Shown here: positions 1-64,000 of the stretch, one piece after another
Numbering within the stretch: position 1 is the first letter of the stretch
Layout: every line of letters begins with the position of its first letter
Source of the DNA: Candidatus Thorarchaeota archaeon
GTDB taxonomy: Archaea; Asgardarchaeota; Thorarchaeia; Thorarchaeales; Thorarchaeaceae
Direction of reading: 5' to 3'
DNA length: 64,000 bases
Assembly (NCBI GenBank): GCA_048882485.1
Contig: JBHLRP010000010.1
Location: forward strand, 1-64,000
Translations under genes and position numbers: made by a program
The notes under the pieces: generated by a model
Database searches by the model: none
What the model was told of the DNA's origin: nothing
What the model saw: only the letters and a program-made list of their open reading frames with translations

Positions 1-684
1 TATCCATTAGCTGTCAAGCTAGTTAAGGATGAATCAGAATTTCCAGAGAAAACACGAAGACCCGAAAGCAAGATCGCAATTTGTCAAGCTCTAAGTCTAT
101 CTCGACGATTTGGCTGGACAATGGGTATCACAGAGGAAGATAGTGGTTGTCCCGGTGCTAGTTTCGCTTATGGCTGGAAAGAGTTGTTTGATAAATCCAC
201 GCTTGCGTTTTTCTTTGTTGAGGCAGGTTATGCTGCAGGTGAAGACGGAGCAAACACCATCCTTGAGAATGTGGACCATCTAGAGAAGGGAAGATATAGT
301 GCTATAGTAATATCACCATTGACAAGAACAAAGATTGTACCGGACGTTATTCTTGTTTATGGAAATCCTGCTCAGATGATGCGTCTCCTGCAAGGTGCCA
401 TGAACAAAGATGGAAAGCGATTGAAAGCTGTATTAGCAGGAATCATGGCCTCTTGTACTAGTGGAGTTCTTCGCACTTTCAATACCCAGGACTATCAAAT
501 AGTAATACCTGGAAATGGAGACCGAGTATTTGCGGGTGCAAATGATGATGAAATGCTCTTTGCAATACCAGCCGCAAAAGCTGAGGAACTAGTAAACGGG
601 ATGAGACAACAGCGTTTCGCTAAATATCCAATTCCGATCTCGATGAAAATGCCGCCTCCTTTCCCAGGACTTGAAGAGACTTGA
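1..684 (+). CDS. DUF169 family protein, 5'-truncated by the window edge
   Basis: Frame is open from base 1 (YPLAVKLVKDESEFPEKTRRP...ICQALSLSRRFGW). It has the C-Q, PDVILVYGNPAQMMRL, SC and GNGDRVFAG motifs typical of DUF169. Confidence 0.8.
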   Translation, partial: YPLAVKLVKDESEFPEKTRRPESKIAICQALSLSRRFGWTMGITEEDSGCPGASFAYGWKELFDKSTLAFFFVEAGYAAGEDGANTILENVDHLEKGRYSAIVISPLTRTKIVPDVILVYGNPAQMMRLLQGAMNKDGKRLKAVLAGIMASCTSGVLRTFNTQDYQIVIPGNGDRVFAGANDDEMLFAIPAAKAEELVNGMRQQRFAKYPIPISMKMPPPFPGLEET

Positions 685-761
685 CTAGATGGTCAGATGC
701 CATCCTTTTCATTCAAGTAAGAGGACTTCTACAGCTATATTTACAATCTTGGTCGAGCTGG

Positions 762-811
762 AATCCCGCAAAGAAGCAGGAGTTTCTGGACAGACACCGG
801 TACACACTATG
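762..811 (+). repeat. Dispersed degenerate repeat, copy A
   Basis: 41/50 nt identical to 7412-7461; weaker similarity to about 3828-3876. Confidence 0.75.
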
Positions 812-970
812 GCCTCTGATGGTTTTCCTCGAATTAATAAGCAAACATAGCTACCACAGAGGGAATGTTGCCAGGGAGATTAGAAGCAGCAACACAGCCT
901 CGATTTGACACATTTCGATTTGCATGAACCAACCTCGACCGCCTTCGTCGCAGCGGAGGAGAGATAGACC

Positions 971-3778
971 GTGCCCCAAAAAAGCAAAATCGTTTGGTTC
1001 GCTTTATCACTCATTATCATCTTGTATCTGTCAAGTGGAATTCAAGTCTTGGCACCTGAAGAACCAATTGAACGGCCTGAATTGACGCCCGAGTCCCAGC
1101 CAAAGCGAGGAGTCGTTCATGTTTCAGGTGTCCCGCACGCACCGATCTCCATTGACGAAGAGGACCCACTGAATAACTTCACCGTTATTGCGCAGGCTGA
1201 AGGATGGTCTGGCAATGGCACAGCTGGAAATCCCTTCATCATTGCAGGCTTGGACATTGACCTTGCCGGAGCACCAGGTCATGCAATCAGCATTATCAAC
1301 TCTCAAGTGCATTTTGTCATTCGCGATTGCCTTCTGACTAATGCCGCTGTGAATCCAGGTTCCGGAATCTACTTGTATAATGTCACTAATGGCGTACTCA
1401 TCAACAACACCTGTGACATAAACAGTAATGGCATCCGGCTCGAGAACTCAGATTCCAATACAGTTGTCAATAACACCTGCACCGGCAACAACTATGGTCT
1501 CTATCTGGGATATTCTGATTTCAATACTCTGTCCAACAACACCTACGCCAGCAACGATATTGGCATCCACCTCTGGCACTCAGGTTCCAACGAAGTGGTC
1601 AACAACACTTGCTCCAACAATGCCTTCAACGACATCTGGCTCGCCTTCTCAACATCCAACACACTGTCCAACAATACCTGTGATAGTAATACAGATAGCA
1701 TCTATTTCGATAACTCACATTTCAACACACTATTCAACAACACCTGTATCAGCAACATCTATGGCATCAGGATAACTCAGTCTAATTCCAACACGGTGGC
1801 AAACAACACCTGCATTAGCAGCATCGAAGGCATAGTCCTCGAATACGCGGACACAAACACACTGATCAATAATACCTGCACTGGTAGCACCGCCTCTGGC
1901 ATCCATCTCTATTTCTCAGATTCAAATGTCGTATCCGATAACGCTTGCACTAGCAACACCGACTATGGCATCCATCTCGAGTCTTCAGCATCCAACACAC
2001 TCGTGAACAACACCTGTGCTACCAACTTCGCTGGCATCTATCTCGAGTCTTCAACATCCAACGTCCTATTCAACAACACCTGTACTAGCAGCACCGCCTC
2101 TGGCATCTACCTCTATCTCTCAGATTCCAACTCTGTGTCCAACAACACCTGCTCTAGCAGCACTGACTATGGCATCTACATCAAGTCTTCAACATCCAAC
2201 ACACTCGTGAACAACATTTGTGCTACCAACTTCGCTGGCATTTACCTCGAGTCTTCAACAACCAACACGTTGGTGAACAATACATGCAGTACTAATAATG
2301 TGGGCATCTATCTCTATTTCTCAGTTTCCAACACTGTATCCGACAACTTCTGCAGCAGCAGTATCGCTTATGGCATTTACCTCTTACTCTCAGATGCCAA
2401 CGTCGTATCCGACAACAACTGCACTAGCAACATCGACTATGGTATCTTCCTCGATGACTCAGATTCCAACACCGTGGCGAACAACACCTGCGACAGTAAT
2501 ACGGATGGCATCCATCTCCAGTATTCAATTTCCAACGCCCTGATCAACAACACCTGCAACAGTAATTACATAGGCATCTTCCTCGATGCCTCAGATTCCA
2601 ACACCGTGGCGAACAACACCTGCACTGGCATCGACTATGGCATCTACCTCCAGTCATCAATTTCCAACGCCCTGATCAACAACACCTGCAAAGGTAACAT
2701 CATTGGCATTTACCTCTTACTCTCAGATTCCAACGTTGTGTCCAACAATACCTGCACAGGCAACACTAACTCTGGTATCTTCCTCGACTCCTTAACATCC
2801 AACTCCTTAATCAACAACACCTGCGGCAGTAATAGCGTTGGCATCTATATCTCTGTTTCAGATTCCAACGTCGTAACCGACAACACATGCACTAGCAACA
2901 CCGACTATGGCATCTACATCGATGGCTCTAGTGACTTCAATGATATCCAGTGGAACGCCTTCGCGGATAGTCCCACAAATGGTTTTGATGCAGGGACCGG
3001 CAATGTTTTCGACCACAATTACTGGTCGGATTATTCGGGCACTGATGTGAATCAGGACGGTTTTGGTGATGCCCCATACACATTCACTGGCAACTCTGAC
3101 ACTCATCCTCTTGTCTATGTGCCGACTCCACCCACTTGGACCCACTCACCAGTGGACCAAGTCGTAGAGTTCGGGTCTGTCTATATCTGCCACCTGTATG
3201 TCACGGCACCTGCTCCCGTGTTCTGGCATCTGAACAATACTCTGTTCATCATTGACAACGAAGGTGTAATCACCTCGTGGTTCCCTCTTCCTATCGGCAT
3301 ATACGCACTAGAGGTAGTAGTCACCAATATCCGTGGACACAAACTCACGGGCAGCTTCCATGTAGTCATTCTAGACACCATAGCACCTCACTGGATAATC
3401 GAGCCTTCTGATCAGGTCATTCAGCATGGAGAAGGCTTTGACTATCAGTTGCCAGTAGCTGATTTCTCAGGAATCGACTACTGGACACTCAATGACACCA
3501 GCCATTTCACACTTACCTCAACGTTCTACCTCCAGGGAAGCACAGCTCGCGTGGTTAACGCAACTGCTTTGGACCCCGGGCTCTACGGACTGAATGTCAC
3601 CGCATACGACTCGCACGGGAATAGACTCTCAGCTATCTTTTCTATCATTGTAGAAATAGATACAACTAGTGCAATACCGGTAGGCATTGACCCTTTAATG
3701 ACACTTGCTCTTGGAGCAGGGATTGGAGGCGTGGTTGTCCTAGTCATAGTCGTCGTGTTTCTGAGGAGGAGATCTTGA
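971..3778 (+). CDS. Cell-surface parallel beta-helix (NosD/CASH repeat) protein with Ig-like stalk and C-terminal membrane anchor
   Basis: N-terminal hydrophobic segment, GWSGNGTAGNPFII motif, many GIxLxxSxxNxxxNNTC repeats, NYWSDY motif, C-terminal TM helix followed by LRRRS. Confidence 0.85.
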   Translation: MPQKSKIVWFALSLIIILYLSSGIQVLAPEEPIERPELTPESQPKRGVVHVSGVPHAPISIDEEDPLNNFTVIAQAEGWSGNGTAGNPFIIAGLDIDLAGAPGHAISIINSQVHFVIRDCLLTNAAVNPGSGIYLYNVTNGVLINNTCDINSNGIRLENSDSNTVVNNTCTGNNYGLYLGYSDFNTLSNNTYASNDIGIHLWHSGSNEVVNNTCSNNAFNDIWLAFSTSNTLSNNTCDSNTDSIYFDNSHFNTLFNNTCISNIYGIRITQSNSNTVANNTCISSIEGIVLEYADTNTLINNTCTGSTASGIHLYFSDSNVVSDNACTSNTDYGIHLESSASNTLVNNTCATNFAGIYLESSTSNVLFNNTCTSSTASGIYLYLSDSNSVSNNTCSSSTDYGIYIKSSTSNTLVNNICATNFAGIYLESSTTNTLVNNTCSTNNVGIYLYFSVSNTVSDNFCSSSIAYGIYLLLSDANVVSDNNCTSNIDYGIFLDDSDSNTVANNTCDSNTDGIHLQYSISNALINNTCNSNYIGIFLDASDSNTVANNTCTGIDYGIYLQSSISNALINNTCKGNIIGIYLLLSDSNVVSNNTCTGNTNSGIFLDSLTSNSLINNTCGSNSVGIYISVSDSNVVTDNTCTSNTDYGIYIDGSSDFNDIQWNAFADSPTNGFDAGTGNVFDHNYWSDYSGTDVNQDGFGDAPYTFTGNSDTHPLVYVPTPPTWTHSPVDQVVEFGSVYICHLYVTAPAPVFWHLNNTLFIIDNEGVITSWFPLPIGIYALEVVVTNIRGHKLTGSFHVVILDTIAPHWIIEPSDQVIQHGEGFDYQLPVADFSGIDYWTLNDTSHFTLTSTFYLQGSTARVVNATALDPGLYGLNVTAYDSHGNRLSAIFSIIVEIDTTSAIPVGIDPLMTLALGAGIGGVVVLVIVVVFLRRRS

Positions 3779-3876
3779 ATACAAAAGACACATCCTGAGC
3801 AAACATCTCCAGAATCTTCAGTCCTGAAATTACTCAAGTAACAGGAGTTCATCGACAGACAGAAGTACAACCTTTG
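3760..3876 (+). repeat. Dispersed degenerate repeat, copy B (3' end and flank of the first NosD gene)
   Basis: tctgaggaggagatcttgaatacaaaagacacatc matches tctgaggaggagctcttgagtacaaagaacacatc at 7345, and the similarity continues about 100 nt past the stop codon. Confidence 0.65.
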
Positions 3877-3906
3877 ATTTGCTCCGACCCGCATTCAGAT
3901 AGGCCG

Positions 3907-4566
3907 CTATTCTAGGGCTTGTTGAAGTGCCTCCCAGTCTTCCGTAGAGAGTGCCTTCTGAACAATCTGGATTGCCCCCTGAAACACAGCTGCTGGCATG
4001 AGGGATTTCATACCTGTGAGTATGCCGATTCTCTCCATTGGATTTGTTGCTTGAACTAGAAATGGGAGAAAATACTGGGAGACCTCAGGAGCTGGCTTCA
4101 TTGACATTTTCCCTATTATCTCCATGATCTGATTATCCTCCAACACGTCCCAGAGAATTGGCATTGCCGTCTTCTCTTCGACTTGCATGTGTTCACCATA
4201 TTTGACGACGAAGTCATTGAAGGCTTGTGTCAAACTATTTCCTTTCATAATCCTCTCTTCATGCGATTCGATGACTACTAGGGCCTCCAACTGCTTTTCC
4301 AGGGAATCCATAATTGAAGTAAATGCTTGGTGGTCATGATTCAGCCTGTCAAACAACTCCTGATTCTTTTTCTCGATATTTGGAAACACGAACTCCTCTT
4401 CTGCTGCGGCATGAACATGCAACACCTCAAACGATTTCTCAACCTCTTTCCACTGCGTTCTCACATTTGGTGCAACTCGAAGATCCATCTGACCCAGCTG
4501 GAGCACTCTAGTGCTCAATAGATGTCGAAGCCCTTTATGGATTGGTCCGAACAAACGCATACGCAT
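3907..4566 (-). CDS. Hemerythrin/HHE cation-binding domain protein
   Basis: IHKGLR, HAAAEEEFVFP, DH and HMQVEE motifs. ATG at 4566 or 4560 is preferred over the TTG at 4650. Confidence 0.8.
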   Translation of the reverse strand: MRMRLFGPIHKGLRHLLSTRVLQLGQMDLRVAPNVRTQWKEVEKSFEVLHVHAAAEEEFVFPNIEKKNQELFDRLNHDHQAFTSIMDSLEKQLEALVVIESHEERIMKGNSLTQAFNDFVVKYGEHMQVEEKTAMPILWDVLEDNQIMEIIGKMSMKPAPEVSQYFLPFLVQATNPMERIGILTGMKSLMPAAVFQGAIQIVQKALSTEDWEALQQALE

Positions 4567-4891
4567 AATAAAACCTCGACCTAAGTCAAAGGGCTGTCTA
4601 TGAAATAAAGGTTGCAATATAGTCTGTCTTACGGCTTTTATGAGAACCAATGAGAGTGTGATCTGGGGACCATCGGTTCTGAGATTTCACTGCTTGTGTC
4701 GGTGCAATCCAAGCAGAATCTTGAGTCTACGAACTACTCTAAACGAAAGGAGGGAATTCTGTTGGCTGATTTTCTGATTTTATTAATAAGCACATGAATC
4801 TAAGTCTATTATATAGCGAAGGAAATTGAATCAAGGATAACTATGACACTCACATCTTGACTGCATGAAACCTAAACTGCATCCTTTGTAA

Positions 4892-7363
4892 ATGAGGACG
4901 ATGGTCATGCGGAATCAGGAGCGAGTCAGTTGGGTTGCGCTATCATGTATAATCTTCTTGCTCATTGTCGCCCCAAAGCAAAGTTCAGTATCATTTAGTT
5001 CAGGAGTTTTTATTACATCGTTTCATGTTGCTCTCATACAGCATGACCCTATCGTCATAAACGGCGACGCCAACTTCACAGAAACTGCATCAGCGGAAGG
5101 CTGGTCCGGAGATGGCTCTTCTGATAATCCCTTTATAATTGACAACTTGGACATTGACCGTGGAGGCACAAGTGGCGCCTGCATCAATATTAGCAATACT
5201 CTCGTTCATTTCACTATTCAGAACTGTGACCTCGCGGGTGCTAGTGCCCAAGCTGGAATCTACCTCAACAATGTCAGTCATGGATTTCTAAGTAATAACA
5301 CGAGCACTTCCAACCGATATGGAATATACCTTCTTTCCTCAGGTAATAACACAATAGCTAACAACACTTGTACTGGAAACAATGATGGAGGGATATTCAT
5401 GTATGATTCAGATTTCAACACAGTATCTGACAATGACTGTGATAACAATGCCAACTTTGGAATCTTCATACGCTTTTGCGATTCGAGCTTGCTTAGCAAG
5501 AATTCATGCAGTAGCACAGGGGCTTATGGCATCCTTATACGGGAGTCCACTTCCAACTTGATCGAGAATAACACATGCAAGCAGAATGGAGAAGGCATCA
5601 GAGTCTGGTATTCATCCAATGGAAACACACTCATAAGAAACGTGTGTGATTTCAACGCCAATTATGGCATTCTAATTGACAATGCTCATTATGCATTCCC
5701 ATCTTATGTCACAGACAATTTCTGCAGTGATAATGACTACGGTATTTATGCATCTGGCTCCTTCCTCAATATCGCCAATAATACTCTAATCGACAATCTC
5801 ATCAACGGTATTCAAGCGGAATGCTCCGATAGCGTAGTCACGGACAATTATGTAAGAGGTAGTGACGAGGGCATCAGGCTACTTTATGGGTCGTATAATA
5901 CAATATCGCAAAATGAAATCACTCAAAGCTATTCATATGGCTTTTGGATTGAAGATTCTAGTGAAAACCTGATATCACAGAATTCGATTACTGACGCCGT
6001 CGGCATGGGTGTTAGTGTCGGACGATACTCGCATAGAAACACCTTTCTCCTCAATGAAATACAATATGACCCTAATTCAATTGATCCTGAGTTTATTGGC
6101 ATATATGTGGATGTGGACACATCAGAAAACAATGTGACATTGAACTACATACTTTATGACTCGCAGGGCACTCAGTATTCAGCCACCATACTTGATGATT
6201 GCACAGACAGTTGGGGTACTATCATTGACCGCAATTGGTATCAGGACTACAGCGGGTATGATAACAATGGCGACGGATATGGAGATGACCCCTATGACAT
6301 CCCCGGCATTGCTGGGAACTCAGACCCTCGTCCATTGACGTACCCACCGTTTGCACCTACATGGGTTGAACCACCAACGGACCAAGTTATTGACTACTGG
6401 AGTCAACCATTCTACTATGACTTGAATGCAACGGCGCCTACTGTAATGACCTGGGCAGTGAATGATACAATCAAGTTTGCTATAGACAGCAATGGCATCT
6501 TGCAGTCAATTGCTGACCTACCTGTGGGCTCCTACGGCATAGGTGTCAAGGTCACAAACCTGTACGGCGTCTATATCACGAGTTTATTTCAGCTAACGGT
6601 GCAAGAGATCTCTCCACCCGAGTGGATATCTGGCCCCATAGACCTAGGCATCAACTTTGGTGAAGGATTCGACTATGGACTAATAGCAATGGACCAATCA
6701 GGCATCGCAGAATGGGCAATCAATGACACAGTCAACTTCGCGTTATCCGTCACGTGGCTCAATGTCACAGGATATTACAATGGATGGCATCTGCTCCATA
6801 TAACGAATGAAACCACACTTATGTCTGGTATGTATTCACTAAACGTGACCGTTGCTGATCCCTATAGCAATAAGCTCACGGGAATTTTCACAATAACTGT
6901 AGAACCACCTGATCAGGATGTGACTGCTCCCATCTGGATTGTTTCTCCCATGAATGAGGTCTTAGAATATGGAGAATCATTTGAACAACGTCTTGGCGCA
7001 TGGGACTCGTCGGGAGTTTCCATCTGGTGGCTGAATGATACAACTCATTTCGCCATTGATGAAAATGGAGTCGTTAGAAATGTCACACTCGTTGAACCCG
7101 GAGTCTACAGACTTGAGGTAAGAGCGTACGACCCATATGACAACTACTGCTCTGGGACGTTGGTGGTGACAGTGAATGAAGCCATCTACTCTCCAACAAC
7201 ACCCACAGGTCCCACGACTACTCCGCCAACTGACACAACAATCCCCACTTCACCGTCGCCAGAGGAGATTATGGGCCCTGTTGCCATCCTTATGCTCTTG
7301 GCAGGAATCAGTGGAGCAGCATTGATCGTCACTATCATCGTTCTTCTGAGGAGGAGCTCTTGA
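4892..7363 (+). CDS. Cell-surface NosD/CASH beta-helix protein with repeated Ig-like domains, Pro/Thr linker and TM anchor
   Basis: GWSGDGSSDNPFII motif, beta-helix repeats, repeated PPxW...Y..LxVxxxD units, PTTPTGPTT linker, TM helix followed by LRRSS. Confidence 0.85.
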   Translation: MRTMVMRNQERVSWVALSCIIFLLIVAPKQSSVSFSSGVFITSFHVALIQHDPIVINGDANFTETASAEGWSGDGSSDNPFIIDNLDIDRGGTSGACINISNTLVHFTIQNCDLAGASAQAGIYLNNVSHGFLSNNTSTSNRYGIYLLSSGNNTIANNTCTGNNDGGIFMYDSDFNTVSDNDCDNNANFGIFIRFCDSSLLSKNSCSSTGAYGILIRESTSNLIENNTCKQNGEGIRVWYSSNGNTLIRNVCDFNANYGILIDNAHYAFPSYVTDNFCSDNDYGIYASGSFLNIANNTLIDNLINGIQAECSDSVVTDNYVRGSDEGIRLLYGSYNTISQNEITQSYSYGFWIEDSSENLISQNSITDAVGMGVSVGRYSHRNTFLLNEIQYDPNSIDPEFIGIYVDVDTSENNVTLNYILYDSQGTQYSATILDDCTDSWGTIIDRNWYQDYSGYDNNGDGYGDDPYDIPGIAGNSDPRPLTYPPFAPTWVEPPTDQVIDYWSQPFYYDLNATAPTVMTWAVNDTIKFAIDSNGILQSIADLPVGSYGIGVKVTNLYGVYITSLFQLTVQEISPPEWISGPIDLGINFGEGFDYGLIAMDQSGIAEWAINDTVNFALSVTWLNVTGYYNGWHLLHITNETTLMSGMYSLNVTVADPYSNKLTGIFTITVEPPDQDVTAPIWIVSPMNEVLEYGESFEQRLGAWDSSGVSIWWLNDTTHFAIDENGVVRNVTLVEPGVYRLEVRAYDPYDNYCSGTLVVTVNEAIYSPTTPTGPTTTPPTDTTIPTSPSPEEIMGPVAILMLLAGISGAALIVTIIVLLRRSS

Positions 7364-7461
7364 GTACAAAGAACACATCTCTCACCGACATCTACAAGTC
7401 TTCAGTGCTCAAATCTCGCGAAGAAGTAGGAGTTTCTGGACGGGCATTGATACAAACTATG
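7345..7461 (+). repeat. Dispersed degenerate repeat, copy C
   Basis: Matches both 3760-3876 and 762-811. Confidence 0.7.
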
Positions 7462-7566
7462 AACTGGATATAGACTTGATTTGTCACCTTACTAGCAGAA
7501 TGCCAAAAGACTGATGTGGAAGGCCAGCTTAATGATACCAATTCTGCAAAATAGAGGCCTAGAAGA

Positions 7567-9048
7567 GTGAAACCACTCGGAACAATAACTGTGTGTTTTC
7601 CGCATGTAGACGACGGAACAAGAGCCGTGCTACAATCAGTGATGGATGATGCAGAGAATCTTGGCGATTTCGCAGAAAGACTCTGCAACAAAGTGTGCCA
7701 GGAGCCTACCGCTCCACTGTTACAGTTTCTCGCGTTCTATTTTGCTGACACTATTGGGGAATGGGGCCTGCTCGATAAACTAGTCCTTGCGGAGAAAGTG
7801 CCCGTACTGGCAGAGCCTCTATTGCTCCATATGAGAAGTAGAAGAGGTCAGAAGGTGTCTTGGGATGAGATGAGACCATCTCTCTTGAGTGCACTCGAAG
7901 CAGCCCCTAATGATTGGATTGCAAGTCTACTCTACCTTAGTTGGAGAGAGTCTGCGGAAAATATATACCCTGAGAGCGATGTCGATGTTCGTCCCATTGA
8001 AGCTATTGAGAGAAGCATCAATGAGAATGAGGAGTTTGATTTTTTCAGGATATTTCTCGGCTATCTCAAAACGACTAGATTACTTAGAGAAGGCAATAGC
8101 GAGGGAGCGAACCAAGCAATAACAGAAGCTATTGCGATAGCTCAGAGGTTTGACCACCTTGCTTCAGTCGCTTTGCTTCTGACGACAAAAGCCAATATTA
8201 TCAAGTATATCGATTTAAGAAAGGGCTTGGACATTCTGCTAACATCGAGGGATCTTAGCAAGCAGCTTGGTTTCTCAAGAAGTGGGATTGCGCAGGAATT
8301 AGGTCATATCATGACCCTTCGTGGAGAATTGGATGCAGCTGTGGATTACCACCTTGAATGCTGTAAAATTCGAGAATCAAAGGGGTTCCCTATAAGCGGC
8401 CTACCTGCCCTTGTATCTCTAAATTACAATATGATGGGAAATGGAAAGAGAGCATTGGAATATGCAGATACTGCAATTGAGCAAGTTGGCGTATACAGAC
8501 AAATGGGCCTCTTGCGCTCGCAAAAGGCATGGGCCCTGATCAATCTTGGTAGGACCGATGAGGCAAGAGATGAGCTTGAGAAATCCAAGAGGTTGGCAGC
8601 AAAATCTGGCTCGATTGACCTTCTGTTGATCTCGCAAATGGTTGAAGGCATTCTTGACAGGGCAGAGAATGATAAAGATAGCGCTGTACTCAACTTTGAG
8701 GAGGTCTTGAGAGCACAACAACGAAAGATTCTCAACTGGTGGGAAATCACATGTGTTCTCAATCTTGTGGACATTGAGATTGAAAGGCTTTTGCCTAAAT
8801 TGCTTGACATCGATGCCGAATCTTCTGGACCATGGATGCAGAAGCTGGAAGAATATGTGAAAGATACAGATGTTCCAGGCATAGCCGCCCGTACTTTGCT
8901 TCTCAAAGCAAAACTTCGTCAGAAACAAGGGCGACATGATGAGGTTCGGAGTCTGTTGAAGGAGGTCCTAAAGACGGCTGAGTCGCCAAGCATGAGGTAT
9001 CTCAAGGATACTGTTGTGTCAACCTTTCCGGACATAATTATTAGCTAG
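7567..9048 (+). CDS. Tetratricopeptide-repeat (TPR) protein
   Basis: Helical repeats such as ELGHIMTLRGELDAAVDYH, KAWALINLGRTDEARDEL and KAKLRQKQGRHDEVRSLL. Confidence 0.7.
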   Translation: MKPLGTITVCFPHVDDGTRAVLQSVMDDAENLGDFAERLCNKVCQEPTAPLLQFLAFYFADTIGEWGLLDKLVLAEKVPVLAEPLLLHMRSRRGQKVSWDEMRPSLLSALEAAPNDWIASLLYLSWRESAENIYPESDVDVRPIEAIERSINENEEFDFFRIFLGYLKTTRLLREGNSEGANQAITEAIAIAQRFDHLASVALLLTTKANIIKYIDLRKGLDILLTSRDLSKQLGFSRSGIAQELGHIMTLRGELDAAVDYHLECCKIRESKGFPISGLPALVSLNYNMMGNGKRALEYADTAIEQVGVYRQMGLLRSQKAWALINLGRTDEARDELEKSKRLAAKSGSIDLLLISQMVEGILDRAENDKDSAVLNFEEVLRAQQRKILNWWEITCVLNLVDIEIERLLPKLLDIDAESSGPWMQKLEEYVKDTDVPGIAARTLLLKAKLRQKQGRHDEVRSLLKEVLKTAESPSMRYLKDTVVSTFPDIIIS

Positions 9049-9111
9049 AACCAAGTGGCATGGGTTAATTCAGGATTGTGTGTCAGTGATTCGTGACTGG
9101 TTTCTCTAGCT

Positions 9112-9798
9112 CTATCGGAACCATTCGAGAATCTGCTCTCGCGGCACAAGTTGTCTTGATATTGTGTTCAGGATTTCTTCTGACATCTGCCCATTTCTCA
9201 CAATCTGTCTACCAGCTTCATTGAGTGCTTTCCCCACGTCATCAAAATTGGCACCTCTCTCCTCGCCCACGGGTATGAACCAAGCGCAAGGTCGAAGGAC
9301 TGCACCAACAAACTCTTTGTTCATGTTTAGGGCTGCAGCTTTCATGTGCATAACAAGAGGATTGAAGTTATCAAGTTCTGTGAAGCCACTGACTGAAACG
9401 AGAGCAATCTTGCTAGGCTTCGTTCCTTCCCTCAATGGATGACGACAATGATTATCCCGCAACTCCCACTTTCCTTCAAGGAGGGGAATTGAACGGTCCA
9501 TGAATGTCTTCATTGGTCCAGTCATGCCATCAACGTATACCGGTGTGGCGTATACAGTCAGATCGGCATTTGCAAGCTTCGGGAGTATGTCCTTCATATC
9601 ATCGTCCTGAGCGCATACGCCTGGAGTCTTCCACCAACAGTCAAAGCAACCTCTACAGGGATTAATCTTCAGTCTTGGCAAATTGAGCACCTCAACACTG
9701 GCCCCGGCACTCTCCATGCCTTCAATGAATGGTTTGAGCACACCTGCAGTTGCTCCTCTATTTCCCCTGGGGCTGCCATTGATGACCAGAACTTTCAT
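9112..9798 (-). CDS. Iron-sulfur flavoprotein / NADPH-dependent FMN reductase (flavodoxin-like)
   Basis: INGSPR, CxGCxxCWxxxPGxC and ATPVY motifs. Confidence 0.9.
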   Translation of the reverse strand: MKVLVINGSPRGNRGATAGVLKPFIEGMESAGASVEVLNLPRLKINPCRGCFDCWWKTPGVCAQDDDMKDILPKLANADLTVYATPVYVDGMTGPMKTFMDRSIPLLEGKWELRDNHCRHPLREGTKPSKIALVSVSGFTELDNFNPLVMHMKAAALNMNKEFVGAVLRPCAWFIPVGEERGANFDDVGKALNEAGRQIVRNGQMSEEILNTISRQLVPREQILEWFR

Positions 9799-9917
9799 GA
9801 CTGAAACGACATTTGCGGTCTTATTGAAGGTGTCGGCACATCTCTACTCTGATTAATAAGTGAAAGATGCCATGGTAGATTGTTGAGAGGTATTCTTCGC
9901 ATAAGAGGGAGATTTCT

Positions 9918-11747
9918 TTGCAAAGGAAAGATGGAGTCCGCCGGATTGCGGCATTAATGACAATCTGTACACTCATTTTGCCTATGATACCGAATGCAGT
10001 GTCGTTTGATCTAGAGCCTGTAGGTGCATCCTATATCGCGACTGTTCCACATGACCCCTTTGTCATCATAGGGGATGCCAACTTCAGTGACACAGCTTCA
10101 GCTGAAGGATGGTCTGGCAATGGTGCCCCAGATTCACCTTATATCATTGAGAATCTTGAAATTACTCTAGGACCCTCTCCAGTTGCTGCCATTAGCATCA
10201 CAGGCACGCGCGTGCACTTCATTATTCGTAGCTGTTCCCTCGCGGGTCCATTAGCTACGCCCTCCTACGGTGTTCATTTCGAAAACGTTGCTAATGGCCA
10301 AATTGATGATACGCAATGCAGTGGTTTCTCGACCGCAATAAACATCACCGGATGCGATAGCATCAACGTATCAAACAATAATTGCAGTAACAACTCAGAT
10401 GGCATCCACATTCAGTCTTCAAACTCAAGCACAGTCATCAATAACATCTGTAGTAACACTTTCATCATTGGGATTCAAATTCTCAGGTCAAATTCTAGCA
10501 TTGTGAGTGGCAACACCTGCAATGACGGCGATATCAATGGAATCTATCTGTACAATTGCAACTCAACAACTGCGAATGACAATGTGTGCAACAATAACAA
10601 CTACGGCCTTTTCCTAAATACATGCAATTTCAGCACCGTGAATCGTAATACCTGCAATGAGAACGCATTATCTGGCATCTATCTGTACAGGTCTCACTCC
10701 AGTTCTGCGGCTAACAACACCTGCAACAGCAACAGAGAGGGCATGTATATCCAAGAGATGGAATCAAACTCTGTAACCGGGAACACCTGCTTCAACAATA
10801 GTCTCAGAGGCATTGCCCTTCAAGTGTGCGATTTGACAAACTTGACCTTCAATACAGTTTCAAATACCACGAATCAATTCGGGCTCTATATTGATGGTCT
10901 GTCTGACAACAATGATGTCACTTGGAATGTACTTGTTCATAATGTGTTTAACTGCATAGATGATGGAATAGGCAATGTATTCAACTATAACTATTGGTCC
11001 GATTACGGTGGTGTTGACAATTATGGAGATGGAATTGGCGACACGGCATATGTTTTCGCCACCACGAATTCCGATCCCAAGCCGTTGATGTATTATCCAT
11101 TTCCGCCAGAACTCGAGCAGGCTCCTGTTGATCAAATCAGTGAGTTAGGGACATATTGGAGCTATGCACTTGACTTCATAGTCACAGCTACTACTGCACC
11201 GTATTATCTATCAGTCAACGATTCAGTGAACTTCGTTGCTGGTTCTGACGATTCAATAGGTACCATGTTTTTCCTGCCAGTTGGAGCCTATCCAATTGAG
11301 GTTACGGCCACCAACATATATGGATTCATTACCAAATGTACGTTCACTTTGTCCATCATTGATACAACTCCACCTATCATAACACATCCTGATGACATGA
11401 GCTACATCAAAGGAGAGAGTCCTCCCGAGATCCAATGGAATGCACAGGACTTGAGCCTCATAGGCTATGTAGTGCTCCTAGACGGATCCGAGCTCACTTC
11501 ATCAAATGGTGCAGTTTCAACTTCAGTATCATTCGGAATGATACTGGAAGACAAGGAGCCTGGAACCTATAATTACACCATGGTTGTAGAAGATGTGTGG
11601 GGAAACATGGCATTTGACACAGTCATAGTCACAGTGCATCCAGTCCCGCTTCTGGAAGCACTTCTTCCATGGCTTGTTATCGGTGCCGCAGCTGTTGTTA
11701 TAGTAATTGTGTCATTTGTGATCCTCAGGAGGCGGAAATCGTCCTAG
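9918..11747 (+). CDS. Cell-surface NosD/CASH beta-helix protein with TM anchor
   Basis: Same architecture as 971..3778; TM helix followed by LRRRKSS. Confidence 0.85.
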   Translation: MQRKDGVRRIAALMTICTLILPMIPNAVSFDLEPVGASYIATVPHDPFVIIGDANFSDTASAEGWSGNGAPDSPYIIENLEITLGPSPVAAISITGTRVHFIIRSCSLAGPLATPSYGVHFENVANGQIDDTQCSGFSTAINITGCDSINVSNNNCSNNSDGIHIQSSNSSTVINNICSNTFIIGIQILRSNSSIVSGNTCNDGDINGIYLYNCNSTTANDNVCNNNNYGLFLNTCNFSTVNRNTCNENALSGIYLYRSHSSSAANNTCNSNREGMYIQEMESNSVTGNTCFNNSLRGIALQVCDLTNLTFNTVSNTTNQFGLYIDGLSDNNDVTWNVLVHNVFNCIDDGIGNVFNYNYWSDYGGVDNYGDGIGDTAYVFATTNSDPKPLMYYPFPPELEQAPVDQISELGTYWSYALDFIVTATTAPYYLSVNDSVNFVAGSDDSIGTMFFLPVGAYPIEVTATNIYGFITKCTFTLSIIDTTPPIITHPDDMSYIKGESPPEIQWNAQDLSLIGYVVLLDGSELTSSNGAVSTSVSFGMILEDKEPGTYNYTMVVEDVWGNMAFDTVIVTVHPVPLLEALLPWLVIGAAAVVIVIVSFVILRRRKSS

Positions 11748-11821
11748 CAGATTCTGTCGTTTGATAGCATGTATCGAAGAATTGATTTGCTACGATTAAT
11801 CCATTGGCCTGAAGAATTGAA

Positions 11822-12442
11822 ATGCCAAACATCTTCACTACTAGAGTTTTGAAACGATTTGAGAAGCAGGTGCCTGAGCTCAAGAGCGCTCTAGCGAAAT
11901 CAGAGATGAAGCTAGTACCAACACTTACACCTCCATTTGAGATGCTTGTCAGATCAATTGTCTACCAGCAGCTCGCCTATAAGGCTGCAAAGACCATTCA
12001 TGATCGAATGCTGGGACTCGTTGGAAAACTCACTCCAACATCGATGTTGGCGAAAAGTCAAGAAGAGCTTAGAACCGTGGGGCTCTCTCGCCAGAAAGCC
12101 TCTTACCTGCATAACGTTGCCAACGCCTTCAAGAGAGGGGGCTCTCTTTGGAGGTACAGGAAGATTGAGTCATTGAAGTCCCTGTCGTCTGAAGAGATAA
12201 CCACTCTATTCACAGCGATTAAGGGAGTGGGGGAATGGACGGTCCAGATGTACCTAATTTTCTCATTGGGCCGTCTAGATGTTCTATCCGCCAGCGACCT
12301 AGGTGTTCGAAAGGGTGTGCAGAAGTTGTATGGACTTCAGGAAATGCCAACGCCTAAGCAGGTAAAAGCCATTGCAGAGAAGTGGCATCCTCTGGAGACC
12401 GTAGGGACCTACCTTGCATGGCGTGTCCTTGAGAACGATTAG
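11822..12442 (+). CDS. alkA: DNA-3-methyladenine glycosylase II (HhH-GPD)
   Basis: LVRSIVYQQL, GLSRQKASYL, IKGVGEWTVQM and DLGVRKG motifs. Confidence 0.9.
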   Translation: MPNIFTTRVLKRFEKQVPELKSALAKSEMKLVPTLTPPFEMLVRSIVYQQLAYKAAKTIHDRMLGLVGKLTPTSMLAKSQEELRTVGLSRQKASYLHNVANAFKRGGSLWRYRKIESLKSLSSEEITTLFTAIKGVGEWTVQMYLIFSLGRLDVLSASDLGVRKGVQKLYGLQEMPTPKQVKAIAEKWHPLETVGTYLAWRVLEND

Positions 12443-12485
12443 ACAGCGTCTTTGCGTCTAGAATTTAAGATATGGATGTTGCCAG

Positions 12486-13184
12486 TTGAAGCATCTGTTG
12501 GTGAAAGGCATGACTGACAATAGCATTCGGCTCAAGATGGCTTCAGTCTTCGTGTTCATCGGGTTCCTGATGACGCTAGGGCTGACAGCTGTGACCCTCA
12601 TGTCACCAGGAGGTTCACAGCTACATGAGGCAATGGACCCTCAGGTCATAATTGATGACCTCTCTAGTGCTACCGCAGCAGACGTCGATATCCGTCTGGC
12701 AGGCATTGTGTTCGACACGTTCTTCATGGTCGGCTATATGGCTGTCTTCTACGGTCTCTATGTGCTGACGAAGGATAAGGAGGCGTTCTTTCCAAAACTG
12801 GCACTCGCTCTTGGCCTTACAACTGGCTTTTGTGATCTCGTTGAGAACGCAATCCAAGTGGCTTTATTCAATGGAATTCCTGCAGGATGGAGTCCTGATG
12901 GACTGTATTTCGCCACTCTGTGGTCATTCACCTTCGTGAAGGACTTGACAAGCTACATGGCTGGCATGGTGTTCATAGTCCTGTTAATGCTCACGTTGAG
13001 TGACCCGCCTAATCTGAGGTCAAGCAAGCTGACCCTGGCTATACTCGTGGGACTATATGTGGTGATTGGCTCAATTGCAATAGTCGAAAGCTCATTCCTT
13101 CTGGTGAGAAACCTGAGCTTCATGATAGATATGCTGTTGGGCTCGTTAATCCTATTTCGAGTATCAAATACGTTGGTTCCATAA
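12486..13184 (+). CDS. Multi-pass membrane protein of unknown function
   Basis: About 6 hydrophobic segments and a DLVEN motif. Confidence 0.65.
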   Translation: MKHLLVKGMTDNSIRLKMASVFVFIGFLMTLGLTAVTLMSPGGSQLHEAMDPQVIIDDLSSATAADVDIRLAGIVFDTFFMVGYMAVFYGLYVLTKDKEAFFPKLALALGLTTGFCDLVENAIQVALFNGIPAGWSPDGLYFATLWSFTFVKDLTSYMAGMVFIVLLMLTLSDPPNLRSSKLTLAILVGLYVVIGSIAIVESSFLLVRNLSFMIDMLLGSLILFRVSNTLVP

Positions 13185-13215
13185 TGGCGACTGATGAGCG
13201 AGTTCTTATTGTAGA

Positions 13216-13902
13216 CTACTCTGCAGTAGACTCCTCATCCCATTCATACCCATAAGTCTTCCATATCTCGAGCAGGGAAGGATTCCTACTCAGATAGTCA
13301 TACGCTATGGCTTTTGGTACTTTGTTCATAACACAGGACAAATTGACGCATTTGGCACAATAGCTGTCTGCAAGAAACCTGCCCAGATAGACGGATCCGA
13401 TGAGCATTGCAAGAGTAAGGGCAATCATCAATGCTATAGAGGTCAGACCAGCTCCTTCTGAGATGAGCACCCAAACTCCGAAGCCACCCGCTACGATGGG
13501 AAATAAATCGATAAATCCTCCAACCGCCATCATAGCATATTGCTCAGGTCTCCTTATCGGCGCCGGGTCATAGTTCCATAGCCTTGGTATTCCTTTCAGC
13601 GTGATGCAATAGAGAGTCTTGCCATCCTTCGAATAGAAGGGGCAATGTCTACACAAATACCATGTTTCAATCAAAGTGAAGTTTAGAACAGTTACAAGCG
13701 CAAAGACTAGAAATGGCCAAATCGAATTAACAGCGAGAGATGCAAAACCTGTGACAGCAAAGCCCAAGAGGCGAAAGGGAATATGACGACTGCGAAAACA
13801 AGACACTAGCTTATCGTCATATCTGCAATTCAGGTCCTCTGAAAGGCTGCAGTCTTCACAGATTGACTCGTCTTTCCAAGTGCATGGAGTTGTCTTTTCC
13901 AT
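13216..13902 (-). CDS. Cys-rich membrane protein (putative metal-binding)
   Basis: About 4 TM segments with CxxC clusters (CEDC, CRHCPFY, CAKCVNLSC). Confidence 0.65.
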   Translation of the reverse strand: MEKTTPCTWKDESICEDCSLSEDLNCRYDDKLVSCFRSRHIPFRLLGFAVTGFASLAVNSIWPFLVFALVTVLNFTLIETWYLCRHCPFYSKDGKTLYCITLKGIPRLWNYDPAPIRRPEQYAMMAVGGFIDLFPIVAGGFGVWVLISEGAGLTSIALMIALTLAMLIGSVYLGRFLADSYCAKCVNLSCVMNKVPKAIAYDYLSRNPSLLEIWKTYGYEWDEESTAE

Positions 13903-14026
13903 TCTGAGCCCTTCAGCTGCTTCATGTAGTATCCAGATACTTTAGAGTTCCCTTTTCATGTCCATTTCCACTCATCTATAAGTCAGAGCACTCTTCCATG
14001 AACATGGCTTGAGCCATTAGGCTAAG

Positions 14027-15220
14027 ATGGGAGTATCAACAATGAATAACAAGAAGCGAAAGGCTTCCACATTATGCGTCCAAGGCACTGAAGCCCAAAA
14101 GTCCGGACCAGCGGTGGTGCCGATTGTTCAAACATCAACATTTGTCTTCGAGGACCAAACCGACATGGTTGATTCCGTCACTGGCAAATCCGGGAAAGAT
14201 GTGTATACGCGTTGGAGCAATCCTACAACACGAAATGTGGAGGCAAAGATTAGCTCACTTGAAGGAACTGAAGACACGCTAGCGCTTTCATCAGGAATGG
14301 CTGCAATTTCTACTGCCATAATTGGCCTTGTGAAGGGTGGTGAACGAATCCTATCGAGCGAATCAATCTATGGCGGCACCGTCCACTTCTTCGATGAGGT
14401 GCTTCCTCAATATGGTATTCAAGTCGACTATGCCGAAACAGATGATTTCCATGATCATGTGATGGCATCAGGAGACAAGTACAAGCTATGTTTCTTTGAA
14501 ACTCCCACAAATCCAACTCTCAAGATAGTTGACATTGAAAAAGTGGCAGATGCAGCACGTGCCACAGGGTCAATCAGTATGATTGACAGCACATTCGGGA
14601 CTCCTATCAATCAGAGGCCTCATGAACTTGGTATCGACATTGTCATGCACAGTGCCACCAAATACCTTGGCGGCCATAGTGACATTATCGCTGGAACCCT
14701 TTCAGGCTCCAAAGAGACCATGGCCAGGATTCGTAGTGCTGCGAAGCTTCTAGGGGGGACCATGGATCCCTTTGCTGCATTCCTACTCGATAGAGGAATC
14801 AAGACCTTGGCAGTTCGTGTTGAGAAGCATAATTACAATGCATCATTCTTGGCAGAAGAGATGTCCAAAGACTCGAGAGTTAGGCGTGTTCATTACCCAG
14901 GCCTTCCTGGGCATCCAAATCATTCAGTTGCTAAGAAACAGATGCGAGGATTTGGAGGTATGCTCTCAATTGAATTGGATTGTGACCTAGAGGCTGCTAA
15001 GACCTTCGTTGATTCACTGGATATATTCCTCAACGCTGTGTCACTTGGCGGCGTAGAGAGCCTAGCCAGTATTCCTGCTTTGTCCACTCACTATGGCCTA
15101 GATTCAGATGTTCTTGCTGAAATGGGGATCTCAGAATCTACGATCCGATTGTCTGTTGGAATTGAGGATTCCAACGATTTGTTGCTTGACCTCAAGAATA
15201 CTCTTGACAAGACATGTTGA
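14027..15220 (+). CDS. PLP-dependent Cys/Met metabolism enzyme (cystathionine gamma-synthase/lyase or methionine gamma-lyase)
   Basis: YTRWSNPT, SSGMAAI, ETPTNP, HSATKYLGGHSD and SLGGVESL motifs. Confidence 0.9.
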   Translation: MGVSTMNNKKRKASTLCVQGTEAQKSGPAVVPIVQTSTFVFEDQTDMVDSVTGKSGKDVYTRWSNPTTRNVEAKISSLEGTEDTLALSSGMAAISTAIIGLVKGGERILSSESIYGGTVHFFDEVLPQYGIQVDYAETDDFHDHVMASGDKYKLCFFETPTNPTLKIVDIEKVADAARATGSISMIDSTFGTPINQRPHELGIDIVMHSATKYLGGHSDIIAGTLSGSKETMARIRSAAKLLGGTMDPFAAFLLDRGIKTLAVRVEKHNYNASFLAEEMSKDSRVRRVHYPGLPGHPNHSVAKKQMRGFGGMLSIELDCDLEAAKTFVDSLDIFLNAVSLGGVESLASIPALSTHYGLDSDVLAEMGISESTIRLSVGIEDSNDLLLDLKNTLDKTC

Positions 15221-15423
15221 GCCTGCCAGAATGGCCGTTTGTTAAGTTGTCGCGTGACCTCCAAGACACCTCCGAATCTCCAATGGAAAAGAACCCGAGT
15301 AGAGTTGATGTGATTCTGGAAGACCTTGCACAGGGCTAAGCTAGACGCTTAATCTCGCAAGATTATTGGTGGAGAGTTTTTCTACAATCCCCTATATACT
15401 CACTTCCAACTGGATTTCTTGCA

Positions 15424-15762
15424 ATGACTGTCTGGACCCATCAATCCCTATATGACTTTGCAGAGTGCAAGACACCTTGCGGAAAAACCGGCTGTATCAC
15501 ACTTTATACTGGTGATGGCTGCTTCTTCTGCGACGCTGCTTGGGAGATATTGAAGGAGGTCGTTTCTGACTTCAGTCTTCCATACGAAGCGATATCTTTG
15601 ATCAATGCCGACTCTGTCAACCCGGAGAAGCTTGATTTGACTGGACCATTGGGTCTCCCAACTATACAAATCTGTGGGGAAGTAATAGTAGGAATTCCAG
15701 ACGTTGACCACATCAGAGGAGCCATCATGCATGCGGTCCTAAGGCAATGCTTCACCGAATGA
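15424..15762 (+). CDS. Glutaredoxin/thioredoxin-fold protein
   Basis: LYTGDGCFFC (CxxC) and LPTIQI cis-Pro motif. Confidence 0.7.
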   Translation: MTVWTHQSLYDFAECKTPCGKTGCITLYTGDGCFFCDAAWEILKEVVSDFSLPYEAISLINADSVNPEKLDLTGPLGLPTIQICGEVIVGIPDVDHIRGAIMHAVLRQCFTE

Positions 15763-15763
15763 C

Positions 15764-16789
15764 TCATGACAATTGCAGATTCTTGTTGTATGCTCTTTCA
15801 ATCTCATTGAGCAAGGCTTTCTTCTTGGAATCTGATAGAAAGGCGGACCTGATTCCATTCTGTGTAAGTAAGTAGAGATCCGACAGAGAGAATCCAAGCT
15901 TGTCATGAAGTTGCTTATATTCGAATGAAATGTCAGTGTCAAAGAATGCAGGGTCATCGCTATTCACGGTAACGAGGAGACCTCTATCATAGAATTCTCT
16001 GATTGGATGTTCTTCTATTGAAGAAACTACCCCTGTTCTCACGTTACTTACTGGGCATGATTCAATAGCTATTCCATGTTCCTTGATATGGTCCATCAAT
16101 TTGGTGTCATTAGATGCTGACGTACCATGGCCAATCCGTTCTATGCCCAGATACTTAATCGCATCCCATATTGATTCGGGTCCTTCTGCCTCTCCTGCAT
16201 GCGCAACAAGATGCAATCCCATCTTTCGGGCCTCTTCGTAGACAGGAGCAAATGGCTCTGCAGGAAACTTGTGTTCACTGCCACCAAGGTCCACAGAAAC
16301 AATGCTGTCAAGTCTATCTCGAATCAAATCTAGGACTTCCAAACCTGATTCAGGTCCATAATTCCTAACAAGGTCGATTCTCAAATCTGCTTCAATCCCC
16401 TCCTTCCGCTTCGCGCGACGTAAACCTCTGCTTATTGCATCGATCATTGCATTGAATTCAAGCCCCTTTCTCATGTGGTCTGGAGCTGAGAAGCTAATTT
16501 CTGCATAACGGACGTTGTGGGCTGCAAGGTCCTCAAGCATCTCATACGCAAGTCGCTCGAACTGCTTCTCCTTAGTTATGTAGGTGACTACTTCTCCATA
16601 AACAGAGATAAAGTGACCAAAGTCTTGATATTGAAAAAGCTGTGCCAGATCTGCCTCTGACCTGTAAGGGGTTTCAATTCCAGCTTCATCTATGAACTGA
16701 AGCAATGTCTGAGGTCTTATGGTGCCAAGCAGGTGTATATGGAGTTCTGCCTTTGGGAGCGCTGCGATTGCCTTGTGAATATTCATCAA
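15764..16789 (-). CDS. add: Adenosine/adenine deaminase
   Basis: PKAELHIHL, HAGE, RIGHG, CPVSN and NSDDP motifs. Confidence 0.9.
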   Translation of the reverse strand: MMNIHKAIAALPKAELHIHLLGTIRPQTLLQFIDEAGIETPYRSEADLAQLFQYQDFGHFISVYGEVVTYITKEKQFERLAYEMLEDLAAHNVRYAEISFSAPDHMRKGLEFNAMIDAISRGLRRAKRKEGIEADLRIDLVRNYGPESGLEVLDLIRDRLDSIVSVDLGGSEHKFPAEPFAPVYEEARKMGLHLVAHAGEAEGPESIWDAIKYLGIERIGHGTSASNDTKLMDHIKEHGIAIESCPVSNVRTGVVSSIEEHPIREFYDRGLLVTVNSDDPAFFDTDISFEYKQLHDKLGFSLSDLYLLTQNGIRSAFLSDSKKKALLNEIERAYNKNLQLS

Positions 16790-16845
16790 TCGCTTTGATT
16801 CAGAGTCCGCGATAAGTCATTCTGTCATCTAGCACTATAGATGTG

Positions 16846-16880
16846 AGGTCCTCTCGGTTCCCACAGGAGCAAGAGGACCT
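16846..16880. terminator. Intergenic stem-loop (terminator or regulatory hairpin)
   Basis: 9-bp perfect inverted repeat aggtcctct/agaggacct with further inner pairing, lying between the wHTH gene and add. Confidence 0.45.
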
Positions 16881-16912
16881 ATTGAGGAGTGCGAATATAA
16901 TCAAACAAGCGC

Positions 16913-17197
16913 TTAGACTCGGAGATGCAATGTAGCAATTGATTTCCAAATTTCAATTTCCTTTCTAAGCTTCTGAACCCTGGCTACATCTGCGTGATAA
17001 AGCGGTTTACGCATATCCTGGAAATTCGCAACCTTATGACAAAGATCCTGTTTCAAGAGATTTCGGAGTGCCAAAGTCACCGTTCTGGGAGCGAGTCCCA
17101 CCCTAGTTGCAATCTCCTGTGGGTACATCGGACCGTCAGAAGCCAATGTGTCTAATATCACAATTGAGCTTCTAGTAAGATTGAAAGGCAGGCGCAT
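16913..17197 (-). CDS. Small winged-helix (MarR/ArsR-like) regulator
   Basis: GPMYPQEIATRVGLAPRTVTLALRNL helix-turn-helix and DMRKPLY wing. Confidence 0.75.
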   Translation of the reverse strand: MRLPFNLTRSSIVILDTLASDGPMYPQEIATRVGLAPRTVTLALRNLLKQDLCHKVANFQDMRKPLYHADVARVQKLRKEIEIWKSIATLHLRV

Positions 17198-17400
17198 CAG
17201 TTATCACCGTCAGGCGTATTATAGCAACTCTCGGCCATATTAAGGCCATCGTGTTGCCACAAACACTTGCTCAACCTCAGTAGAGTCATTTTATTTTTTA
17301 TAAGCGTTGCCAATGAAGTAATCTTTTGGTGCTTAGAAACACATCGTTAAATGAGAAACTCCGTTGATTGGCCGTCGGAAGTGATTTTCTGACACACGAG

Positions 17401-18483
17401 ATGGCTTTAGACAAGAAAGACCTGGCCATCATTGGAGCGCTCGACAGGGTTGGCGCAAAAGTATCAGCGGAGCAGCTGGGTGAAGTATTGGGCATTCCAT
17501 CTCGAACTGTCCGATATCGCCTCTCCAAGCTTAGGAAGAAAGGGCTCCTATATCCACCGAGAGCATTGATACATGAGAGAAAGGTTGGTCTCGGTGAGTC
17601 AGTAATCTGTATGAAGGTCACAAAACTAGGGGCTATGCACCTTCCAGATATCATAGACACATTGCCATCAATCTACTGGATGACTGAGTCCTATGGGGCA
17701 TATGATGGCTTTATGGTCCATGGTGTTTACCCTCTAGAACTGGTCGATAACATCCCCTCATTAATGAGTACATTGGCCAAAGAGGGACTTGTGCTAGACT
17801 ATCACATATTTGACATTGTGGACTACGAACATAAGCTGGCGAATTACGAACATCTAACAACAGATATTCACTGGGATTGGGACTGGAAGTCCTGGTACAA
17901 GATAATCAAGAGAAATCTGAAGCGCAAATCCAAATTCATAATCAAGATGGACGAGAGCCCTCATGTTGTCAAATTTGATTCAACGGATCTCGCCCTCCTG
18001 AAATATCTAATCAATAACGGAGAGTCCACGCAACGACAGCTGGCTGAAACCCTATCAATGTCCGAAACTCGGGCCACGAAAAGGCTCCAAAGGCTGGAAA
18101 CAACTGGTGTGATAAAGGGCTACAAGTCAACTCGCATTCCGGCGAGCAATCAATTCTCACATAGTTTGTTTCTTGAGCTAGAAGAGCCTGTTGAACGAGT
18201 TCTGTCGAGCTTTTATGAGCTTCCCTTTCCTTTGCATATTATGATGGAGTCGAGGACCCGCTTTTGCATTCAATTCCGTCTAAATGCATCAGATTATACT
18301 GGATTTCTGATGGGTTTTGATTTATTGCGACCACACATGAGTTCCTATTTCTTTCAGACAATGCATAATCCTCGCCGAACCAGTTCTCCCCACCCTCTGG
18401 AATTGTATAATGCCGAATTGGAGAGGTGGGAGATTCCAGAAGACTCACTTGATGTCATACGTTATCAAATTGAGAGTCGTTGA
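17401..18483 (+). CDS. Lrp/AsnC-type regulator with two HTH domains
   Basis: LDKKDLAII...TVRYRLSKL and FDSTDLALLKYL...TQRQLAETL...RLQRLE motifs. ATG at 17401 is preferred over the TTG at 17368. Confidence 0.8.
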   Translation: MALDKKDLAIIGALDRVGAKVSAEQLGEVLGIPSRTVRYRLSKLRKKGLLYPPRALIHERKVGLGESVICMKVTKLGAMHLPDIIDTLPSIYWMTESYGAYDGFMVHGVYPLELVDNIPSLMSTLAKEGLVLDYHIFDIVDYEHKLANYEHLTTDIHWDWDWKSWYKIIKRNLKRKSKFIIKMDESPHVVKFDSTDLALLKYLINNGESTQRQLAETLSMSETRATKRLQRLETTGVIKGYKSTRIPASNQFSHSLFLELEEPVERVLSSFYELPFPLHIMMESRTRFCIQFRLNASDYTGFLMGFDLLRPHMSSYFFQTMHNPRRTSSPHPLELYNAELERWEIPEDSLDVIRYQIESR

Positions 18484-18550
18484 AAATACTGAAATATGAG
18501 GTCCAAAGGAGCTTCTCTTGCTTCATATCTGATCGCTTGGAGGAAGTATC

Positions 18551-19798
18551 TTGAAGAATGAATCCCGCGAATGCAGCTTCACATGGCCCGGGAAAGAGGC
18601 CGCCAGAAATGCTGCAGCTGGACATTCACCTCATTCATTGAAGATCCTAAAAAGGCGATCCATTTGCCCTGATACTACTGAGAATGTCTTCATTGAAGGT
18701 GACAATCTAGAGGCTCTCAAGCTCTTAAACGAAAGTCATAGTGGCTCGGTCAAAGTTATCTATATTGACCCGCCCTATAACAAAGGTGGCAGCTTCGTCT
18801 ATAGTGACAGACTTGATCAAACACACGCTGATTGGCTTTCTATGATATTCCCGCGCCTTCTATTGTCAAAAGAACTCCTATGCGAAGACGGAGCAATCTT
18901 TGTATCAATTGATGATAATGAGGTTCATAATCTACGAATGGTTATGAATGAGGTATTTGGTGAGAGCAACTTCGTGGCCACAATAATATGGGAAAAGAAG
19001 TCCTCTCCCCAAAATGATGCTCGATGGTTCTCAGATAATCATGATTACATTCTCGTCTATGCGCGAAACAAGGAACTGTGGAGACCTCGCCTACTCCCAA
19101 GAACTGACGAGACCAATTCGCGCTACAAGAATCCTGATGACGACCCTCGAGGTCCTTGGACATCAAGCGACTTGACTGTCAAGACATACAACAGAGACTA
19201 TGATTATGTGATTACAACACCGTCCGGACGAGATGTGAGTCCTCCTCCGGGACGATGTTGGGGCATGAGCCACGACTCTTTCAACAGTCTAGTGACTGAT
19301 AATCGCATATGGTTTGGCTCTAACGGAAGCAATGTTCCTCGGCTAAAGCGATTCTTGTCTGAAGTCAGGCAAGGTCTAACTCCTTGTACGATATGGCGTC
19401 GAAGCGAGGTTGGCGATAACCAAGAGGCAAGGAGAACAATTCGCCAGATATTTGGCGACGTAGGTGTCTTCGAAACTCCAAAGCCACTTAGACTCATGAA
19501 ACAGATATTGCATATTGGCACAGAGCCGTATAGAAACGATACAGTATTGGATTTCTTCGCTGGATCCTGTACGACCGCTCATGCTGTCCTAGAGCAAAAT
19601 AAAGCAGATGGAGGGAACAGGAGATTCATCATGGTGCAATTGCCAGAAACTGTGCCAGAATCATCTCGAGCGTATGATGCAGGTTTCACCACTGTATCGG
19701 AGATAGGTGCTGAACGAATACGAAGGGTAATTGAGAGTATGAAATCGGACTCAAAGGATGCTTCTCCACTTGGTTTCAAACTTTATCATATTGCATGA
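18551..19798 (+). CDS. Type III Mod-like adenine DNA methyltransferase (beta class)
   Basis: IEGDNLEALKLL, IYIDPPYN, SIDDNE, FETPKP and LDFFAGS motifs. Confidence 0.9.
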   Translation: MKNESRECSFTWPGKEAARNAAAGHSPHSLKILKRRSICPDTTENVFIEGDNLEALKLLNESHSGSVKVIYIDPPYNKGGSFVYSDRLDQTHADWLSMIFPRLLLSKELLCEDGAIFVSIDDNEVHNLRMVMNEVFGESNFVATIIWEKKSSPQNDARWFSDNHDYILVYARNKELWRPRLLPRTDETNSRYKNPDDDPRGPWTSSDLTVKTYNRDYDYVITTPSGRDVSPPPGRCWGMSHDSFNSLVTDNRIWFGSNGSNVPRLKRFLSEVRQGLTPCTIWRRSEVGDNQEARRTIRQIFGDVGVFETPKPLRLMKQILHIGTEPYRNDTVLDFFAGSCTTAHAVLEQNKADGGNRRFIMVQLPETVPESSRAYDAGFTTVSEIGAERIRRVIESMKSDSKDASPLGFKLYHIA

Positions 19799-19803
19799 AT
19801 ATA

Positions 19804-21870
19804 TCATTGCATCACATTATCTTTTACAAACGACTCAAAGTCCTTGATGCATTCATCAGTTATTCTCCCCTCATTTACGCTTGGGTATTGCGAGTAGGCT
19901 GCTAATGCCTTTCCAAGTTGAAGCATGCGAGATGAGCAGCATCCTTCCCCTATACTATCAACTGCAACATCACTGGGGGCTTGCTTTGCTTTGGCTTTTG
20001 AGTCGATTACCTTTCTGCATACAATAAGCGCATTGTGGTTAATGCCATGTGCCCTAACACCGCTGGGTGTTTCGCCATGTGTCGGATACACCGCCTCCAC
20101 AAAGAATCCGGTATTCACAAGAATCTGCAAAATGGCAGACCACGCTTTGAGTCGCTTATGCTGGAAGACGAACACGAGTTTGGCATCATCTTTCATCACT
20201 CTACGGAGTTCACTATACACCCGCATCATAGATTCGATGAAAAAGTTAGAGTCCTTGCCAGTCTTATTGTACACGAGGATCTCGCTTTTACTGCTGCTGG
20301 TTTCTTGACCGAATATCATTGGATATGCGTCATACAATTGCCTACGCAGCCATACATAGAAGAAGTTCGAAAGCTCTGAGTACATGATATTATCGAAATA
20401 GGGTGGATCAGTGACGACAGCATCAATAGCTTTGTCTGGAATGAAGCCTAAGTCTTCTGATGACTGACATTTCAGCAAAGCACTCCTTCGTGACTTCAGC
20501 TCCTGGAAGCTTTCTACAAACTTAGCTCCTATCCTATCCCCTACAATGACTCTCTCCCTATTTCTTGTAGGTTCGCTCTCTCCAGAGTGCCCCTCAGTAA
20601 AACGTATCTCGTAGGGATTTTGCTGAAATCTTAGAGCACGTATTCCTTTGATGATATATCTTCTGAAGCTTCCACGACCAACTTTCGCGCCCCACACGTT
20701 GTTCTCAACTGGAGTAGTGGGCGGAGAAAAGTAGTGTCCGCCGAATAAGGGCTCAAGCTTTGAGGCATGAATGTTATAGATACAAAACATGTTGTTAGCA
20801 TTGAGAGTGTCTGAAAATGTGAGAAGTAGGAATTCTCTAACGGGGTCTTCGCGAACTTCTAGAATCTGTTCGAGAATCATAGAAAGGGCAAGCAACTGGC
20901 GAGAATTGAAGAAATCACAAAATTCCCTGTACACTTTACAACGCGGACGCATTGTAGCCATGTTATTCCACGGAACCTCATCGTCCGGAATCAGTGTACC
21001 CATTACCCTCTCTTTTCGTTGACTGAATTTTCTCTCAGCTTCATCTATCCTCTTGAAGTCTAAATCCTCTGGTGTCTTGTATCCTCTCCCACATTTACCA
21101 CAGTGGAACTCAAGGGCATATGGCCTCTCCCTGGGAGGGCTATCTTCCGACAACCATGCTTCTGTCAAATCCCCTTTTTGGTTGCAATTTGGACATCGGT
21201 AGCTCTTGTTTGTTGCATATGGATCATTCAGGTTCATTCCACAGGGGCATAGAGGTCCATCTGCTGTGATCTCATTGCAGGATGGGCAGAAATAGACTAC
21301 ACTCTTGTTTTTGGGTTTCGCAATGATGAAGGATTTGAAGAGAGGAACTTCGAAGTCACAGGACTGGCATTTTACACTTCTTACCCAGAACGTATACATT
21401 GTGTCTGCTTCATGTCCCTCAGGACAAGTTGTCATGTAGAGGGAAAGAATTTTTGACGCAACAGCATCTCTAATCCGATAGAATTCAGCCTCCAATTGAG
21501 TGACATCAACAGCCTCTAACTCCTTCTTCGTGATGAACCATGCCATTGGATTGATGTCTACGCCAATTGTCCTACATCCAAGGCGATGCCCTTCTACAAT
21601 GGTGGTTCCGCCTCCCATGAATGGGTCTAATATGATTGGTGATTTTCCGCTAGCGTTCTTCAAGACGACTTTTTCGTAGAATCGTGTCATTGGATTCTCG
21701 TCAAGAAAAAGGCCTATGATTATGCTTCTGAAGGTGCTGCCCACTCTTCTCGCGAACCATTTGTGCATATGATAAATAGGCTTCCTCGAGTTGCTCTCAC
21801 TCCACGCAATCTCATCGATTGCCTCACTAGGGAAACCTCTCTCTATATACACCAAACTTCTTTCCCTCAT
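19804..21870 (-). CDS. DUF1156-type adenine-specific DNA methyltransferase with Zn ribbon
   Basis: MHKWFARR, LDPFMGGGT, multiple CxxC, FFNSRQL and VTDPPYFDNIMYSELS motifs. Confidence 0.85.
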   Translation of the reverse strand: MRERSLVYIERGFPSEAIDEIAWSESNSRKPIYHMHKWFARRVGSTFRSIIIGLFLDENPMTRFYEKVVLKNASGKSPIILDPFMGGGTTIVEGHRLGCRTIGVDINPMAWFITKKELEAVDVTQLEAEFYRIRDAVASKILSLYMTTCPEGHEADTMYTFWVRSVKCQSCDFEVPLFKSFIIAKPKNKSVVYFCPSCNEITADGPLCPCGMNLNDPYATNKSYRCPNCNQKGDLTEAWLSEDSPPRERPYALEFHCGKCGRGYKTPEDLDFKRIDEAERKFSQRKERVMGTLIPDDEVPWNNMATMRPRCKVYREFCDFFNSRQLLALSMILEQILEVREDPVREFLLLTFSDTLNANNMFCIYNIHASKLEPLFGGHYFSPPTTPVENNVWGAKVGRGSFRRYIIKGIRALRFQQNPYEIRFTEGHSGESEPTRNRERVIVGDRIGAKFVESFQELKSRRSALLKCQSSEDLGFIPDKAIDAVVTDPPYFDNIMYSELSNFFYVWLRRQLYDAYPMIFGQETSSSKSEILVYNKTGKDSNFFIESMMRVYSELRRVMKDDAKLVFVFQHKRLKAWSAILQILVNTGFFVEAVYPTHGETPSGVRAHGINHNALIVCRKVIDSKAKAKQAPSDVAVDSIGEGCCSSRMLQLGKALAAYSQYPSVNEGRITDECIKDFESFVKDNVMQ

Positions 21871-22325
21871 AGATGCAGAGTCCAGATTACAGCATCATCA
21901 TGTGGATAGAGGTCTGGAACATCTGCAACCTCCTTGAACCCAATAGACTTGTAGAAAGCTCTTCCTGCCTCATTGCCCTTCTCCATGAAGAGGTAGATGA
22001 CTCGCAGCTTATGGTCATGTTTTGAGTAGTGCTTCGATACATCATGGATTAGTGTTTGGACAAGTTCTCTTGCGACACCTTTTCTTCTATAATCAGGGTT
22101 TACTCCAAGTCCAATTAGCTCAACTACACCATCATCAAGGCCACCCCTGACATCCCAGCTTACTGTGCCTACAATATTGCCATCATAAAGACTGAGAATG
22201 GTCTGAAATCTTAATAGGTCAGTAGCAAAGGCTTCAGCGCGGTCTCTATTGTCTTCTACCTCTGAAATGAATAGCTTGACAAGGAGCTGCTTATCAGAAC
22301 TTGCGGCTTTTCTCACTGTTCGCAT
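21867..22325 (-). CDS. GNAT family N-acetyltransferase
   Basis: VNPDYRRKGVA and NEAGRAFYKSIGF motifs. Confidence 0.85.
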   Translation of the reverse strand: MRTVRKAASSDKQLLVKLFISEVEDNRDRAEAFATDLLRFQTILSLYDGNIVGTVSWDVRGGLDDGVVELIGLGVNPDYRRKGVARELVQTLIHDVSKHYSKHDHKLRVIYLFMEKGNEAGRAFYKSIGFKEVADVPDLYPHDDAVIWTLHL

Positions 22326-22374
22326 ATTGCTAATGAAGCAGAGCAGGCAATTGTATCTGCCGGATTGATTGAAA

Positions 22375-23157
22375 CTAGTCGATTAATACAACCGCATCTA
22401 CGAATAGTTCGTACTTCTCATCCTCATCGAGATTATGTACTAGTACTTTCTCCACTTCAAACTCGCCTCGAATCTCCAACAGCCGCGACTCAGTGATTAC
22501 TTTCACACTGGAGTTTTCAAGTTCTTCGCGTAATGCGTCATTGGTGACAACTTCTTTCTCTTGAGTCAACAAGACTACACGATCTGTTTGTGCTGTGAGT
22601 TCAAGAGCTGCCTCAACTGATTCATCACCGCTATGGAGGACTAGCACCCTTTGATTGGTGAAGTCCTCGAGATCACTCACATCAAGATAAACACCCTTGT
22701 CAAGGAATTCATCCTGTCCTATGATCGCGCAAGCCGGCTGCTCATACTTAGGTTCCTTTGCTGCTACCTCATCGGGATTCTCCCTTGCACGGTAGGCTTT
22801 GATAGCTTCATGAAGTGCATCCGCAGCAAGATTTGAGCAGTGCATTTTGATTGGCGGCAGACCATCCAGTTCTTCAGCGACGTCTTCTCTGGTGACTTGC
22901 ATAGCTTCATCGAGTGTCATCCCTATAACCATCTCTGTGGTCATGCTACTTGTGGCAATCGCCGATCCACATCCAAAAGTCCTGAACTTTGCGTCGACTA
23001 TTTTTCCATCCTCGACCTTGATGAAAACTTCCATCAGGTCTCCACAGGTGGGATTTCCTACACGACCGCTCGCTACGTCATCTCCTTCTAATACGCCCAC
23101 ATTTCGTGGATTGCGAAAGTGCTCGAGTACCTTTTCACTGTATTGAGTAGACTTCAT
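22375..23157 (-). CDS. iscU: Fe-S scaffold IscU/NifU fused to a degenerate thioredoxin-reductase NADPH-binding domain
   Basis: YSEKVLEHFRNPRNVG, GNPTCGD, FGCGSAIA and LPPIKMHCSNL motifs, plus a C-terminal Rossmann-like extension. Confidence 0.85.
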   Translation of the reverse strand: MKSTQYSEKVLEHFRNPRNVGVLEGDDVASGRVGNPTCGDLMEVFIKVEDGKIVDAKFRTFGCGSAIATSSMTTEMVIGMTLDEAMQVTREDVAEELDGLPPIKMHCSNLAADALHEAIKAYRARENPDEVAAKEPKYEQPACAIIGQDEFLDKGVYLDVSDLEDFTNQRVLVLHSGDESVEAALELTAQTDRVVLLTQEKEVVTNDALREELENSSVKVITESRLLEIRGEFEVEKVLVHNLDEDEKYELFVDAVVLID

Positions 23158-23163
23158 TCTTCA

Positions 23164-24342
23164 TCACATCGCCTTTGGTTTATATATTGGAGACATTCCT
23201 CGAATTCGATTGAGTATCTCTGGAGTTGCTTCGAGGACCCTTTCAATGTCATCATCAGTGTTGAATCTTCCAGGTGTAAGCTGTAGTGATCCATGTGCTT
23301 CTTCGTGAATAAGCCCAGTTGCAATAAGAGTTGTTGATGGGGCAAGAGTCTTGGAGGTACAGGCAGAGCCCGTCGACACAGCGATTCCTTTGTCCTTGAA
23401 TGATAGGAGTAACGACTCGCCTTCCACGCCATCAAACCTGAAATGGGCATTGCTTGCGAGTCTTTCTGTTGGATGGCCATTGAGATGGCTATCTGGAATC
23501 TCGCTCAGTATTGTACTAATCAAGCGGTCACGATATCCCTGAAGCCGGCTGACTTCGTCTGGCATTTCTGTCTTCATTATTTCGATGGCATGTTTCATCC
23601 CAACGATTCCTGCAACATCCTCAGTCCCTGACCTCAATCCTCTTTCCTGACCGCCTCCAATCAAAATGGGATTGACTCTATATCTCTTCTTCATGAACAG
23701 TACCCCTACTCCTCTGGGGCCATAGAAGTCATTCGATGACAGGGACATGAGGTGAATTCCATCTCTCTTGACATCAATTGGCACCAATCCTTGAGCTGCC
23801 ACCGCGTCTGTGTGAAATGCAATTCCCTTATCCTCAGCCAATTTTCCAATTTCTCGGATTGGCTGAATCGTACCGATCTCATTGCTGGCATATTGAATTG
23901 AGATGAGTAATGTATCATCTCTTATTCTGCGTTCTAGCTTCTTCAATGGCACCCGTCCATACATATCCACAGGCACCTGTGAAACCTCGAAGCCTTGTCG
24001 CTCCAGGTATTTTCCTATATTTCTAACAGAGATATGTTCAACCTCTGAAATGATTATGTGGTTCCCTTTTCTCTTGTTCTTCATGGCGTAGCCTATTAGG
24101 GCCATGTTGTTTGACTCAGTTGCACCAGATGTGAAGATGATCTCATCATAGTCGGCATTGATGTAATCTGCAATAACCCGTCTACTCTCTTCAAGAGCCT
24201 CCGTGGCTACGTCCCCCACATGGTGAAGAGCTGAAGCATTACCAAAGCGCTCATGGAAATAAGGTAGCATGCCCTCAATAACACGCGGATCTACAGGCTT
24301 TGAGCTTTGGTAGTCCAGATACACCTCTCTTACGTCGCCCAC
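23164..24342 (-). CDS. iscS: Cysteine desulfurase IscS/NifS
   Basis: YLDY, FTSGATESNN, HTDAV, GGGQERGLRSGT and STGSACTS motifs. The usual PLP-lysine motif reads SSNDFYGPRG. Confidence 0.85.
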   Translation of the reverse strand: MGDVREVYLDYQSSKPVDPRVIEGMLPYFHERFGNASALHHVGDVATEALEESRRVIADYINADYDEIIFTSGATESNNMALIGYAMKNKRKGNHIIISEVEHISVRNIGKYLERQGFEVSQVPVDMYGRVPLKKLERRIRDDTLLISIQYASNEIGTIQPIREIGKLAEDKGIAFHTDAVAAQGLVPIDVKRDGIHLMSLSSNDFYGPRGVGVLFMKKRYRVNPILIGGGQERGLRSGTEDVAGIVGMKHAIEIMKTEMPDEVSRLQGYRDRLISTILSEIPDSHLNGHPTERLASNAHFRFDGVEGESLLLSFKDKGIAVSTGSACTSKTLAPSTTLIATGLIHEEAHGSLQLTPGRFNTDDDIERVLEATPEILNRIRGMSPIYKPKAM

Positions 24343-24352
24343 TCACTTTCAC

Positions 24353-24706
24353 CTAGAACCACATTGTGGCATCGTGCTCTAGGACCAAGTCATTGAGTGT
24401 TGCCGCACCGACTATGTCGCACCCCTCAACTAGCTCTACCTTCTCCCATCCGAGCATCTGCTTTGAGGCTTCACACACGTAGACCTTTATTCCCATATCC
24501 ATAGTCTTCTTGAGCATTTCAGCGACGCTTGGAAAGCTGCCAACCTGTATCTTCTCAGCTGCCCCCGGCCGGAGTATCCTCAGGCCTTGACCGAGATAGT
24601 ATATCGCTGCTTCGATGTCCATCGCCTTTGCGCTCTGAGCAAGGACAAGAGGTGAATACTGTCTCTCCGGGTCGTCGCTGGTCTGCACGTAAAGTATACT
24701 GCTCAC
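24353..24706 (-). CDS. DsrE/DsrF-like sulfur-relay protein
   Basis: GIKVYVCEAS and IVGAATL motifs; lies in an operon with tusA and iscS. Confidence 0.75.
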   Translation of the reverse strand: MSSILYVQTSDDPERQYSPLVLAQSAKAMDIEAAIYYLGQGLRILRPGAAEKIQVGSFPSVAEMLKKTMDMGIKVYVCEASKQMLGWEKVELVEGCDIVGAATLNDLVLEHDATMWF

Positions 24707-24713
24707 GATTTAA

Positions 24714-24968
24714 TCACTCCTTTCTTCTGATCAGGAATCTTTGCGTACCGTCCTCCAGTCTCTCAAAACTGAGGAGTTCATGCCCAGTTCTCTTACAGAA
24801 TCGTTTGATATCTTCCTCTGCCGCAGGATCATCGGCGAGCAGTTCAAGAACCTCGCCGGCTGCGATACTGTCTATTGCTTCTCTTGTCTGGAAAAGCGGC
24901 TGTGGACAATACAGTCCTATGCAATCAAGGGTTTCAACAGGTTCGTTACTTGACATGGAGGATTTCAC
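24714..24968 (-). CDS. tusA: Sulfurtransferase TusA/SirA
   Basis: LDCIGLYCPQP and LADDPAAEEDI motifs. Confidence 0.9.
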   Translation of the reverse strand: MKSSMSSNEPVETLDCIGLYCPQPLFQTREAIDSIAAGEVLELLADDPAAEEDIKRFCKRTGHELLSFERLEDGTQRFLIRRKE

Positions 24969-25038
24969 CTAACCATCGTTAAGTAAATCATAGTTAATTG
25001 CTTATAACTTCATCGTTGAGAACATCATTTGATTAGAC

Positions 25039-25455
25039 CTATTCCTTACTATGCGCCTTCCTCTTCTCCTCCAGTTCTTCTTGCATTATCTTGCATCTCT
25101 CGTACCAGAGAATTTCGTAGTCACTATGATCAATGACTCGATTCTTCAGGTCTGCAATTGAGGTAATACCCTCCTCTTTGCACCATTCTATGCAAATCTC
25201 ATAGGCTTCCCAATCAAGCTCAAAGGTTTCCCATTCAACCTCGACCTCTTCATATCCTTCCAGCAACCAGGCAACTCCTCGCGTGTGCCCATCTGTTGAC
25301 ACGAGCTCCCCACCTATCTCCTTGATCGGAATTGGCGCATACATGGACAGGTCTCCTAGGTTCCTTCCATTGATGACCGCATCCAGCTTCGCCTTGCTAA
25401 TGTAAAGTTGACTTGGCTGAATCTCGTGAAGGTAGAGCTTGAAAGTTTCTTCCAT
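25039..25455 (-). CDS. Hypothetical protein with ParB/Srx-like motif
   Basis: IQPSQLYIS...PIPI...DGHTR. Confidence 0.6.
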   Translation of the reverse strand: MEETFKLYLHEIQPSQLYISKAKLDAVINGRNLGDLSMYAPIPIKEIGGELVSTDGHTRGVAWLLEGYEEVEVEWETFELDWEAYEICIEWCKEEGITSIADLKNRVIDHSDYEILWYERCKIMQEELEEKRKAHSKE

Positions 25456-25583
25456 GAGCTCGAAAGCAAAAGCGTCACTCTTTAGCGTTTCTCATTAACC
25501 GCATAATTGTCAAAGCCTCAGTGTTAAATCGGGGTTTTCCAGTCAACTGCATAAGATTTGTTGACAGTGAGGTATGAGTCAAG

Positions 25584-26693
25584 ATGCCTAAGACTAGTCG
25601 TGCAGCTGTGATCCCCAAACCAGATGCTCCTGTTGAAATTCAGGAGTTTGAGATTCCTGAGTTGAAACCCGGTGCTGCTTTGCTAAGGGTGGCAAATGCA
25701 GGAGTTTGCGGAACTGATGTTCATTTATGGCACGGCAAACTGGCTGGTGTGCCATACCCCTTGATTCCTGGACACGAAATGGTGGGAACAGTTGAAGCCA
25801 TAGGACCAAAGAAGATCAAGAATGTAGATGGTCATGAGATAAAAGTTGGAGACAGGGTCACAATTCATGATGTGACGAAGACCTGCTACTCCTGTTGGTT
25901 TTGCCTAATTGCTAAGGCTCCCACGAAATGCCCCAATCGGGAGGTGTATGGCATTACAATGGACTCTACCAAATGGCCTCACCTCATTGGAGCCTACAGT
26001 GAGTATGTGTATCTTTCACCAGGAACGCATGTTATTCAAATACCTGATCATGTGAGCTTTGATGGTGCAGGTGCTGTGGGGTGTGCGATGCCAACTGCTG
26101 TTCATACAGTGACTCGTAGCCCCTTGAAGTGGGGTTCAAATGTTGTGATTCAAGGGGCAGGTCCTGTAGGGCTTATGCTCTTATCACTGGCAAAAATCAA
26201 TGGAGCTGCAACAATCACCTCAATCGATATGGAATCTCACCGACTCAAGCTGGCTGAGAAGTTCGGAGCTACTCATACATTGAACATCAGGGAGACCTCT
26301 TTGAAGGAACGGTATGATTTCCTGAGGGACATCACTGATGGACATGGTCCTGACATTGTATATGAAGCAACAGGGAGTGCTTTGGCTGTTCCTGAGGGGA
26401 TTGAGCTCGTGAGGGAGGGTGGAACCTATACGATTTGCGGCCAATACACAGACAGTGGAACCGTAGAAATTAATCCCCATCTTATGAATCGAAAGCATCT
26501 CGATATACGTACGGTCTGGGGTTCAGAAACGACACATGTGTATCAAGCAGTTCGTACTATTGCTGACAATTATGACGAATTTCCGTTCGAGGATGTCGTG
26601 ACACACAAGTTCTCACTAGACAAGACGCAAGAGGCATTAGAAACGCAGGAGCGCCACGAATCAGTCAAGGCGGTCATCACTCCAAATGATTGA
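25584..26693 (+). CDS. Zinc-binding alcohol dehydrogenase (MDR family)
   Basis: GVCGTD, GHE, CxxCxxC-x7-C and GAGPVG motifs. Confidence 0.9.
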   Translation: MPKTSRAAVIPKPDAPVEIQEFEIPELKPGAALLRVANAGVCGTDVHLWHGKLAGVPYPLIPGHEMVGTVEAIGPKKIKNVDGHEIKVGDRVTIHDVTKTCYSCWFCLIAKAPTKCPNREVYGITMDSTKWPHLIGAYSEYVYLSPGTHVIQIPDHVSFDGAGAVGCAMPTAVHTVTRSPLKWGSNVVIQGAGPVGLMLLSLAKINGAATITSIDMESHRLKLAEKFGATHTLNIRETSLKERYDFLRDITDGHGPDIVYEATGSALAVPEGIELVREGGTYTICGQYTDSGTVEINPHLMNRKHLDIRTVWGSETTHVYQAVRTIADNYDEFPFEDVVTHKFSLDKTQEALETQERHESVKAVITPND

Positions 26694-26711
26694 CACATCT
26701 ACTGAGAGGAT

Positions 26712-27899
26712 ATGATCATGAATAACGAATTACAGAAGGAAAAGGTGAACCAAGTAAGTCAAATTCTAAGAGAAGATGACACTGATCTATGGCTTGTGTG
26801 GGTTCGAGAAACTTCCCAAATGGCTGACCCCGTTCTTGAGTTGATATATCCAGGCAGTTTCGTTTGGCAGTCTGCCTTGCTATTCCCATTGAACAAGAAG
26901 CCCATTGCTATAGTCGGTAACTTCGATGCGGATGCCACAAAAGCCACCGGCCTCTTCGGCGGAGTTATTCCCTACACGGAGGGCATCAAGGAGGCTTTCA
27001 TCAAGGAATTAAACCGGCTTGGACCATCAAGAATAGCAATCAATTACAGTAGAAATGATGTTGCCGCAGATGGTCTTTCCCATGGAATGTACCTTATTCT
27101 CCAGGACTATCTCACTGACTCAGACTTCAAGAATCGTCTAGTGAGTGCGGAGAATGTCGTATCAAAGCTGCGCGGACGCAAGACCAAGACCGAGGTTGAG
27201 AGAATAAGAGAAGCAATTCGGATTACAGAATCCATCTTTGAAGAAGCACGGACATTCCTGAAAGCAGGAATGACTGAGATAGAAATCCAGAACAAGTTCC
27301 ATGAAGCGATGAACCGATATGGAGTAGGTTTTGCGTGGGGAAGGGACCATAATCCTGCGGTCGATGCTGGTCCCTACAAGCAATTTGGCCATTTAGGCCC
27401 CACCTCTAATGTTACGAAAGAGGGGCACTTGCTCCACTTTGATTTCGGTGTGAAGTATATGGATTATTGCTCTGACATACAACGGATGTTCTTTTTCGGA
27501 AAACCAGAGGATGTGCCTGAGGAAGTGCAGCATGCCTTTCAAACTGTCAGAGATGCAATTCAAGCTGCAGCTGACTGGATACGGCCGGGTGCTGTGGGAT
27601 ACGAAGTCGACACGATAGCGCGTGAGTTTGCAAAAGATCATGGATATGAGGAATATCAACATGCATTAGGCCACCAAGTTGGAAGGCAAGCTCATGATGG
27701 TGGCACACTACTTGGGCCACGATGGGAACGATACGGTGATACGCCCATGGGTGTAGTTGAAGTGGGGAACGTATTTACGCTTGAACTATACGTCACGACC
27801 GAACATTATGGTCAAATCAGCTTGGAAGAGGACATACTCATCACAAGAAAGGGGTGTGAGTTCCTCTCGCGCCCTCAAAGGGAATTAATCTACATCTAG
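26712..27899 (+). CDS. Xaa-Pro aminopeptidase (M24)
   Basis: DFG..Y..YCSD, HALGHQVG..AHD, TLE and LEED motifs. Confidence 0.9.
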   Translation: MIMNNELQKEKVNQVSQILREDDTDLWLVWVRETSQMADPVLELIYPGSFVWQSALLFPLNKKPIAIVGNFDADATKATGLFGGVIPYTEGIKEAFIKELNRLGPSRIAINYSRNDVAADGLSHGMYLILQDYLTDSDFKNRLVSAENVVSKLRGRKTKTEVERIREAIRITESIFEEARTFLKAGMTEIEIQNKFHEAMNRYGVGFAWGRDHNPAVDAGPYKQFGHLGPTSNVTKEGHLLHFDFGVKYMDYCSDIQRMFFFGKPEDVPEEVQHAFQTVRDAIQAAADWIRPGAVGYEVDTIAREFAKDHGYEEYQHALGHQVGRQAHDGGTLLGPRWERYGDTPMGVVEVGNVFTLELYVTTEHYGQISLEEDILITRKGCEFLSRPQRELIYI

Positions 27900-27922
27900 T
27901 AAAATTCTTCGCAAAAGTTTAT

Positions 27923-28147
27923 GTGACTACCATGGCTATTAGGTATGATTCTAGAAAAGGAATGTTTCCAGGAGGGTTTCCTTTGCCTAATGCTACGAAG
28001 AAGTTGCGAGAGCAGTATCTGAACTCATTCATGATGAGAAAGTGGATATCCGAGAAAATGCCACGTCTCAAGCCAGATCAGATAAAGCATCTCTATATTT
28101 TGGTCAAGCAGTGGACTGGGGAGGACATCGAACTAGAAATTACTTGA
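27923..28147 (+). CDS. Small hypothetical protein
   Basis: 74-aa ORF that fills the gap between the peptidase and larE. Confidence 0.45.
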   Translation: MTTMAIRYDSRKGMFPGGFPLPNATKKLREQYLNSFMMRKWISEKMPRLKPDQIKHLYILVKQWTGEDIELEIT

Positions 28148-28188
28148 TAGATTCCAATCAGCCTATCTAATCGAGGGCATGATAGGCA

Positions 28189-29013
28189 TCAGCTTTCATC
28201 CATAGCCCCAGTCCTGTATCCAAATACGTCAATAGTAACGAAAGTGAAGCCCAGGCCAGTAGCATACTTTTGGAACTCGTCAAGCTTCCTTTCATCAAAT
28301 AGCTTTGAGCGTTCATTTCGTCCAACTTCCACTCGCACCAAATCTCCATGATAGCGAGCGCGAACACTCTTTACACCAAAATGGAGCTTAGCGAAGTTTT
28401 CGATCCCGGCGACCATCTCAAGCTTCTCACTCGTTATCTGGGTCCCATATGGGAATCTCGTGGCTAAACATGCCATGGAAGGACTGTCAGAAACCGAGAG
28501 GCCATTCTCTCGCGCGATTTCACGGACCTCATCCTTTGTCATACCAGCCTCAAGTAATGGTGAGCGAACGCTGGTTTCTCTAAGGGCTCTTTCTCCCGGT
28601 CGATAGCTCTCAACATCACTTGCTGTAGTACCCTCGATGACCGTATCGAGTCCTCGTTTCTCTGCTTCTTGGATCCATCGCTGTGCAAGTTTCTTCTTGC
28701 ATTGATAGCATCGATCTCGTGGGTTTTCTACAAGCTCGCCCTCTGCCAACCAGTTATGCCATTCAATGTCATGCTGCAGCCCAAGCTCAGATGCGACACG
28801 CTTGGCTACTTCAAGTTCTGATTCAGCAAAGGTGACAGTATTCATCGTAAGGAGAACCACTTCATTAGCTATATCTCGTGCTATCAAGGCTAGAGTTGAG
28901 CTGTCAACGCCACCACTAAAAGCTACAAGCACTTTCTTTCCTCTAAGTGACTCTCTCACAATTTCCAGCTTGGAATGATATGACTCTGTCATTTCTAGTC
29001 CTATGTCAGCCAC
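28189..29013 (-). CDS. larE: ATP-dependent sulfur transferase LarE
   Basis: AFSGGVDS PP-loop, RCYQCKK, RPG, SPL and PSMACLATRFPYG motifs. Confidence 0.9.
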   Translation of the reverse strand: MADIGLEMTESYHSKLEIVRESLRGKKVLVAFSGGVDSSTLALIARDIANEVVLLTMNTVTFAESELEVAKRVASELGLQHDIEWHNWLAEGELVENPRDRCYQCKKKLAQRWIQEAEKRGLDTVIEGTTASDVESYRPGERALRETSVRSPLLEAGMTKDEVREIARENGLSVSDSPSMACLATRFPYGTQITSEKLEMVAGIENFAKLHFGVKSVRARYHGDLVRVEVGRNERSKLFDERKLDEFQKYATGLGFTFVTIDVFGYRTGAMDES

Positions 29014-29060
29014 CCTCTCTAGTCTTAAGCGTTGAGAACTAGCATAGAATCATTTAGAGA

Positions 29061-30887
29061 TCAGGAAATGTACGGGTCTTCGTCTATGTCGAACCCAACG
29101 AATCCCATCTCCTCTAGAATGTCCTCCATGCTTTCAGCTCCGGTCATCCACCTGACCTGCCACTTCCCATCTTTGCTAAGGATGATCTCAACATCAGGAA
29201 GGTCTCCAAGTAGATTGTGGTTCATCTCAATCACATCTTGATATGCGCCTGTGAGTGCGATAGCGAAGTATGAGCCTGGTATGTTCTCGATTGACCCAAC
29301 AGGAATTCCCTCTCCCATCTGACCTATTGGCATGGTCACAGGGCGGTAGTCCCGAGTGAACCAAATTTCTCCAGTGCCTTTTCGATGAAACTGAGAAATC
29401 TCACCATCCGAATCACAAGTTAAGTCACAAAGCCGCACAGTTGTTTCGGGGTGAAGATGAAGATCACGAATTGGTACAATCGGGAAGTGCTGTTTCACCA
29501 GGACGTAATCGCAGGCGCTGTTGAACACACTGAAGTTTCCTATCACAATGTGGTCTGGATGCCACAGGCTCTCACTCAGTGCGTCAGACCTCAAGCTCGT
29601 TGCTCCTAGTCTTGCGATTCTTCTGCGAATCTCAGCTCTCACCTGACCGATCAGTGCCTCTCTCTCCTTCAGTGCAACCAGGGAGTCCGCTAGGGTGCTC
29701 TTACCAATCTGAAAGGTGTTCCAGACTTCAGCAAGCTCGCTGATAGAAGCAGCATCTGCTATCTCTTTCAGCACTGCCTTGTATTGACTCATGCTGCTCT
29801 TGCCAATGTCCTCAAGGCTTGGGAATACAGACCTTACCTCCAAGGCTTTGATTAGCACCACTGATCCGAGGGCTGTTAGTCCTCGGCCAGATTCAACCAA
29901 TATGTTTGGAGCTAATCCCTCCGGCCATTTGATTAGCTCATTCTGGATGCCTCTAACTATCGATTCAGCGTATTGCTCCATCAAGTTTGGTGCGTACGTA
30001 CTAGTATAGTCAATGGGGAGTCCACCACCAAAGTCAATCAGGTTGAGATTTGCGAGGCCATTTTGCCGCAACTCCAGAAATGTCCTCGTCATAAACTCTG
30101 CAAATCCTACGAAATCCTCAATCGCTGTGATTTGAGAACCAACATGTCCCAGAATAGTGGAGACAGAGTCCTCGAATCCTTTTGCCTTCAGCAGGCCTAC
30201 CACATCGAACAGGTCATGTATACTCAAGCCAAACTTGGAATCGCGTCCTGCAGAGTGTGACCAATGGCCCCTGGCCGTTATATACGGTTTTATTCTCAGA
30301 ACCATGTTGACTTTCCCAGGACGGAATCTATTTACAATGAGCCGGGCTTCGTGAAGTGACTCAATTGATACCGCAATGTTGTAGCCCTCCTCAATGCAAT
30401 CCTGAATTGTGTTGAGATATTCAGGATCTTTAGCACCATTGCAGATTATGAGTCGATGCTTCTCCTTCTCTACCACGGATTTGATGAGGAACAGCTCTGC
30501 CTTCGTACCTGCCTCAAGGCCGTAAACAGGATTGGTATGTAGGACTTGAACTACATAGTCACGTCGCTGATTCACCTTCACTGGATATACAGCACTAAAT
30601 TCACCTTTGTAATCCATAGCTTTGATTACTTTGTAAAACGTGGCAACTAGCTTCCTGACCTGGTACGAGATGAGCTGGGGGATTCGCAGGGTAAAGGAAG
30701 ATGTATAGCCTGTTCGAGTTCCATTTGCAGCTTCAATTCGCTTCACAATCTCACGGATTGAGATTGTCCTGCCATCAAGTTTGATGACCAAATCACCTTG
30801 CTCATTGATGTCCAGGAAATGAAGATCGTTGCTACTGAGTCCATAGATTAACCTCGACTTCTCTATCGACCAATCGTCTAAGGTCAG
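29061..30887 (-). CDS. speA: Biosynthetic arginine decarboxylase, probably with a CTG start
   Basis: VYPVKVNQ, GLEAGTKAEL, CNGAKD, SKFGL, HVGSQI, DFGGGL, ESGR, DLTCDSDG and GAYQD motifs. The frame extends to CTG at 30887 behind GAGGTG, adding WSIEKSRLIYG. Confidence 0.85.
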   Translation of the reverse strand: MTLDDWSIEKSRLIYGLSSNDLHFLDINEQGDLVIKLDGRTISIREIVKRIEAANGTRTGYTSSFTLRIPQLISYQVRKLVATFYKVIKAMDYKGEFSAVYPVKVNQRRDYVVQVLHTNPVYGLEAGTKAELFLIKSVVEKEKHRLIICNGAKDPEYLNTIQDCIEEGYNIAVSIESLHEARLIVNRFRPGKVNMVLRIKPYITARGHWSHSAGRDSKFGLSIHDLFDVVGLLKAKGFEDSVSTILGHVGSQITAIEDFVGFAEFMTRTFLELRQNGLANLNLIDFGGGLPIDYTSTYAPNLMEQYAESIVRGIQNELIKWPEGLAPNILVESGRGLTALGSVVLIKALEVRSVFPSLEDIGKSSMSQYKAVLKEIADAASISELAEVWNTFQIGKSTLADSLVALKEREALIGQVRAEIRRRIARLGATSLRSDALSESLWHPDHIVIGNFSVFNSACDYVLVKQHFPIVPIRDLHLHPETTVRLCDLTCDSDGEISQFHRKGTGEIWFTRDYRPVTMPIGQMGEGIPVGSIENIPGSYFAIALTGAYQDVIEMNHNLLGDLPDVEIILSKDGKWQVRWMTGAESMEDILEEMGFVGFDIDEDPYIS

Positions 30888-30905
30888 ACTTCACACCTCA
30901 TATAG

Positions 30906-32354
30906 CTACTGTGACTCATCATCCTTAATTGAATCCAGCATTCCCTGGAATGCTCGTGCTAGCTCTCCTATTTCGTCATCCTTTGAAGTATATGTCGTGT
31001 CCACTTGCAGGTCAAGGGTATCGAGCGGTTCTTGTTTTATCATAGCTGCGACATTCTTTGTTGCGAGGTCCATCATGTATTGCAGAGGTCCCGTGATTTG
31101 GTTTGATATCACAACAGCAACAGCTGCGGCTATCATGATTCCTGCTACTGTTATCGCTAGGATGAATAATGTTGCTTGAGTGTTTGCAGCCTCGATACGT
31201 GCCTCTAATTCAGGAATTGCACTCAATACTTCATCAACCGGTACGACTATGACGCAAATCCAATTTGCCTTGCCAACTGGAGTGTAAACTAGGATGAAGT
31301 CTTCACCATCACGAGTGTATCTTAGGAATCCGGTTGCGCCTGAACGTATCTGGTCCACATCTTGGGATGATAATGCTGGACTTCCATCAGTATTACGTTC
31401 AACGAATGTAAGCGCAGGCAATCCTGTTTCGTATGCTTCGTCTGGAACCTCTGGGTGTGCAACTACCAGTCCAAGACTGCTCTCTACAAGAGCGGCATAA
31501 CCTGATGTTAGAACAGTAACATCAAGAACTTCCTGATTGATGTCTGCAATTGTAATGTCTCCAGCAACAATTCCAATGAGGGTGCCATTCTCGAAGTAAA
31601 TCGCCCGACCAATGGTCACAAGGAGAACTCCTTCAAGCGGGTCGAAATATGGTTCTACAAAGACCATATCACCATCACCGTCCTCAACCTCTGTGTAGAA
31701 GAAATCTGTCGTTGGATACCATGGATCAATTAGTCGATTCTCGATGGGCAGCAAGCTTCCTGGATAGTTGATGAACATGTTAGTATCTTTGAAAACAACG
31801 TATAGCCACCTGAAGTCAAGCTGTTCATGGACTGATTGAAACATTTGGTCGATGTTTGAAATCCTTGCGAGCCTCTCATCCTCATACAGTTGATAATCAG
31901 CAACTGTTGAAGGCGGGACGTACCAGCTGCTAAATGTCCATGACACATTAAGTTCATAGTTGGGATCATAGGCTGTATCAGCTGGATACTCTCCTGGAGA
32001 TCCATATTCGAAATAGTAGTCGTAGTAAGTTCTTCGAGGTATGTACGTTGATTCATCACTCAGAAGCCCCTCTGCTTCCTCAGCTAGTGCTGCAATCATA
32101 GACTCAGCATTCGTTAGTTTCTGATTGATCACCAGTGCTGTCTTCTCACCGGTAAGATCCATGTTGGTCTGAATCTGTGATTCGAGAGCATTTGTACTCT
32201 CTGTAGTGGTGAAGTCTCCAATCAAATTCACAAAGAAATATGAGATTCCTCCAGTGACTCCTAGAGAAATGATCGAAATTGTGACGAAGGTCAGTATGAC
32301 ATTCCTGCGGAAACTACCTTTCTTCTTGGTCCTTGCCATCTTTGACAACATCAT
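30906..32354 (-). CDS. Membrane sensor with TM-dCache-TM-HAMP architecture and no output domain
   Basis: Two TM segments, EPYFD and GIVAGDI dCache motifs, and a HAMP motif (ITGPL...DEIGELARAFQGM) at the very C-terminus. Confidence 0.8.
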   Translation of the reverse strand: MMLSKMARTKKKGSFRRNVILTFVTISIISLGVTGGISYFFVNLIGDFTTTESTNALESQIQTNMDLTGEKTALVINQKLTNAESMIAALAEEAEGLLSDESTYIPRRTYYDYYFEYGSPGEYPADTAYDPNYELNVSWTFSSWYVPPSTVADYQLYEDERLARISNIDQMFQSVHEQLDFRWLYVVFKDTNMFINYPGSLLPIENRLIDPWYPTTDFFYTEVEDGDGDMVFVEPYFDPLEGVLLVTIGRAIYFENGTLIGIVAGDITIADINQEVLDVTVLTSGYAALVESSLGLVVAHPEVPDEAYETGLPALTFVERNTDGSPALSSQDVDQIRSGATGFLRYTRDGEDFILVYTPVGKANWICVIVVPVDEVLSAIPELEARIEAANTQATLFILAITVAGIMIAAAVAVVISNQITGPLQYMMDLATKNVAAMIKQEPLDTLDLQVDTTYTSKDDEIGELARAFQGMLDSIKDDESQ

Positions 32355-32361
32355 ACACCTC

Positions 32362-35211
32362 CTAGAAATCTACTGTACTTCCTCCTACTTCCAGTTGAGC
32401 CATCATCACTCCAACCTCCTGGAACGCTTTCTCAATGTCACTTCTCACATCTATGCTGTCAAGGACTGAGAGATATTGTCCCTGAGGGATGTGGTCACAC
32501 ACTGAATCAAGTAATTCTTCAAAGGTCATTCTCCGCCCTGTAATCGGGGATCTCACCTTGGCTTCAATTGGTGCTTTCAGCTCATCACCTACACCGATTA
32601 TAATTAGGTTGACATCGAGATGATTATCCCTGATGAATCCTTCAATGGTCAGATGTCTCTTTCTCCGATGTCTATCTTCCTCAGTGAAGATCCCTTCCAA
32701 CGCATCAAGCGAGTACATCTCAGAGCTATTGTCTTGGCCATCGGTCAAGGCGATTACCCATCTGTGCTCGCTTGACTCGATTCTATCAAGCTCCTCCAGA
32801 GCCCTACCTAGAGCATCGTAGAATGCTGTCGCATAATTGGGATGCCTGAGAGAGTCTAGGGCACGAATGATGGGGCTGTCTCTCGGACGCTTGTATTCTC
32901 CCTTCCTAGTTAGCGGGAGAATCTCTCGAAATGATGAGTTGAACACTATAATGCTCACTTCATCTTGTGGATTGACTTGACTCTCTACAATCTCCTTGGC
33001 ACCTTGAACTGCTGCTCTAATCCTGTTCTGAGCCTGCATGCTACCTGAGTAGTCGATAACGAGAATCACACTCTTCTTGAACATGATTGAACGTTTCAAT
33101 CTCTCAGCTTTGCGTCTGATCTCGTGACTCGGCTTATCTCGCTGATCCAAGACATCAGCTAGATTCTGCATGGCATAGACGACTAACCAGAACTCCTCAG
33201 TTATTTCTCCCAGACGAATTGCATCATTGTATTCATCTTCAGCCTTCTTCAGTTTCCCTTGAACTTGGAATAGCTCGCCCATGTGATAGTGAATGTATGC
33301 CATGCTTCTTTCATAGCCTTCAGCAGCAGCTGTCTTAAGCGCCTCTTCAAATTTTGAAAGAGCTTGGCTGTATCTGCCTTCCCTTACCAAGACAAGTCCC
33401 TGTGCATCGAAGCGCTTGGCAAGGCCTCTCTGGTTGCCTAGAGTAAGGTCAATCGCTACAGCATCCTCTAGCAGCTCCATTGCCTTTTTGGGATTGTTCT
33501 TGTCCATCTCTACAAGAGCCATGTTGTGATATACTGAAGCGACTCTGACCAAGGCATCAGTTTCTTCTGCGCCCTCTTGCCGGGCTCTTTCAAGGAGCAT
33601 CTTTGCTAGTGCCAATGCTTGTTCATAGTAATCCATTGCGTTACCTGTATCTCCACGCTGACGAAACACATTTCCAATGTTCAGATACATTGTTTGCTCG
33701 CCAATCTCAATATTGAGGCTGCGACTAATTTCGAGCAAATTCTGATAGTTCGCCAGGGCTCTGTTCAGGTCACCCCGAATGAAGGCTTGATTTCCGAATC
33801 TGATTGCTTCCTGGAAGTTCAGCAGTGCGTCAACGGTAGTACCAACCTCTTCATACATTGCTCCTGCAGTTGAAACACCGCGAGTAAAGTCCTGGCCTGC
33901 CATCTTCGTCACTAGACGTGTCATCTCCTTTATGGGCTCCACTACAGCGTTTCCTCTCCTGTAAGAAATGAAAGCAACCCCTACAGCCACGCCAGCCAGC
34001 ATTGCGCCTAGGATTATGGTAAGCAAGAAGGTCTGGCCAAGGACGAGATTCAGAATATTCGTAGCAGGTCCTATCACTTCTGCTGAGGGGACAACGATGG
34101 CAAGCACAAAGCCTGTCACATTGACCTTCGAGTAGGTGATATACCATTCCTCACCTCGTTTCTGGAATGTATCATGTCCACTGTCTTCAGATAGAATTGT
34201 AGGCAGAAGCGATGTGAATTCTGCAATCTCTGTCGAGCTAGCTCCAGAGAACTCAGCTTCATTTAGGGTCTGCCCTTCAGCAACCAGGTCCGGATGTGCT
34301 ATGAGTCCTCCATCTGATTCCAAAAGATAGGCATAGCCGCTCTCTAAGACTTCTATGCCAAGCACATTCGCCATGATGGTGTCAAGGGTCACGTCAGCCG
34401 ATACGACCCCGATTAGCGTTCCATTGTCAAAGTGTATGGGGCGTCCCATTGAAATGACTAGACCAGTGGAGGGGTCTCCATAGGGACTTGTAAACGCGAT
34501 GCTGTCATCTAGTACGGCAGCTGCATTGAGGTACCACTCTTCTATAGTTGGATCATAATCCAGACCCGGACCGTACCAGTCCTCGAAGTAGAAGAGATTG
34601 TCGTAGGGATAGTTCCTGAAAAGGCGTGTATCGCTAACGTCCGGAGAGAAGCCCATGTATAGCCATATATAATCCTCACTGGCCTGATGCAGCGAGCGAT
34701 AGACATTGTCCATGTTGCTAGAAATCTCTATGAGACTTCGAGTGGTAGGACTCCAGTCCCAAGGATCATTTGGAGTTTGGTAATCATCAGTTGGCATGTA
34801 CCAGCAGCTGACATCGAAAGAAATGTCATTCGAATCATACGCTTCGTCGTATGTGGCCGGATTTCTCCCGGGTATATCCCTTCCACTGTTATACCATTCC
34901 AAGGATGGATCCCAGAAGTACGAGTATTGGGGTGTCGCATTGATTCTCTCATTGAATAAGTCCTCAGCATACTTCTCCATCATGTAGACGCCATCGAAGT
35001 ATTGCTGCATTCTTTCCGAAATGAAGGACGCAGTGTCCTCTGAAATCCTCAGAAGATTGGCAAGTTCCTCAGTCCTAAGTGCTTCTGCGGCATCAGCAGC
35101 ATTTTCATTCGATGTTGTGAAAACACTGTTTGCTGAGAGTGCCGCTATAATCAGAATTGGCACCAGTGACACGACTACAAAGGTCACCACTATTCGTTTG
35201 CTGATATCCAT
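32362..35211 (-). CDS. Membrane sensor with TM-dCache-TM-HAMP-TPR-vWA architecture
   Basis: EWY/FTSPYGD/GVVSADV dCache motifs, HAMP (EPIKEM...EEVG), about 5 TPRs, and vWA MIDAS motifs DYSGSM, TAFYDAL and LTDG. Confidence 0.8.
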   Translation of the reverse strand: MDISKRIVVTFVVVSLVPILIIAALSANSVFTTSNENAADAAEALRTEELANLLRISEDTASFISERMQQYFDGVYMMEKYAEDLFNERINATPQYSYFWDPSLEWYNSGRDIPGRNPATYDEAYDSNDISFDVSCWYMPTDDYQTPNDPWDWSPTTRSLIEISSNMDNVYRSLHQASEDYIWLYMGFSPDVSDTRLFRNYPYDNLFYFEDWYGPGLDYDPTIEEWYLNAAAVLDDSIAFTSPYGDPSTGLVISMGRPIHFDNGTLIGVVSADVTLDTIMANVLGIEVLESGYAYLLESDGGLIAHPDLVAEGQTLNEAEFSGASSTEIAEFTSLLPTILSEDSGHDTFQKRGEEWYITYSKVNVTGFVLAIVVPSAEVIGPATNILNLVLGQTFLLTIILGAMLAGVAVGVAFISYRRGNAVVEPIKEMTRLVTKMAGQDFTRGVSTAGAMYEEVGTTVDALLNFQEAIRFGNQAFIRGDLNRALANYQNLLEISRSLNIEIGEQTMYLNIGNVFRQRGDTGNAMDYYEQALALAKMLLERARQEGAEETDALVRVASVYHNMALVEMDKNNPKKAMELLEDAVAIDLTLGNQRGLAKRFDAQGLVLVREGRYSQALSKFEEALKTAAAEGYERSMAYIHYHMGELFQVQGKLKKAEDEYNDAIRLGEITEEFWLVVYAMQNLADVLDQRDKPSHEIRRKAERLKRSIMFKKSVILVIDYSGSMQAQNRIRAAVQGAKEIVESQVNPQDEVSIIVFNSSFREILPLTRKGEYKRPRDSPIIRALDSLRHPNYATAFYDALGRALEELDRIESSEHRWVIALTDGQDNSSEMYSLDALEGIFTEEDRHRRKRHLTIEGFIRDNHLDVNLIIIGVGDELKAPIEAKVRSPITGRRMTFEELLDSVCDHIPQGQYLSVLDSIDVRSDIEKAFQEVGVMMAQLEVGGSTVDF

Positions 35212-35257
35212 TGCACTGCCTCCTCTCGTTTGTAGTGATTTGATTCCATTTTCTGGT

Positions 35258-36727
35258 TTACGCCTCTAATTCTTTTTGTAGTATGTTCAAGAATTTCCTA
35301 ATACTCTGCTCCTTGGCTAGAACGAATGCATTACCTTCTATGGTGCCTTCAATCAATCCCTCTCCAAGGAGTATAATCAGTGTTCTTCGAAGAATATTTT
35401 GGGGCACTCCAGTTTCCTTTTCCACATCTGCAATATCGAAGCGCTCATTCTTGTCAAGAAGGTCCTTTGTCATTCTGACCGCAGCTTGAGCCTGAGCGCT
35501 TGAAGGCTTGAGTGGCGTTCTAGGTTGCTTTTCCATCGTTCGTACAAAAACATCTTTGTTGAAATGTCCATCAAGTATCCCTTTCTCAATCATCGTCTGA
35601 ATGCTTCTTCTCAAGTTATACGCAGCTGGTCTAGGGAGAGTCTTTCTGAGAATCCTATCCAACTCCTTCAGCTGAATTCTGCTGTGTTTTGATGTGATTG
35701 ATTCAATGCTATCCTGCATATACTCCTCAATCATGTACTCATCTAGAAGCTCAAGCTTAGCTCCGCATGATGAACATTCATGGGCCTCCGGGGATGTGGG
35801 TGCTCCACAATTGCCACACTTGATCGCACGACGATATAATGTCATCTTCGTTGATCCTATCTCTTGAAGAGTCGCTTTCTCTGACTTCTTCACTTTGACA
35901 GTGTCTTGGGCCTCCCAGAAGAGGAGCTTCCTGTCACGCGTACTTACGACCAAATATGCGACATCAGAAACATCATCAGGTATTCCCGTAGCCAAAGCCT
36001 TAGGCGGAGCTGGAAGCATTAATGATGTAACCGTATTCCCCTCAATGTCCCAGATCTGCAACTGAGGCGAATGGTCTCCTGTGACAAACAGTTTCCTCTT
36101 TCCGAAAGTCAGTACCCCAAATACCGTGATTACATTGCCAAGGTCTAGTCGCTTCAGTTCGTAACCAGCTGCAGATAGAATCAACACAGTGCCTTTCCGC
36201 TGTGCAATGACTACTTCGAGCTCTGAATCGTTCGTTATATCTTCCAGCCAGACATCGGATATTGCCTGGTCAACGGTACGACTGAATAGGGCAGTCTGTT
36301 CATGGTTCCACAGAATGACTCTCTTATTCTGTAGGGCTGCGACAACTTCCGCGGCATCATCGCCGTCAACATCTCGTGCATCACATGCAATGACCGTACT
36401 TTCAAGGTCGTTTTTCCATAGTACTCTGCCTTTTTGATTCACAACTAGGAGTCTTTTACCGGCTCCCCCAATAAGAGCATCTTCTCCGCTGCTTTCAACA
36501 TCTCCTACTGCTATGCATCGAACTTTGCTGCTGTAACCCCTCGATGACTTTTGAGATCCCACAGTGTCAAAAATCCGTAGCCTTTCTCCATAATCGAGTG
36601 AGAAGACCTGCGCCCTCGCGTCCCTCTGCTGCCTCACGTAGAGACTGTAAACATTGGCGGGAAGAGAAACAACTGAAGTTTCCTGGAATCGCACAGTCCA
36701 ACAAGCACCTTGTGGAGTTCTGCTCAT
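35258..36727 (-). CDS. Beta-propeller (FG-GAP-like) plus Zn-ribbon plus tandem PCI-like winged-helix protein
   Basis: DVDGDDAAEVV and DITNDSELEVV repeats, CGNCG...CSSCG, and two C-terminal wHTH-like units ending GILDGHF and GLIEGTIEG. Confidence 0.6.
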   Translation of the reverse strand: MSRTPQGACWTVRFQETSVVSLPANVYSLYVRQQRDARAQVFSLDYGERLRIFDTVGSQKSSRGYSSKVRCIAVGDVESSGEDALIGGAGKRLLVVNQKGRVLWKNDLESTVIACDARDVDGDDAAEVVAALQNKRVILWNHEQTALFSRTVDQAISDVWLEDITNDSELEVVIAQRKGTVLILSAAGYELKRLDLGNVITVFGVLTFGKRKLFVTGDHSPQLQIWDIEGNTVTSLMLPAPPKALATGIPDDVSDVAYLVVSTRDRKLLFWEAQDTVKVKKSEKATLQEIGSTKMTLYRRAIKCGNCGAPTSPEAHECSSCGAKLELLDEYMIEEYMQDSIESITSKHSRIQLKELDRILRKTLPRPAAYNLRRSIQTMIEKGILDGHFNKDVFVRTMEKQPRTPLKPSSAQAQAAVRMTKDLLDKNERFDIADVEKETGVPQNILRRTLIILLGEGLIEGTIEGNAFVLAKEQSIRKFLNILQKELEA

Positions 36728-36763
36728 GTAAGCATATAAGGATGCGCAGAAAACAACTCCATA

Positions 36764-37843
36764 ATGAGTCCTTCCATTCCCAAATGTGATGTAGGGTTCC
36801 TATGGAGTCCAGAACTCGAAACCTTTGACTTTGGCTCAAAACACCCCATTCGTGTTGGCCGTTTTCAAATGGTCAGGGATTTCCTTCAGGAAACTCGATT
36901 CCTTGAACATCCCAGAGTGAGGATAATTAGACCGAAGCCTTTGGCAAGGACGCTTCTAAGTCGAATCCACTCTCAGGAGTATTTGGAAAAGGTCAGAAAG
37001 ATATCAGAAACTGGAAAAGGTGAGATTGACATCGACACTCCGGGGTTTAAGGGAATATACAATAATGCCAGGATTACGAGCGGTGCAACTGTGACTGGAG
37101 TTGAGGCTATCCATTCGAAGAAGGTTTGTCACACCTATTCTCCAACGGGAGGATTTCATCATGCTCGCTACGAAACTGGTGGCGGATTTTGCATATTCAA
37201 TGATGTTGCAGCCTCCGTGTATCGTCTTAAAGACCTGGGATATGAACGCATTCTGATAGCAGACTTCGATGTTCACCACGGAAATGGAACTCAAGCTTAT
37301 TTCTATGATGATCCTGGAGTCATGCAGATTTCGTTCCATGAAGATCCTGAGTGGATGTATCCACATGATGGTTTCATCAAGGATATAGGAGAAGGAGAGG
37401 GCATTGGCTATAATATCAACATGCATTTTCCTATGGACTCAGGAGATGAGGTATATCGATATGCGTTCGATATGATTGTACCACCTCTCTTCAAGTTCTA
37501 CAAACCTGATTTCATTCTCTTCCTTCCTGGATTTGATGCACATTATGATGATCCCATGACTCATTTGAATCTGACAATGAACACAATTCGCTATGTAACG
37601 GAAGAAATCCACGCTGCCGCCCACAGATGGGCTGGCGGCCGTCTAGGTGTCATATCAGGTGGTGGGTACAATCGTGAAGTCTTTCGATATGGAGCAGGAG
37701 TAGTGATGTCTGTCCTTACCGGAGCTGTCTTTAATCCTCCCACACAAACGCCACCCTTTGAGGATGACGATGAAATCTGGGCAGTAGTCAAAGAAAACAC
37801 TCAGAAGGTTCAGGATTTGGTCTTCTCAGCACTCGGAATATGA
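36764..37843 (+). CDS. Histone deacetylase family protein (AcuC/acetylpolyamine amidohydrolase-like)
   Basis: GGFHHA, GFCIFND, DFDVHHGNG, GFDAH..DP and GGGY motifs. Confidence 0.9.
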   Translation: MSPSIPKCDVGFLWSPELETFDFGSKHPIRVGRFQMVRDFLQETRFLEHPRVRIIRPKPLARTLLSRIHSQEYLEKVRKISETGKGEIDIDTPGFKGIYNNARITSGATVTGVEAIHSKKVCHTYSPTGGFHHARYETGGGFCIFNDVAASVYRLKDLGYERILIADFDVHHGNGTQAYFYDDPGVMQISFHEDPEWMYPHDGFIKDIGEGEGIGYNINMHFPMDSGDEVYRYAFDMIVPPLFKFYKPDFILFLPGFDAHYDDPMTHLNLTMNTIRYVTEEIHAAAHRWAGGRLGVISGGGYNREVFRYGAGVVMSVLTGAVFNPPTQTPPFEDDDEIWAVVKENTQKVQDLVFSALGI

Positions 37844-37852
37844 AGAGAGATG

Positions 37853-38737
37853 CTACGGTTTCCAGAAATGCAGTAGGTACTCAAATGTTGTCGAGAGAGT
37901 GATGTAGTTGCTTGGCCATCCGAAAATCCCAGCCTTATTCACAATGTTCCTTCGATCCCAGATGATTGTATTCCTGAGTTCAAACCCTACATCTTGTAGC
38001 GCGTCGATGACATAGACATGCGCAGGTACTCTTTGACTCTTCCACCAATAATCAGTGATATTGATTACACAATGTCCTCTATAACGCATTTTGGGGAGAA
38101 TTCCTTCGAAGATGGTCCCAATTGTTTCTGCGTATTTCCTCACATCCATAGTTCCGAGGTCTCTAGGATCATCAGAATATTGCTGTACCTCGAGATAATG
38201 TTCGTCTTTTCTCAGGTCTCCCCGCATGCTCTTGTTTCGTCTCTTTCTATTTAGCAAGTTCGCATAAGGAGGAGATGTGATGCACAGAGATACTGTTTCA
38301 TCATTCAGATAGTCCTTTACATTATGCGCTTCGACACAAATTGCTAGCTGCGTTCCATTGTTCTTCTCCTGAGGCTTCACCCGTTCGTTAGAAATATCAA
38401 CATATTCCTGCTTCAAATCAAAACCAACTGCATTTCTATTGGTGTCCTTTGCCGCCACAAGTGTGGTACCACTCCCCACAAATGGATCAATGACCAGTTC
38501 TCCTTTGTGCGTAAAGAGTTCAATGCATTTCTTGGGAAGTGCGATTGGGAAGACTGCGGGGTGGATTTTCTTATCCCTGATGTCGCGTTTCTCGTAGAAA
38601 AACTCCCAGACAGCAATCTGATGCTGCATCCACTCCTTTGCAGTCAAGCAATTGATATGATTTGGTGGACAATCGCAAGTTCTGGTGTAGTTGATATCTA
38701 GCGGTCCTGCAAGCTCTTCTCCAGACAATCGAATCAC
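37853..38737 (-). CDS. Site-specific DNA methyltransferase (N4C/N6A, SPPY)
   Basis: HPAVFP and DPFVGSGTT motifs preceding TSPPY. Confidence 0.85.
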   Translation of the reverse strand: MIRLSGEELAGPLDINYTRTCDCPPNHINCLTAKEWMQHQIAVWEFFYEKRDIRDKKIHPAVFPIALPKKCIELFTHKGELVIDPFVGSGTTLVAAKDTNRNAVGFDLKQEYVDISNERVKPQEKNNGTQLAICVEAHNVKDYLNDETVSLCITSPPYANLLNRKRRNKSMRGDLRKDEHYLEVQQYSDDPRDLGTMDVRKYAETIGTIFEGILPKMRYRGHCVINITDYWWKSQRVPAHVYVIDALQDVGFELRNTIIWDRRNIVNKAGIFGWPSNYITLSTTFEYLLHFWKP

Positions 38738-38788
38738 TACAATCAGGTAGAACTGGCATTTGGCCGTTTCGCCTTCAATGGATGAAAG

Positions 38789-39418
38789 CTAAATCAGGAG
38801 CTTCTTAGCCACTTCCACTGCACTGACTGCGTCCCTTCCAAATGCATCTGCGCCGGTTTGATCTACAACTTCCTGATTGACATCACATCCTCCTATCATG
38901 ACACTGACCTTGTCACGAATGCCAGCTGCCTTCAAAGCATCGACAGTTTCTCGCATTACATCATGCGTCGTAGTGATAAGTCCACTCAAAGCTAAGATTG
39001 TGGCTCCTGTTTCCTTTAGCTTGTCAACGAACTTCTCTGGCTCTACATCCTCACCCAAGTCATAGACCTCAAATCCATTAGACTTGAGAAATGCAACAAC
39101 AAGGTTCTTGCCTATATAGTGGATGTCTCCCTTGACTGTTCCAATGACGACCTTGCCCTTCTCCTCTCCTGATTGAGTTTCCAAGAGTTTTGGTTCTAGG
39201 ACTTCTAATGCTTTATTGAAGATCTCTGCAGACATCACAAGCTCAACCAGAAAGTACTCGTTTTCTGAGAATCGTTTGCCCACAATATCCATTCCCTCTT
39301 TTAGGGCTTCGAGGATTTTGAGCGGATTTCTACCTTCAGCAATCTGTTTCTCAACCATCTCTTGGACTGTAGTTTCTTCTAACTCAGCCAAGGCTTCTGT
39401 GAGTTCATTCATAGACAT
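38789..39418 (-). CDS. Corrinoid (cobalamin-binding) methyltransferase protein
   Basis: GMDIVGKRF cap domain, GTVKGDIHYIGKN (DxHxxG), SGL and MIGG motifs. Confidence 0.9.
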   Translation of the reverse strand: MSMNELTEALAELEETTVQEMVEKQIAEGRNPLKILEALKEGMDIVGKRFSENEYFLVELVMSAEIFNKALEVLEPKLLETQSGEEKGKVVIGTVKGDIHYIGKNLVVAFLKSNGFEVYDLGEDVEPEKFVDKLKETGATILALSGLITTTHDVMRETVDALKAAGIRDKVSVMIGGCDVNQEVVDQTGADAFGRDAVSAVEVAKKLLI

Positions 39419-39539
39419 TGCACCATTCCTATTCGATTGCCCGCCAACCTTGCATTCTTCTAGGTGCTTGAGTTATTCATTACACGCTCAGGGAAGCTCT
39501 CATGCAGCCTGCCATATATGTCTCATCATGCTGACGGCA

Positions 39540-41144
39540 TTATAGAGGCATCCTTGCCTCAAGTGTAGTCGCCCGAGCGAAGATCTTGTCGAAGTTTTCA
39601 TACCTTGCCAGCTCAAGGTAGTTTGTCTTCTTGACAATCTCTTCAATCAATGTCCTCTCTTTGGTAGACAATAGCATTCTCTTAGCACCTTCTCCAGCTG
39701 CATTACCAACGGGAATCACCCTGTCTATGCCAATTGGGGGCAGAAGTCCGATACTAAGTGCATTCAATGGATCGATGTAGTTCCCAAATGCACCTGCTAG
39801 CAAGAGCTTGTCGATGTCCGATATCGCTATCCCCGCAGATTCCATCAAGATGCTTGCTCCAGCAAGAATAGCTCCCTTTGCCAGCTGCACCTGTCTAACG
39901 TCTTTCTGCGTGAAAACAATCCGCCTTTCTGAGTTGTTCTCTACTGAATCGACGATGATGTAGGCCTTGCCCTCATCTGTATGAATTACTCTGGTTGAAT
40001 CTAGCATCAGACCTCCGGGCTCAACAATGCCTGATTTTAGTAGCTGGGCTGTAGCATCTACAATAGCTGAACCACATAGGCCCTTAGGCAATACATTTCC
40101 GATGACGAAAATCTGAGGTTTCTCTTCTGGATTCGCTATTGACAGATGCTCTATTGCTCCTTCTTGGCCTCTCATACCATGTTTAATCGTTGCACCTTCA
40201 AAGGCAGATCCCGCGGCAGCAGAGCAACAGAATAATTCCCCTCGAACAGAGAGAACAATCTCGCCATTTGTTCCAATGTCAATCCCCAGTACAATTTCGT
40301 CAGTGGCATCCAATCGTTGTGACAGAATGAATCCAGCAGTATCTCCCCCTACAAATCCGGCAATATTTGGAGCAATGTATACACTTACCTTGGAATTAGA
40401 CTTGATCCCCAATACCTCTCCGTTGGTATTGAGAGCATCACGCACTACTGGCTCAAAAGGGGACTTTCCCAAGGAGGTGGTGTCCAATCCTAGCATAAGG
40501 TGATGCATTGCAGGATTGCCAACAATAGACAGTCTAGTGACAGTCTCAATGTTGATGCTAGTTGATGATGTCAACTCCATAATGAGTTCATCAAGCCTAC
40601 GCAGGACAATGTCCCTGAGGGTCTTCGCACCGCTTTCTTCAAGACTAGCATAAGTTATGCGGGACATAACGTCCTCACCATAGATGACTTGTGGATTGAG
40701 CGATGCCGTTTGTCCAAATTGAATTCCATTCTCCATGTTCATCAAGTATGCAACAATTGTTGTGGTTCCCAAGTCAATAGCGATGCCCATCTGACCGGCA
40801 AGACCATCGTCAATATGCCAATCCATAGGGCTCGCGGTCCCATCTATGAGTATCTTGGCTTTTGACGAATGTGGAATAACAACCCTTGCGTCAGTCAGTA
40901 TTCTATGTTCACAGGCTAGCCGAACACCCCGCTCTATGTCTTCTTCTGATATGTGTTTCATGTCTTCTTGTGATGGTTCTGTGGCTGGCTCCATTGTAAC
41001 GAAACACTTGCCACAGGTGCCTCTTCCAGCGCACTCGGATGAGATGTGCAGACCAAGTTTTCGTGCTGCATCCAAGACAGTTCTTGATTCCTCAACTGCA
41101 ATCCGCAGCCCTGAAGGCTCGAAGATGACATGTTTCTTTGGCAC
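39540..41144 (-). CDS. Reductive activator of corrinoid proteins (RACo/RamA-type ASKHA ATPase with 2Fe-2S domain)
   Basis: CAGRGTCGKC...RLAC ferredoxin motif, DLGTTT, DIGTNGE, GSAFEG, QLAKGAI and AGAFG motifs. Confidence 0.9.
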   Translation of the reverse strand: MPKKHVIFEPSGLRIAVEESRTVLDAARKLGLHISSECAGRGTCGKCFVTMEPATEPSQEDMKHISEEDIERGVRLACEHRILTDARVVIPHSSKAKILIDGTASPMDWHIDDGLAGQMGIAIDLGTTTIVAYLMNMENGIQFGQTASLNPQVIYGEDVMSRITYASLEESGAKTLRDIVLRRLDELIMELTSSTSINIETVTRLSIVGNPAMHHLMLGLDTTSLGKSPFEPVVRDALNTNGEVLGIKSNSKVSVYIAPNIAGFVGGDTAGFILSQRLDATDEIVLGIDIGTNGEIVLSVRGELFCCSAAAGSAFEGATIKHGMRGQEGAIEHLSIANPEEKPQIFVIGNVLPKGLCGSAIVDATAQLLKSGIVEPGGLMLDSTRVIHTDEGKAYIIVDSVENNSERRIVFTQKDVRQVQLAKGAILAGASILMESAGIAISDIDKLLLAGAFGNYIDPLNALSIGLLPPIGIDRVIPVGNAAGEGAKRMLLSTKERTLIEEIVKKTNYLELARYENFDKIFARATTLEARMPL

Positions 41145-41152
41145 AAGAATTC

Positions 41153-42079
41153 CTATCCTACTAGGTATCTCGGGTGTGGACGTTCCGGTCTGATACGCTC
41201 TTCTATCAAACTCCCAGATAAAGCAACATCAATCATGGCAACTGAGGGGAATACTACTGGGGCATGCTTGATTGGTCCATAAAGAACGAAATCCGCCCCT
41301 AAAGCTATAGGCATGAGATTGGACCCAACAAATGCAGGAGTCTTTGCGTCTTTTCCGAATTTCGGCACAAGACCATTCCACATTGCCACTGCATTGTGCG
41401 CTCCGCATCCAACAGGAAGACCAAACTTGTCCTTTATCATCATGAGTGCTCTACAAGCGAGTCCAAGGGTTGGAAGATCGACTACTCCTGTGTCAAACAT
41501 TATGTTGTCGACTCCTACACTAGTCGCCTTGCCATATAGCTCATCAGCGAGCTCTGCTCTTTTCGTGGCTGAAGTCATCGCTACATTGGAGAATGTCAGG
41601 ATGATAGCATTTCCGAGACCTACCTCTTCCATTTTAGAATAGATTGCTTCATCATCATCCGGTGTGAGAGAGTTGAGAGCAACTCTATCAAGTAGGCCTG
41701 CGTCCTTTGCAATTTCGAGACCGGCGATATTGACTTCAGCTGAGCCTGAACCATCGATTAGCAGAGGCATGTTAGTCACATCTGCTAGATATCGGAGATA
41801 ATATTCCATTGCTTGAGGAGAGGATGCGACCACATCAAGGACACTTGGAAGTCCAGTTCTCTCCGATATGTCGGCAAGTTGGGTCAACATCGTTTCAGTG
41901 CCTACCTTATCGATCTTTCCACTCTTAGCGTTCTTAACGAGTCTATCTTTGGAGTAGAAAATAGAGCCTACCATCACTGTTGGAATTAGGCCTGGAGTCC
42001 CGCCTATCTTTACAGATCCTATTTCCAATGTTTTCTGTTCAACACTATAGTTGTACACATTACAGGTCTCCAATTTCAC
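41153..42079 (-). CDS. mtrH: MtrH-family methyltransferase (methylcobalamin:pterin methyltransferase)
   Basis: KIGGTPG..PTVMVGSIFY, GLPVGCGAHNA and GADFVLYGPI motifs. No other mtr subunits are nearby. Confidence 0.85.
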   Translation of the reverse strand: MKLETCNVYNYSVEQKTLEIGSVKIGGTPGLIPTVMVGSIFYSKDRLVKNAKSGKIDKVGTETMLTQLADISERTGLPSVLDVVASSPQAMEYYLRYLADVTNMPLLIDGSGSAEVNIAGLEIAKDAGLLDRVALNSLTPDDDEAIYSKMEEVGLGNAIILTFSNVAMTSATKRAELADELYGKATSVGVDNIMFDTGVVDLPTLGLACRALMMIKDKFGLPVGCGAHNAVAMWNGLVPKFGKDAKTPAFVGSNLMPIALGADFVLYGPIKHAPVVFPSVAMIDVALSGSLIEERIRPERPHPRYLVG

Positions 42080-42196
42080 TGCATTACTCCTCTCAGTAAT
42101 CCAACCTACCCATGAATCTTTGGTTGAGAACTAGTACTCATAGTAAGTGTTTAATGATGTTGTATTGATATCCGGTGAGTCTGGGAATGTGAAGCG

Positions 42197-43531
42197 ATGT
42201 ACATCGACCAACAGCTATGCAAATCAAATGAGTGCAATAGGGACTGCATAGCGGCTTGTAATCGTTTACATAGTAAGGATCCATCGCTTGTTTTCGAAGA
42301 GGGTGTTGCTTATCCCAGAATTGTCAGAGATTGCACAAACTGCCTGAGTTGTGTTAGAGCCTGCCCCTTTGGAGCGATTTCTAGCACTAGAATTGTAAAG
42401 GCTGGAAAATTGAAGGACCAGCAAGAGGCTTCTCGCAGGAAGGATTACACTCGGCCTTATCAGATAGATGATGAGCTTGAGCAGTTTCCTGAAAGAGACA
42501 TGATATTCGCTCGAGTCTTCAATGATCCTGACTTCGAATACTACGGTAAGCATGCCTTCTACGGTGGAGAGGCCATGGTTTCTCGAAACATACCAGGGTA
42601 TGACCGATTTGAATATGAAAGAGCAGAAGCGGGTTGGAAGTTGTATGACAACAGAGCTGCTGTAGTAGGCCATCTTCTGGGAGACGCTCAAACTGACCCC
42701 GATTTAGAAAAGCGGGTTGAGTGGGGAGCTAGGAAATTCACTGATGAAATCAGGAGAGCTGCAAGAATCTACGGAGCTTCTCTTGTTGGCATCGCTGCTT
42801 TGGACAGAAGATGGTTGTACAGTGTTAACCGGCGTGGAGAGCCATATGATGTTCCTGAACGCTTCACTCATGCAATTGTGATGGCCATTGAAATGGACTA
42901 TAAAGGCATCTCGAAGTCACCTGCATTTGCAAGTGCTACAAGTACTGCAGTTGGCTATTCAATGATGGCCTTTACTGAGATTGAGCTAACGGCCTTCATT
43001 AGGAGACTTGGATATGGCGCAATCCCCTGCGGGAATGATATAGCTCTCAGCGTCCCTCTTGCTATTGATGCAGGACTGGGTCAGTATGGACGGCATGGTC
43101 TGCTAATCACAAAGGAGTTTGGCCCGAGGGTCAGAATTGCCAAAGTTCTCACAGATATGCCCTTGCTAGACGATTCTCCGGATTATGGTTTCTGTGACGC
43201 TGTAATTCGTTTCTGCGAGGTGTGCGAGAAATGTGCTCATCATTGCCCTTCGAAGTCAATTCCTGTTGGTAAAGATCGGGGTTGGTCTGGCGCCACCAAA
43301 TCCAACAATCCGGGTATCAAGAAGTGGTTTGTGAATCCAGAAACCTGCTATGGCTTCTGGATTGAGAATGGGAGTGATTGCTCCAATTGCATAAGATCCT
43401 GTCCCTATAATAAGCAAGATGGACTACTTCATCGCGCTGTGCTATGGGTTATCCGTTATTTCCCATGGCTGAATCGACTGATTTTGAAATTTGATGATAT
43501 CATTGGCTATGGCAAACAAAGATGCCCCTGA
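42197..43531 (+). CDS. Reductive dehalogenase-like cobalamin/2x[4Fe-4S] protein with N-terminal ferredoxin module
   Basis: GASLVGIA, AIVMAIEMDY, VPLAIDAGLGQYGRHGLLITKEFGPRVR, FCEVCEKCAHHCP, CSNCIRSCP and DDIIGYG motifs. Confidence 0.85.
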   Translation: MYIDQQLCKSNECNRDCIAACNRLHSKDPSLVFEEGVAYPRIVRDCTNCLSCVRACPFGAISSTRIVKAGKLKDQQEASRRKDYTRPYQIDDELEQFPERDMIFARVFNDPDFEYYGKHAFYGGEAMVSRNIPGYDRFEYERAEAGWKLYDNRAAVVGHLLGDAQTDPDLEKRVEWGARKFTDEIRRAARIYGASLVGIAALDRRWLYSVNRRGEPYDVPERFTHAIVMAIEMDYKGISKSPAFASATSTAVGYSMMAFTEIELTAFIRRLGYGAIPCGNDIALSVPLAIDAGLGQYGRHGLLITKEFGPRVRIAKVLTDMPLLDDSPDYGFCDAVIRFCEVCEKCAHHCPSKSIPVGKDRGWSGATKSNNPGIKKWFVNPETCYGFWIENGSDCSNCIRSCPYNKQDGLLHRAVLWVIRYFPWLNRLILKFDDIIGYGKQRCP

Positions 43532-43666
43532 TATATGTCAAAAATCGACACATTCTTGCCCCAAATGATTTATCGCTACAGCTGAATATCTCTTATAATA
43601 CAATGTCATTTAATTTACTTCCCAAATAGGGATAAACGCGTCCATATGACTGGAGACTAGGTTCCA

Positions 43667-45457
43667 ATGAGCAAAGGTGCGAGAAAACCATCTGGCTCTC
43701 CTGGCCTACGAGAGTTCAGAGAAATCGCAGAAGAATTTCCATTTGCAGTGTTGGAATCGAAGATGGACCTAAAACTTGTTTACATGAATGAATATGCTCA
43801 GCGCCTTCTTCGGGTCGATGACAAGAAACACATCAAGGATTTGTCCATCAAGTCATTAATCCCGTCTGATTACAAGGGCCGCTTCAAAGATGCAATTAAG
43901 GAGTTGAAGAAGAGCAATCAGTTCATTGTGCAGACAATGTCACTTCAGAGACTAGATGGAACCACAATTGATGCTGAGCTTCGACTTCAGACAATTGGCA
44001 AGGGAATAGCTCGGAGATTACGAGTCTATGCAAACGATGTCAGCATAACAGGGTCTCTCTCTCCAAGTTTCCCTTTCAACGAAGAAATCCTTAGATCAAT
44101 GATTGATAACACACATGAAGGCATTGCATTAATCGGCGATGATTTCAAAGTTGAATATGTTAATGCACAACTAGCCAAACTCTTTGGCGGAATGAAAGAG
44201 GATCTCATCGGGCACGATTTTAGGAGGTTTCTAACAAAAGAAGTAGCCACTCAAATGAGTGAAAGATATACTGAACGAAGAGATGGAAAGGAGGTTCCAG
44301 AAACCTATCCCGTTCAAATCCTCTCCAAGAATCAGCTGCCCCTGATGGCTGATATCAGAGTTTCGTTGGTTAGAGCTTCCGATGGGTCCACAAAAACCCT
44401 CGTACACATCCTCGATATCACTGATAGACGTAGGGAACAGGAAGCTCTCGCGGAAACCGAGGAGCGCTATCGAGTTCTTGTTGAAACCATGAATGACGGA
44501 TTGGCCATTGATGATGAAAAGAGCAGGCTTGTCTATGCCAATGAAGCATTCTGCGAAATGCTGGGCAGAACGCAGAAGGAACTGCTGGGTCAGGAGTGGG
44601 TTCAATTCGTCAAAGATCGAGGTCCAGGTTGGGTAAAAACCATGGTTGCTGAGCGGCGTTCTGGGAAAGGAGCTCGCTATGAACTTGAATGGGTACGGAA
44701 AGATGGGGAAACAGTTCCGACCATCATCTCAGCCACGCCATTATTTGGAGACGACGATATCTTCGATGGAACCTTCGCTGTTATCACAGAGATAACCGCA
44801 CAAAGGGAGGCGGAGGATACAATTCAATTCTATCTGGATTTGCTTACTCATGATGTTGCGAACCAGCTTCAGGTGATCATCACAGCATCCGGCCTCCTGG
44901 ATGTTGACTTACCAAGATCATATCTTGTTGACGCTCAAAACGACATCTTGGACGCCGTAGAACGGTGCAACAGACTCATTACAAAAGTAAAGCGCGCAGG
45001 AGAGTTTAGAAGACTTCCAACAACGAAAATTGAGCTTACAAGCATATTGGATGAGAAAATTAACACATTGGCACGAGTCCATGGTGCAACAGTTTTCCTT
45101 GAAGATATCGAGGCTCCTATATTCGTCAAAGCAGATACATTGCTTGGAGAGTTAATATGGAACCTTCTTGAGAATGCGGCGCGACATAATCCAAAAGAGA
45201 AGCCCCGAATCTGGGTTGGCGGCAGTAGGGAAAACGGGATGTACAAACTATCAATCTCTGATGACGGTCCTGGCATAAGCAGTGCCCGAAAGAAGACAAT
45301 CTTTGACAAGCGAAAACATTCTGGCGGTGTTGGTCTGACTCTTGTGGCTCAGATGGTTCGCAAATATGGCGGGTCAATCGAAGTACAAGACCGTGTGCAG
45401 GGAAAACCGAGTCATGGTGCAAAATTCATTATCTCTTTGCATGAACTAGAGATCTAG
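43667..45457 (+). CDS. Cytoplasmic multi-PAS sensor histidine kinase
   Basis: Three PAS-like domains, LLTHDVANQL H-box, NLLENA, DDGPGI and GVGL motifs. Confidence 0.9.
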   Translation: MSKGARKPSGSPGLREFREIAEEFPFAVLESKMDLKLVYMNEYAQRLLRVDDKKHIKDLSIKSLIPSDYKGRFKDAIKELKKSNQFIVQTMSLQRLDGTTIDAELRLQTIGKGIARRLRVYANDVSITGSLSPSFPFNEEILRSMIDNTHEGIALIGDDFKVEYVNAQLAKLFGGMKEDLIGHDFRRFLTKEVATQMSERYTERRDGKEVPETYPVQILSKNQLPLMADIRVSLVRASDGSTKTLVHILDITDRRREQEALAETEERYRVLVETMNDGLAIDDEKSRLVYANEAFCEMLGRTQKELLGQEWVQFVKDRGPGWVKTMVAERRSGKGARYELEWVRKDGETVPTIISATPLFGDDDIFDGTFAVITEITAQREAEDTIQFYLDLLTHDVANQLQVIITASGLLDVDLPRSYLVDAQNDILDAVERCNRLITKVKRAGEFRRLPTTKIELTSILDEKINTLARVHGATVFLEDIEAPIFVKADTLLGELIWNLLENAARHNPKEKPRIWVGGSRENGMYKLSISDDGPGISSARKKTIFDKRKHSGGVGLTLVAQMVRKYGGSIEVQDRVQGKPSHGAKFIISLHELEI

Positions 45458-45474
45458 TTCAACAAAATCCGATT

Positions 45475-45744
45475 TCAACTAATTAGACGCTTAATTCGGT
45501 CATAGAGCGATTCGAAGAATTCCTTCTTCCTAATGTCCTTATTTACATCAAAGAAACTGGTCTTAATGCGGTACAGCTTTCTCTTCAGATCCTGATACTT
45601 CTTTAGTCTGCCTCGATGGACATTCTTCTCAAAGACATCTGCCACAGCCTCAGGAAAGTCATCGATATACTGACACTGTTTCAGTTGAATGTGAAAAAGA
45701 GTGCTCTGAATTATTGCGTTTCTGTTGGTACTCTGACTCACCAT
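45475..45744 (-). CDS. Hypothetical protein
   Basis: 89-aa ORF in an otherwise unoccupied gap. Confidence 0.5.
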   Translation of the reverse strand: MVSQSTNRNAIIQSTLFHIQLKQCQYIDDFPEAVADVFEKNVHRGRLKKYQDLKRKLYRIKTSFFDVNKDIRKKEFFESLYDRIKRLIS

Positions 45745-45942
45745 TGCACACGTCCCCGCTTATGATGACCTAATAGTTCCTCTTAAAGGTTATAGTAACG
45801 TCCTTCGAGATTTCGAGCTATTCTGTTCTTATTCGAATAGTCTCACTAGAAAAGAGCATGTATTCTCTCGTGAATATTCACAGGTTTACAGGGGAAGTTA
45901 TATCCATCATATGTAATCCAGTGTTGAGGCTGGACATTACTT

Positions 45943-46635
45943 ATGCGAATTGCATCTATAATTGACATCAGCTTGGTAGATGTCCCAGGAATTCCCGTGA
46001 CAGTCATATTCACTGGTGGCTGCAATTTCGATTGTCCCTATTGTCAGAACGCCGAAATAATACCTCATGATTCCGGAATTGAGATGTCCATTGAAGAGAT
46101 AGTCCAGAAAACCACTGGAAACCTTGTGGATGGGTTCTGTGTAACGGGAGGCGAACCTACAATCCATCAAGACCTGCCCGAAATGCTCAAAGCTTTGAAA
46201 TCTACAGGACTGCATGTGAATCTGAATACGCAGGGCTCAGTCCCATCTATCCTCGAGAAATGCCTTCCCTTCTTGGACTCGGTCTGGTTTGACATAAAAG
46301 CTCCTCCTGCCAACTATACGCGCATCAGTAGAACTACAGCAGATCCATGGTCCAAGGTTGTGGATTCGATGAAGCTCTTGATCTCTTCTGATGTGGAATT
46401 CTGGCCTCGTACAACCTTCACAGGAAGTCTGCTCTCATCTGCTGACATCACAGCTATCGCTCACGAGCTTGATGATTTGGGTTTCAGTGGCGAGTATGTA
46501 GTCCAAAACTATGTGGCGTCTTCAGGGGTTAGGCAATCAGAAAAGGCCTATCTGGAAGTCCCAGATATTTCCGAGCTTGAGGCTGCCACACAGGATGTTC
46601 CCGGCAGAATAGAGGTGCGACTTGAGTGGCGGTGA
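45943..46635 (+). CDS. nrdG: Anaerobic ribonucleotide reductase activating radical SAM protein
   Basis: ISLVDVPG, GCNFDCPYCQN, TGGEPT and DIKAP motifs. Confidence 0.8.
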   Translation: MRIASIIDISLVDVPGIPVTVIFTGGCNFDCPYCQNAEIIPHDSGIEMSIEEIVQKTTGNLVDGFCVTGGEPTIHQDLPEMLKALKSTGLHVNLNTQGSVPSILEKCLPFLDSVWFDIKAPPANYTRISRTTADPWSKVVDSMKLLISSDVEFWPRTTFTGSLLSSADITAIAHELDDLGFSGEYVVQNYVASSGVRQSEKAYLEVPDISELEAATQDVPGRIEVRLEWR

Positions 46636-46725
46636 GCCTCAGCAAAAGGAATCCAAGAACAAACACACAGACAAGCTTTTAAGATTCAGATTTGGGTTTC
46701 AAAATAGTGGAGTGTTTATTATAGC

Positions 46726-47478
46726 ATGTTTGGTCCTACACAGAGTATGGGCTATGACCGAGCGATTACGGTGTTTAGCCCTGAAGGCCGATTATATCAA
46801 GTCGAGTATGCAACCGAGGCTGTTCGTCATGGGCCTCTTGCTGTTGGAGTTAAGGCTACTGATGGCGTAGTCTTGGCTGGAGAGAAGCGCTCTCCCCACA
46901 CTTTGGTTGATCTTGATACCCTTAAGAAAATCCTGCTCATTGATGACCACGTCGGAACTGCAATCGCTGGTCTGCATGCTGATGCTAGAAAGCTAATCGA
47001 CCAGGCGCGAGTGCAAGCCCAGGTTAACCGTTTGAGCTATGATGAACCCATCTCGATTCAATCACTTGTAGTCAACATTTGTGACACTAAGCAATTACAT
47101 ACACAGTACGGAGGAGTCCGCCCATTCGGAGTGTCGCTCCTAGTCGGTGGTGTTGACCATGATGGTCCCCAGCTATACACTACAGATCCCTCTGGCTCTT
47201 TCTGGGGTTGGAAGGCTGCAGCTATTGGCAGAGAAGCAGATGATGTTCGTGAATTCTTCAAAGAGAGCCTCAAAGACAAGGAGGAACTCTCTCTGCCCGA
47301 AGCAACTGACCTAGCCCTTAGAGGACTTCTAAAAAGTGGCGAAATCGCAAGTCTTGAACCTGCAGAGCGACCTCGAAGGGTAGAGATTGGAAAGATCGAT
47401 ATCGAGGAACGAATCTTCAAGCCTCTATCATTGGAGGAGGTTGAAGCGGCTCTTGGCTCAATCAGCGCAGAGGATTGA
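46726..47478 (+). CDS. psmA: 20S proteasome subunit alpha
   Basis: GYDRAITVFSPEGRLYQVEYA, QYGGVRPFGVSLL and TDPSG motifs. Confidence 0.95.
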   Translation: MFGPTQSMGYDRAITVFSPEGRLYQVEYATEAVRHGPLAVGVKATDGVVLAGEKRSPHTLVDLDTLKKILLIDDHVGTAIAGLHADARKLIDQARVQAQVNRLSYDEPISIQSLVVNICDTKQLHTQYGGVRPFGVSLLVGGVDHDGPQLYTTDPSGSFWGWKAAAIGREADDVREFFKESLKDKEELSLPEATDLALRGLLKSGEIASLEPAERPRRVEIGKIDIEERIFKPLSLEEVEAALGSISAED

Positions 47479-47492
47479 GTGTTTTCTTGAAC

Positions 47493-48389
47493 CTATACCC
47501 GAGCCTGTTTAATCATCCTGTCAACTATAAGGCTTGCAATATCCTTTCCAGTGACTCGAGACAATGCACTCCATGATGGTGCTGCATTTGCTTCAATGAC
47601 GCATGGGCCATCAGGAGACTCCAGTATATCTACGCCAGTGTAGTCGAGCTTCAAAGTTTCTGCAGCCTTTATCGCGCACTCTTTATACTCCAGATCAAGC
47701 TCCGCAATCTTCGCACGCCCCCCTCCATGAACATTAGTTCTCCATTCATCGCTTTTCCCTTCAGGAAGATATCTGTACATTGCTCCAACCAATTGATTCC
47801 CTATCACAAACGCTCGAATATCCCGATTTGGCTTTGGTATCATTTCCTGCACATACAAGACTTGCCCCAACTGATGAATGAACTTCATCGCCCTGTAATT
47901 CAGTTCCCTGTTCTGTGCTCGGATTGATCCTAGGCCTCTTGCTCCAATTAGTGGCTTGATTACTACATCACCGACCTCATCAGCAAAATCAATTGCAGCC
48001 TCTAAATTCTCTCCAATGAAGGTTCTTGGCACTTTGATGCCAGCCTTATGAAGTGCAGTCAGTGTGGCATACTTGTCCTTGGCTCTTCTGAATGAATAAG
48101 CTGGATTCATTACATAGATTCCTGCATCCTCAAAGTGTTCAAGTAAGCTGATTCTGAACGTGATTTGGTCACCATTACCGAAACCAACAGTTCTAACCAT
48201 CACACCGTCCAAGGTGGACATATCTTCATTCTCCAGGTGTGTAAACCTGTGAGGCAGTTCAGCAGCCACATCCGGGAGTCGAAATGGCCTAGGAATATGT
48301 CCCTTAGCTTTTATGGCTTCCATTAGGCTTGCAGTAGCCCAATTATTCACATTCTCATGATATACAATCCCGAATTGAGCCAAGATCAT
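47493..48389 (-). CDS. RimK-family ATP-grasp alpha-L-glutamate ligase (MptN/CofF-like)
   Basis: KDKY, VIKPLIGARG, YVQEMI, DIRAFV, WRTNVHGGG, GVD and EAN motifs. Confidence 0.85.
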   Translation of the reverse strand: MILAQFGIVYHENVNNWATASLMEAIKAKGHIPRPFRLPDVAAELPHRFTHLENEDMSTLDGVMVRTVGFGNGDQITFRISLLEHFEDAGIYVMNPAYSFRRAKDKYATLTALHKAGIKVPRTFIGENLEAAIDFADEVGDVVIKPLIGARGLGSIRAQNRELNYRAMKFIHQLGQVLYVQEMIPKPNRDIRAFVIGNQLVGAMYRYLPEGKSDEWRTNVHGGGRAKIAELDLEYKECAIKAAETLKLDYTGVDILESPDGPCVIEANAAPSWSALSRVTGKDIASLIVDRMIKQARV

Positions 48390-48438
48390 CAATCCTTTCG
48401 AGGAGGTCGTCTGGCTTGATGCGTTTTTCAATTTAAAG

Positions 48439-49260
48439 ATGAACTATCCGCGTTTGACAAAGGCTAAGTGCTGCGGGAGAAGCCAATCTAGTATGTGTTT
48501 GCCAGGTATCACGGGCGAGCAGATGATTGCGGTTGATCACATTATGGTCAATGAACTGAAGGTTCCTATTGAGCTAATGATGGAGCAAGCCGGGCTTTGC
48601 TTAGCTAGACTTGCTGTAGCTTATTCGAGCCACAATGCTCCACGATATCATGTTGTAGTTGGTCCTGGTAACAACGGTGGTGGCGGACTAGTCGCTGCAA
48701 GGCGTCTAATCAACTGGAATCATGATGTGACAATCATTATTCCAACGGGGTATAACAGTCTTCGTGCGGTTCCTATGACTCAGCTAGAGCGGCTCCAGAG
48801 AATGGGAGTATCTCCTGAGGAAGATATGCCAAATGACCTTCCAGAAGATACGACAGTGCTTGATGCATACATAGGCTATGGCTATCAGAAGAGAAACGAT
48901 GCAGTAACAGCACAGGTGTTCGCCTCACTGATAGGCCATAACCGAATCATATCGCTTGATTCCCCATCCGGATTGGATGTAACAACCGGAGTGAATGACA
49001 GTGGAATTAAGCCAATCTCTACACTCACGATTGCATTCGTTAAGACGGGACTGCTCTTAGCCCCATCACGGGATATTGGCCAGCTGTATGTTTGTGATGT
49101 CGGTGTTCCCACAGAAATATACCTCAATCGTTTGGGAATCGATTGGTCATATCCGTATGATGCGAGTGCTATTGACAGACTAAATGATGCGTTTGCCATT
49201 GATCCCTTGACCAAAGCTCATGTGTCTTCATCAAATAGCCATCATTGGTGGAATGTGTGA
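48439..49260 (+). CDS. nnrE: NAD(P)H-hydrate epimerase (YjeF N-terminal domain)
   Basis: LMMEQAG, GPGNNGGGGLVAARRL and SLDSPSG motifs. The true start is probably 48493. Confidence 0.85.
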   Translation: MNYPRLTKAKCCGRSQSSMCLPGITGEQMIAVDHIMVNELKVPIELMMEQAGLCLARLAVAYSSHNAPRYHVVVGPGNNGGGGLVAARRLINWNHDVTIIIPTGYNSLRAVPMTQLERLQRMGVSPEEDMPNDLPEDTTVLDAYIGYGYQKRNDAVTAQVFASLIGHNRIISLDSPSGLDVTTGVNDSGIKPISTLTIAFVKTGLLLAPSRDIGQLYVCDVGVPTEIYLNRLGIDWSYPYDASAIDRLNDAFAIDPLTKAHVSSSNSHHWWNV

Positions 49261-49265
49261 TTCTC

Positions 49266-49937
49266 CTACCCCTCATAATCACAGGATGACGTCGCTATCA
49301 TATCCTCATAGATGGATAAGTCCTGCAAAAACGAATTCAGCAAGAACACTGGGACAATAGGAACGCCCTCATGGAAAACAACCTCTTCCACCATCCAAGT
49401 CACCAAAACTGGTTTCAATATGTATTGTCCAGTGGTCAGCCCATTCAGTCCTTTTGCCAAACGCGAGATCATCCCACAGAGTCTTTTCGTTCTCTCCTTC
49501 TGTTTTTCTGCTGCGGTTTTCAAAGCTGATGACTTTCCAGTTCTGATGCCCCACATCTTTGCATCAATAGAAACTATGCTATTACCCCGAACGCCAATCA
49601 CATCAATTTCCATTCCCCGAGTTTCAGCTGCGCCACGTTTCCTGAAACTCTCAACACATCGAAAGTTGTTCTCCACCAATATGCTTGCGACGAATCCCTC
49701 GAAGTCCTTCCATGTTAATAGGTCGACTACATCCTCAACTTCCGCTCCAATGGAAACCGCGCGAAGTGCCAAATCAATACGAAGTGCTCTCTCGATTTCC
49801 CAGGCGCCGGAGTCCAATCTTCGAGCTCTAATTGCTTTCAGAACGCCATCAAGAGTACTCTCGGCGTCTTTGATGCAATTGTCTTCCTTGGACTCCTTCA
49901 GAATCCTCAATATATCTCCGAGAAGCATCTCCCTCAT
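49266..49937 (-). CDS. PD-(D/E)xK restriction-endonuclease-like protein (Mrr/NERD-like)
   Basis: WKDFEGFVA...EIDVIG...IDAKMW motif. Confidence 0.7.
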   Translation of the reverse strand: MREMLLGDILRILKESKEDNCIKDAESTLDGVLKAIRARRLDSGAWEIERALRIDLALRAVSIGAEVEDVVDLLTWKDFEGFVASILVENNFRCVESFRKRGAAETRGMEIDVIGVRGNSIVSIDAKMWGIRTGKSSALKTAAEKQKERTKRLCGMISRLAKGLNGLTTGQYILKPVLVTWMVEEVVFHEGVPIVPVFLLNSFLQDLSIYEDMIATSSCDYEG

Positions 49938-49994
49938 GATATATCCTAGTAGCTCGCGCTAGTTTATAACCTCCATTGATGACAGACTTTCGGG

Positions 49995-50495
49995 ATGAAC
50001 ATGTCTGAAACGACAGAAGGTTGGCACAGAGTTCTAGGTGCTTTCGATAATTGGATTTATTACGAGAGTTCTGAATTCGGTCCTTGGACAGGGTATTTTT
50101 CGCTTGAGAACCTGAGGGGACTTACATCGGAAGAACGTCTTGGTTGGATGAATTCGATGTACGACGAGATTATTCCTGGCAGAGTTGATAAGGCGAAAGA
50201 AACAGCTGTGGCTTTAGAAGACTTCATGCCCTATATGCCCGATCCTGATGCTCGTGAGATTGTTCAATCAATGATTGACCTGAGTGATGTGATTCAAGGG
50301 GCAATGCTTCGTATGAGCGATGTTATTCACACCATGATGGATGAATACAAGACAAGTGCACTGGAGGAGGTTGTCCCCTATTTGACCTCCCTTGCTGAGA
50401 TTGAGGAGGACATTCGACATCATATGAGTCTGTATAGTCAAGGATTTGCCAAATTGGGTTCACTTGGACTCGAGATACCTGATGAAATGTCGTGA
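49995..50495 (+). CDS. Hypothetical acidic helical protein
   Basis: 166-aa ORF with no competing frame. Confidence 0.6.
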   Translation: MNMSETTEGWHRVLGAFDNWIYYESSEFGPWTGYFSLENLRGLTSEERLGWMNSMYDEIIPGRVDKAKETAVALEDFMPYMPDPDAREIVQSMIDLSDVIQGAMLRMSDVIHTMMDEYKTSALEEVVPYLTSLAEIEEDIRHHMSLYSQGFAKLGSLGLEIPDEMS

Positions 50496-50645
50496 CCTTC
50501 ACTTTATTACTCAAAATCGCGTTACTGCAAACGCTTAAGTGCAATTGACTTGAGGCTGATTTTGACCCCCAAAACGAGGTGAAAAGCGAAATGGGTGTAG
50601 AAACGACAACCGCCGCCCATCGATGTCGGGTCGTACAGACTAGAG

Positions 50646-51038
50646 GTGAGTGCCAAATTCGCCAAAGAGGTGAATGTATTCTCTAGTGCCAACCAGGTAT
50701 TCCAAGAGACTCACGAACCTTTCGTCAAGCCTTCTTTTGAGAGCCTCGCTGCATCATTCTTGTCTCTAGCAGATATGAGAATGAGTGAGACTCAGAAATA
50801 CGTTCTGAGAGTGAGTGCCCAGCTGTTAAGGCATAATGATCTGACAGTGACGGCATTAGCAGACCAGGTATCACGCAGGGCTTCAGTTGCCTATAGCACT
50901 GTGAAATGGAATCTGCGATCCTTAATGGACTTGGGTTTGCTATCTGGCGGTGATATGGAAAACAGAGGACAGCTGGCAAAGCTTACAGCAACTGCTGTAA
51001 TGTTGGCTAACTTCCTCGAAGAACAGTATTACAAGTGA
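50646..51038 (+). CDS. Winged-helix DNA-binding protein
   Basis: TVTALADQVS...AYSTVKWNLRSLMDLGLL...AKLT motif. Confidence 0.7.
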   Translation: MSAKFAKEVNVFSSANQVFQETHEPFVKPSFESLAASFLSLADMRMSETQKYVLRVSAQLLRHNDLTVTALADQVSRRASVAYSTVKWNLRSLMDLGLLSGGDMENRGQLAKLTATAVMLANFLEEQYYK

Positions 51039-51087
51039 GAGGCGGGATCACCTTCGAGAGTAATCCCCTCTCATTCTCTTTTTTTCC
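51034..51087. terminator. Stem-loop plus T-tract between convergent genes
   Basis: tgagagg-c-gggat...atccc-ctctca inverted repeat followed by ttctcttttttt. Confidence 0.55.
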
Positions 51088-51106
51088 ACTGCTTGCCGCG
51101 GGTTGC

Positions 51107-51158
51107 AACCCGGCCTCCATCGACACCGCATTACTTTAGGTGTAGATATCATCGGATT
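51107..51158 (-). promoter_or_regulatory. Eukaryote-type SECIS element overlapping the stop codon
   Basis: mRNA reads AAUCCG AUGA UAUCUACACCU AAA GUAAUGC GGUGUCGAUG GA GGC CGGGUU. Helix I is AAUCCG/CGGGUU, the core is AUGA/GA, helix II is UAUCUACACC/GGUGUCGAUG, and the apical AAA lies 11 nt after AUGA. Confidence 0.85.
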
Positions 51159-51952
51159 TTCTTGTTGAAGAAGCCCCATGCCATATTGATGAGGCTTCGA
51201 ACCTCGTCAAGACCGTGCGCGGAGGCGAGGACAAGATCAACCGAACTGCTATCACCCGGCTTCAAATCACCTAGGTTGCACTGCAGACCGGTGGCAATGT
51301 CCTTCGGTCCCGCTTCGGGATTGTTCTTTAGGTCGCGCTTTTCTGATTCTACCTTGAGCTTCAGTGGAGATGATATCTCCCAGCCATCAGGACTCGGCTG
51401 TGAGGAAATGGCTACAGAAACCTGGCTTTCATCATAGGCAATGACGATTCCGTTCTTTTCGTCATAGGTGCCCATGTCGTCTTTGTAGCTCATTGGACCT
51501 CCTATATCGAAGTCGAAGATGCTGTAGACCTTGAGGTCTTGGACCATGCTGGAACTGACGTTCGTTGTCGTATGCCGGAGTAGCAAGACAGGTTTGTTGT
51601 AGCTCCACAAATCAAGTGTGAAGTTGACCACAGGTTCCTCGAATTCTTGAGGTGCGTGGCTCATCACTAGTCTTAGGCTACCTTTCTTCTGCTTTCGCTC
51701 CACGACAGCGATGGTGTCAGCTTCCGTCGACTCGACGACAGCTACAGTCCCATCTGCGACATAAGACGCCCAGATACCGCCTTTATAGTCAGCAGGATTC
51801 TTGAGCAGTAGTCGTTCCTTTCCGGTGGGATCTATCAGTCCGAGGCGTCTGATGTAGAAACCGATGCGACCTACGCCTCATGACGCACATTCAACAGCAT
51901 AACTGATGTCGAGCCTTGGACGTCGGTTACCGGTTTCAAAGATCTCGGACAT
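51149..51952 (-). CDS. Putative novel selenoprotein (267 aa, CxxU with Sec25) with a beta-supersandwich-like C-terminal domain
   Basis: ATG at 51952 gives MSEIFETGNRRPRLDISYAVECAS-TGA(51880-51878)-GVGRIGFYIRRL..., continuous with the 184-aa ORF 51149..51703. A SECIS lies at the 3' end. Confidence 0.85.
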
Positions 51953-52045
51953 GACCGACCACGTTCCTATGCTGATTTCTCCGAGTTTCCTAGAGTTAAA
52001 AGCTCTACCATACATAAGCCGCACAACTACGCCTGGGTCACAAAG

Positions 52046-53329
52046 TTGATAAAGTGCACTCGGGAAACCCTTTCGAATCTCAGGTGGATTTCAATGACGA
52101 CCCTCACAATCGATCAGCTTCAGAAATGGTATCGAAAGCGTCTAAGCAATATGTCCAAGGATTTCACGAAAAAGGCAGAAAAGAGCTACAGGATTGTAGA
52201 GCGGTCTTTGAAAGATATTCAGGATATATCTCGAAATCTGAAGGAACCAGGTGAAGATGATGACCCTGATTCCACAGGGATTGCTACGAGATTCGCAATG
52301 AAGATTGAAGACATTACAAATGATTTCTATGTTGGTAAGGACATAACATATGAAAGCACCGAGTCACTTCAAGAAGGGATTCGAAGCTTCATCCAAGAAC
52401 TCTGGGGTGCCGGCGCTCGTTGGATTAGACGGATGGACAAGAAGCACAAGAGTACTATCAAGCAGCTAGATGTCAGCATGAAAGAACTTATGTCCGAGAT
52501 GAACAAGATACAGAAGCTCCTTTACGAATTCAGCTGGCTGAAGGATTTAGAGCGTATAGGTGGTAGAATCCAGACTCTGCAAGATCTTGGCTTTAGTAAA
52601 GAGGTATACGAAGAGCAAATTCGTACAACTCGAGCAAAGATCGAAACAGCAATGACAGAATATGACTCAGCAAAGAAAGCCTATGAGGAATTCACTGAAA
52701 CTTCAAATGTAGCTGATTTGCTGAACATCGACTCTGAAGCAGACCATATTGCGAGTCTATTGAGAATGAAACTGAATCCCCTCAAGAAGCAGGTGAAGAA
52801 GTTCTTTCAACATGATACTGGAGTAAGAGTAGGTTCGACAGGGCAGAAGGCATTGAACGACTACTTCGAGAACCCCTATGATGCCATCGTGGAAGAGCCA
52901 ATCGGCTATCCTGGATTATTGGAGGGATTAGCCGGTTTGAGAGAGGCAATTGAGAAAGGCAAGCTTCCTATGAAGGACCGGCTGGCAAGAAGGGCTATTG
53001 AGGAGGTCCAAGCCATCAGTAGTGGATCTCTGAGTGAGCTTCAGGAGAAAGCAAAGGAACTGGAAGAGAAACGTCATGCTTTTGCTGATTCTGATGTATA
53101 CACGAAGAGTGCAAAACTGCAAGAGGAATTGAATGAAGCTGAGAGGAACTTGGAGTATCATCGAAGTGACATGCTAAGGATTAGAGATGATATCAATCGT
53201 GAGATTGATCGTGCAAAGGACTTCAAGGTGAGGATTGAATCCGAGATTCTAGAGTCCTTTGAGGAAAAGGTAAAGCTTCAGATAGAGATTTCTCTTGAGC
53301 CCCTTCTCGAGAAGACCAAAACTGCATAG
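52046..53329 (+). CDS. Coiled-coil protein of unknown function
   Basis: Long charged helical sequence. The start is probably ATG at 52094. Confidence 0.7.
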   Translation: MIKCTRETLSNLRWISMTTLTIDQLQKWYRKRLSNMSKDFTKKAEKSYRIVERSLKDIQDISRNLKEPGEDDDPDSTGIATRFAMKIEDITNDFYVGKDITYESTESLQEGIRSFIQELWGAGARWIRRMDKKHKSTIKQLDVSMKELMSEMNKIQKLLYEFSWLKDLERIGGRIQTLQDLGFSKEVYEEQIRTTRAKIETAMTEYDSAKKAYEEFTETSNVADLLNIDSEADHIASLLRMKLNPLKKQVKKFFQHDTGVRVGSTGQKALNDYFENPYDAIVEEPIGYPGLLEGLAGLREAIEKGKLPMKDRLARRAIEEVQAISSGSLSELQEKAKELEEKRHAFADSDVYTKSAKLQEELNEAERNLEYHRSDMLRIRDDINREIDRAKDFKVRIESEILESFEEKVKLQIEISLEPLLEKTKTA

Positions 53330-53341
53330 ACTCTTGGTGAT

Positions 53342-54169
53342 TTGATGAGAGTCCTGGTGACTTCCACTGAAGATACAGCAAGCCAGACGATTGCTAAAGC
53401 CCTCCGCGATGAGTATGAATTCGAAAGGACGGATGAACTGTTCGAGGGTAATCCGGTCTACAAGCTGGATGAATCTGCGCTACTCATCACAATAAACCAA
53501 GACATGATTCATTCAGGCTACCTAGAGGAGCATTTTCAAGCTGAGGTGTTCATCTATTGCTCTCGCCATCGAGCTGCATCAGGGAAACCTGCTCTTCTCG
53601 TTCATAGTACAGGGAATTTCGGTCCTCAAGCGGACTTTGGAGGAAGACCCAGGCAGCTATCAGTTTCAGCTCCATCCCTTGTTTCGATTGCCCTCAAGAG
53701 TCTCAACCAACAAAAGATCGAACGGAATCTGAGTGAGTTTGATGTAACATTGGAAGTCACACATCATGGTCCCACATCACTGAATACTCCTCTTCTTTTT
53801 GTGGAGCTTGGCAGCGATGAGAAGTATTGGAGCCATGAGGAAGGAGCACAGGCAGTTGCCGCATCAGTGATGAATTGTGTCAAAGAACCAATGACTGGTG
53901 ATGCCTCAATTGGATTCGGCGGGACTCATTATGCCAGCAAATTCAACAAACTTGTGCTTGAGAAAGATGTCACGATTGGACATATGGCTCCAAAATACGC
54001 ATTGAACGAGATTACGGAGGGTGTTGTTTCTCAGATGTTGAAACGGAGTGCTCAAGGAATAACACAAGCAATCATTGACTGGAAAGGAACTAATGCTGAG
54101 AACAAGGCTGTGCTATTTCCGATTCTGGAGGACCTCGGCATTCCTGTCGTACGAGCCAGTAAACTATAG
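53342..54169 (+). CDS. dtdA: Archaeal D-aminoacyl-tRNA deacylase
   Basis: SRH, LVHSTGNF, EVTHHGP, FVELGS and GFGGTHYA motifs. Confidence 0.9.
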   Translation: MMRVLVTSTEDTASQTIAKALRDEYEFERTDELFEGNPVYKLDESALLITINQDMIHSGYLEEHFQAEVFIYCSRHRAASGKPALLVHSTGNFGPQADFGGRPRQLSVSAPSLVSIALKSLNQQKIERNLSEFDVTLEVTHHGPTSLNTPLLFVELGSDEKYWSHEEGAQAVAASVMNCVKEPMTGDASIGFGGTHYASKFNKLVLEKDVTIGHMAPKYALNEITEGVVSQMLKRSAQGITQAIIDWKGTNAENKAVLFPILEDLGIPVVRASKL

Positions 54170-54263
54170 TCGACTGTTATTACACAGTCTCAAATGCAGT
54201 ACGAAAATCTAAATATGCAGGGGCTATCCTCCACACAGCGGCCACACAGGTTGGGGTGCTTTC

Positions 54264-55184
54264 ATGCCTGGCGACAAATCCGAAGCAGCTCTTGAATCCA
54301 TTGAAGAGAAAATTGACAAGGTCACAGATGAGCTCGCTTCCGTCAAGAAGGAATTGGCGGAATTATCTTCAGTGAAAGGTATCGAAAAGAAGATTGAAAC
54401 AATGTCCTCCGACTTAGTTGAAGTCCGTGACTCGAAGGAGATGGAAGTTCTCTTCAAGAAGATGGATGACATCCTCGTTGGACTATCGGATCTTAGTACT
54501 GAAGTGAGCAATTCCAGCACAGCAGACGATGTTGGAAAGAAGATTGAAGAATTGGTTGGTTCTCTTGATGGTGAAGCTATCACTAAGAAGATTGATGACC
54601 TGCAGCAATACGTTGCTGGCCTTTCTGGCCTCGAGGAAACAGTTCAAGAAGTGTCGGGATCCCTCACAGAAACGAAAGAAATAGTTGGAATAATTGTCCG
54701 TCAGCTTGATGACATAGAGCGCAAGTACAACCTAGCTATTGATAAAATTGAAGAAGCACTGGAAACACTAACTAGTCTTCCTGCACCTGAATCGGCTGAA
54801 TCCGCTGAGAAACCAGCGAAGAAGCCAGCCAAGAAGACGGTCAAGGAGAAAGCAGAGGAGGAAAAAGAAGAAAAGGAGGAAAAGGAGCCTCCCCCGAAGA
54901 AGGTCAGCATGTCTACTATTGAAGAGATTATGAAGGGGCTTCTGAAAGAAGTGACTCCTCAGACAGAGGCTCGCGAAATGGCTCGCGTTTTGGAAGAAAC
55001 TCGTGATAAGCTGACCACAATGATCTCTGGACATACCCCTGTTCTCTTCCAGTTTGGCAAGAAGGCAAGAGAACTCAAGTCATATCCACCTACTGCGACT
55101 CTCAATGAGAATGACATAGCAAATCTGAACACAGAGATTCGCAATTGGGCCACCAAGCTTAAAGAGATGGCGAAGACAAGTTAA
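54264..55184 (+). CDS. Coiled-coil protein with E/K-rich linker and C-terminal helical domain
   Basis: Heptad repeats (IEEKIDKVTDELASVKKEL) and a low-complexity EEKEEKE linker. Confidence 0.7.
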   Translation: MPGDKSEAALESIEEKIDKVTDELASVKKELAELSSVKGIEKKIETMSSDLVEVRDSKEMEVLFKKMDDILVGLSDLSTEVSNSSTADDVGKKIEELVGSLDGEAITKKIDDLQQYVAGLSGLEETVQEVSGSLTETKEIVGIIVRQLDDIERKYNLAIDKIEEALETLTSLPAPESAESAEKPAKKPAKKTVKEKAEEEKEEKEEKEPPPKKVSMSTIEEIMKGLLKEVTPQTEAREMARVLEETRDKLTTMISGHTPVLFQFGKKARELKSYPPTATLNENDIANLNTEIRNWATKLKEMAKTS

Positions 55185-55360
55185 GCTTCTCTCTATTATC
55201 TGAAATGCTACTCAGATGTCGATTGAAAGGCATGTCACCTGCCATAAACTTATCAAACTGAAATGCGCATTCGCATTTGGAGCCTTATGTGCTGCACATG
55301 AACTGGTCGAGGTCATGCAGACTGCCTCAGGTCACTCAAAAGTCTGAACCATAATCAGAG

Positions 55361-56188
55361 TTGAATCGATTAATGAAGCTAAAGAAGCATGCTAATGAAC
55401 TTGCGACGCGAATGGAGCTTTTAGACCTCCCTGCAGATAGTCAACTGGCCAGGGAGTTCATAGAGCTTTATGAGGAGCGATGCCGCGAATGTCAGGAGGA
55501 TCGCCTCGGTTGCACCGTAAGACCAGCCTGCAACAACCGCAATTTTCTCAACATGCTGATAGAGATAGGTGTTGAGCCCGAGGACCTACCGAGCTTCTGC
55601 TACAGTCAATACTTGGAGCAGCTAAAGCGTTTCATTCTTGAGAGAAAAGGAAGAGGCATGATAGATAGGCGTCTACAGACGAAAGACTTTCTTTCGACCC
55701 TGAGAGTCAGTTCAATCAAGCATTTTGTTTCTCGATTCAAGAAAATCTGGAAAACCACCTCCGATGTCCAAGAGGATAATATCATGCTTGTTGCAGGAGA
55801 TGATTTGATTTTCCATTTTGATTTTGCAAGGGGCATTGTCATTGTGAATCCTAGTCATCATGAGGTTAATTCCTTCCAAGTCTTCAGGATGTACGTGGAG
55901 CTATTGTCAAAGCATTATGGCATTAATGCATCTGTATCAGATTTGGCAATCAACTGGTGGCTTCTAACTATCGAACTTGATGGTGTGAAGCCCCCGAAAG
56001 AAGGGTCTCTGCTAGAGGAGAATACCCTCCAAAAATACGAAGATCTGCATATTGACATGGCTAACGGTTCTGGGCACATTGAGGCTGAGGTTATTTCGAA
56101 TGGAGACAAATCTCCATTTGAGGTACAGGATTTGGTTTCTCTATTTGAAAGAGTTGCCAAATCCAAACGACGTAAGAAGTCGGAGTAG
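55361..56188 (+). CDS. Hypothetical protein with N-terminal Cys cluster
   Basis: CRECQEDRLGCTVRPAC...FCY motif. Confidence 0.65.
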   Translation: MNRLMKLKKHANELATRMELLDLPADSQLAREFIELYEERCRECQEDRLGCTVRPACNNRNFLNMLIEIGVEPEDLPSFCYSQYLEQLKRFILERKGRGMIDRRLQTKDFLSTLRVSSIKHFVSRFKKIWKTTSDVQEDNIMLVAGDDLIFHFDFARGIVIVNPSHHEVNSFQVFRMYVELLSKHYGINASVSDLAINWWLLTIELDGVKPPKEGSLLEENTLQKYEDLHIDMANGSGHIEAEVISNGDKSPFEVQDLVSLFERVAKSKRRKKSE

Positions 56189-56221
56189 TCCAGACCTGGG
56201 CTGCTTCTTGAATCACTAGCG

Positions 56222-59200
56222 GTGGGATTCATCTTGAGTGGAAATGTAGTAGCTGAAAGCATTCCAGTATTAAAGAGAAGTTTGGGAATAACGAATATTG
56301 AAGCTAAGGCAATCCTCCCTGTGTTTGCCGGTGGCAACATGACAGCTGGCGGGGTTTCTATAGCTTCGGGAGAGCCTCTCAAAAAGGTTGAGAGTGCATT
56401 GGCCCGGTTGGAAAAGAAAGGACTCGTGACGCGAATTGAAGGCGTGGTGCCAATTTTCCGCCTGTCACCATCTATCTTCGCATTGGAGGGAACATTGTCT
56501 TCAGTGCGGGATGATTTACAGGTCAACTTGGAAGATATCCAGAAACTGTTTGACGGCCATCTCAAAGGAATTGACGAATCAGTCAATGCGGTTTCTGACC
56601 TGCACAAAAATACCATGAACGACGGGAAAGTTGCATTTCAAACGTACGAAACCGATATGGTCGCAGCTGTTCAGTCACAGGTGGACATAATCACGTCAAT
56701 TGCCACTGAAGCACTCGCCGCGTTCACAAAGAGTATTGAAGAATCAATAAAGACATTCGACCTTTCTCTCGATGATGGATTAGGCACTCGGCTCTCAGCA
56801 CTTCAGCTTGAGCTTGACAAGAGCCAGAAGGAGCTTGGAATCGCGGCAACTAACATCTCTAAGAGCTTCGAAAAATGGCTCACCTCAGAGGGTAAGTCTA
56901 CCACCACCGCAATGAAGGCTCTGGAGAAAGAGGTGCTTTCACTAACCCAGACATTGAGTGATTCAGTTTCCAAAGCATTGAACACCTCAAAAGCTGCTCT
57001 GGATGTAACTGTCAGTGCATTAGCTGATGAAATTCTAGCAAAATCCACCGCTTCATCAGATGATGCAATTACTTCTATTGGTGAAGCCACAAGAGCACTA
57101 GACGACACTATCTCTGGCATGGACTCAGATCTTGCTGCAGCTTTCCTTGCGGCAGAGGAAACACTGCAAGGAATCACTACCAAGGGTCGTTCAGACATCG
57201 CCGAAGAATCGGAAGCAGCTAGAACTCGGATAGCAGCAGCTCTTGAAATTTGTGAAGCAGCAAAAGCAGCTATTGGGGCTTGGAGGGAAGAAGTAGCCAC
57301 ATTTGGTGATGTTGCGATGCAGTCTTTGCGACTTCAACTCGATAGAGTTAGCGCCACTGAGAATGATTACTTAGAAAACGTGAAGACTGCGGTGCGAGGG
57401 AATCTCGAGAAGACACAAGCTCATTTTGCGAGTGAGTATCAAACCCTAAAAGAGATGTCTATAGAGGGCATCACGCAGTTTGAAGCTCATCTAAACAGTT
57501 GCCGTACCTCGACATTGGACCTCCTGAAGAAGCAGCTGAACTCACAAGAGAAAGATCTCGATTCCACCAATCTCGAGATTAGGTCCAACGTCGATAAGTG
57601 GTCTGCAAGCACAACGAAGAATGTAGACGCCAAATTATCAAGGATTATTACCGATGTCAGCAAGATTCTGGAAACAGAAGTTTCTGAAATGGACACTCTT
57701 GTTGATTCCATTGACAGTAGACTCAAATCCGCATTCAGCACCGTGATGTCTACGTCATCAACAAAGAATGCATCCGCTCTAGCCTCAGTAAAGAAGTCAA
57801 CTCATGACTTCGAATCCGAAATTGGAACACATCTTTCTGAGCTTAGTGCGGGATATGTATCAACCACACGCTCTCACATACGAGATGCCAAAGCACTTTA
57901 CGAAAATCTAAATGAGAAACTTGATGAACGACTGGTTCAAAGTGTAGGCACTCTTACAAGTCAGGCCAATAAGGTACAGAGAGAGATAGACAAGGCTCTG
58001 GCGGGCCAGGTGGAGCGTATTGACCAGCATGCATTGGGAATACGAGAGGAGCTTCATGTTCATCTTGAAGATTTGGCACAGCAATTCACTAACCTCATCA
58101 AGGGATTGGAGGCAACATTCAATGGATTCCTCTCCAGCCAGACATCTGAGGCGAGAGACCTCATTGCTTCTGCACATACTGAGTTCAAGGGCGCTTTGAA
58201 AACTGAAATAGCATCGCTACAAGAAGACTCAAAGCTACTCCAAGAAGATTTCTCATCACAGTGGGGCGGGCGCATTGATGAGCTCGTGGGAGCCGCTGAG
58301 ACGATCAAGAATGCTCTCGATGAATTAGCTACAAGCAAACGAACCGAAATCTCGGAGTCTATGGCGGATACGCTTCACCGAATTGAAGATGCAGTCAGGA
58401 GCACAGAGGATGCGCTCAATGAGATGGAAACTGGCACAATCCATCAATTTGGGGAGAATCTACATCAGGTTTCAAGGGAGTTCAGTGCAACTGTCACAGG
58501 TGCTCGAGACAACATAGCTGAGCGCATTTCAAACATCAAGGAATCAACTCAGGACGGCATAGCAAAGAGTACAGGGAAACTCCTTGAACTAGTAGACACC
58601 TACACAACAGGACAGCGAGAGTCGGGAAACCTTCTGCTAGCAGACACCAGCAAGAAGATGGACAACCTCGCATCTCAGCTTGTAAAATCCTCGAATTCCA
58701 ATGTTCAAGCATTTCAAAACTCTCTCGCTGAGAAAGAAACCTCTCGGCTGGAATCAGCAAGGGCAATTAGGGAAGAAGCATTGACGGCAATTGAGGATAG
58801 AAGAAATGAAGTCGCTCTGGCCTTCACTGGCGCCTCAGAAACAATCGAGACCTCCTCATCCAATCTAGTATCCTCCCTTGAGCAGCTTTCCAATAAGCTT
58901 GAAGGTGAGATTACCACGCTTGGAAACAAGTTGGAGAAAGCCGCAGATACGACTGCTGCAAAGGTTCTGGAACGTGGGGAGAAGAATCTGAAGGTAGTCG
59001 AGACCAAAAGCCGTGCCCTCTTCAAGAAGACAGAATCTGAGATAAAAGGTAGGGCTGTGCAGTTTGGTGATGATGGATTGGATGTTCTTACTAAGGCGGC
59101 TGAGGCGCTATCTGACCTGCCTAATACATTGACGGATGTTATCGCAAAATCCTCATCAAACGCCATTGAGCAGACATCCAAGATAGGGAGAGAAACAAAA

Positions 59201-60127
59201 GCCACCATTGACACGGCACTCGCAGACTTCTCTGAATCATCCAAGTCTATCACAAGTACTTCCAAGACGCTTATTGATGGAATGGTGACGCAAGCAGCCA
59301 AGGGCCTTGATAAAGCCCTCGAGGAAGCGAAGCAGAGTTCAGTGTTGTCCAATCAATATGCATCTCGCAAGCTGGAGTCCATAGGCATTGAATTAAAGAC
59401 ATACGTGGGCAGCGAATCTGCACGAATAACAGAGCATGCCCAAAATGATGCAACAGTGAAGAATGCAGAAATTGCTAGTGCCTCTGCAAAGGCAATGAAT
59501 GATGCAAATGAAGGCCTCTCAGATCTTCGCCAAACCCGAAATGATGCATTCAACGGCTTGAGTGAGCACGTAGACAAGATTCTGAGGCAATGGAGTGCCG
59601 AGCATAAAAAGGACATCGCCTCGCTCAAGGGAGGCCTGGATGAAACCATAGGTGCCATATCTGATCTGACCAATCAGTCTGTTGAAACAATTGAAGCTGT
59701 CAAGAGTGCTCGGGAGGAGCTGCTTTCCCTCGCAAGTGAGAACACCTGGTATCTAACTGGTACCGATGAGATTTGTGCACACATGCTTGACATGGTTTCC
59801 CGAGCTGAAAAGTCAGTGGTGCTTTCCGTATTGGACCTTGAATGTTTAGACCTGAAGAAGCTAGCCAAAGCGAAAGGACCTCGTCGAAGGATACTTGTTG
59901 TCCCTGACACCGAAGAGATGGATTCAGCATTGAGTTCCCTCGAAGGCTGGAGGATATGGCATACGAAGATACCGACAACCTTGGCTCTTATTGACAAATC
60001 GGAGGTTTTGGTTGGCGGAACCGAAGCGGCTGGTACTCCCCTAGCTCTGGTATCCCGCGATGAATCATATCTTCGTTTATATCACGACTATCTCGGTCCG
60101 GCAATGACAAGGGCGAGAAGGAGCTAA
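56222..60127 (+). CDS. TrmB-like HTH plus very long helical/coiled-coil region plus C-terminal TrmB/PLD-like domain
   Basis: N-terminal LGITNIEAKA...MTAGGVS...KVESALARLEKKGLV; C-terminal TWYLTGTDEICAHMLDMVSRAEKSVVL...DKSEVLVG. Confidence 0.7.
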   Translation: MGFILSGNVVAESIPVLKRSLGITNIEAKAILPVFAGGNMTAGGVSIASGEPLKKVESALARLEKKGLVTRIEGVVPIFRLSPSIFALEGTLSSVRDDLQVNLEDIQKLFDGHLKGIDESVNAVSDLHKNTMNDGKVAFQTYETDMVAAVQSQVDIITSIATEALAAFTKSIEESIKTFDLSLDDGLGTRLSALQLELDKSQKELGIAATNISKSFEKWLTSEGKSTTTAMKALEKEVLSLTQTLSDSVSKALNTSKAALDVTVSALADEILAKSTASSDDAITSIGEATRALDDTISGMDSDLAAAFLAAEETLQGITTKGRSDIAEESEAARTRIAAALEICEAAKAAIGAWREEVATFGDVAMQSLRLQLDRVSATENDYLENVKTAVRGNLEKTQAHFASEYQTLKEMSIEGITQFEAHLNSCRTSTLDLLKKQLNSQEKDLDSTNLEIRSNVDKWSASTTKNVDAKLSRIITDVSKILETEVSEMDTLVDSIDSRLKSAFSTVMSTSSTKNASALASVKKSTHDFESEIGTHLSELSAGYVSTTRSHIRDAKALYENLNEKLDERLVQSVGTLTSQANKVQREIDKALAGQVERIDQHALGIREELHVHLEDLAQQFTNLIKGLEATFNGFLSSQTSEARDLIASAHTEFKGALKTEIASLQEDSKLLQEDFSSQWGGRIDELVGAAETIKNALDELATSKRTEISESMADTLHRIEDAVRSTEDALNEMETGTIHQFGENLHQVSREFSATVTGARDNIAERISNIKESTQDGIAKSTGKLLELVDTYTTGQRESGNLLLADTSKKMDNLASQLVKSSNSNVQAFQNSLAEKETSRLESARAIREEALTAIEDRRNEVALAFTGASETIETSSSNLVSSLEQLSNKLEGEITTLGNKLEKAADTTAAKVLERGEKNLKVVETKSRALFKKTESEIKGRAVQFGDDGLDVLTKAAEALSDLPNTLTDVIAKSSSNAIEQTSKIGRETKATIDTALADFSESSKSITSTSKTLIDGMVTQAAKGLDKALEEAKQSSVLSNQYASRKLESIGIELKTYVGSESARITEHAQNDATVKNAEIASASAKAMNDANEGLSDLRQTRNDAFNGLSEHVDKILRQWSAEHKKDIASLKGGLDETIGAISDLTNQSVETIEAVKSAREELLSLASENTWYLTGTDEICAHMLDMVSRAEKSVVLSVLDLECLDLKKLAKAKGPRRRILVVPDTEEMDSALSSLEGWRIWHTKIPTTLALIDKSEVLVGGTEAAGTPLALVSRDESYLRLYHDYLGPAMTRARRS

Positions 60128-60128
60128 G

Positions 60129-60599
60129 CTAGAGTCTAATCGTATAGATAAGCGCGTCTTCATCCTCGTAGTATTGGTCCTCATGGCATAGCACGGACAT
60201 GCCTACGTTGGCGTACAGCGCTTGAGCAGGCGTGTTACTCTCTCTCACTTCCAATCGACATGATGACATATTGCGTTCACGCATCATGCCAAAGGCGTAA
60301 TCTAGTAGTTCTCTTCCTAGCCCTCTAAGTCTGCTTTGCTGGCGAATTGCTATATTGAGAAGGTGGCTTTCTTCTAACTGGGCGTCCTCTTCCCAGACGA
60401 TGTATCCGGCCAATTCGCTATTTTCCTCAATTACATACATGAAGACGGTCTTTCCTTTTTGGGTCCGAACTCGGCCTCGCCAAGCCCCCAAAATGCGGAA
60501 GATATCATCATCCCAGGGTTTCGGGAAGCTTGTGCTTTCTATTGCGATAATATCTTGCACATCATCTCTGGTGACAACTCTAATCCGATTTCGACTCAT
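60129..60599 (-). CDS. rimI: RimI/Ard1-like protein N-acetyltransferase
   Basis: IESTSFPKPW, HLLNIAI...RGLG, LEVRESN..AQALY and YYEDEDA motifs. Confidence 0.85.
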   Translation of the reverse strand: MSRNRIRVVTRDDVQDIIAIESTSFPKPWDDDIFRILGAWRGRVRTQKGKTVFMYVIEENSELAGYIVWEEDAQLEESHLLNIAIRQQSRLRGLGRELLDYAFGMMRERNMSSCRLEVRESNTPAQALYANVGMSVLCHEDQYYEDEDALIYTIRL

Positions 60600-60614
60600 C
60601 CTAGAAGGCCTCCA

Positions 60615-60977
60615 TTAATACATCCGCCCATCGCTATCTGCTGATTCTTCTCCAATAGGACGTCCACATGAGGGACAGAAGGCCGAGCCACTGGGAATAG
60701 GATTGCTACAGTATTCACACAGATGCGTTATCTTCACGTATTTCTCAATCTCTTTGTAACTGCTAGCTTTTAAAAGCCAGAAGAAAAATACTATGAACAT
60801 CAAGAGCATAGACACTAAAATTGGGATCATGAATGCTCCAGACACATCACCAATGAAGAAGAATGGGAAGACAAACACAAAGCCAGCTTCGGTGGTTGAA
60901 CTTGTGAGAGCAATGATAAGAAATCCTATGAGCGCTAGCGCTAATCCAAGAATGATGAGTCGTTCTGACACTCGCAA
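60615..60977 (-). CDS. Small membrane protein with C-terminal zinc ribbon
   Basis: Hydrophobic segments followed by CEYC...FCPSCG. Confidence 0.7.
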   Translation of the reverse strand: MRVSERLIILGLALALIGFLIIALTSSTTEAGFVFVFPFFFIGDVSGAFMIPILVSMLLMFIVFFFWLLKASSYKEIEKYVKITHLCEYCSNPIPSGSAFCPSCGRPIGEESADSDGRMY

Positions 60978-61010
60978 AATTCATCCCACACCAAAAGGAT
61001 GCTCGGTATT

Positions 61011-61379
61011 CTAGAGCATTCCGCGTTCCTTCAATTGCTGTACGATTACATTGTACTTTGCGTCATCCGATATCATCGAATTGACTTCCTTCTCTCTTGT
61101 ATGCGAACCTGGTAGCACCTTAACAGAAACAGCACTATCCGGATATGTTTTTTCAAGGTGATGGCGTATCAAGATTCCAATTAAACCTCCCATCGGACAA
61201 TGCGGAACGGTTGGCTTGAATTTGACTTGAATTCCCTCTTTTGTTATGGATATGTATTCCTCTTTGACAATAGCCATTCTGGGATCTGTTATACTGATGG
61301 GATGTTCTGGGTCTTGAACAGGTTTCAAAGCCTCGAAGACCTCTGCAACTGATGCCAACGATATCGCCTCAGTATGCAA
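61011..61379 (-). CDS. DUF59/MIP18 (CIA2-like) Fe-S assembly protein
   Basis: VQDPEHP, PTVPHCPMGGLIG and PGSH...VN motifs. Confidence 0.8.
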   Translation of the reverse strand: MHTEAISLASVAEVFEALKPVQDPEHPISITDPRMAIVKEEYISITKEGIQVKFKPTVPHCPMGGLIGILIRHHLEKTYPDSAVSVKVLPGSHTREKEVNSMISDDAKYNVIVQQLKERGML

Positions 61380-61516
61380 TCCCCTATTCGGGGCTTAAGA
61401 ATCTATACAGCTCTTGCAGATTCTAAAGTCACACAACACATATCAATCAAGGGGCTGTCAGAAATCAGTGTTTGTTGAGTCACGCCATATACTCAACAAT
61501 AACGAGGGGTGCCGGA

Positions 61517-61975
61517 ATGTCACCTAAGAAGAAATCAACGAAGAAAAAGAAAGAGAAGTCGCGCTATCTCTTCAAAGTAACAGTAGTTGGTCCTGAGGAT
61601 GGACTGTTGGAGCAGGTCCTGAGCGTCTTCAACGAACAAGTGATGTCTGTCGATGGCATTCGCATAGGAGCTGCGAAGATGGAGTGGGAGGACTCTGATG
61701 TATCCACACTCTTCATGTCTCCGAAACACTCTGCACTTGATATCCTGCTATCGCTTACATACAAGGGGGCAACTGGTGTTATCATTGTCTTGAAAGATGC
61801 TGATCCTGAAATCGAAACAATGTATAGGAACGAAATTCGTGAGAATCTAGGTGAAGGCATTCCTACAAGAGTTGTCTGTGTAGGTTCAGATATTGATGAT
61901 TTCAAAAGAACCGAAATCCAAAACCTACTCGATGAACTGATGGAAGAGATTCTTGCCCTCTCAACACAAGAATAA
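61517..61975 (+). CDS. Degenerate Ras-like small GTPase-fold protein
   Basis: YLFKVTVVG and SLTYKGATGVIIV match the Rab/Roc pattern, but GKT, DxxG and NKxD are absent. Confidence 0.5.
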   Translation: MSPKKKSTKKKKEKSRYLFKVTVVGPEDGLLEQVLSVFNEQVMSVDGIRIGAAKMEWEDSDVSTLFMSPKHSALDILLSLTYKGATGVIIVLKDADPEIETMYRNEIRENLGEGIPTRVVCVGSDIDDFKRTEIQNLLDELMEEILALSTQE

Positions 61976-62040
61976 GGTGTGAAATGTAACTACTGTATGA
62001 TACAAAGCCTTTATTCCGTTCTGATAACTGAAGCAAGTAG

Positions 62041-62979
62041 GTGGCACATATGTCCTCAGAGGAAAGAGATGACAATTACTGGATGGGCGTCCGCGATGCA
62101 CTTCGAATGGTAGATTCATTTCTGCGTTGGGCGCGAAAGCATCCAAAGGATGCCAAGACCATTGATGATTTCTTAGCTGAAGGATTGGTTGCAGCGGCAA
62201 AGCGATGCGAGTCCTGCCTAGGCAAGGAGCTGGGAATGAGGTATGGTTCAGATGATCCAGAGGTAGATGAGCCACGAGAAATCGAAGAACCAGCGCATTT
62301 CGAGGAACCAATTCCATACGTCGAGCCAGAGGTTGAAGACATTCCTGCCAATGATGAAGAGATGGTTTCTACAGAAACTGTTAGTGAACCTGATGCACCG
62401 GACGAGGTGATAGATACGCCTGAGATGCCGCCTGCTGAACCAGTCTCGATAGATGAGATTGAAGCTTCCGCAGATGCTGAGGAATCGATGTCAGCAGATG
62501 AACTTACATTTGAAGGGGTGAAACGGGATTTTCTGTCTGACTTTCCGTTAGACGAACCAAGGCCCATAGTCGACAAGGAAGATGATATGGAAGTAGCGCC
62601 CTCCACGCCGGAAGATGTCATGAGGGCTGTGTTGGCTGAAGCAGACGAAGAAGAACTGATGCCTCCGGAGGAAGAAGACTTGGAAGTCGAAACCTATGAT
62701 GATGTCTTGGAGGTTCTAGATACTCCTCCAAGCACTGACGAATCACCACCAGTAGCTGCACCGAAGCGCGAATTATGGAGCCCATATGACGAGCCGCCAC
62801 TTGAAGACGAGGATGAAGATGATGATTTCATCTCAACGGATGCCGAAGATGAGGAGGTATCTGAAGAGTCGGAAGCCCCTACTACAGTAAAGCCTCCGCC
62901 GCCGCCCCCGCCTCCAGAGACCGATGAAACTGAGGAAGAGCGCCGAAGGAGAGCTAGGCGTTTATTCTTTGGCACTTGA
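62041..62979 (+). CDS. Acidic, proline-rich, largely disordered protein
   Basis: Helical N-terminus with CESC, D/E/P-rich body, P8 tract, and C-terminal EEERRRRARRLFFGT. Confidence 0.7.
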   Translation: MAHMSSEERDDNYWMGVRDALRMVDSFLRWARKHPKDAKTIDDFLAEGLVAAAKRCESCLGKELGMRYGSDDPEVDEPREIEEPAHFEEPIPYVEPEVEDIPANDEEMVSTETVSEPDAPDEVIDTPEMPPAEPVSIDEIEASADAEESMSADELTFEGVKRDFLSDFPLDEPRPIVDKEDDMEVAPSTPEDVMRAVLAEADEEELMPPEEEDLEVETYDDVLEVLDTPPSTDESPPVAAPKRELWSPYDEPPLEDEDEDDDFISTDAEDEEVSEESEAPTTVKPPPPPPPPETDETEEERRRRARRLFFGT

Positions 62980-63729
62980 TTGACCACAGACACTGCATGT
63001 TTCAGATCGAGTGATATCGAAGATATCAAAGCTCAAGGAGCTAATGTCTATTGTCATGAGCTTTTCTGCAAGATTTGGTTCTCTTTGGAGAGCCAAAAGC
63101 ACTGCTTCCCTCATTTCTATTCCGGCCACCACTGAGAGCAGCTCAGGCGATACACCAATTGCAGCTACGGTTCTATCTTGATGGTCTTTCGCCTCACCCA
63201 TGACGCAGTTTAGGCAACCGGTCATACCTGGAATGAAGGTGGATAGATTGGCAAAATACTCAACTGCTCCTGCAAAAACATATGGTATTCCCCTTTTCAC
63301 ACTGACTTCGTTGACAGCACGACGTGCCTGAAAGGAGTCTAATCCATCCAAAATGAGACTTGATCCTTTCAGGATATCCTCTGCATTTCTGTGATTAATT
63401 TGTTCCACAATGGGGATGAATTCCACCTCGGGATTGAGGAGAGCAAGATTCGCTGCAGCACACTCAGCCTTCTTCTTCCCAATATCATTAGTGTTGTAGA
63501 GATTCTGTCGCTGGATATTGGATAGCTCGACTGTGTCTGCATCAATTATGCGTACCACACCGAATCCCATTGAAGCCAAGAGTCTTAACACTGGGCTGCC
63601 AATTCCCCCGGCGCCAGCCATAGATACTACTGTGTTTGCCAGCGTTAGCTGGTCTTTCTCGCTGAAATCATGTAACTTGAGAGTTCTAGAGTACCTTTCA
63701 AGCTGGTCTGGTCTGAGGCCCATTTTCAA
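62962..63729 (-). CDS. ThiF/MoeB/HesA E1-like adenylyltransferase
   Basis: RYSR, GAGGIGS, DADTVELSNIQRQ, CLNC and CSVC motifs. Confidence 0.9.
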   Translation of the reverse strand: MKMGLRPDQLERYSRTLKLHDFSEKDQLTLANTVVSMAGAGGIGSPVLRLLASMGFGVVRIIDADTVELSNIQRQNLYNTNDIGKKKAECAAANLALLNPEVEFIPIVEQINHRNAEDILKGSSLILDGLDSFQARRAVNEVSVKRGIPYVFAGAVEYFANLSTFIPGMTGCLNCVMGEAKDHQDRTVAAIGVSPELLSVVAGIEMREAVLLALQREPNLAEKLMTIDISSLSFDIFDITRSETCSVCGQSSAKE

Positions 63730-63779
63730 ACAGTCCTACGGATAGACTCACTTAAAGCCTTGGACTCCAGGTCAATCCT

Positions 63780-64000
63780 ATGGGCAGTTCAGCAGAAGTA
63801 GCAATAGCTGTAAAGAAGAATCCGCGCCAAGCTCTTGCAATCGCTCTATCAAAGCTAACGCAACCCCTACCCATTGCAGGGACTGAAACACGTGTTTTGA
63901 TAAAGCCCTCAATTATGGATCCGGAAGTTCCAGGAAATACTTCTCTTGAAGTAATAAGAGCAGTTGTTGGCCTTTTTGAGAACACTACTGAGGTGCTGCT
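63780..64000 (+). CDS. Probable DUF362-family protein, 3'-truncated by the window edge
   Basis: ATG at 63780 gives MGSSAEVAIAVKK...RVLIKPSIMDPEVPGNTSLEVIRAVV, open to the window end. The VLIKP..T...V.AVV pattern fits DUF362. Confidence 0.6.
   Translation, partial: MGSSAEVAIAVKKNPRQALAIALSKLTQPLPIAGTETRVLIKPSIMDPEVPGNTSLEVIRAVVGLFENTTEVL

Follow-up and report, generated by a model that had tools for sequence, protein, structure and literature searches.

Selenocysteine (Sec)-containing proteins described in Asgard archaea belong to seven families, SelD, FrhA/VhuU, HdrA, FrhD/VhuD, Prx-like, AhpF-N and DsbA-like, all of which were found via homology to known families (PMC11227280, PMC13188914). 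Five families were listed by Mariotti et al. in 2016 (PMC4989117), and HdrA, Prx and MvhD by Sun et al. in 2021. The survey of over 400 Asgard genomes by Huang, Xiao and Zhang (2024) was restricted to families already reported and listed seven (PMC11227280), a list that a 2026 review repeats (PMC13188914). The same studies described the RNA elements that accompany these genes. The SECIS of Thorarchaeial frhA has an AUGA_GA core with unpaired A's 11 nt on and a G[U/G]AAA loop (Huang et al., PMC11227280), and in Loki VhuU.1 the stop codon overlaps the AUGA, a UGA too near the SECIS being, the authors argued, not recodable (Mariotti et al., PMC4989117).

Here we describe a gene from a Candidatus Thorarchaeota archaeon that shares this decoding style and encodes an unrelated protein. 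The window analysed is a 64,000-nt stretch of contig JBHLRP010000010.1, and the gene lies on its reverse strand.

The reading frame and its in-frame TGA

The frame that opens at ATG 51952 runs through 24 sense codons to a TGA at 51880-51878 and then through 242 sense codons to a TGA stop at 51151-51149, with the residues flanking codon 25 reading Y-A-V-E-C-A-S-[TGA]-G-V-G-R-I-G-F. The table-11 ORF list contained only a 184-aa GTG ORF at this locus and missed the full 267-aa frame, and ATG is absent from all 58 codons between TGA-25 and GTG 51703. The features of the gene are as follows.

51149..51952 (-): full selenoprotein coding sequence with TGA-25 taken as Sec, 267 aa plus stop
51950..51952 (-): start codon ATG, Met1, kept among orthologues
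51887..51889 (-): codon for Cys22, which opens the CxxU motif, present in 29/29 aligned Thorarchaeial sequences and 20 more orthologues
51878..51880 (-): in-frame TGA, codon 25, taken as selenocysteine; codon 25 is TGA in orthologues
51149..51151 (-): stop codon TGA
51149..51703 (-): truncated 184-aa GTG ORF, the output of standard table-11 ORF calling

A six-frame search of 400 Asgard genomes gave matches in 211. Within the window's own family (f1, Thorarchaeota by database names), 61 matches span essentially all 267 residues (39-97% identity), and 60 of these contain a single stop, which is always TGA, while the remaining one (G345) contains none. Thirty loci and then 20 further loci were translated, and codon 25 was TGA in every readable TGA-bearing orthologue (28/28 and 20/20, or 48 read directly). 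In the G345 orthologue (locus L017), Cys replaces Sec within E-C-S-S-C-G. A single open TGA could arise by chance in one sequence, but chance is excluded here because the same codon is affected in 60 of 61 orthologues.

The N-terminal region brought in by reading through the TGA is well conserved, with the consensus M-S-E-x-L-E-T-G-N-R-x-P-R-L-D-x-x-Y-x-x-[E/D/K/N]-C-x-x-U-[G/R]-x-G-R-x-G-F. Orthologues share an M-S-E-I/V-L/F-E-T-G-N-R N-terminus at Met1, most of them have an in-frame stop 3 codons 5' of the ATG, and 21 of positions 1-44 are invariant in the 29-sequence alignment, with many invariant positions among residues 26-45. Pooled pairwise pN/pS was 0.257 for codons 1-24 and 0.260 for codons 26-60, showing that purifying selection is equal before and after TGA-25 (pN/pS ~0.26). 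Column entropy by codon position followed the same pattern (0.52/0.25/1.17 before the TGA and 0.45/0.26/1.02 after it), the third-position value being ~4-5 times the second-position value on both sides. Codon periodicity was absent in the 72 nt 5' of the ATG, where entropy is flat (1.36/1.37/1.34).

The database proteins of this family are all short (241 aa or fewer) and begin at 10 or more different points, all after the TGA; with the called starts scattered in this way, there is no conserved restart codon. TGA conservation, two-sided selection and the lack of a conserved restart together form a pattern for which neither a stop nor a pseudogene nor an assembly error can account. The annotated short "hypothetical" gene is thus very likely a 267-residue selenocysteine-containing protein that has been truncated in annotation, for which there is no protein-level evidence of selenium.

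The SECIS element and Sec decoding

The 3' end of the gene carries a eukaryote-like SECIS whose core overlaps the stop codon.

51114..51152 (-): eukaryote-like SECIS, supported by covariation and by covariance model R1
51152-51149 (-): SECIS core A-UGA, in which the UGA is the gene's stop codon
51147-51140 with 51126-51119 (-): SECIS helix II, 8 bp
51139-51127 (-): 13-nt SECIS apical loop, CUAAAGUAAUGCG
51117-51115 (-): SECIS 3' core, GA(G)
51095..51115 (-): second small hairpin, stem GCCGGG/CCCGC and loop UUGCAA, directly after the SECIS 3' core

Orthologue 3' ends could be aligned without gaps (alignment A3) starting one base before the stop codon, and the elements follow in the order A-UGA, one free base, 8-bp helix, 13-nt loop, return strand, one free base and GAG. 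The stop codon is TGA in 50/50 orthologues, preceded by A in 46 and by G in 4, and the AUGA core consists of the last base of the final Arg codon and the gene's own UGA stop. The apical loop, CUAAAGUAAUGCG in the window and GUAAAGCnnnGCA as the consensus across orthologues, begins (G/C)UAAA, which places unpaired A's about 11-12 nt from the core. Standard pairs occupy 97.3% of the alignment cells of the helix, with compensatory changes at all 8 of 8 pairs. None of 500 shuffles equalled the observed pairing values, and sliding the partner strand by 1-3 columns lowered pairing to 32-48%.

Covariance model R1, built from the 39 alignment columns of the SECIS region, hit 2 places across the 3.96-Mb genome, with the window element scoring 48.9 bits. 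Of 20 held-out orthologues, 17 gave an R1 match positioned precisely on the stop codon (E 1e-12 to 0.016); in the remaining three, visual inspection revealed the same arrangement with loops that vary. R1 found no SECIS match in the Cys-containing orthologue (L017, G345). A search of Rfam over 51020-51220 with E up to 10 returned no SECIS family; whether Rfam includes an Asgard SECIS model was not checked. An Rfam miRNA match at the 3' end was rejected as chance and is really the terminator hairpin of the convergent gene.

A strict SECIS pattern scan of the genome overlooked the window element, which has one U.C mismatch, yet led to a VhuU-like hydrogenase selenoprotein gene on contig C46 with the motif Y-D-C-U-L-S-C-G-A-H. 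This gene ends ...GGC-GGA-TGA, and its A-UGA leads into a 10-bp helix capped by loop GUAAACGAACG; a closing GA comes next, and then a small hairpin and a pyrimidine tract. Both genes thus use the core UGA as stop codon. The window gene resembles Asgard VhuU and FrhA genes (PMC4989117, PMC11227280) in its 3' SECIS, AUGA_GA core, helix of ~8-10 bp and GUAAA loop. It differs from them in that the proteins are unrelated, the Sec codon lies 242 codons 5' of the SECIS instead of a few dozen, and an additional conserved hairpin follows the core. The gene therefore carries a SECIS of a locally known kind (Thorarchaeial/Asgard style), as established by the layout of the VhuU-like gene in the same genome, the frhA elements of Huang et al. 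and the overlap reported by Mariotti et al.

Per-sequence folds show the second hairpin in 30/30 orthologues, with differing stems and a loop close to AAGCA. Outside the window's subgroup, the codons for F-x-K-K-I pair with the UTR beyond this hairpin in 11 of 22 orthologues, over 9-14 contiguous pairs (for example, TCGACAAGAAGA with TCUUUUUGUCGA). Within the window's own subgroup this lower-helix (helix I) pairing was no better than in shuffles. The pairing would form a lower helix and a three-way form, which remains a possibility that in the window's subgroup does not rise above chance level. Another helix I candidate, AAUCCG/CGGGUU, was rejected, being lost in other orthologues whereas the competing second hairpin is kept.

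The genome also encodes machinery for Sec synthesis and insertion.

C88:8546-8632 (genome G000): tRNA-Sec, 59 bits, called SeC(tca) by ARAGORN
C88: SepSecS, 444 bits
C88: SelB, 277 bits
C6: SelD, with an in-frame TGA, i.e. Sec-containing
Contig end: PSTK, only a 57-bit N-terminal fragment, cut by the contig end

Several of these results bear on an earlier note, made from the sequence alone. Its 267-aa frame (ATG 51952, single TGA at 51880-51878) was confirmed from the sequence, its 184-aa GTG ORF with 58 ATG-free codons upstream also held, and so did its claim that gene callers truncate the protein, all database homologues being short. It had proposed a CxxU selenoprotein using a 3' SECIS. Homologues align TGA or Cys at codon 25 with conservation on both sides, and tRNA-Sec, SelB, SepSecS and Sec-containing SelD are present with PSTK as a fragment only; both checks came out in its favour. 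The SECIS is present and conserved, with its core overlapping the stop codon. The selenoprotein claim thus held via orthologues, selection, SECIS and machinery, with selenium in the protein itself being inferred.

Protein fold and the wider Asgard family

Searches of the full protein against Pfam and NCBIfam with E up to 1 gave no match; NCBIfam, though rich in selenoprotein models, has none for this protein. An AlphaFold model built from 29 Thorarchaeial sequences left residues 1-56 unresolved, and a model from 41 sequences including distant relatives reached a pLDDT of 90.1 and a pTM of 0.89. The predicted structure is an all-beta sandwich with a C-terminal helix, at which the chain ends. 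In an all-against-representatives structural search, matches spanned the whole chain (residues 1-267).

Glucodextranase N-domain, GH15 (1ulv_A 19-258): Z 22.6
Bacterial glucoamylase N-domain, GH15 (1lf6_A): Z 22.4
GH94 N-domains: Z 20-21
GH116: Z 20.5
GH65: Z 17.9
Galactose mutarotases (GalM-like): Z 15-16

Foldseek concurs with a supersandwich fold (E 4e-10), and leads from ESM-Atlas, queried with the table-11 part of the protein, are consistent with it. The fold, as predicted by the model, is a stand-alone, galactose-mutarotase-like beta-supersandwich without a catalytic barrel. Alignments to GH15 and GH94 N-domains (1ulv, 1lf6, 2cqs, 1v7v) cover 226-245 residues with rmsd 2.5-3.0 and Z 20-22.6, but identity is only 10-17%, there is no Pfam match, and the (alpha/alpha)6 catalytic domain is missing. 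In GH15, GH94 and GH65 enzymes the supersandwich domain normally precedes a catalytic barrel, whereas the window protein is the domain alone. To our knowledge, no selenocysteine or CxxC site occurs in GH15 or GH94 N-domains, and the supersandwich is a fold not previously linked to selenocysteine.

The model places C22-x-x-U25 at the turn of the first hairpin, formed by strands 13-21 and 30-40, and this turn has the lowest model confidence (block mean 71). Residues invariant in Thorarchaeia cluster in D-F-D-x-G-G, S-Y-K-D-D, G-P-x-D and W-S-x-N-x-P, several of them being conserved family-wide too. Thioredoxin-fold CxxU selenoproteins (SelW/SelT/Rdx; VhuD, HdrA) have in common with the window protein a CxxU in which Sec is the more C-terminal of the two residues and Gly comes next, but the window protein is an all-beta supersandwich with no thioredoxin fold. 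No homology was found to any of the seven published Asgard families (no Pfam or NCBIfam match, different fold), and the family is absent from published Asgard selenoprotein lists in the literature searched, coverage of which is incomplete.

Among 1.8 billion representatives, an exhaustive search without profiles returned only 39 relatives. Outside Thorarchaeia, 27 loci from four other Asgard families (f21, f22, f23 and f30) were sampled.

f22 (AT-rich, Loki-type SECIS), 17/19 sampled: Sec in frame
f22, two g70 genomes, 2/19 sampled: Sec codon kept, then a 29- or 32-nt insert breaking the frame
f23, 3 sampled: C-[T/S]-[V/I]-U
f30, 1 of 2 sampled loci: C-S-K-U; the second locus (L074) ends before the site
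f21, 4 sampled: C-x-x-C

The motif within f22 is C-I-T-U in genus g60 and otherwise [L/F/I/W]-x-x-U, and MAFFT places the Sec/Cys sites of all families in one column. In f22 the SECIS lies 10-35 nt 3' of a TAA, TAG or occasionally TGA stop, and reads AUGA, N, UCAAAUAA, A-rich loop, UUAUUUGA, N, GA. The two g70 genomes retain both gene halves and the SECIS intact around the 29- or 32-nt insert. Four database proteins (P0046, P0048, P0056 and P0066) also have C-x-x-C. The idea that Cys forms are confined to genomes without Sec decoding was ruled out by the finding of tRNA-Sec in two f21 genomes; since f21 uses CxxC despite tRNA-Sec, Sec is not obligatory. One further database protein, P0039 (119 aa, ENA, from a single 620-nt contig), carries W at the Sec position. 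TGA occupies this position in every one of its nearest genomic relatives, its own species is missing from the representative genomes (best match 71%), and the W probably reflects table-4 gene calling of TGA, the underlying DNA being unread.

The position of a second Cys varies across the family. Thorarchaeial proteins have the Cys at -3 and no C-terminal tail. In 26 of 27 non-Thorarchaeial proteins, a tail of ~45 residues bears a conserved Cys, 1-4 residues before the end of the chain. Most Lokiarchaeial members lack the -3 Cys and conserve the tail Cys instead, and f23 and Loki g60 have CxxU and the C-terminal Cys together. A second Cys, at -3 or on the tail, is thus always available to Sec/Cys25.

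Gene neighbourhoods also differ between lineages. The Thorarchaeial gene is monocistronic, with a divergent 427-aa coiled-coil gene on one side and a convergent 130-aa winged-helix-regulator-like gene on the other, an order retained in 25-28 of 28 Thorarchaeial loci. These neighbours, as well as p166 and Dtd, keep their synteny throughout the family, which may be mere genome collinearity, and they offer no functional hint. In 23/23 sampled loci of f22 (Lokiarchaeial) and f21, the gene is immediately preceded, in the same orientation, by one for a 320-aa Roadblock/LC7-Ras-family GTPase. This pairing is absent from the sampled loci of Thorarchaeia (including the window), f23 and f30. The contig studied here has no GTPase matching the paired Loki/f21 one, the genome's many Ras-like genes being on other contigs. 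A GH38 gene adjoins in one locus of the f22/f21 set and a GH2 gene in another.

The earlier note had guessed at a glycoside-hydrolase N-terminal/galactose-mutarotase-like fold, which the model and Foldseek bear out, excluding a thioredoxin fold at the level of the model. Its view that the protein is not a known archaeal selenoprotein held against Pfam, NCBIfam and the published Asgard lists searched, and its proposal of a new family also held, the family being far wider than that note could show. Its description of a redox protein is still only an inference.

Proposed mechanism, alternative readings and significance

We consider it very likely that the locus is a real Thorarchaeial selenoprotein gene with a SECIS-decoded UGA-25, a supersandwich product and an inferred redox function. 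Gene structure, decoding signals and fold are shown; redox chemistry and substrate are inferred only. In this proposal, translation would begin at ATG 51952, and Sec-tRNA(Sec) and archaeal SelB would decode UGA-25 as selenocysteine, with insertion directed by the eukaryote-like SECIS. The terminal UGA would terminate translation instead of being recoded because this second UGA sits inside the SECIS. The product would be a cytoplasmic single-domain beta-supersandwich of the GH15/GH94/GH65 N-domain type with no catalytic barrel.

Sec25 may be a reactive centre that forms a selenenylsulfide with a resolving Cys, an inference for which there are no redox or Sec-Cys distance data. This couple is proposed because a further Cys, whether at -3 or in the tail, invariably accompanies Sec/Cys25. 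The putative resolving residue would be Cys22 in Thorarchaeia and the Cys at the tip of the C-terminal tail in most other lineages. A tail Cys near the C-terminus that resolves a distant reactive Sec or Cys is familiar from thioredoxin reductase and MsrB. Non-Thorarchaeial members are similar to these flexible-tail enzymes in having a conserved Cys on a tail, here helical, but the family has its Sec in the body and its Cys in the tail, and the window protein is tailless. The acidic pocket (DFDxGG, SYKDD, GPxD) is inferred to bind a substrate or partner, perhaps a sugar.

One alternative reading takes the TGA as a true stop, leaving either a broken gene or a 24-codon upstream ORF with a separate downstream gene. 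The database gene callers all treat the TGA as a stop, and one recorded 46-aa peptide (P0061) ends at it. Against this, the TGA is fixed at one codon in ~60 species with equal purifying selection on both sides, there is no conserved restart codon, and a Cys orthologue exists, as do a SECIS and Sec machinery, so that this reading is all but excluded. Near-cognate decoding, in which UGA-25 is read through as Trp or Cys instead of Sec, can point to the W in P0039, but that protein comes from one 620-nt ENA contig whose nearest genomic relatives have TGA, and table-4 calling is the simplest account of it. Sec is conventionally recognised by its alternation with Cys in combination with a SECIS, both of which are seen here, making near-cognate readthrough very improbable.

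Other alternatives accept the selenocysteine and question its role. Sec25 and Cys22 or the tail Cys could be ligands and not a redox pair, binding a metal or small molecule on a knuckle-like turn, possibly with His99 and His127, in a protein that acts as a binding or sensor module. In the classic metal "knuckle", a CxxC occupies the turn of a beta-hairpin. In the model, the motif does lie where strands 13-21 and 30-40 meet in such a turn, Thorarchaeial sequences hardly vary at His99 and His127, and f23 and Loki g60 (CxxU plus C-terminal Cys) offer three candidate ligands. However, the family-wide constants are Sec/Cys25 and one Cys of shifting position, which fits a resolving Cys better than a fixed ligand shell, and the wide alignment does not conserve His99 or His127; we regard the ligand reading as unlikely. 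A role as partner of an Asgard small GTPase (an effector, a GAP/GEF-like regulator or a redox switch), with the Sec site gating the interaction, is likewise doubtful. The Roadblock/LC7-Ras GTPase gene directly upstream in 23/23 f22/f21 loci supports such a role, but the pairing is missing in Thorarchaeia, f23 and f30, the contig has no matching GTPase, and gene adjacency is no proof of interaction. The GTPase-partner and redox readings are not mutually exclusive.

The preferred reading, a SECIS-decoded selenoprotein with an inferred selenenylsulfide couple, combines a known SECIS style with a fold new to selenoproteins in an uncatalogued, widespread Asgard family. A bolder reading, which we think improbable at present, would make the gene the founding example of an Asgard-wide family in which a reactive Sec sits on a carbohydrate-enzyme supersandwich; in Lokiarchaeia and one other lineage, the family would be firmly coupled to a gene for a Roadblock-Ras GTPase.

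Archaea are considered to have small selenoproteomes. This uncatalogued family is matched in 211 of the 400 Asgard genomes searched, and all current annotations wrongly present its members as truncated hypothetical proteins. With Sec in nearly all sampled members of two large lineages, it would be one of the most widely distributed selenoproteins in Asgard archaea. The family also adds dozens of new natural SECIS examples, including stop-embedding cores and the three-way form, to the story that leads from archaeal to eukaryotic SECIS elements, and the Loki gene pair connects selenium biochemistry with Asgard small GTPases in a way that can be tested.

Surroundings of the selenoprotein gene

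Three features flank the window selenoprotein gene:
50646-51038, plus strand: convergent gene for a 130-aa protein
51025-51084, plus strand: GC-rich hairpin followed by a U-run, right after the convergent gene
51953-51961, minus strand: the 9 nt directly 5' of the selenoprotein ATG

The hairpin probably represents the terminator of the convergent gene, which it resembles, and it is also likely to mark the boundary of the selenoprotein 3' UTR. An Rfam match of the same hairpin to a miRNA was put down to chance. Synteny between the convergent gene and the selenoprotein gene holds at 27 of 28 Thorarchaeial loci; the 130-aa product had no match in Pfam, but its sequence resembles a winged-helix regulator. 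On the other side, most orthologues have TGA-TCN-GTN in the 9 nt immediately 5' of the ATG, which places a stop three codons ahead of it; the window has TGG-TCG-GTC. This conserved stretch is similar to the GGUGAUC end of the archaeal Shine-Dalgarno site.

Family members in other Asgard genomes

A gene for a Roadblock/LC7-Ras-family GTPase (~320 aa) lies directly upstream of the family member, in the same orientation, in all 23 sampled genomes of the Loki family f22 and of f21, another Asgard family with CxxC members (loci L086, L087 and L088 plus 20 short loci within L046-L075). Two of these f22/f21 loci also have an adjacent GH38 or GH2 gene.

Two Loki genomes carry an insert in the selenoprotein gene:
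L060 (G217:C43): 32-nt insert directly 3' of the Sec TGA
L064 (G188:C1): 29-nt insert directly 3' of the Sec TGA

Both insert lengths equal 2 mod 3, and the N-terminal piece, main ORF and SECIS are all intact despite the insert. A mini-intron, a bypass and a young pseudogene are each conceivable.

Genome G345 holds the sole Thorarchaeial orthologue with Cys in place of Sec (locus L017). Its SECIS loop is degenerate, and no tRNA-Sec was found above the Rfam cut-off in this 89%-complete genome. This lineage may be in the process of losing Sec.

Further selenocysteine-related features in the window's own genome

Three other contigs of the genome carry Sec-related features:
C88:5155-8632: Sec-machinery cluster with SelB, SepSecS and tRNA-Sec together
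C46, ~21280-22770 in plus-strand numbering, minus strand: two copies of the end of the VhuU-like hydrogenase selenoprotein gene
C65:15415-15723 (locus L041, 1231-1539): SECIS covariance model (R1) match, 55.7 bits, with a small ORF

On C46, the last 16 codons of the VhuU-like gene and its SECIS are present twice, at a spacing of ~1.2 kb. In the second copy the remainder of the gene is missing, so this copy is a partial duplication of the gene end with its SECIS.

The C65 element scores higher than the window element itself and lies ~60 nt 3' of a 69-codon ORF that contains an in-frame TGA. The encoded product combines a membrane anchor with a Thr-rich linker and the stretch P-P-C-T-T-G-U-G-P-P. 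Both ORF and TGA are preserved in three genomes of the same genus, and the gene is a second candidate for a new small selenoprotein.

Follow-up and report, generated by a model that had tools for sequence, protein, structure and literature searches.

The minus strand of the window, by which we mean the whole analysed stretch of 64,000 nucleotides from Candidatus Thorarchaeota archaeon, very probably carries, judging from sequence comparison, a working SECIS element of Asgard type and eukaryote-like form, situated at the 3' end of a selenoprotein gene that is conserved in Thorarchaeia, and the stop codon UGA of this gene lies inside the AUGA core of the element. The observation made in an earlier note on this locus was borne out and its interpretation was upheld in part; its view of the lower part of the element had to be revised. 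The coordinates of the gene and of the element are compiled in Table 1.

The genome is a Thorarchaeial MAG of 3.96 Mb in 157 contigs with a completeness of 90.5%. A tRNA-Sec was detected at 59.3 bits, over the Rfam cut-off, and was called by ARAGORN as tRNA-SeC with the anticodon TCA, and matches to SelB/EFSec (277 bits, over the cut-off) and SepSecS (374 bits) were found beside it on contig C88. Since tRNA-Sec, SelB, and SepSecS were all present, the organism decodes UGA as selenocysteine (Sec). SelB/EFSec, SepSecS, and tRNA-Sec form a compact cluster on one strand within 3.5 kb (C88:5155-8632).

When UGA was translated as Sec, the gene encoded a protein of 267 residues with a CxxU motif made up of C22 and U25. 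A six-frame search revealed the family in 69 of 87 Thorarchaeial genomes, representing 15 of 17 genera; the homology extended across residues 1-267, spanning the UGA, and nearly all matches had exactly one in-frame TGA. Among the 61 orthologous loci extracted, the codon-25 column consisted of 60 TGA and a single TGT (Cys), in line with the earlier claim that a Sec UGA stands at codon 25 of the same mRNA. In the 24 codons upstream of the UGA, the non-majority fractions at codon positions 1, 2, and 3 were 0.22, 0.11, and 0.47, as compared with 0.22, 0.12, and 0.40 downstream, a pattern by which the upstream variation is judged to be of the coding type. The locus thus displayed a conserved in-frame UGA, Cys in one homologue, and coding constraint on both sides, as expected of a selenoprotein gene.

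All public gene calls of the family begin 3' of the UGA and cover 59-90% of the query, and the public protein matches bear the name Thorarchaeota, with some labelled Hermodarchaeota and Promethearchaeota. Gene starts of this kind would be in agreement with the codon-25 UGA being a true stop; the gene proper would then be an ORF of 184 codons beginning at GTG 51703, with a 3' structure that has nothing to do with selenocysteine. These starts are, however, what table-11 gene callers are expected to produce, because these would truncate any selenoprotein likewise. Moreover, the homology across the UGA in 15 genera, the third-position variability upstream of the UGA, which matches that downstream, and the orthologue with Cys at codon 25 all argue against a true stop, which we therefore regard as highly improbable.

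The 267-residue protein gave no match in Pfam or NCBIfam. An AlphaFold (AF2) model built from the 61-sequence alignment (pLDDT 92.5, pTM 0.91) predicted an all-beta supersandwich with a C-terminal helix, and Foldseek detected likeness to the N-terminal domains of GH94 phosphorylases, GH116, and GH15 enzymes and to GalM-type mutarotase (TM 0.55-0.69, E about 1e-8 to 1e-9); the protein thus resembles a galactose-mutarotase-like beta supersandwich standing alone. The invariant residues of the family comprise a DFDxGGPxSYKDD stretch and several further Asp residues, and C22-x-x-U25 is located in an N-terminal hairpin of lower confidence (pLDDT 73, residues 21-30). A published survey, based on homology to known families, listed seven Asgard selenoprotein families (Huang, Xiao and Zhang, 2024; PMC11227280). 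The family described here is absent from these seven, and it appears to be an unreported selenoprotein family.

At the 3' end of the gene, the motif AUGA-N11-AAA-N17-GA was read directly from the mRNA strand, exactly as the earlier note had quoted it, with the UGA of the core serving as the stop codon. Helix II of the window sequence comprises eight standard pairs and one U.C mismatch (51144/51122); with the inclusion of U51148.G51118 it is paired at nine of ten positions, which reproduces the earlier count with its single mismatch. A candidate 2-bp ministem within the apical loop (G51134-C51128 and U51133.G51129) occupies columns that are 91% paired and nearly invariant, and these columns consequently provide no evidence for or against it. 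The AUGA on the 5' side and the GA on the 3' side would constitute a kink-turn core surmounted by helix II and the A-rich apical loop, in which the 3' GA would make tandem sheared G.A/A.G pairs with G51150 and A51149. In the unconstrained minimum-energy fold of the single window sequence helix II did not form; folding of this kind is uninformative for a kink-turn RNA.

Table 1. Positions of the selenoprotein gene and of the SECIS features within the window (numbering of the forward strand; letters as in the mRNA)
Feature	Position	Strand	Remarks
Selenoprotein coding sequence, 267 codons	51952-51152	minus	ATG 51952 to CGA 51154-51152; TGA translated as U
Sec codon UGA, codon 25	51880-51878	minus	motif E-C-A-S-U-G; TGA in 60/61 orthologues
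AAUCCG (codons K-I-R)	51158-51153	minus	5' strand of helix I in the earlier note; pairing with 51112-51107 doubtful
Covariance-model match to SECIS core	51157-51111	minus	52.9 bits, E 5.6e-9, whole genome
AUGA-N11-AAA-N17-GA	51152-51116	minus	read directly in the mRNA
SECIS core AUGA	51152-51149	minus	its UGA (51151-51149) is the stop codon
Terminal UGA, codon 268	51151-51149	minus	stop
Helix II, 5' arm	51147-51139	minus	compensatory changes in 8/8 modelled pairs
Apical loop U-AAA-G-UAAUGC	51138-51128	minus	11 nt, UAAAGUAAUGC
Loop AAA	51137-51135	minus	11 nt 3' of AUGA
Next in-frame stop UAA, codon 274	51133-51131	minus	inside the apical loop
Helix II, 3' arm	51127-51119	minus	partner of 51147-51139
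3' core GA	51117-51116	minus	17 nt 3' of AAA
Hairpin III CGGGU-UGCA-ACCCG	51112-51099	minus	directly 3' of the core

The element was kept at the same position in all 61 orthologues examined, in which the gene ends on AUGA in 56 cases, on GUGA in four, and on a UAA in the apical loop in one. Thus 60 of 61 end at (A/G)UGA, which upholds the claims that the core UGA is the gene's own stop and that the last codons are dual-coded. Invariant positions were the core U, G, and A, the middle adenine of the loop (A40), and the A and G following the 3' G, and the flanking loop adenines (A39/A41) and the G of the 3' GA were at least 90% conserved. RNAalifold applied to a sequence-only alignment predicted helix II with compensatory changes in all eight pairs. 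Helix II cells were paired in 93.3% of cases, as against 64.5% after shuffling and about 32% when the partner was slid; 172 cells showed double-sided changes, and none of 500 shuffles reached the observed value, although such tests overstate significance because the orthologues are related. Both the covariation and the stop/SECIS overlap proposed as checks were accordingly found in the orthologues, and the element, announced as a eukaryote-type SECIS, can be described as one of Asgard type whose helix II is kept with covariation.

Two orthologues departed from this pattern. In L054 (G005:C21), a shift of the C-terminal frame places AUGA out of frame and the UAA within the apical GUAAAG serves as the stop, whereby the coding sequence enters the element further, through its whole 5' half. 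L017 (G035:C61), the sole Cys (TGT) orthologue, retains AUGA and hairpin III, with a shortened helix II, an altered loop, and no long-range helix I, and scores 32 bits with R1, the covariance model of the SECIS core that we built from orthologues of the 267-residue family; four Sec-containing orthologues score lower than this. The state of the L017 element would fit decay after the loss of Sec, which as a single case is only suggestive, and SECIS loss after Sec-to-Cys replacement is not clear-cut, because this orthologue retains a weakened element. The in-frame UAA described as a backup stop is present in the window as claimed, but it is restricted to a few close relatives. As the next in-frame stop differs among orthologues, the backup UAA was rejected as a meaningful feature.

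When both strands of positions 50800-52100 were subjected to cmscan, with permissive filter settings and E values of up to 10 admitted, none of the Rfam SECIS models matched. To read the Rfam miss as a refutation was rejected, since accepted Asgard SECIS elements are likewise missed by SECISearch3 or eukaryotic covariance models in both papers on them (Mariotti et al., 2016; PMC4989117; Huang et al., 2024; PMC11227280). When R1 was run over the 3.96-Mb genome, only two strong matches were obtained, namely the window site and a site at C65:15680-15726 (47.9 bits); taken with the conservation among the orthologues, this speaks against a chance occurrence of the motif. The C65 site follows, at a distance of about 60 nt, a 69-codon ORF that stops with UAG and carries UGA at codon 57, and the element recognised by R1 therefore occurs in the genome only behind ORFs with an in-frame UGA. 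Orthologues of the C65 ORF were present in three genomes of the same genus, each with one in-frame TGA and with the element at 41-51 bits; they had been left out of model building. Judging from its sequence, the 69-codon ORF is a candidate small membrane-anchored selenoprotein. Its locus outside the window (C65:15415-15726; L070/L071) encodes a membrane anchor, a Thr-rich linker, and the motif APPCTTGUGPP.

It could be considered that the conserved structure is another kind of 3'-end element, such as an L7Ae-bound kink-turn for mRNA stability or a termination signal, with Sec being directed otherwise. The lack of an Rfam SECIS match and the recognisable copy kept by the Cys orthologue are compatible with such an element. 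The restriction of the structure to ORFs with an in-frame UGA in this genome speaks against it, and the signature of AUGA, A-rich loop, and GA is common to the accepted vhuU SECIS of the same genome and to published Asgard SECIS elements. We consequently consider this explanation very improbable and interpret the structure as a SECIS.

The SECIS elements of Lokiarchaeota were described as eukaryote-like on account of their AUGA, their A-rich loop, and their GA; UGA is the stop codon of many selenoprotein genes in Loki, overlap between SECIS and coding sequence can occur, and the proximity has been argued to preclude recoding of the overlapped UGA (Mariotti et al., 2016; PMC4989117). With the Lokiarchaeota VhuU.1 SECIS of that study, the window element shares the AUGA core, the A-rich apical loop, and a GA or AA after the stem, as well as the failure of eukaryotic covariance models and the absence of SBP2. 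It differs in belonging to another class (Thorarchaeia) and to an unreported host gene family, in its apical loop, which reads (G)UAAAG...GCAG instead of AAAAA, and in that most of its orthologues have a hairpin after GA and a long-range lower helix inside the coding sequence, a layout not described in the accessible literature.

Rules for eSECIS-like elements of types I and II in Asgard archaea were given by Huang, Xiao and Zhang (2024; PMC11227280), who also reported that the stop/AUGA overlap is frequent in Lokiarchaeia and that the loop of the Thorarchaeial frhA element starts with GUAAA, a loop start shared by the window element. The type I core GA...[G/A]A was found as GA 51150-51149 and GA 51117-51116, the upper stem (7-15 bp with at most two mismatches) as nine positions with one U.C, and the apical loop (8-20 nt starting with unpaired adenines) as 11 nt; as in that type, the gene at whose 3' end the element lies encodes a selenoprotein, and the genome possesses Sec machinery. 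The model of these authors consists of core, upper stem, and loop; the lower stem is treated only in notes on particular families, and a three-way junction does not appear.

Eukaryotic SECIS elements (Rfam SECIS_1) have in common with the window element (A/G)UGA...AA...GA, a spacing of about 11 nt between core and adenines, a predicted kink-turn core, and action at a distance from the 3' end. In contrast to them, helix II in the window is shorter and the element sits on the stop codon, not in a long 3' UTR, and the eukaryotic SECIS-binding protein SBP2 is absent from Asgard archaea. The euryarchaeal SECIS of Methanococcales likewise lies at the 3' end and acts over hundreds of nucleotides, but its core differs in having a GAA_A bulge and GC-rich stems, the AUGA/GA quartet occurring only in the VhuD/HdrA elements. 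In Methanococcus, distances of 520-679 nt were shown to be functional, and the SECIS may directly adjoin the coding sequence (Peiter et al., 2022). The distance from the Sec codon to AUGA in the window, measured as about 727 nt where about 730 nt had been claimed, was taken to be consistent with these working distances.

As for the part of the element below the core, a hairpin directly after GA(G), termed hairpin III, was placed in 61 of 61 orthologues (three of them apparently wrongly), and its loop usually follows the pattern NAGCA. When the orthologues were realigned with the three-helix model R2, 78.8% of the hairpin III cells were paired and five of six pairs showed double-sided changes, as against slid controls near 40% for all helices; the numbers of covarying cells obtained from alignment A4 are fitted to the model. 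The strand 3' of hairpin III pairs, in most genera, with codons -8 to -3, that is, within the coding sequence, and examples of this long-range lower helix are GACAAGAAG / CUUCUGUC, ACCAAGAAG / CUUCUUGGU, CCAAGAGAA / UUCUCUUGG, GCUGCGAAG / CUUCUCAGC, and UGCCGAGAG / CUCUCGGCA. The mean energy of the long-range duplex was -11.9 kcal/mol for the true strands, compared with -5.6 kcal/mol for shuffled strands and -7.8 kcal/mol for strands swapped between species, and 2000 permutations yielded no set of equally low energy.

The clade of the window (L003-L009) behaved differently. Its long-range duplex was no better than chance (-4.5 kcal/mol versus -6.2 kcal/mol shuffled), and the clade consensus fold over -90 to +110 comprised helix II and hairpin III with no lower helix. 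No long-range helix is thus detectable in the clade, where the core, helix II, and the hairpin are all that remains. The same consensus fold contains, in the coding sequence just upstream of the element (about 51170-51198, minus strand), a 10-bp hairpin GAAGCCUCAU / AUGGGGCUUC with pair probabilities of at least 0.9, which is conserved only among close relatives.

The earlier note had assigned AAUCCG/CGGGUU as helix I. The complementarity is real, whereas its conservation is not, CGGGUU being the 5' arm of the conserved hairpin III. It is nevertheless conceivable that in the window's clade this local helix forms the lower stem of a plain two-helix SECIS and that hairpin III is absent in the active state. 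When helix II was imposed on the window sequence and its core kept unpaired, the most favourable fold contained AAUCCG/CGGGUU (-24.0 kcal/mol, versus -22.8 kcal/mol with hairpin III); some replacement is plausible in a clade that lost the long-range helix I, and the published frhA model also has a short local lower stem. On the other hand, the partner strand CGGGUU belongs to a hairpin conserved with covariation in 61 orthologues, and the consensus fold of six clade members chooses hairpin III. Substitutions within the clade point in the same direction: those in CGGGUU weaken the outer pairs of AAUCCG/CGGGUU, while the A-to-G change of L004, located in the opposite arm, preserves the pairing of hairpin III through a U.G pair. 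Furthermore, pairing of the AAUCCG/CGGGUU type is nonexistent outside the CCG codon context. Taken together, we consider the local helix possible but rather doubtful, and prefer hairpin III as the structure that follows the core in the window as well.

Hairpin III is placed on the strand termed non-bulged in kink-turn nomenclature, and a k-junction is a kink-turn that has a third helix inserted in its non-bulged strand, facing the loop (PMC4005666; PMC10573300). As in the k-junction of the TPP riboswitch (Wang et al., 2014; PMC4005666), hairpin III is flanked by helix II and helix I's 3' strand, directly after the 3' GA(G); the analogy is one of topology only. The bulged-strand loop is longer here (about 5-6 nt) and the function is unrelated. 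With respect to the kink-turn itself, the G/A positions are conserved, and most orthologues, though not those of the window's clade, support the lower helix. By this analogy, most genera would possess a three-way junction of k-junction-like topology.

The element behind the C65 ORF also has the three-way layout, and a further case was provided by vhuU. A looser pattern scan of the whole genome returned 43 matches versus 11 on control strands; among what it recovered was a second SECIS type in four copies, one of which belongs to vhuU. The vhuU gene, situated directly after the hydrogenase large-subunit gene, encodes the small selenopeptide of [NiFeSe] hydrogenase with the motif DCULSCGAH; it ends GGG-UGA, and this terminal UGA lies in the AUGA of the vhuU SECIS, an overlap seen in every vhuU relative recovered with the GG-AUGA anchor by which these relatives were sought. 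The vhuU elements have a hairpin after GAC and then a strand pairing with the last codons, the mean energy of this long-range duplex being -20.6 kcal/mol, versus -12.2 kcal/mol for shuffled strands, with one of 2000 permutations as low. The three-way layout was consequently seen in three unrelated families, i.e., the 267-residue family, the 69-residue membrane-anchored candidate, and vhuU.

The last ~20 codons of vhuU together with the SECIS exist in four copies in the genome (C46:18500-24500, L068; C8:77554-77659), only one of which follows a real vhuU. A gene for an 806-residue protein, in which a metzincin-like motif (HEAGHALGLRH) occurs, is flanked by two partial copies, the first about 100 nt upstream of the start of the gene and the second about 30 nt after its stop. 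These copies may represent the footprint of a duplication or insertion, or a mobile module composed of a 3' end plus SECIS.

Whether the SECIS of Thorarchaeia in general is three-way and k-junction-like, not two-helix, with a long-range lower helix that uses the last 5-8 codons, is in our estimation an evenly balanced question. Such a three-way architecture across a family may be new. No paper linking SECIS elements with the k-junction was found in a literature search that did not extend to Liu et al. (2018) on Thorarchaeota SECIS. The location of the stop codon inside AUGA, by comparison, is real but already published (Mariotti et al., 2016; Huang et al., 2024).

With regard to the mode of action, the element would direct Sec insertion at the UGA of codon 25, about 727 nt upstream. 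From the established geometry of the ribosome, when the terminal UGA occupies the A site, the next 9-12 nt are within the mRNA channel. These nucleotides would include the 5' arm of helix II, and the last codons, which provide the 5' strand of the lower helix where one is present, would also lie in the ribosome. A terminating ribosome would thereby hold the 5' half of the SECIS, and the element would be unfolded at the terminal UGA. The terminal UGA would then be read as stop and codon 25 as Sec because the arriving ribosome has unfolded the SECIS, which is the same argument as that of Mariotti et al. (2016). Each terminating ribosome would have to dismantle the element. Any pacing effect of the kind that had been proposed on this ground would probably be small unless termination is slow, with about 10-12 of the 267 codons affected.

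Beyond the element, between the convergent genes (about 51035-51075 of the window), a conserved GC-rich hairpin follows an A-run, which reads as a T-run on the plus strand. It lies at the 3' end of the convergent gene for a 130-residue winged-helix-like protein (50646-51038, plus strand), and the region may be a shared or bidirectional termination region.

The SECIS elements of Asgard archaea are a proposed link between archaeal and eukaryotic selenocysteine decoding. The 61-species alignment with its rich covariation offers a far better basis for covariance models than the pattern rules used so far, and model R1 found a further candidate selenoprotein beyond the reach of homology searches. 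There is evidence that published surveys that rely on homology to known families miss Asgard-specific selenoproteins. The k-junction proposal, with a lower helix in the coding sequence, bears on which protein recognises the SECIS and on how one mRNA reads UGA both as Sec and as stop. If the three-way reading is true, every finishing ribosome would dismantle the whole element, and the SECIS would be a translation-coupled switch and possibly an intermediate form in the evolution from the archaeal to the eukaryotic SECIS; the families of the 267-residue protein and the 69-residue ORF would then be new Asgard-specific selenoproteins.
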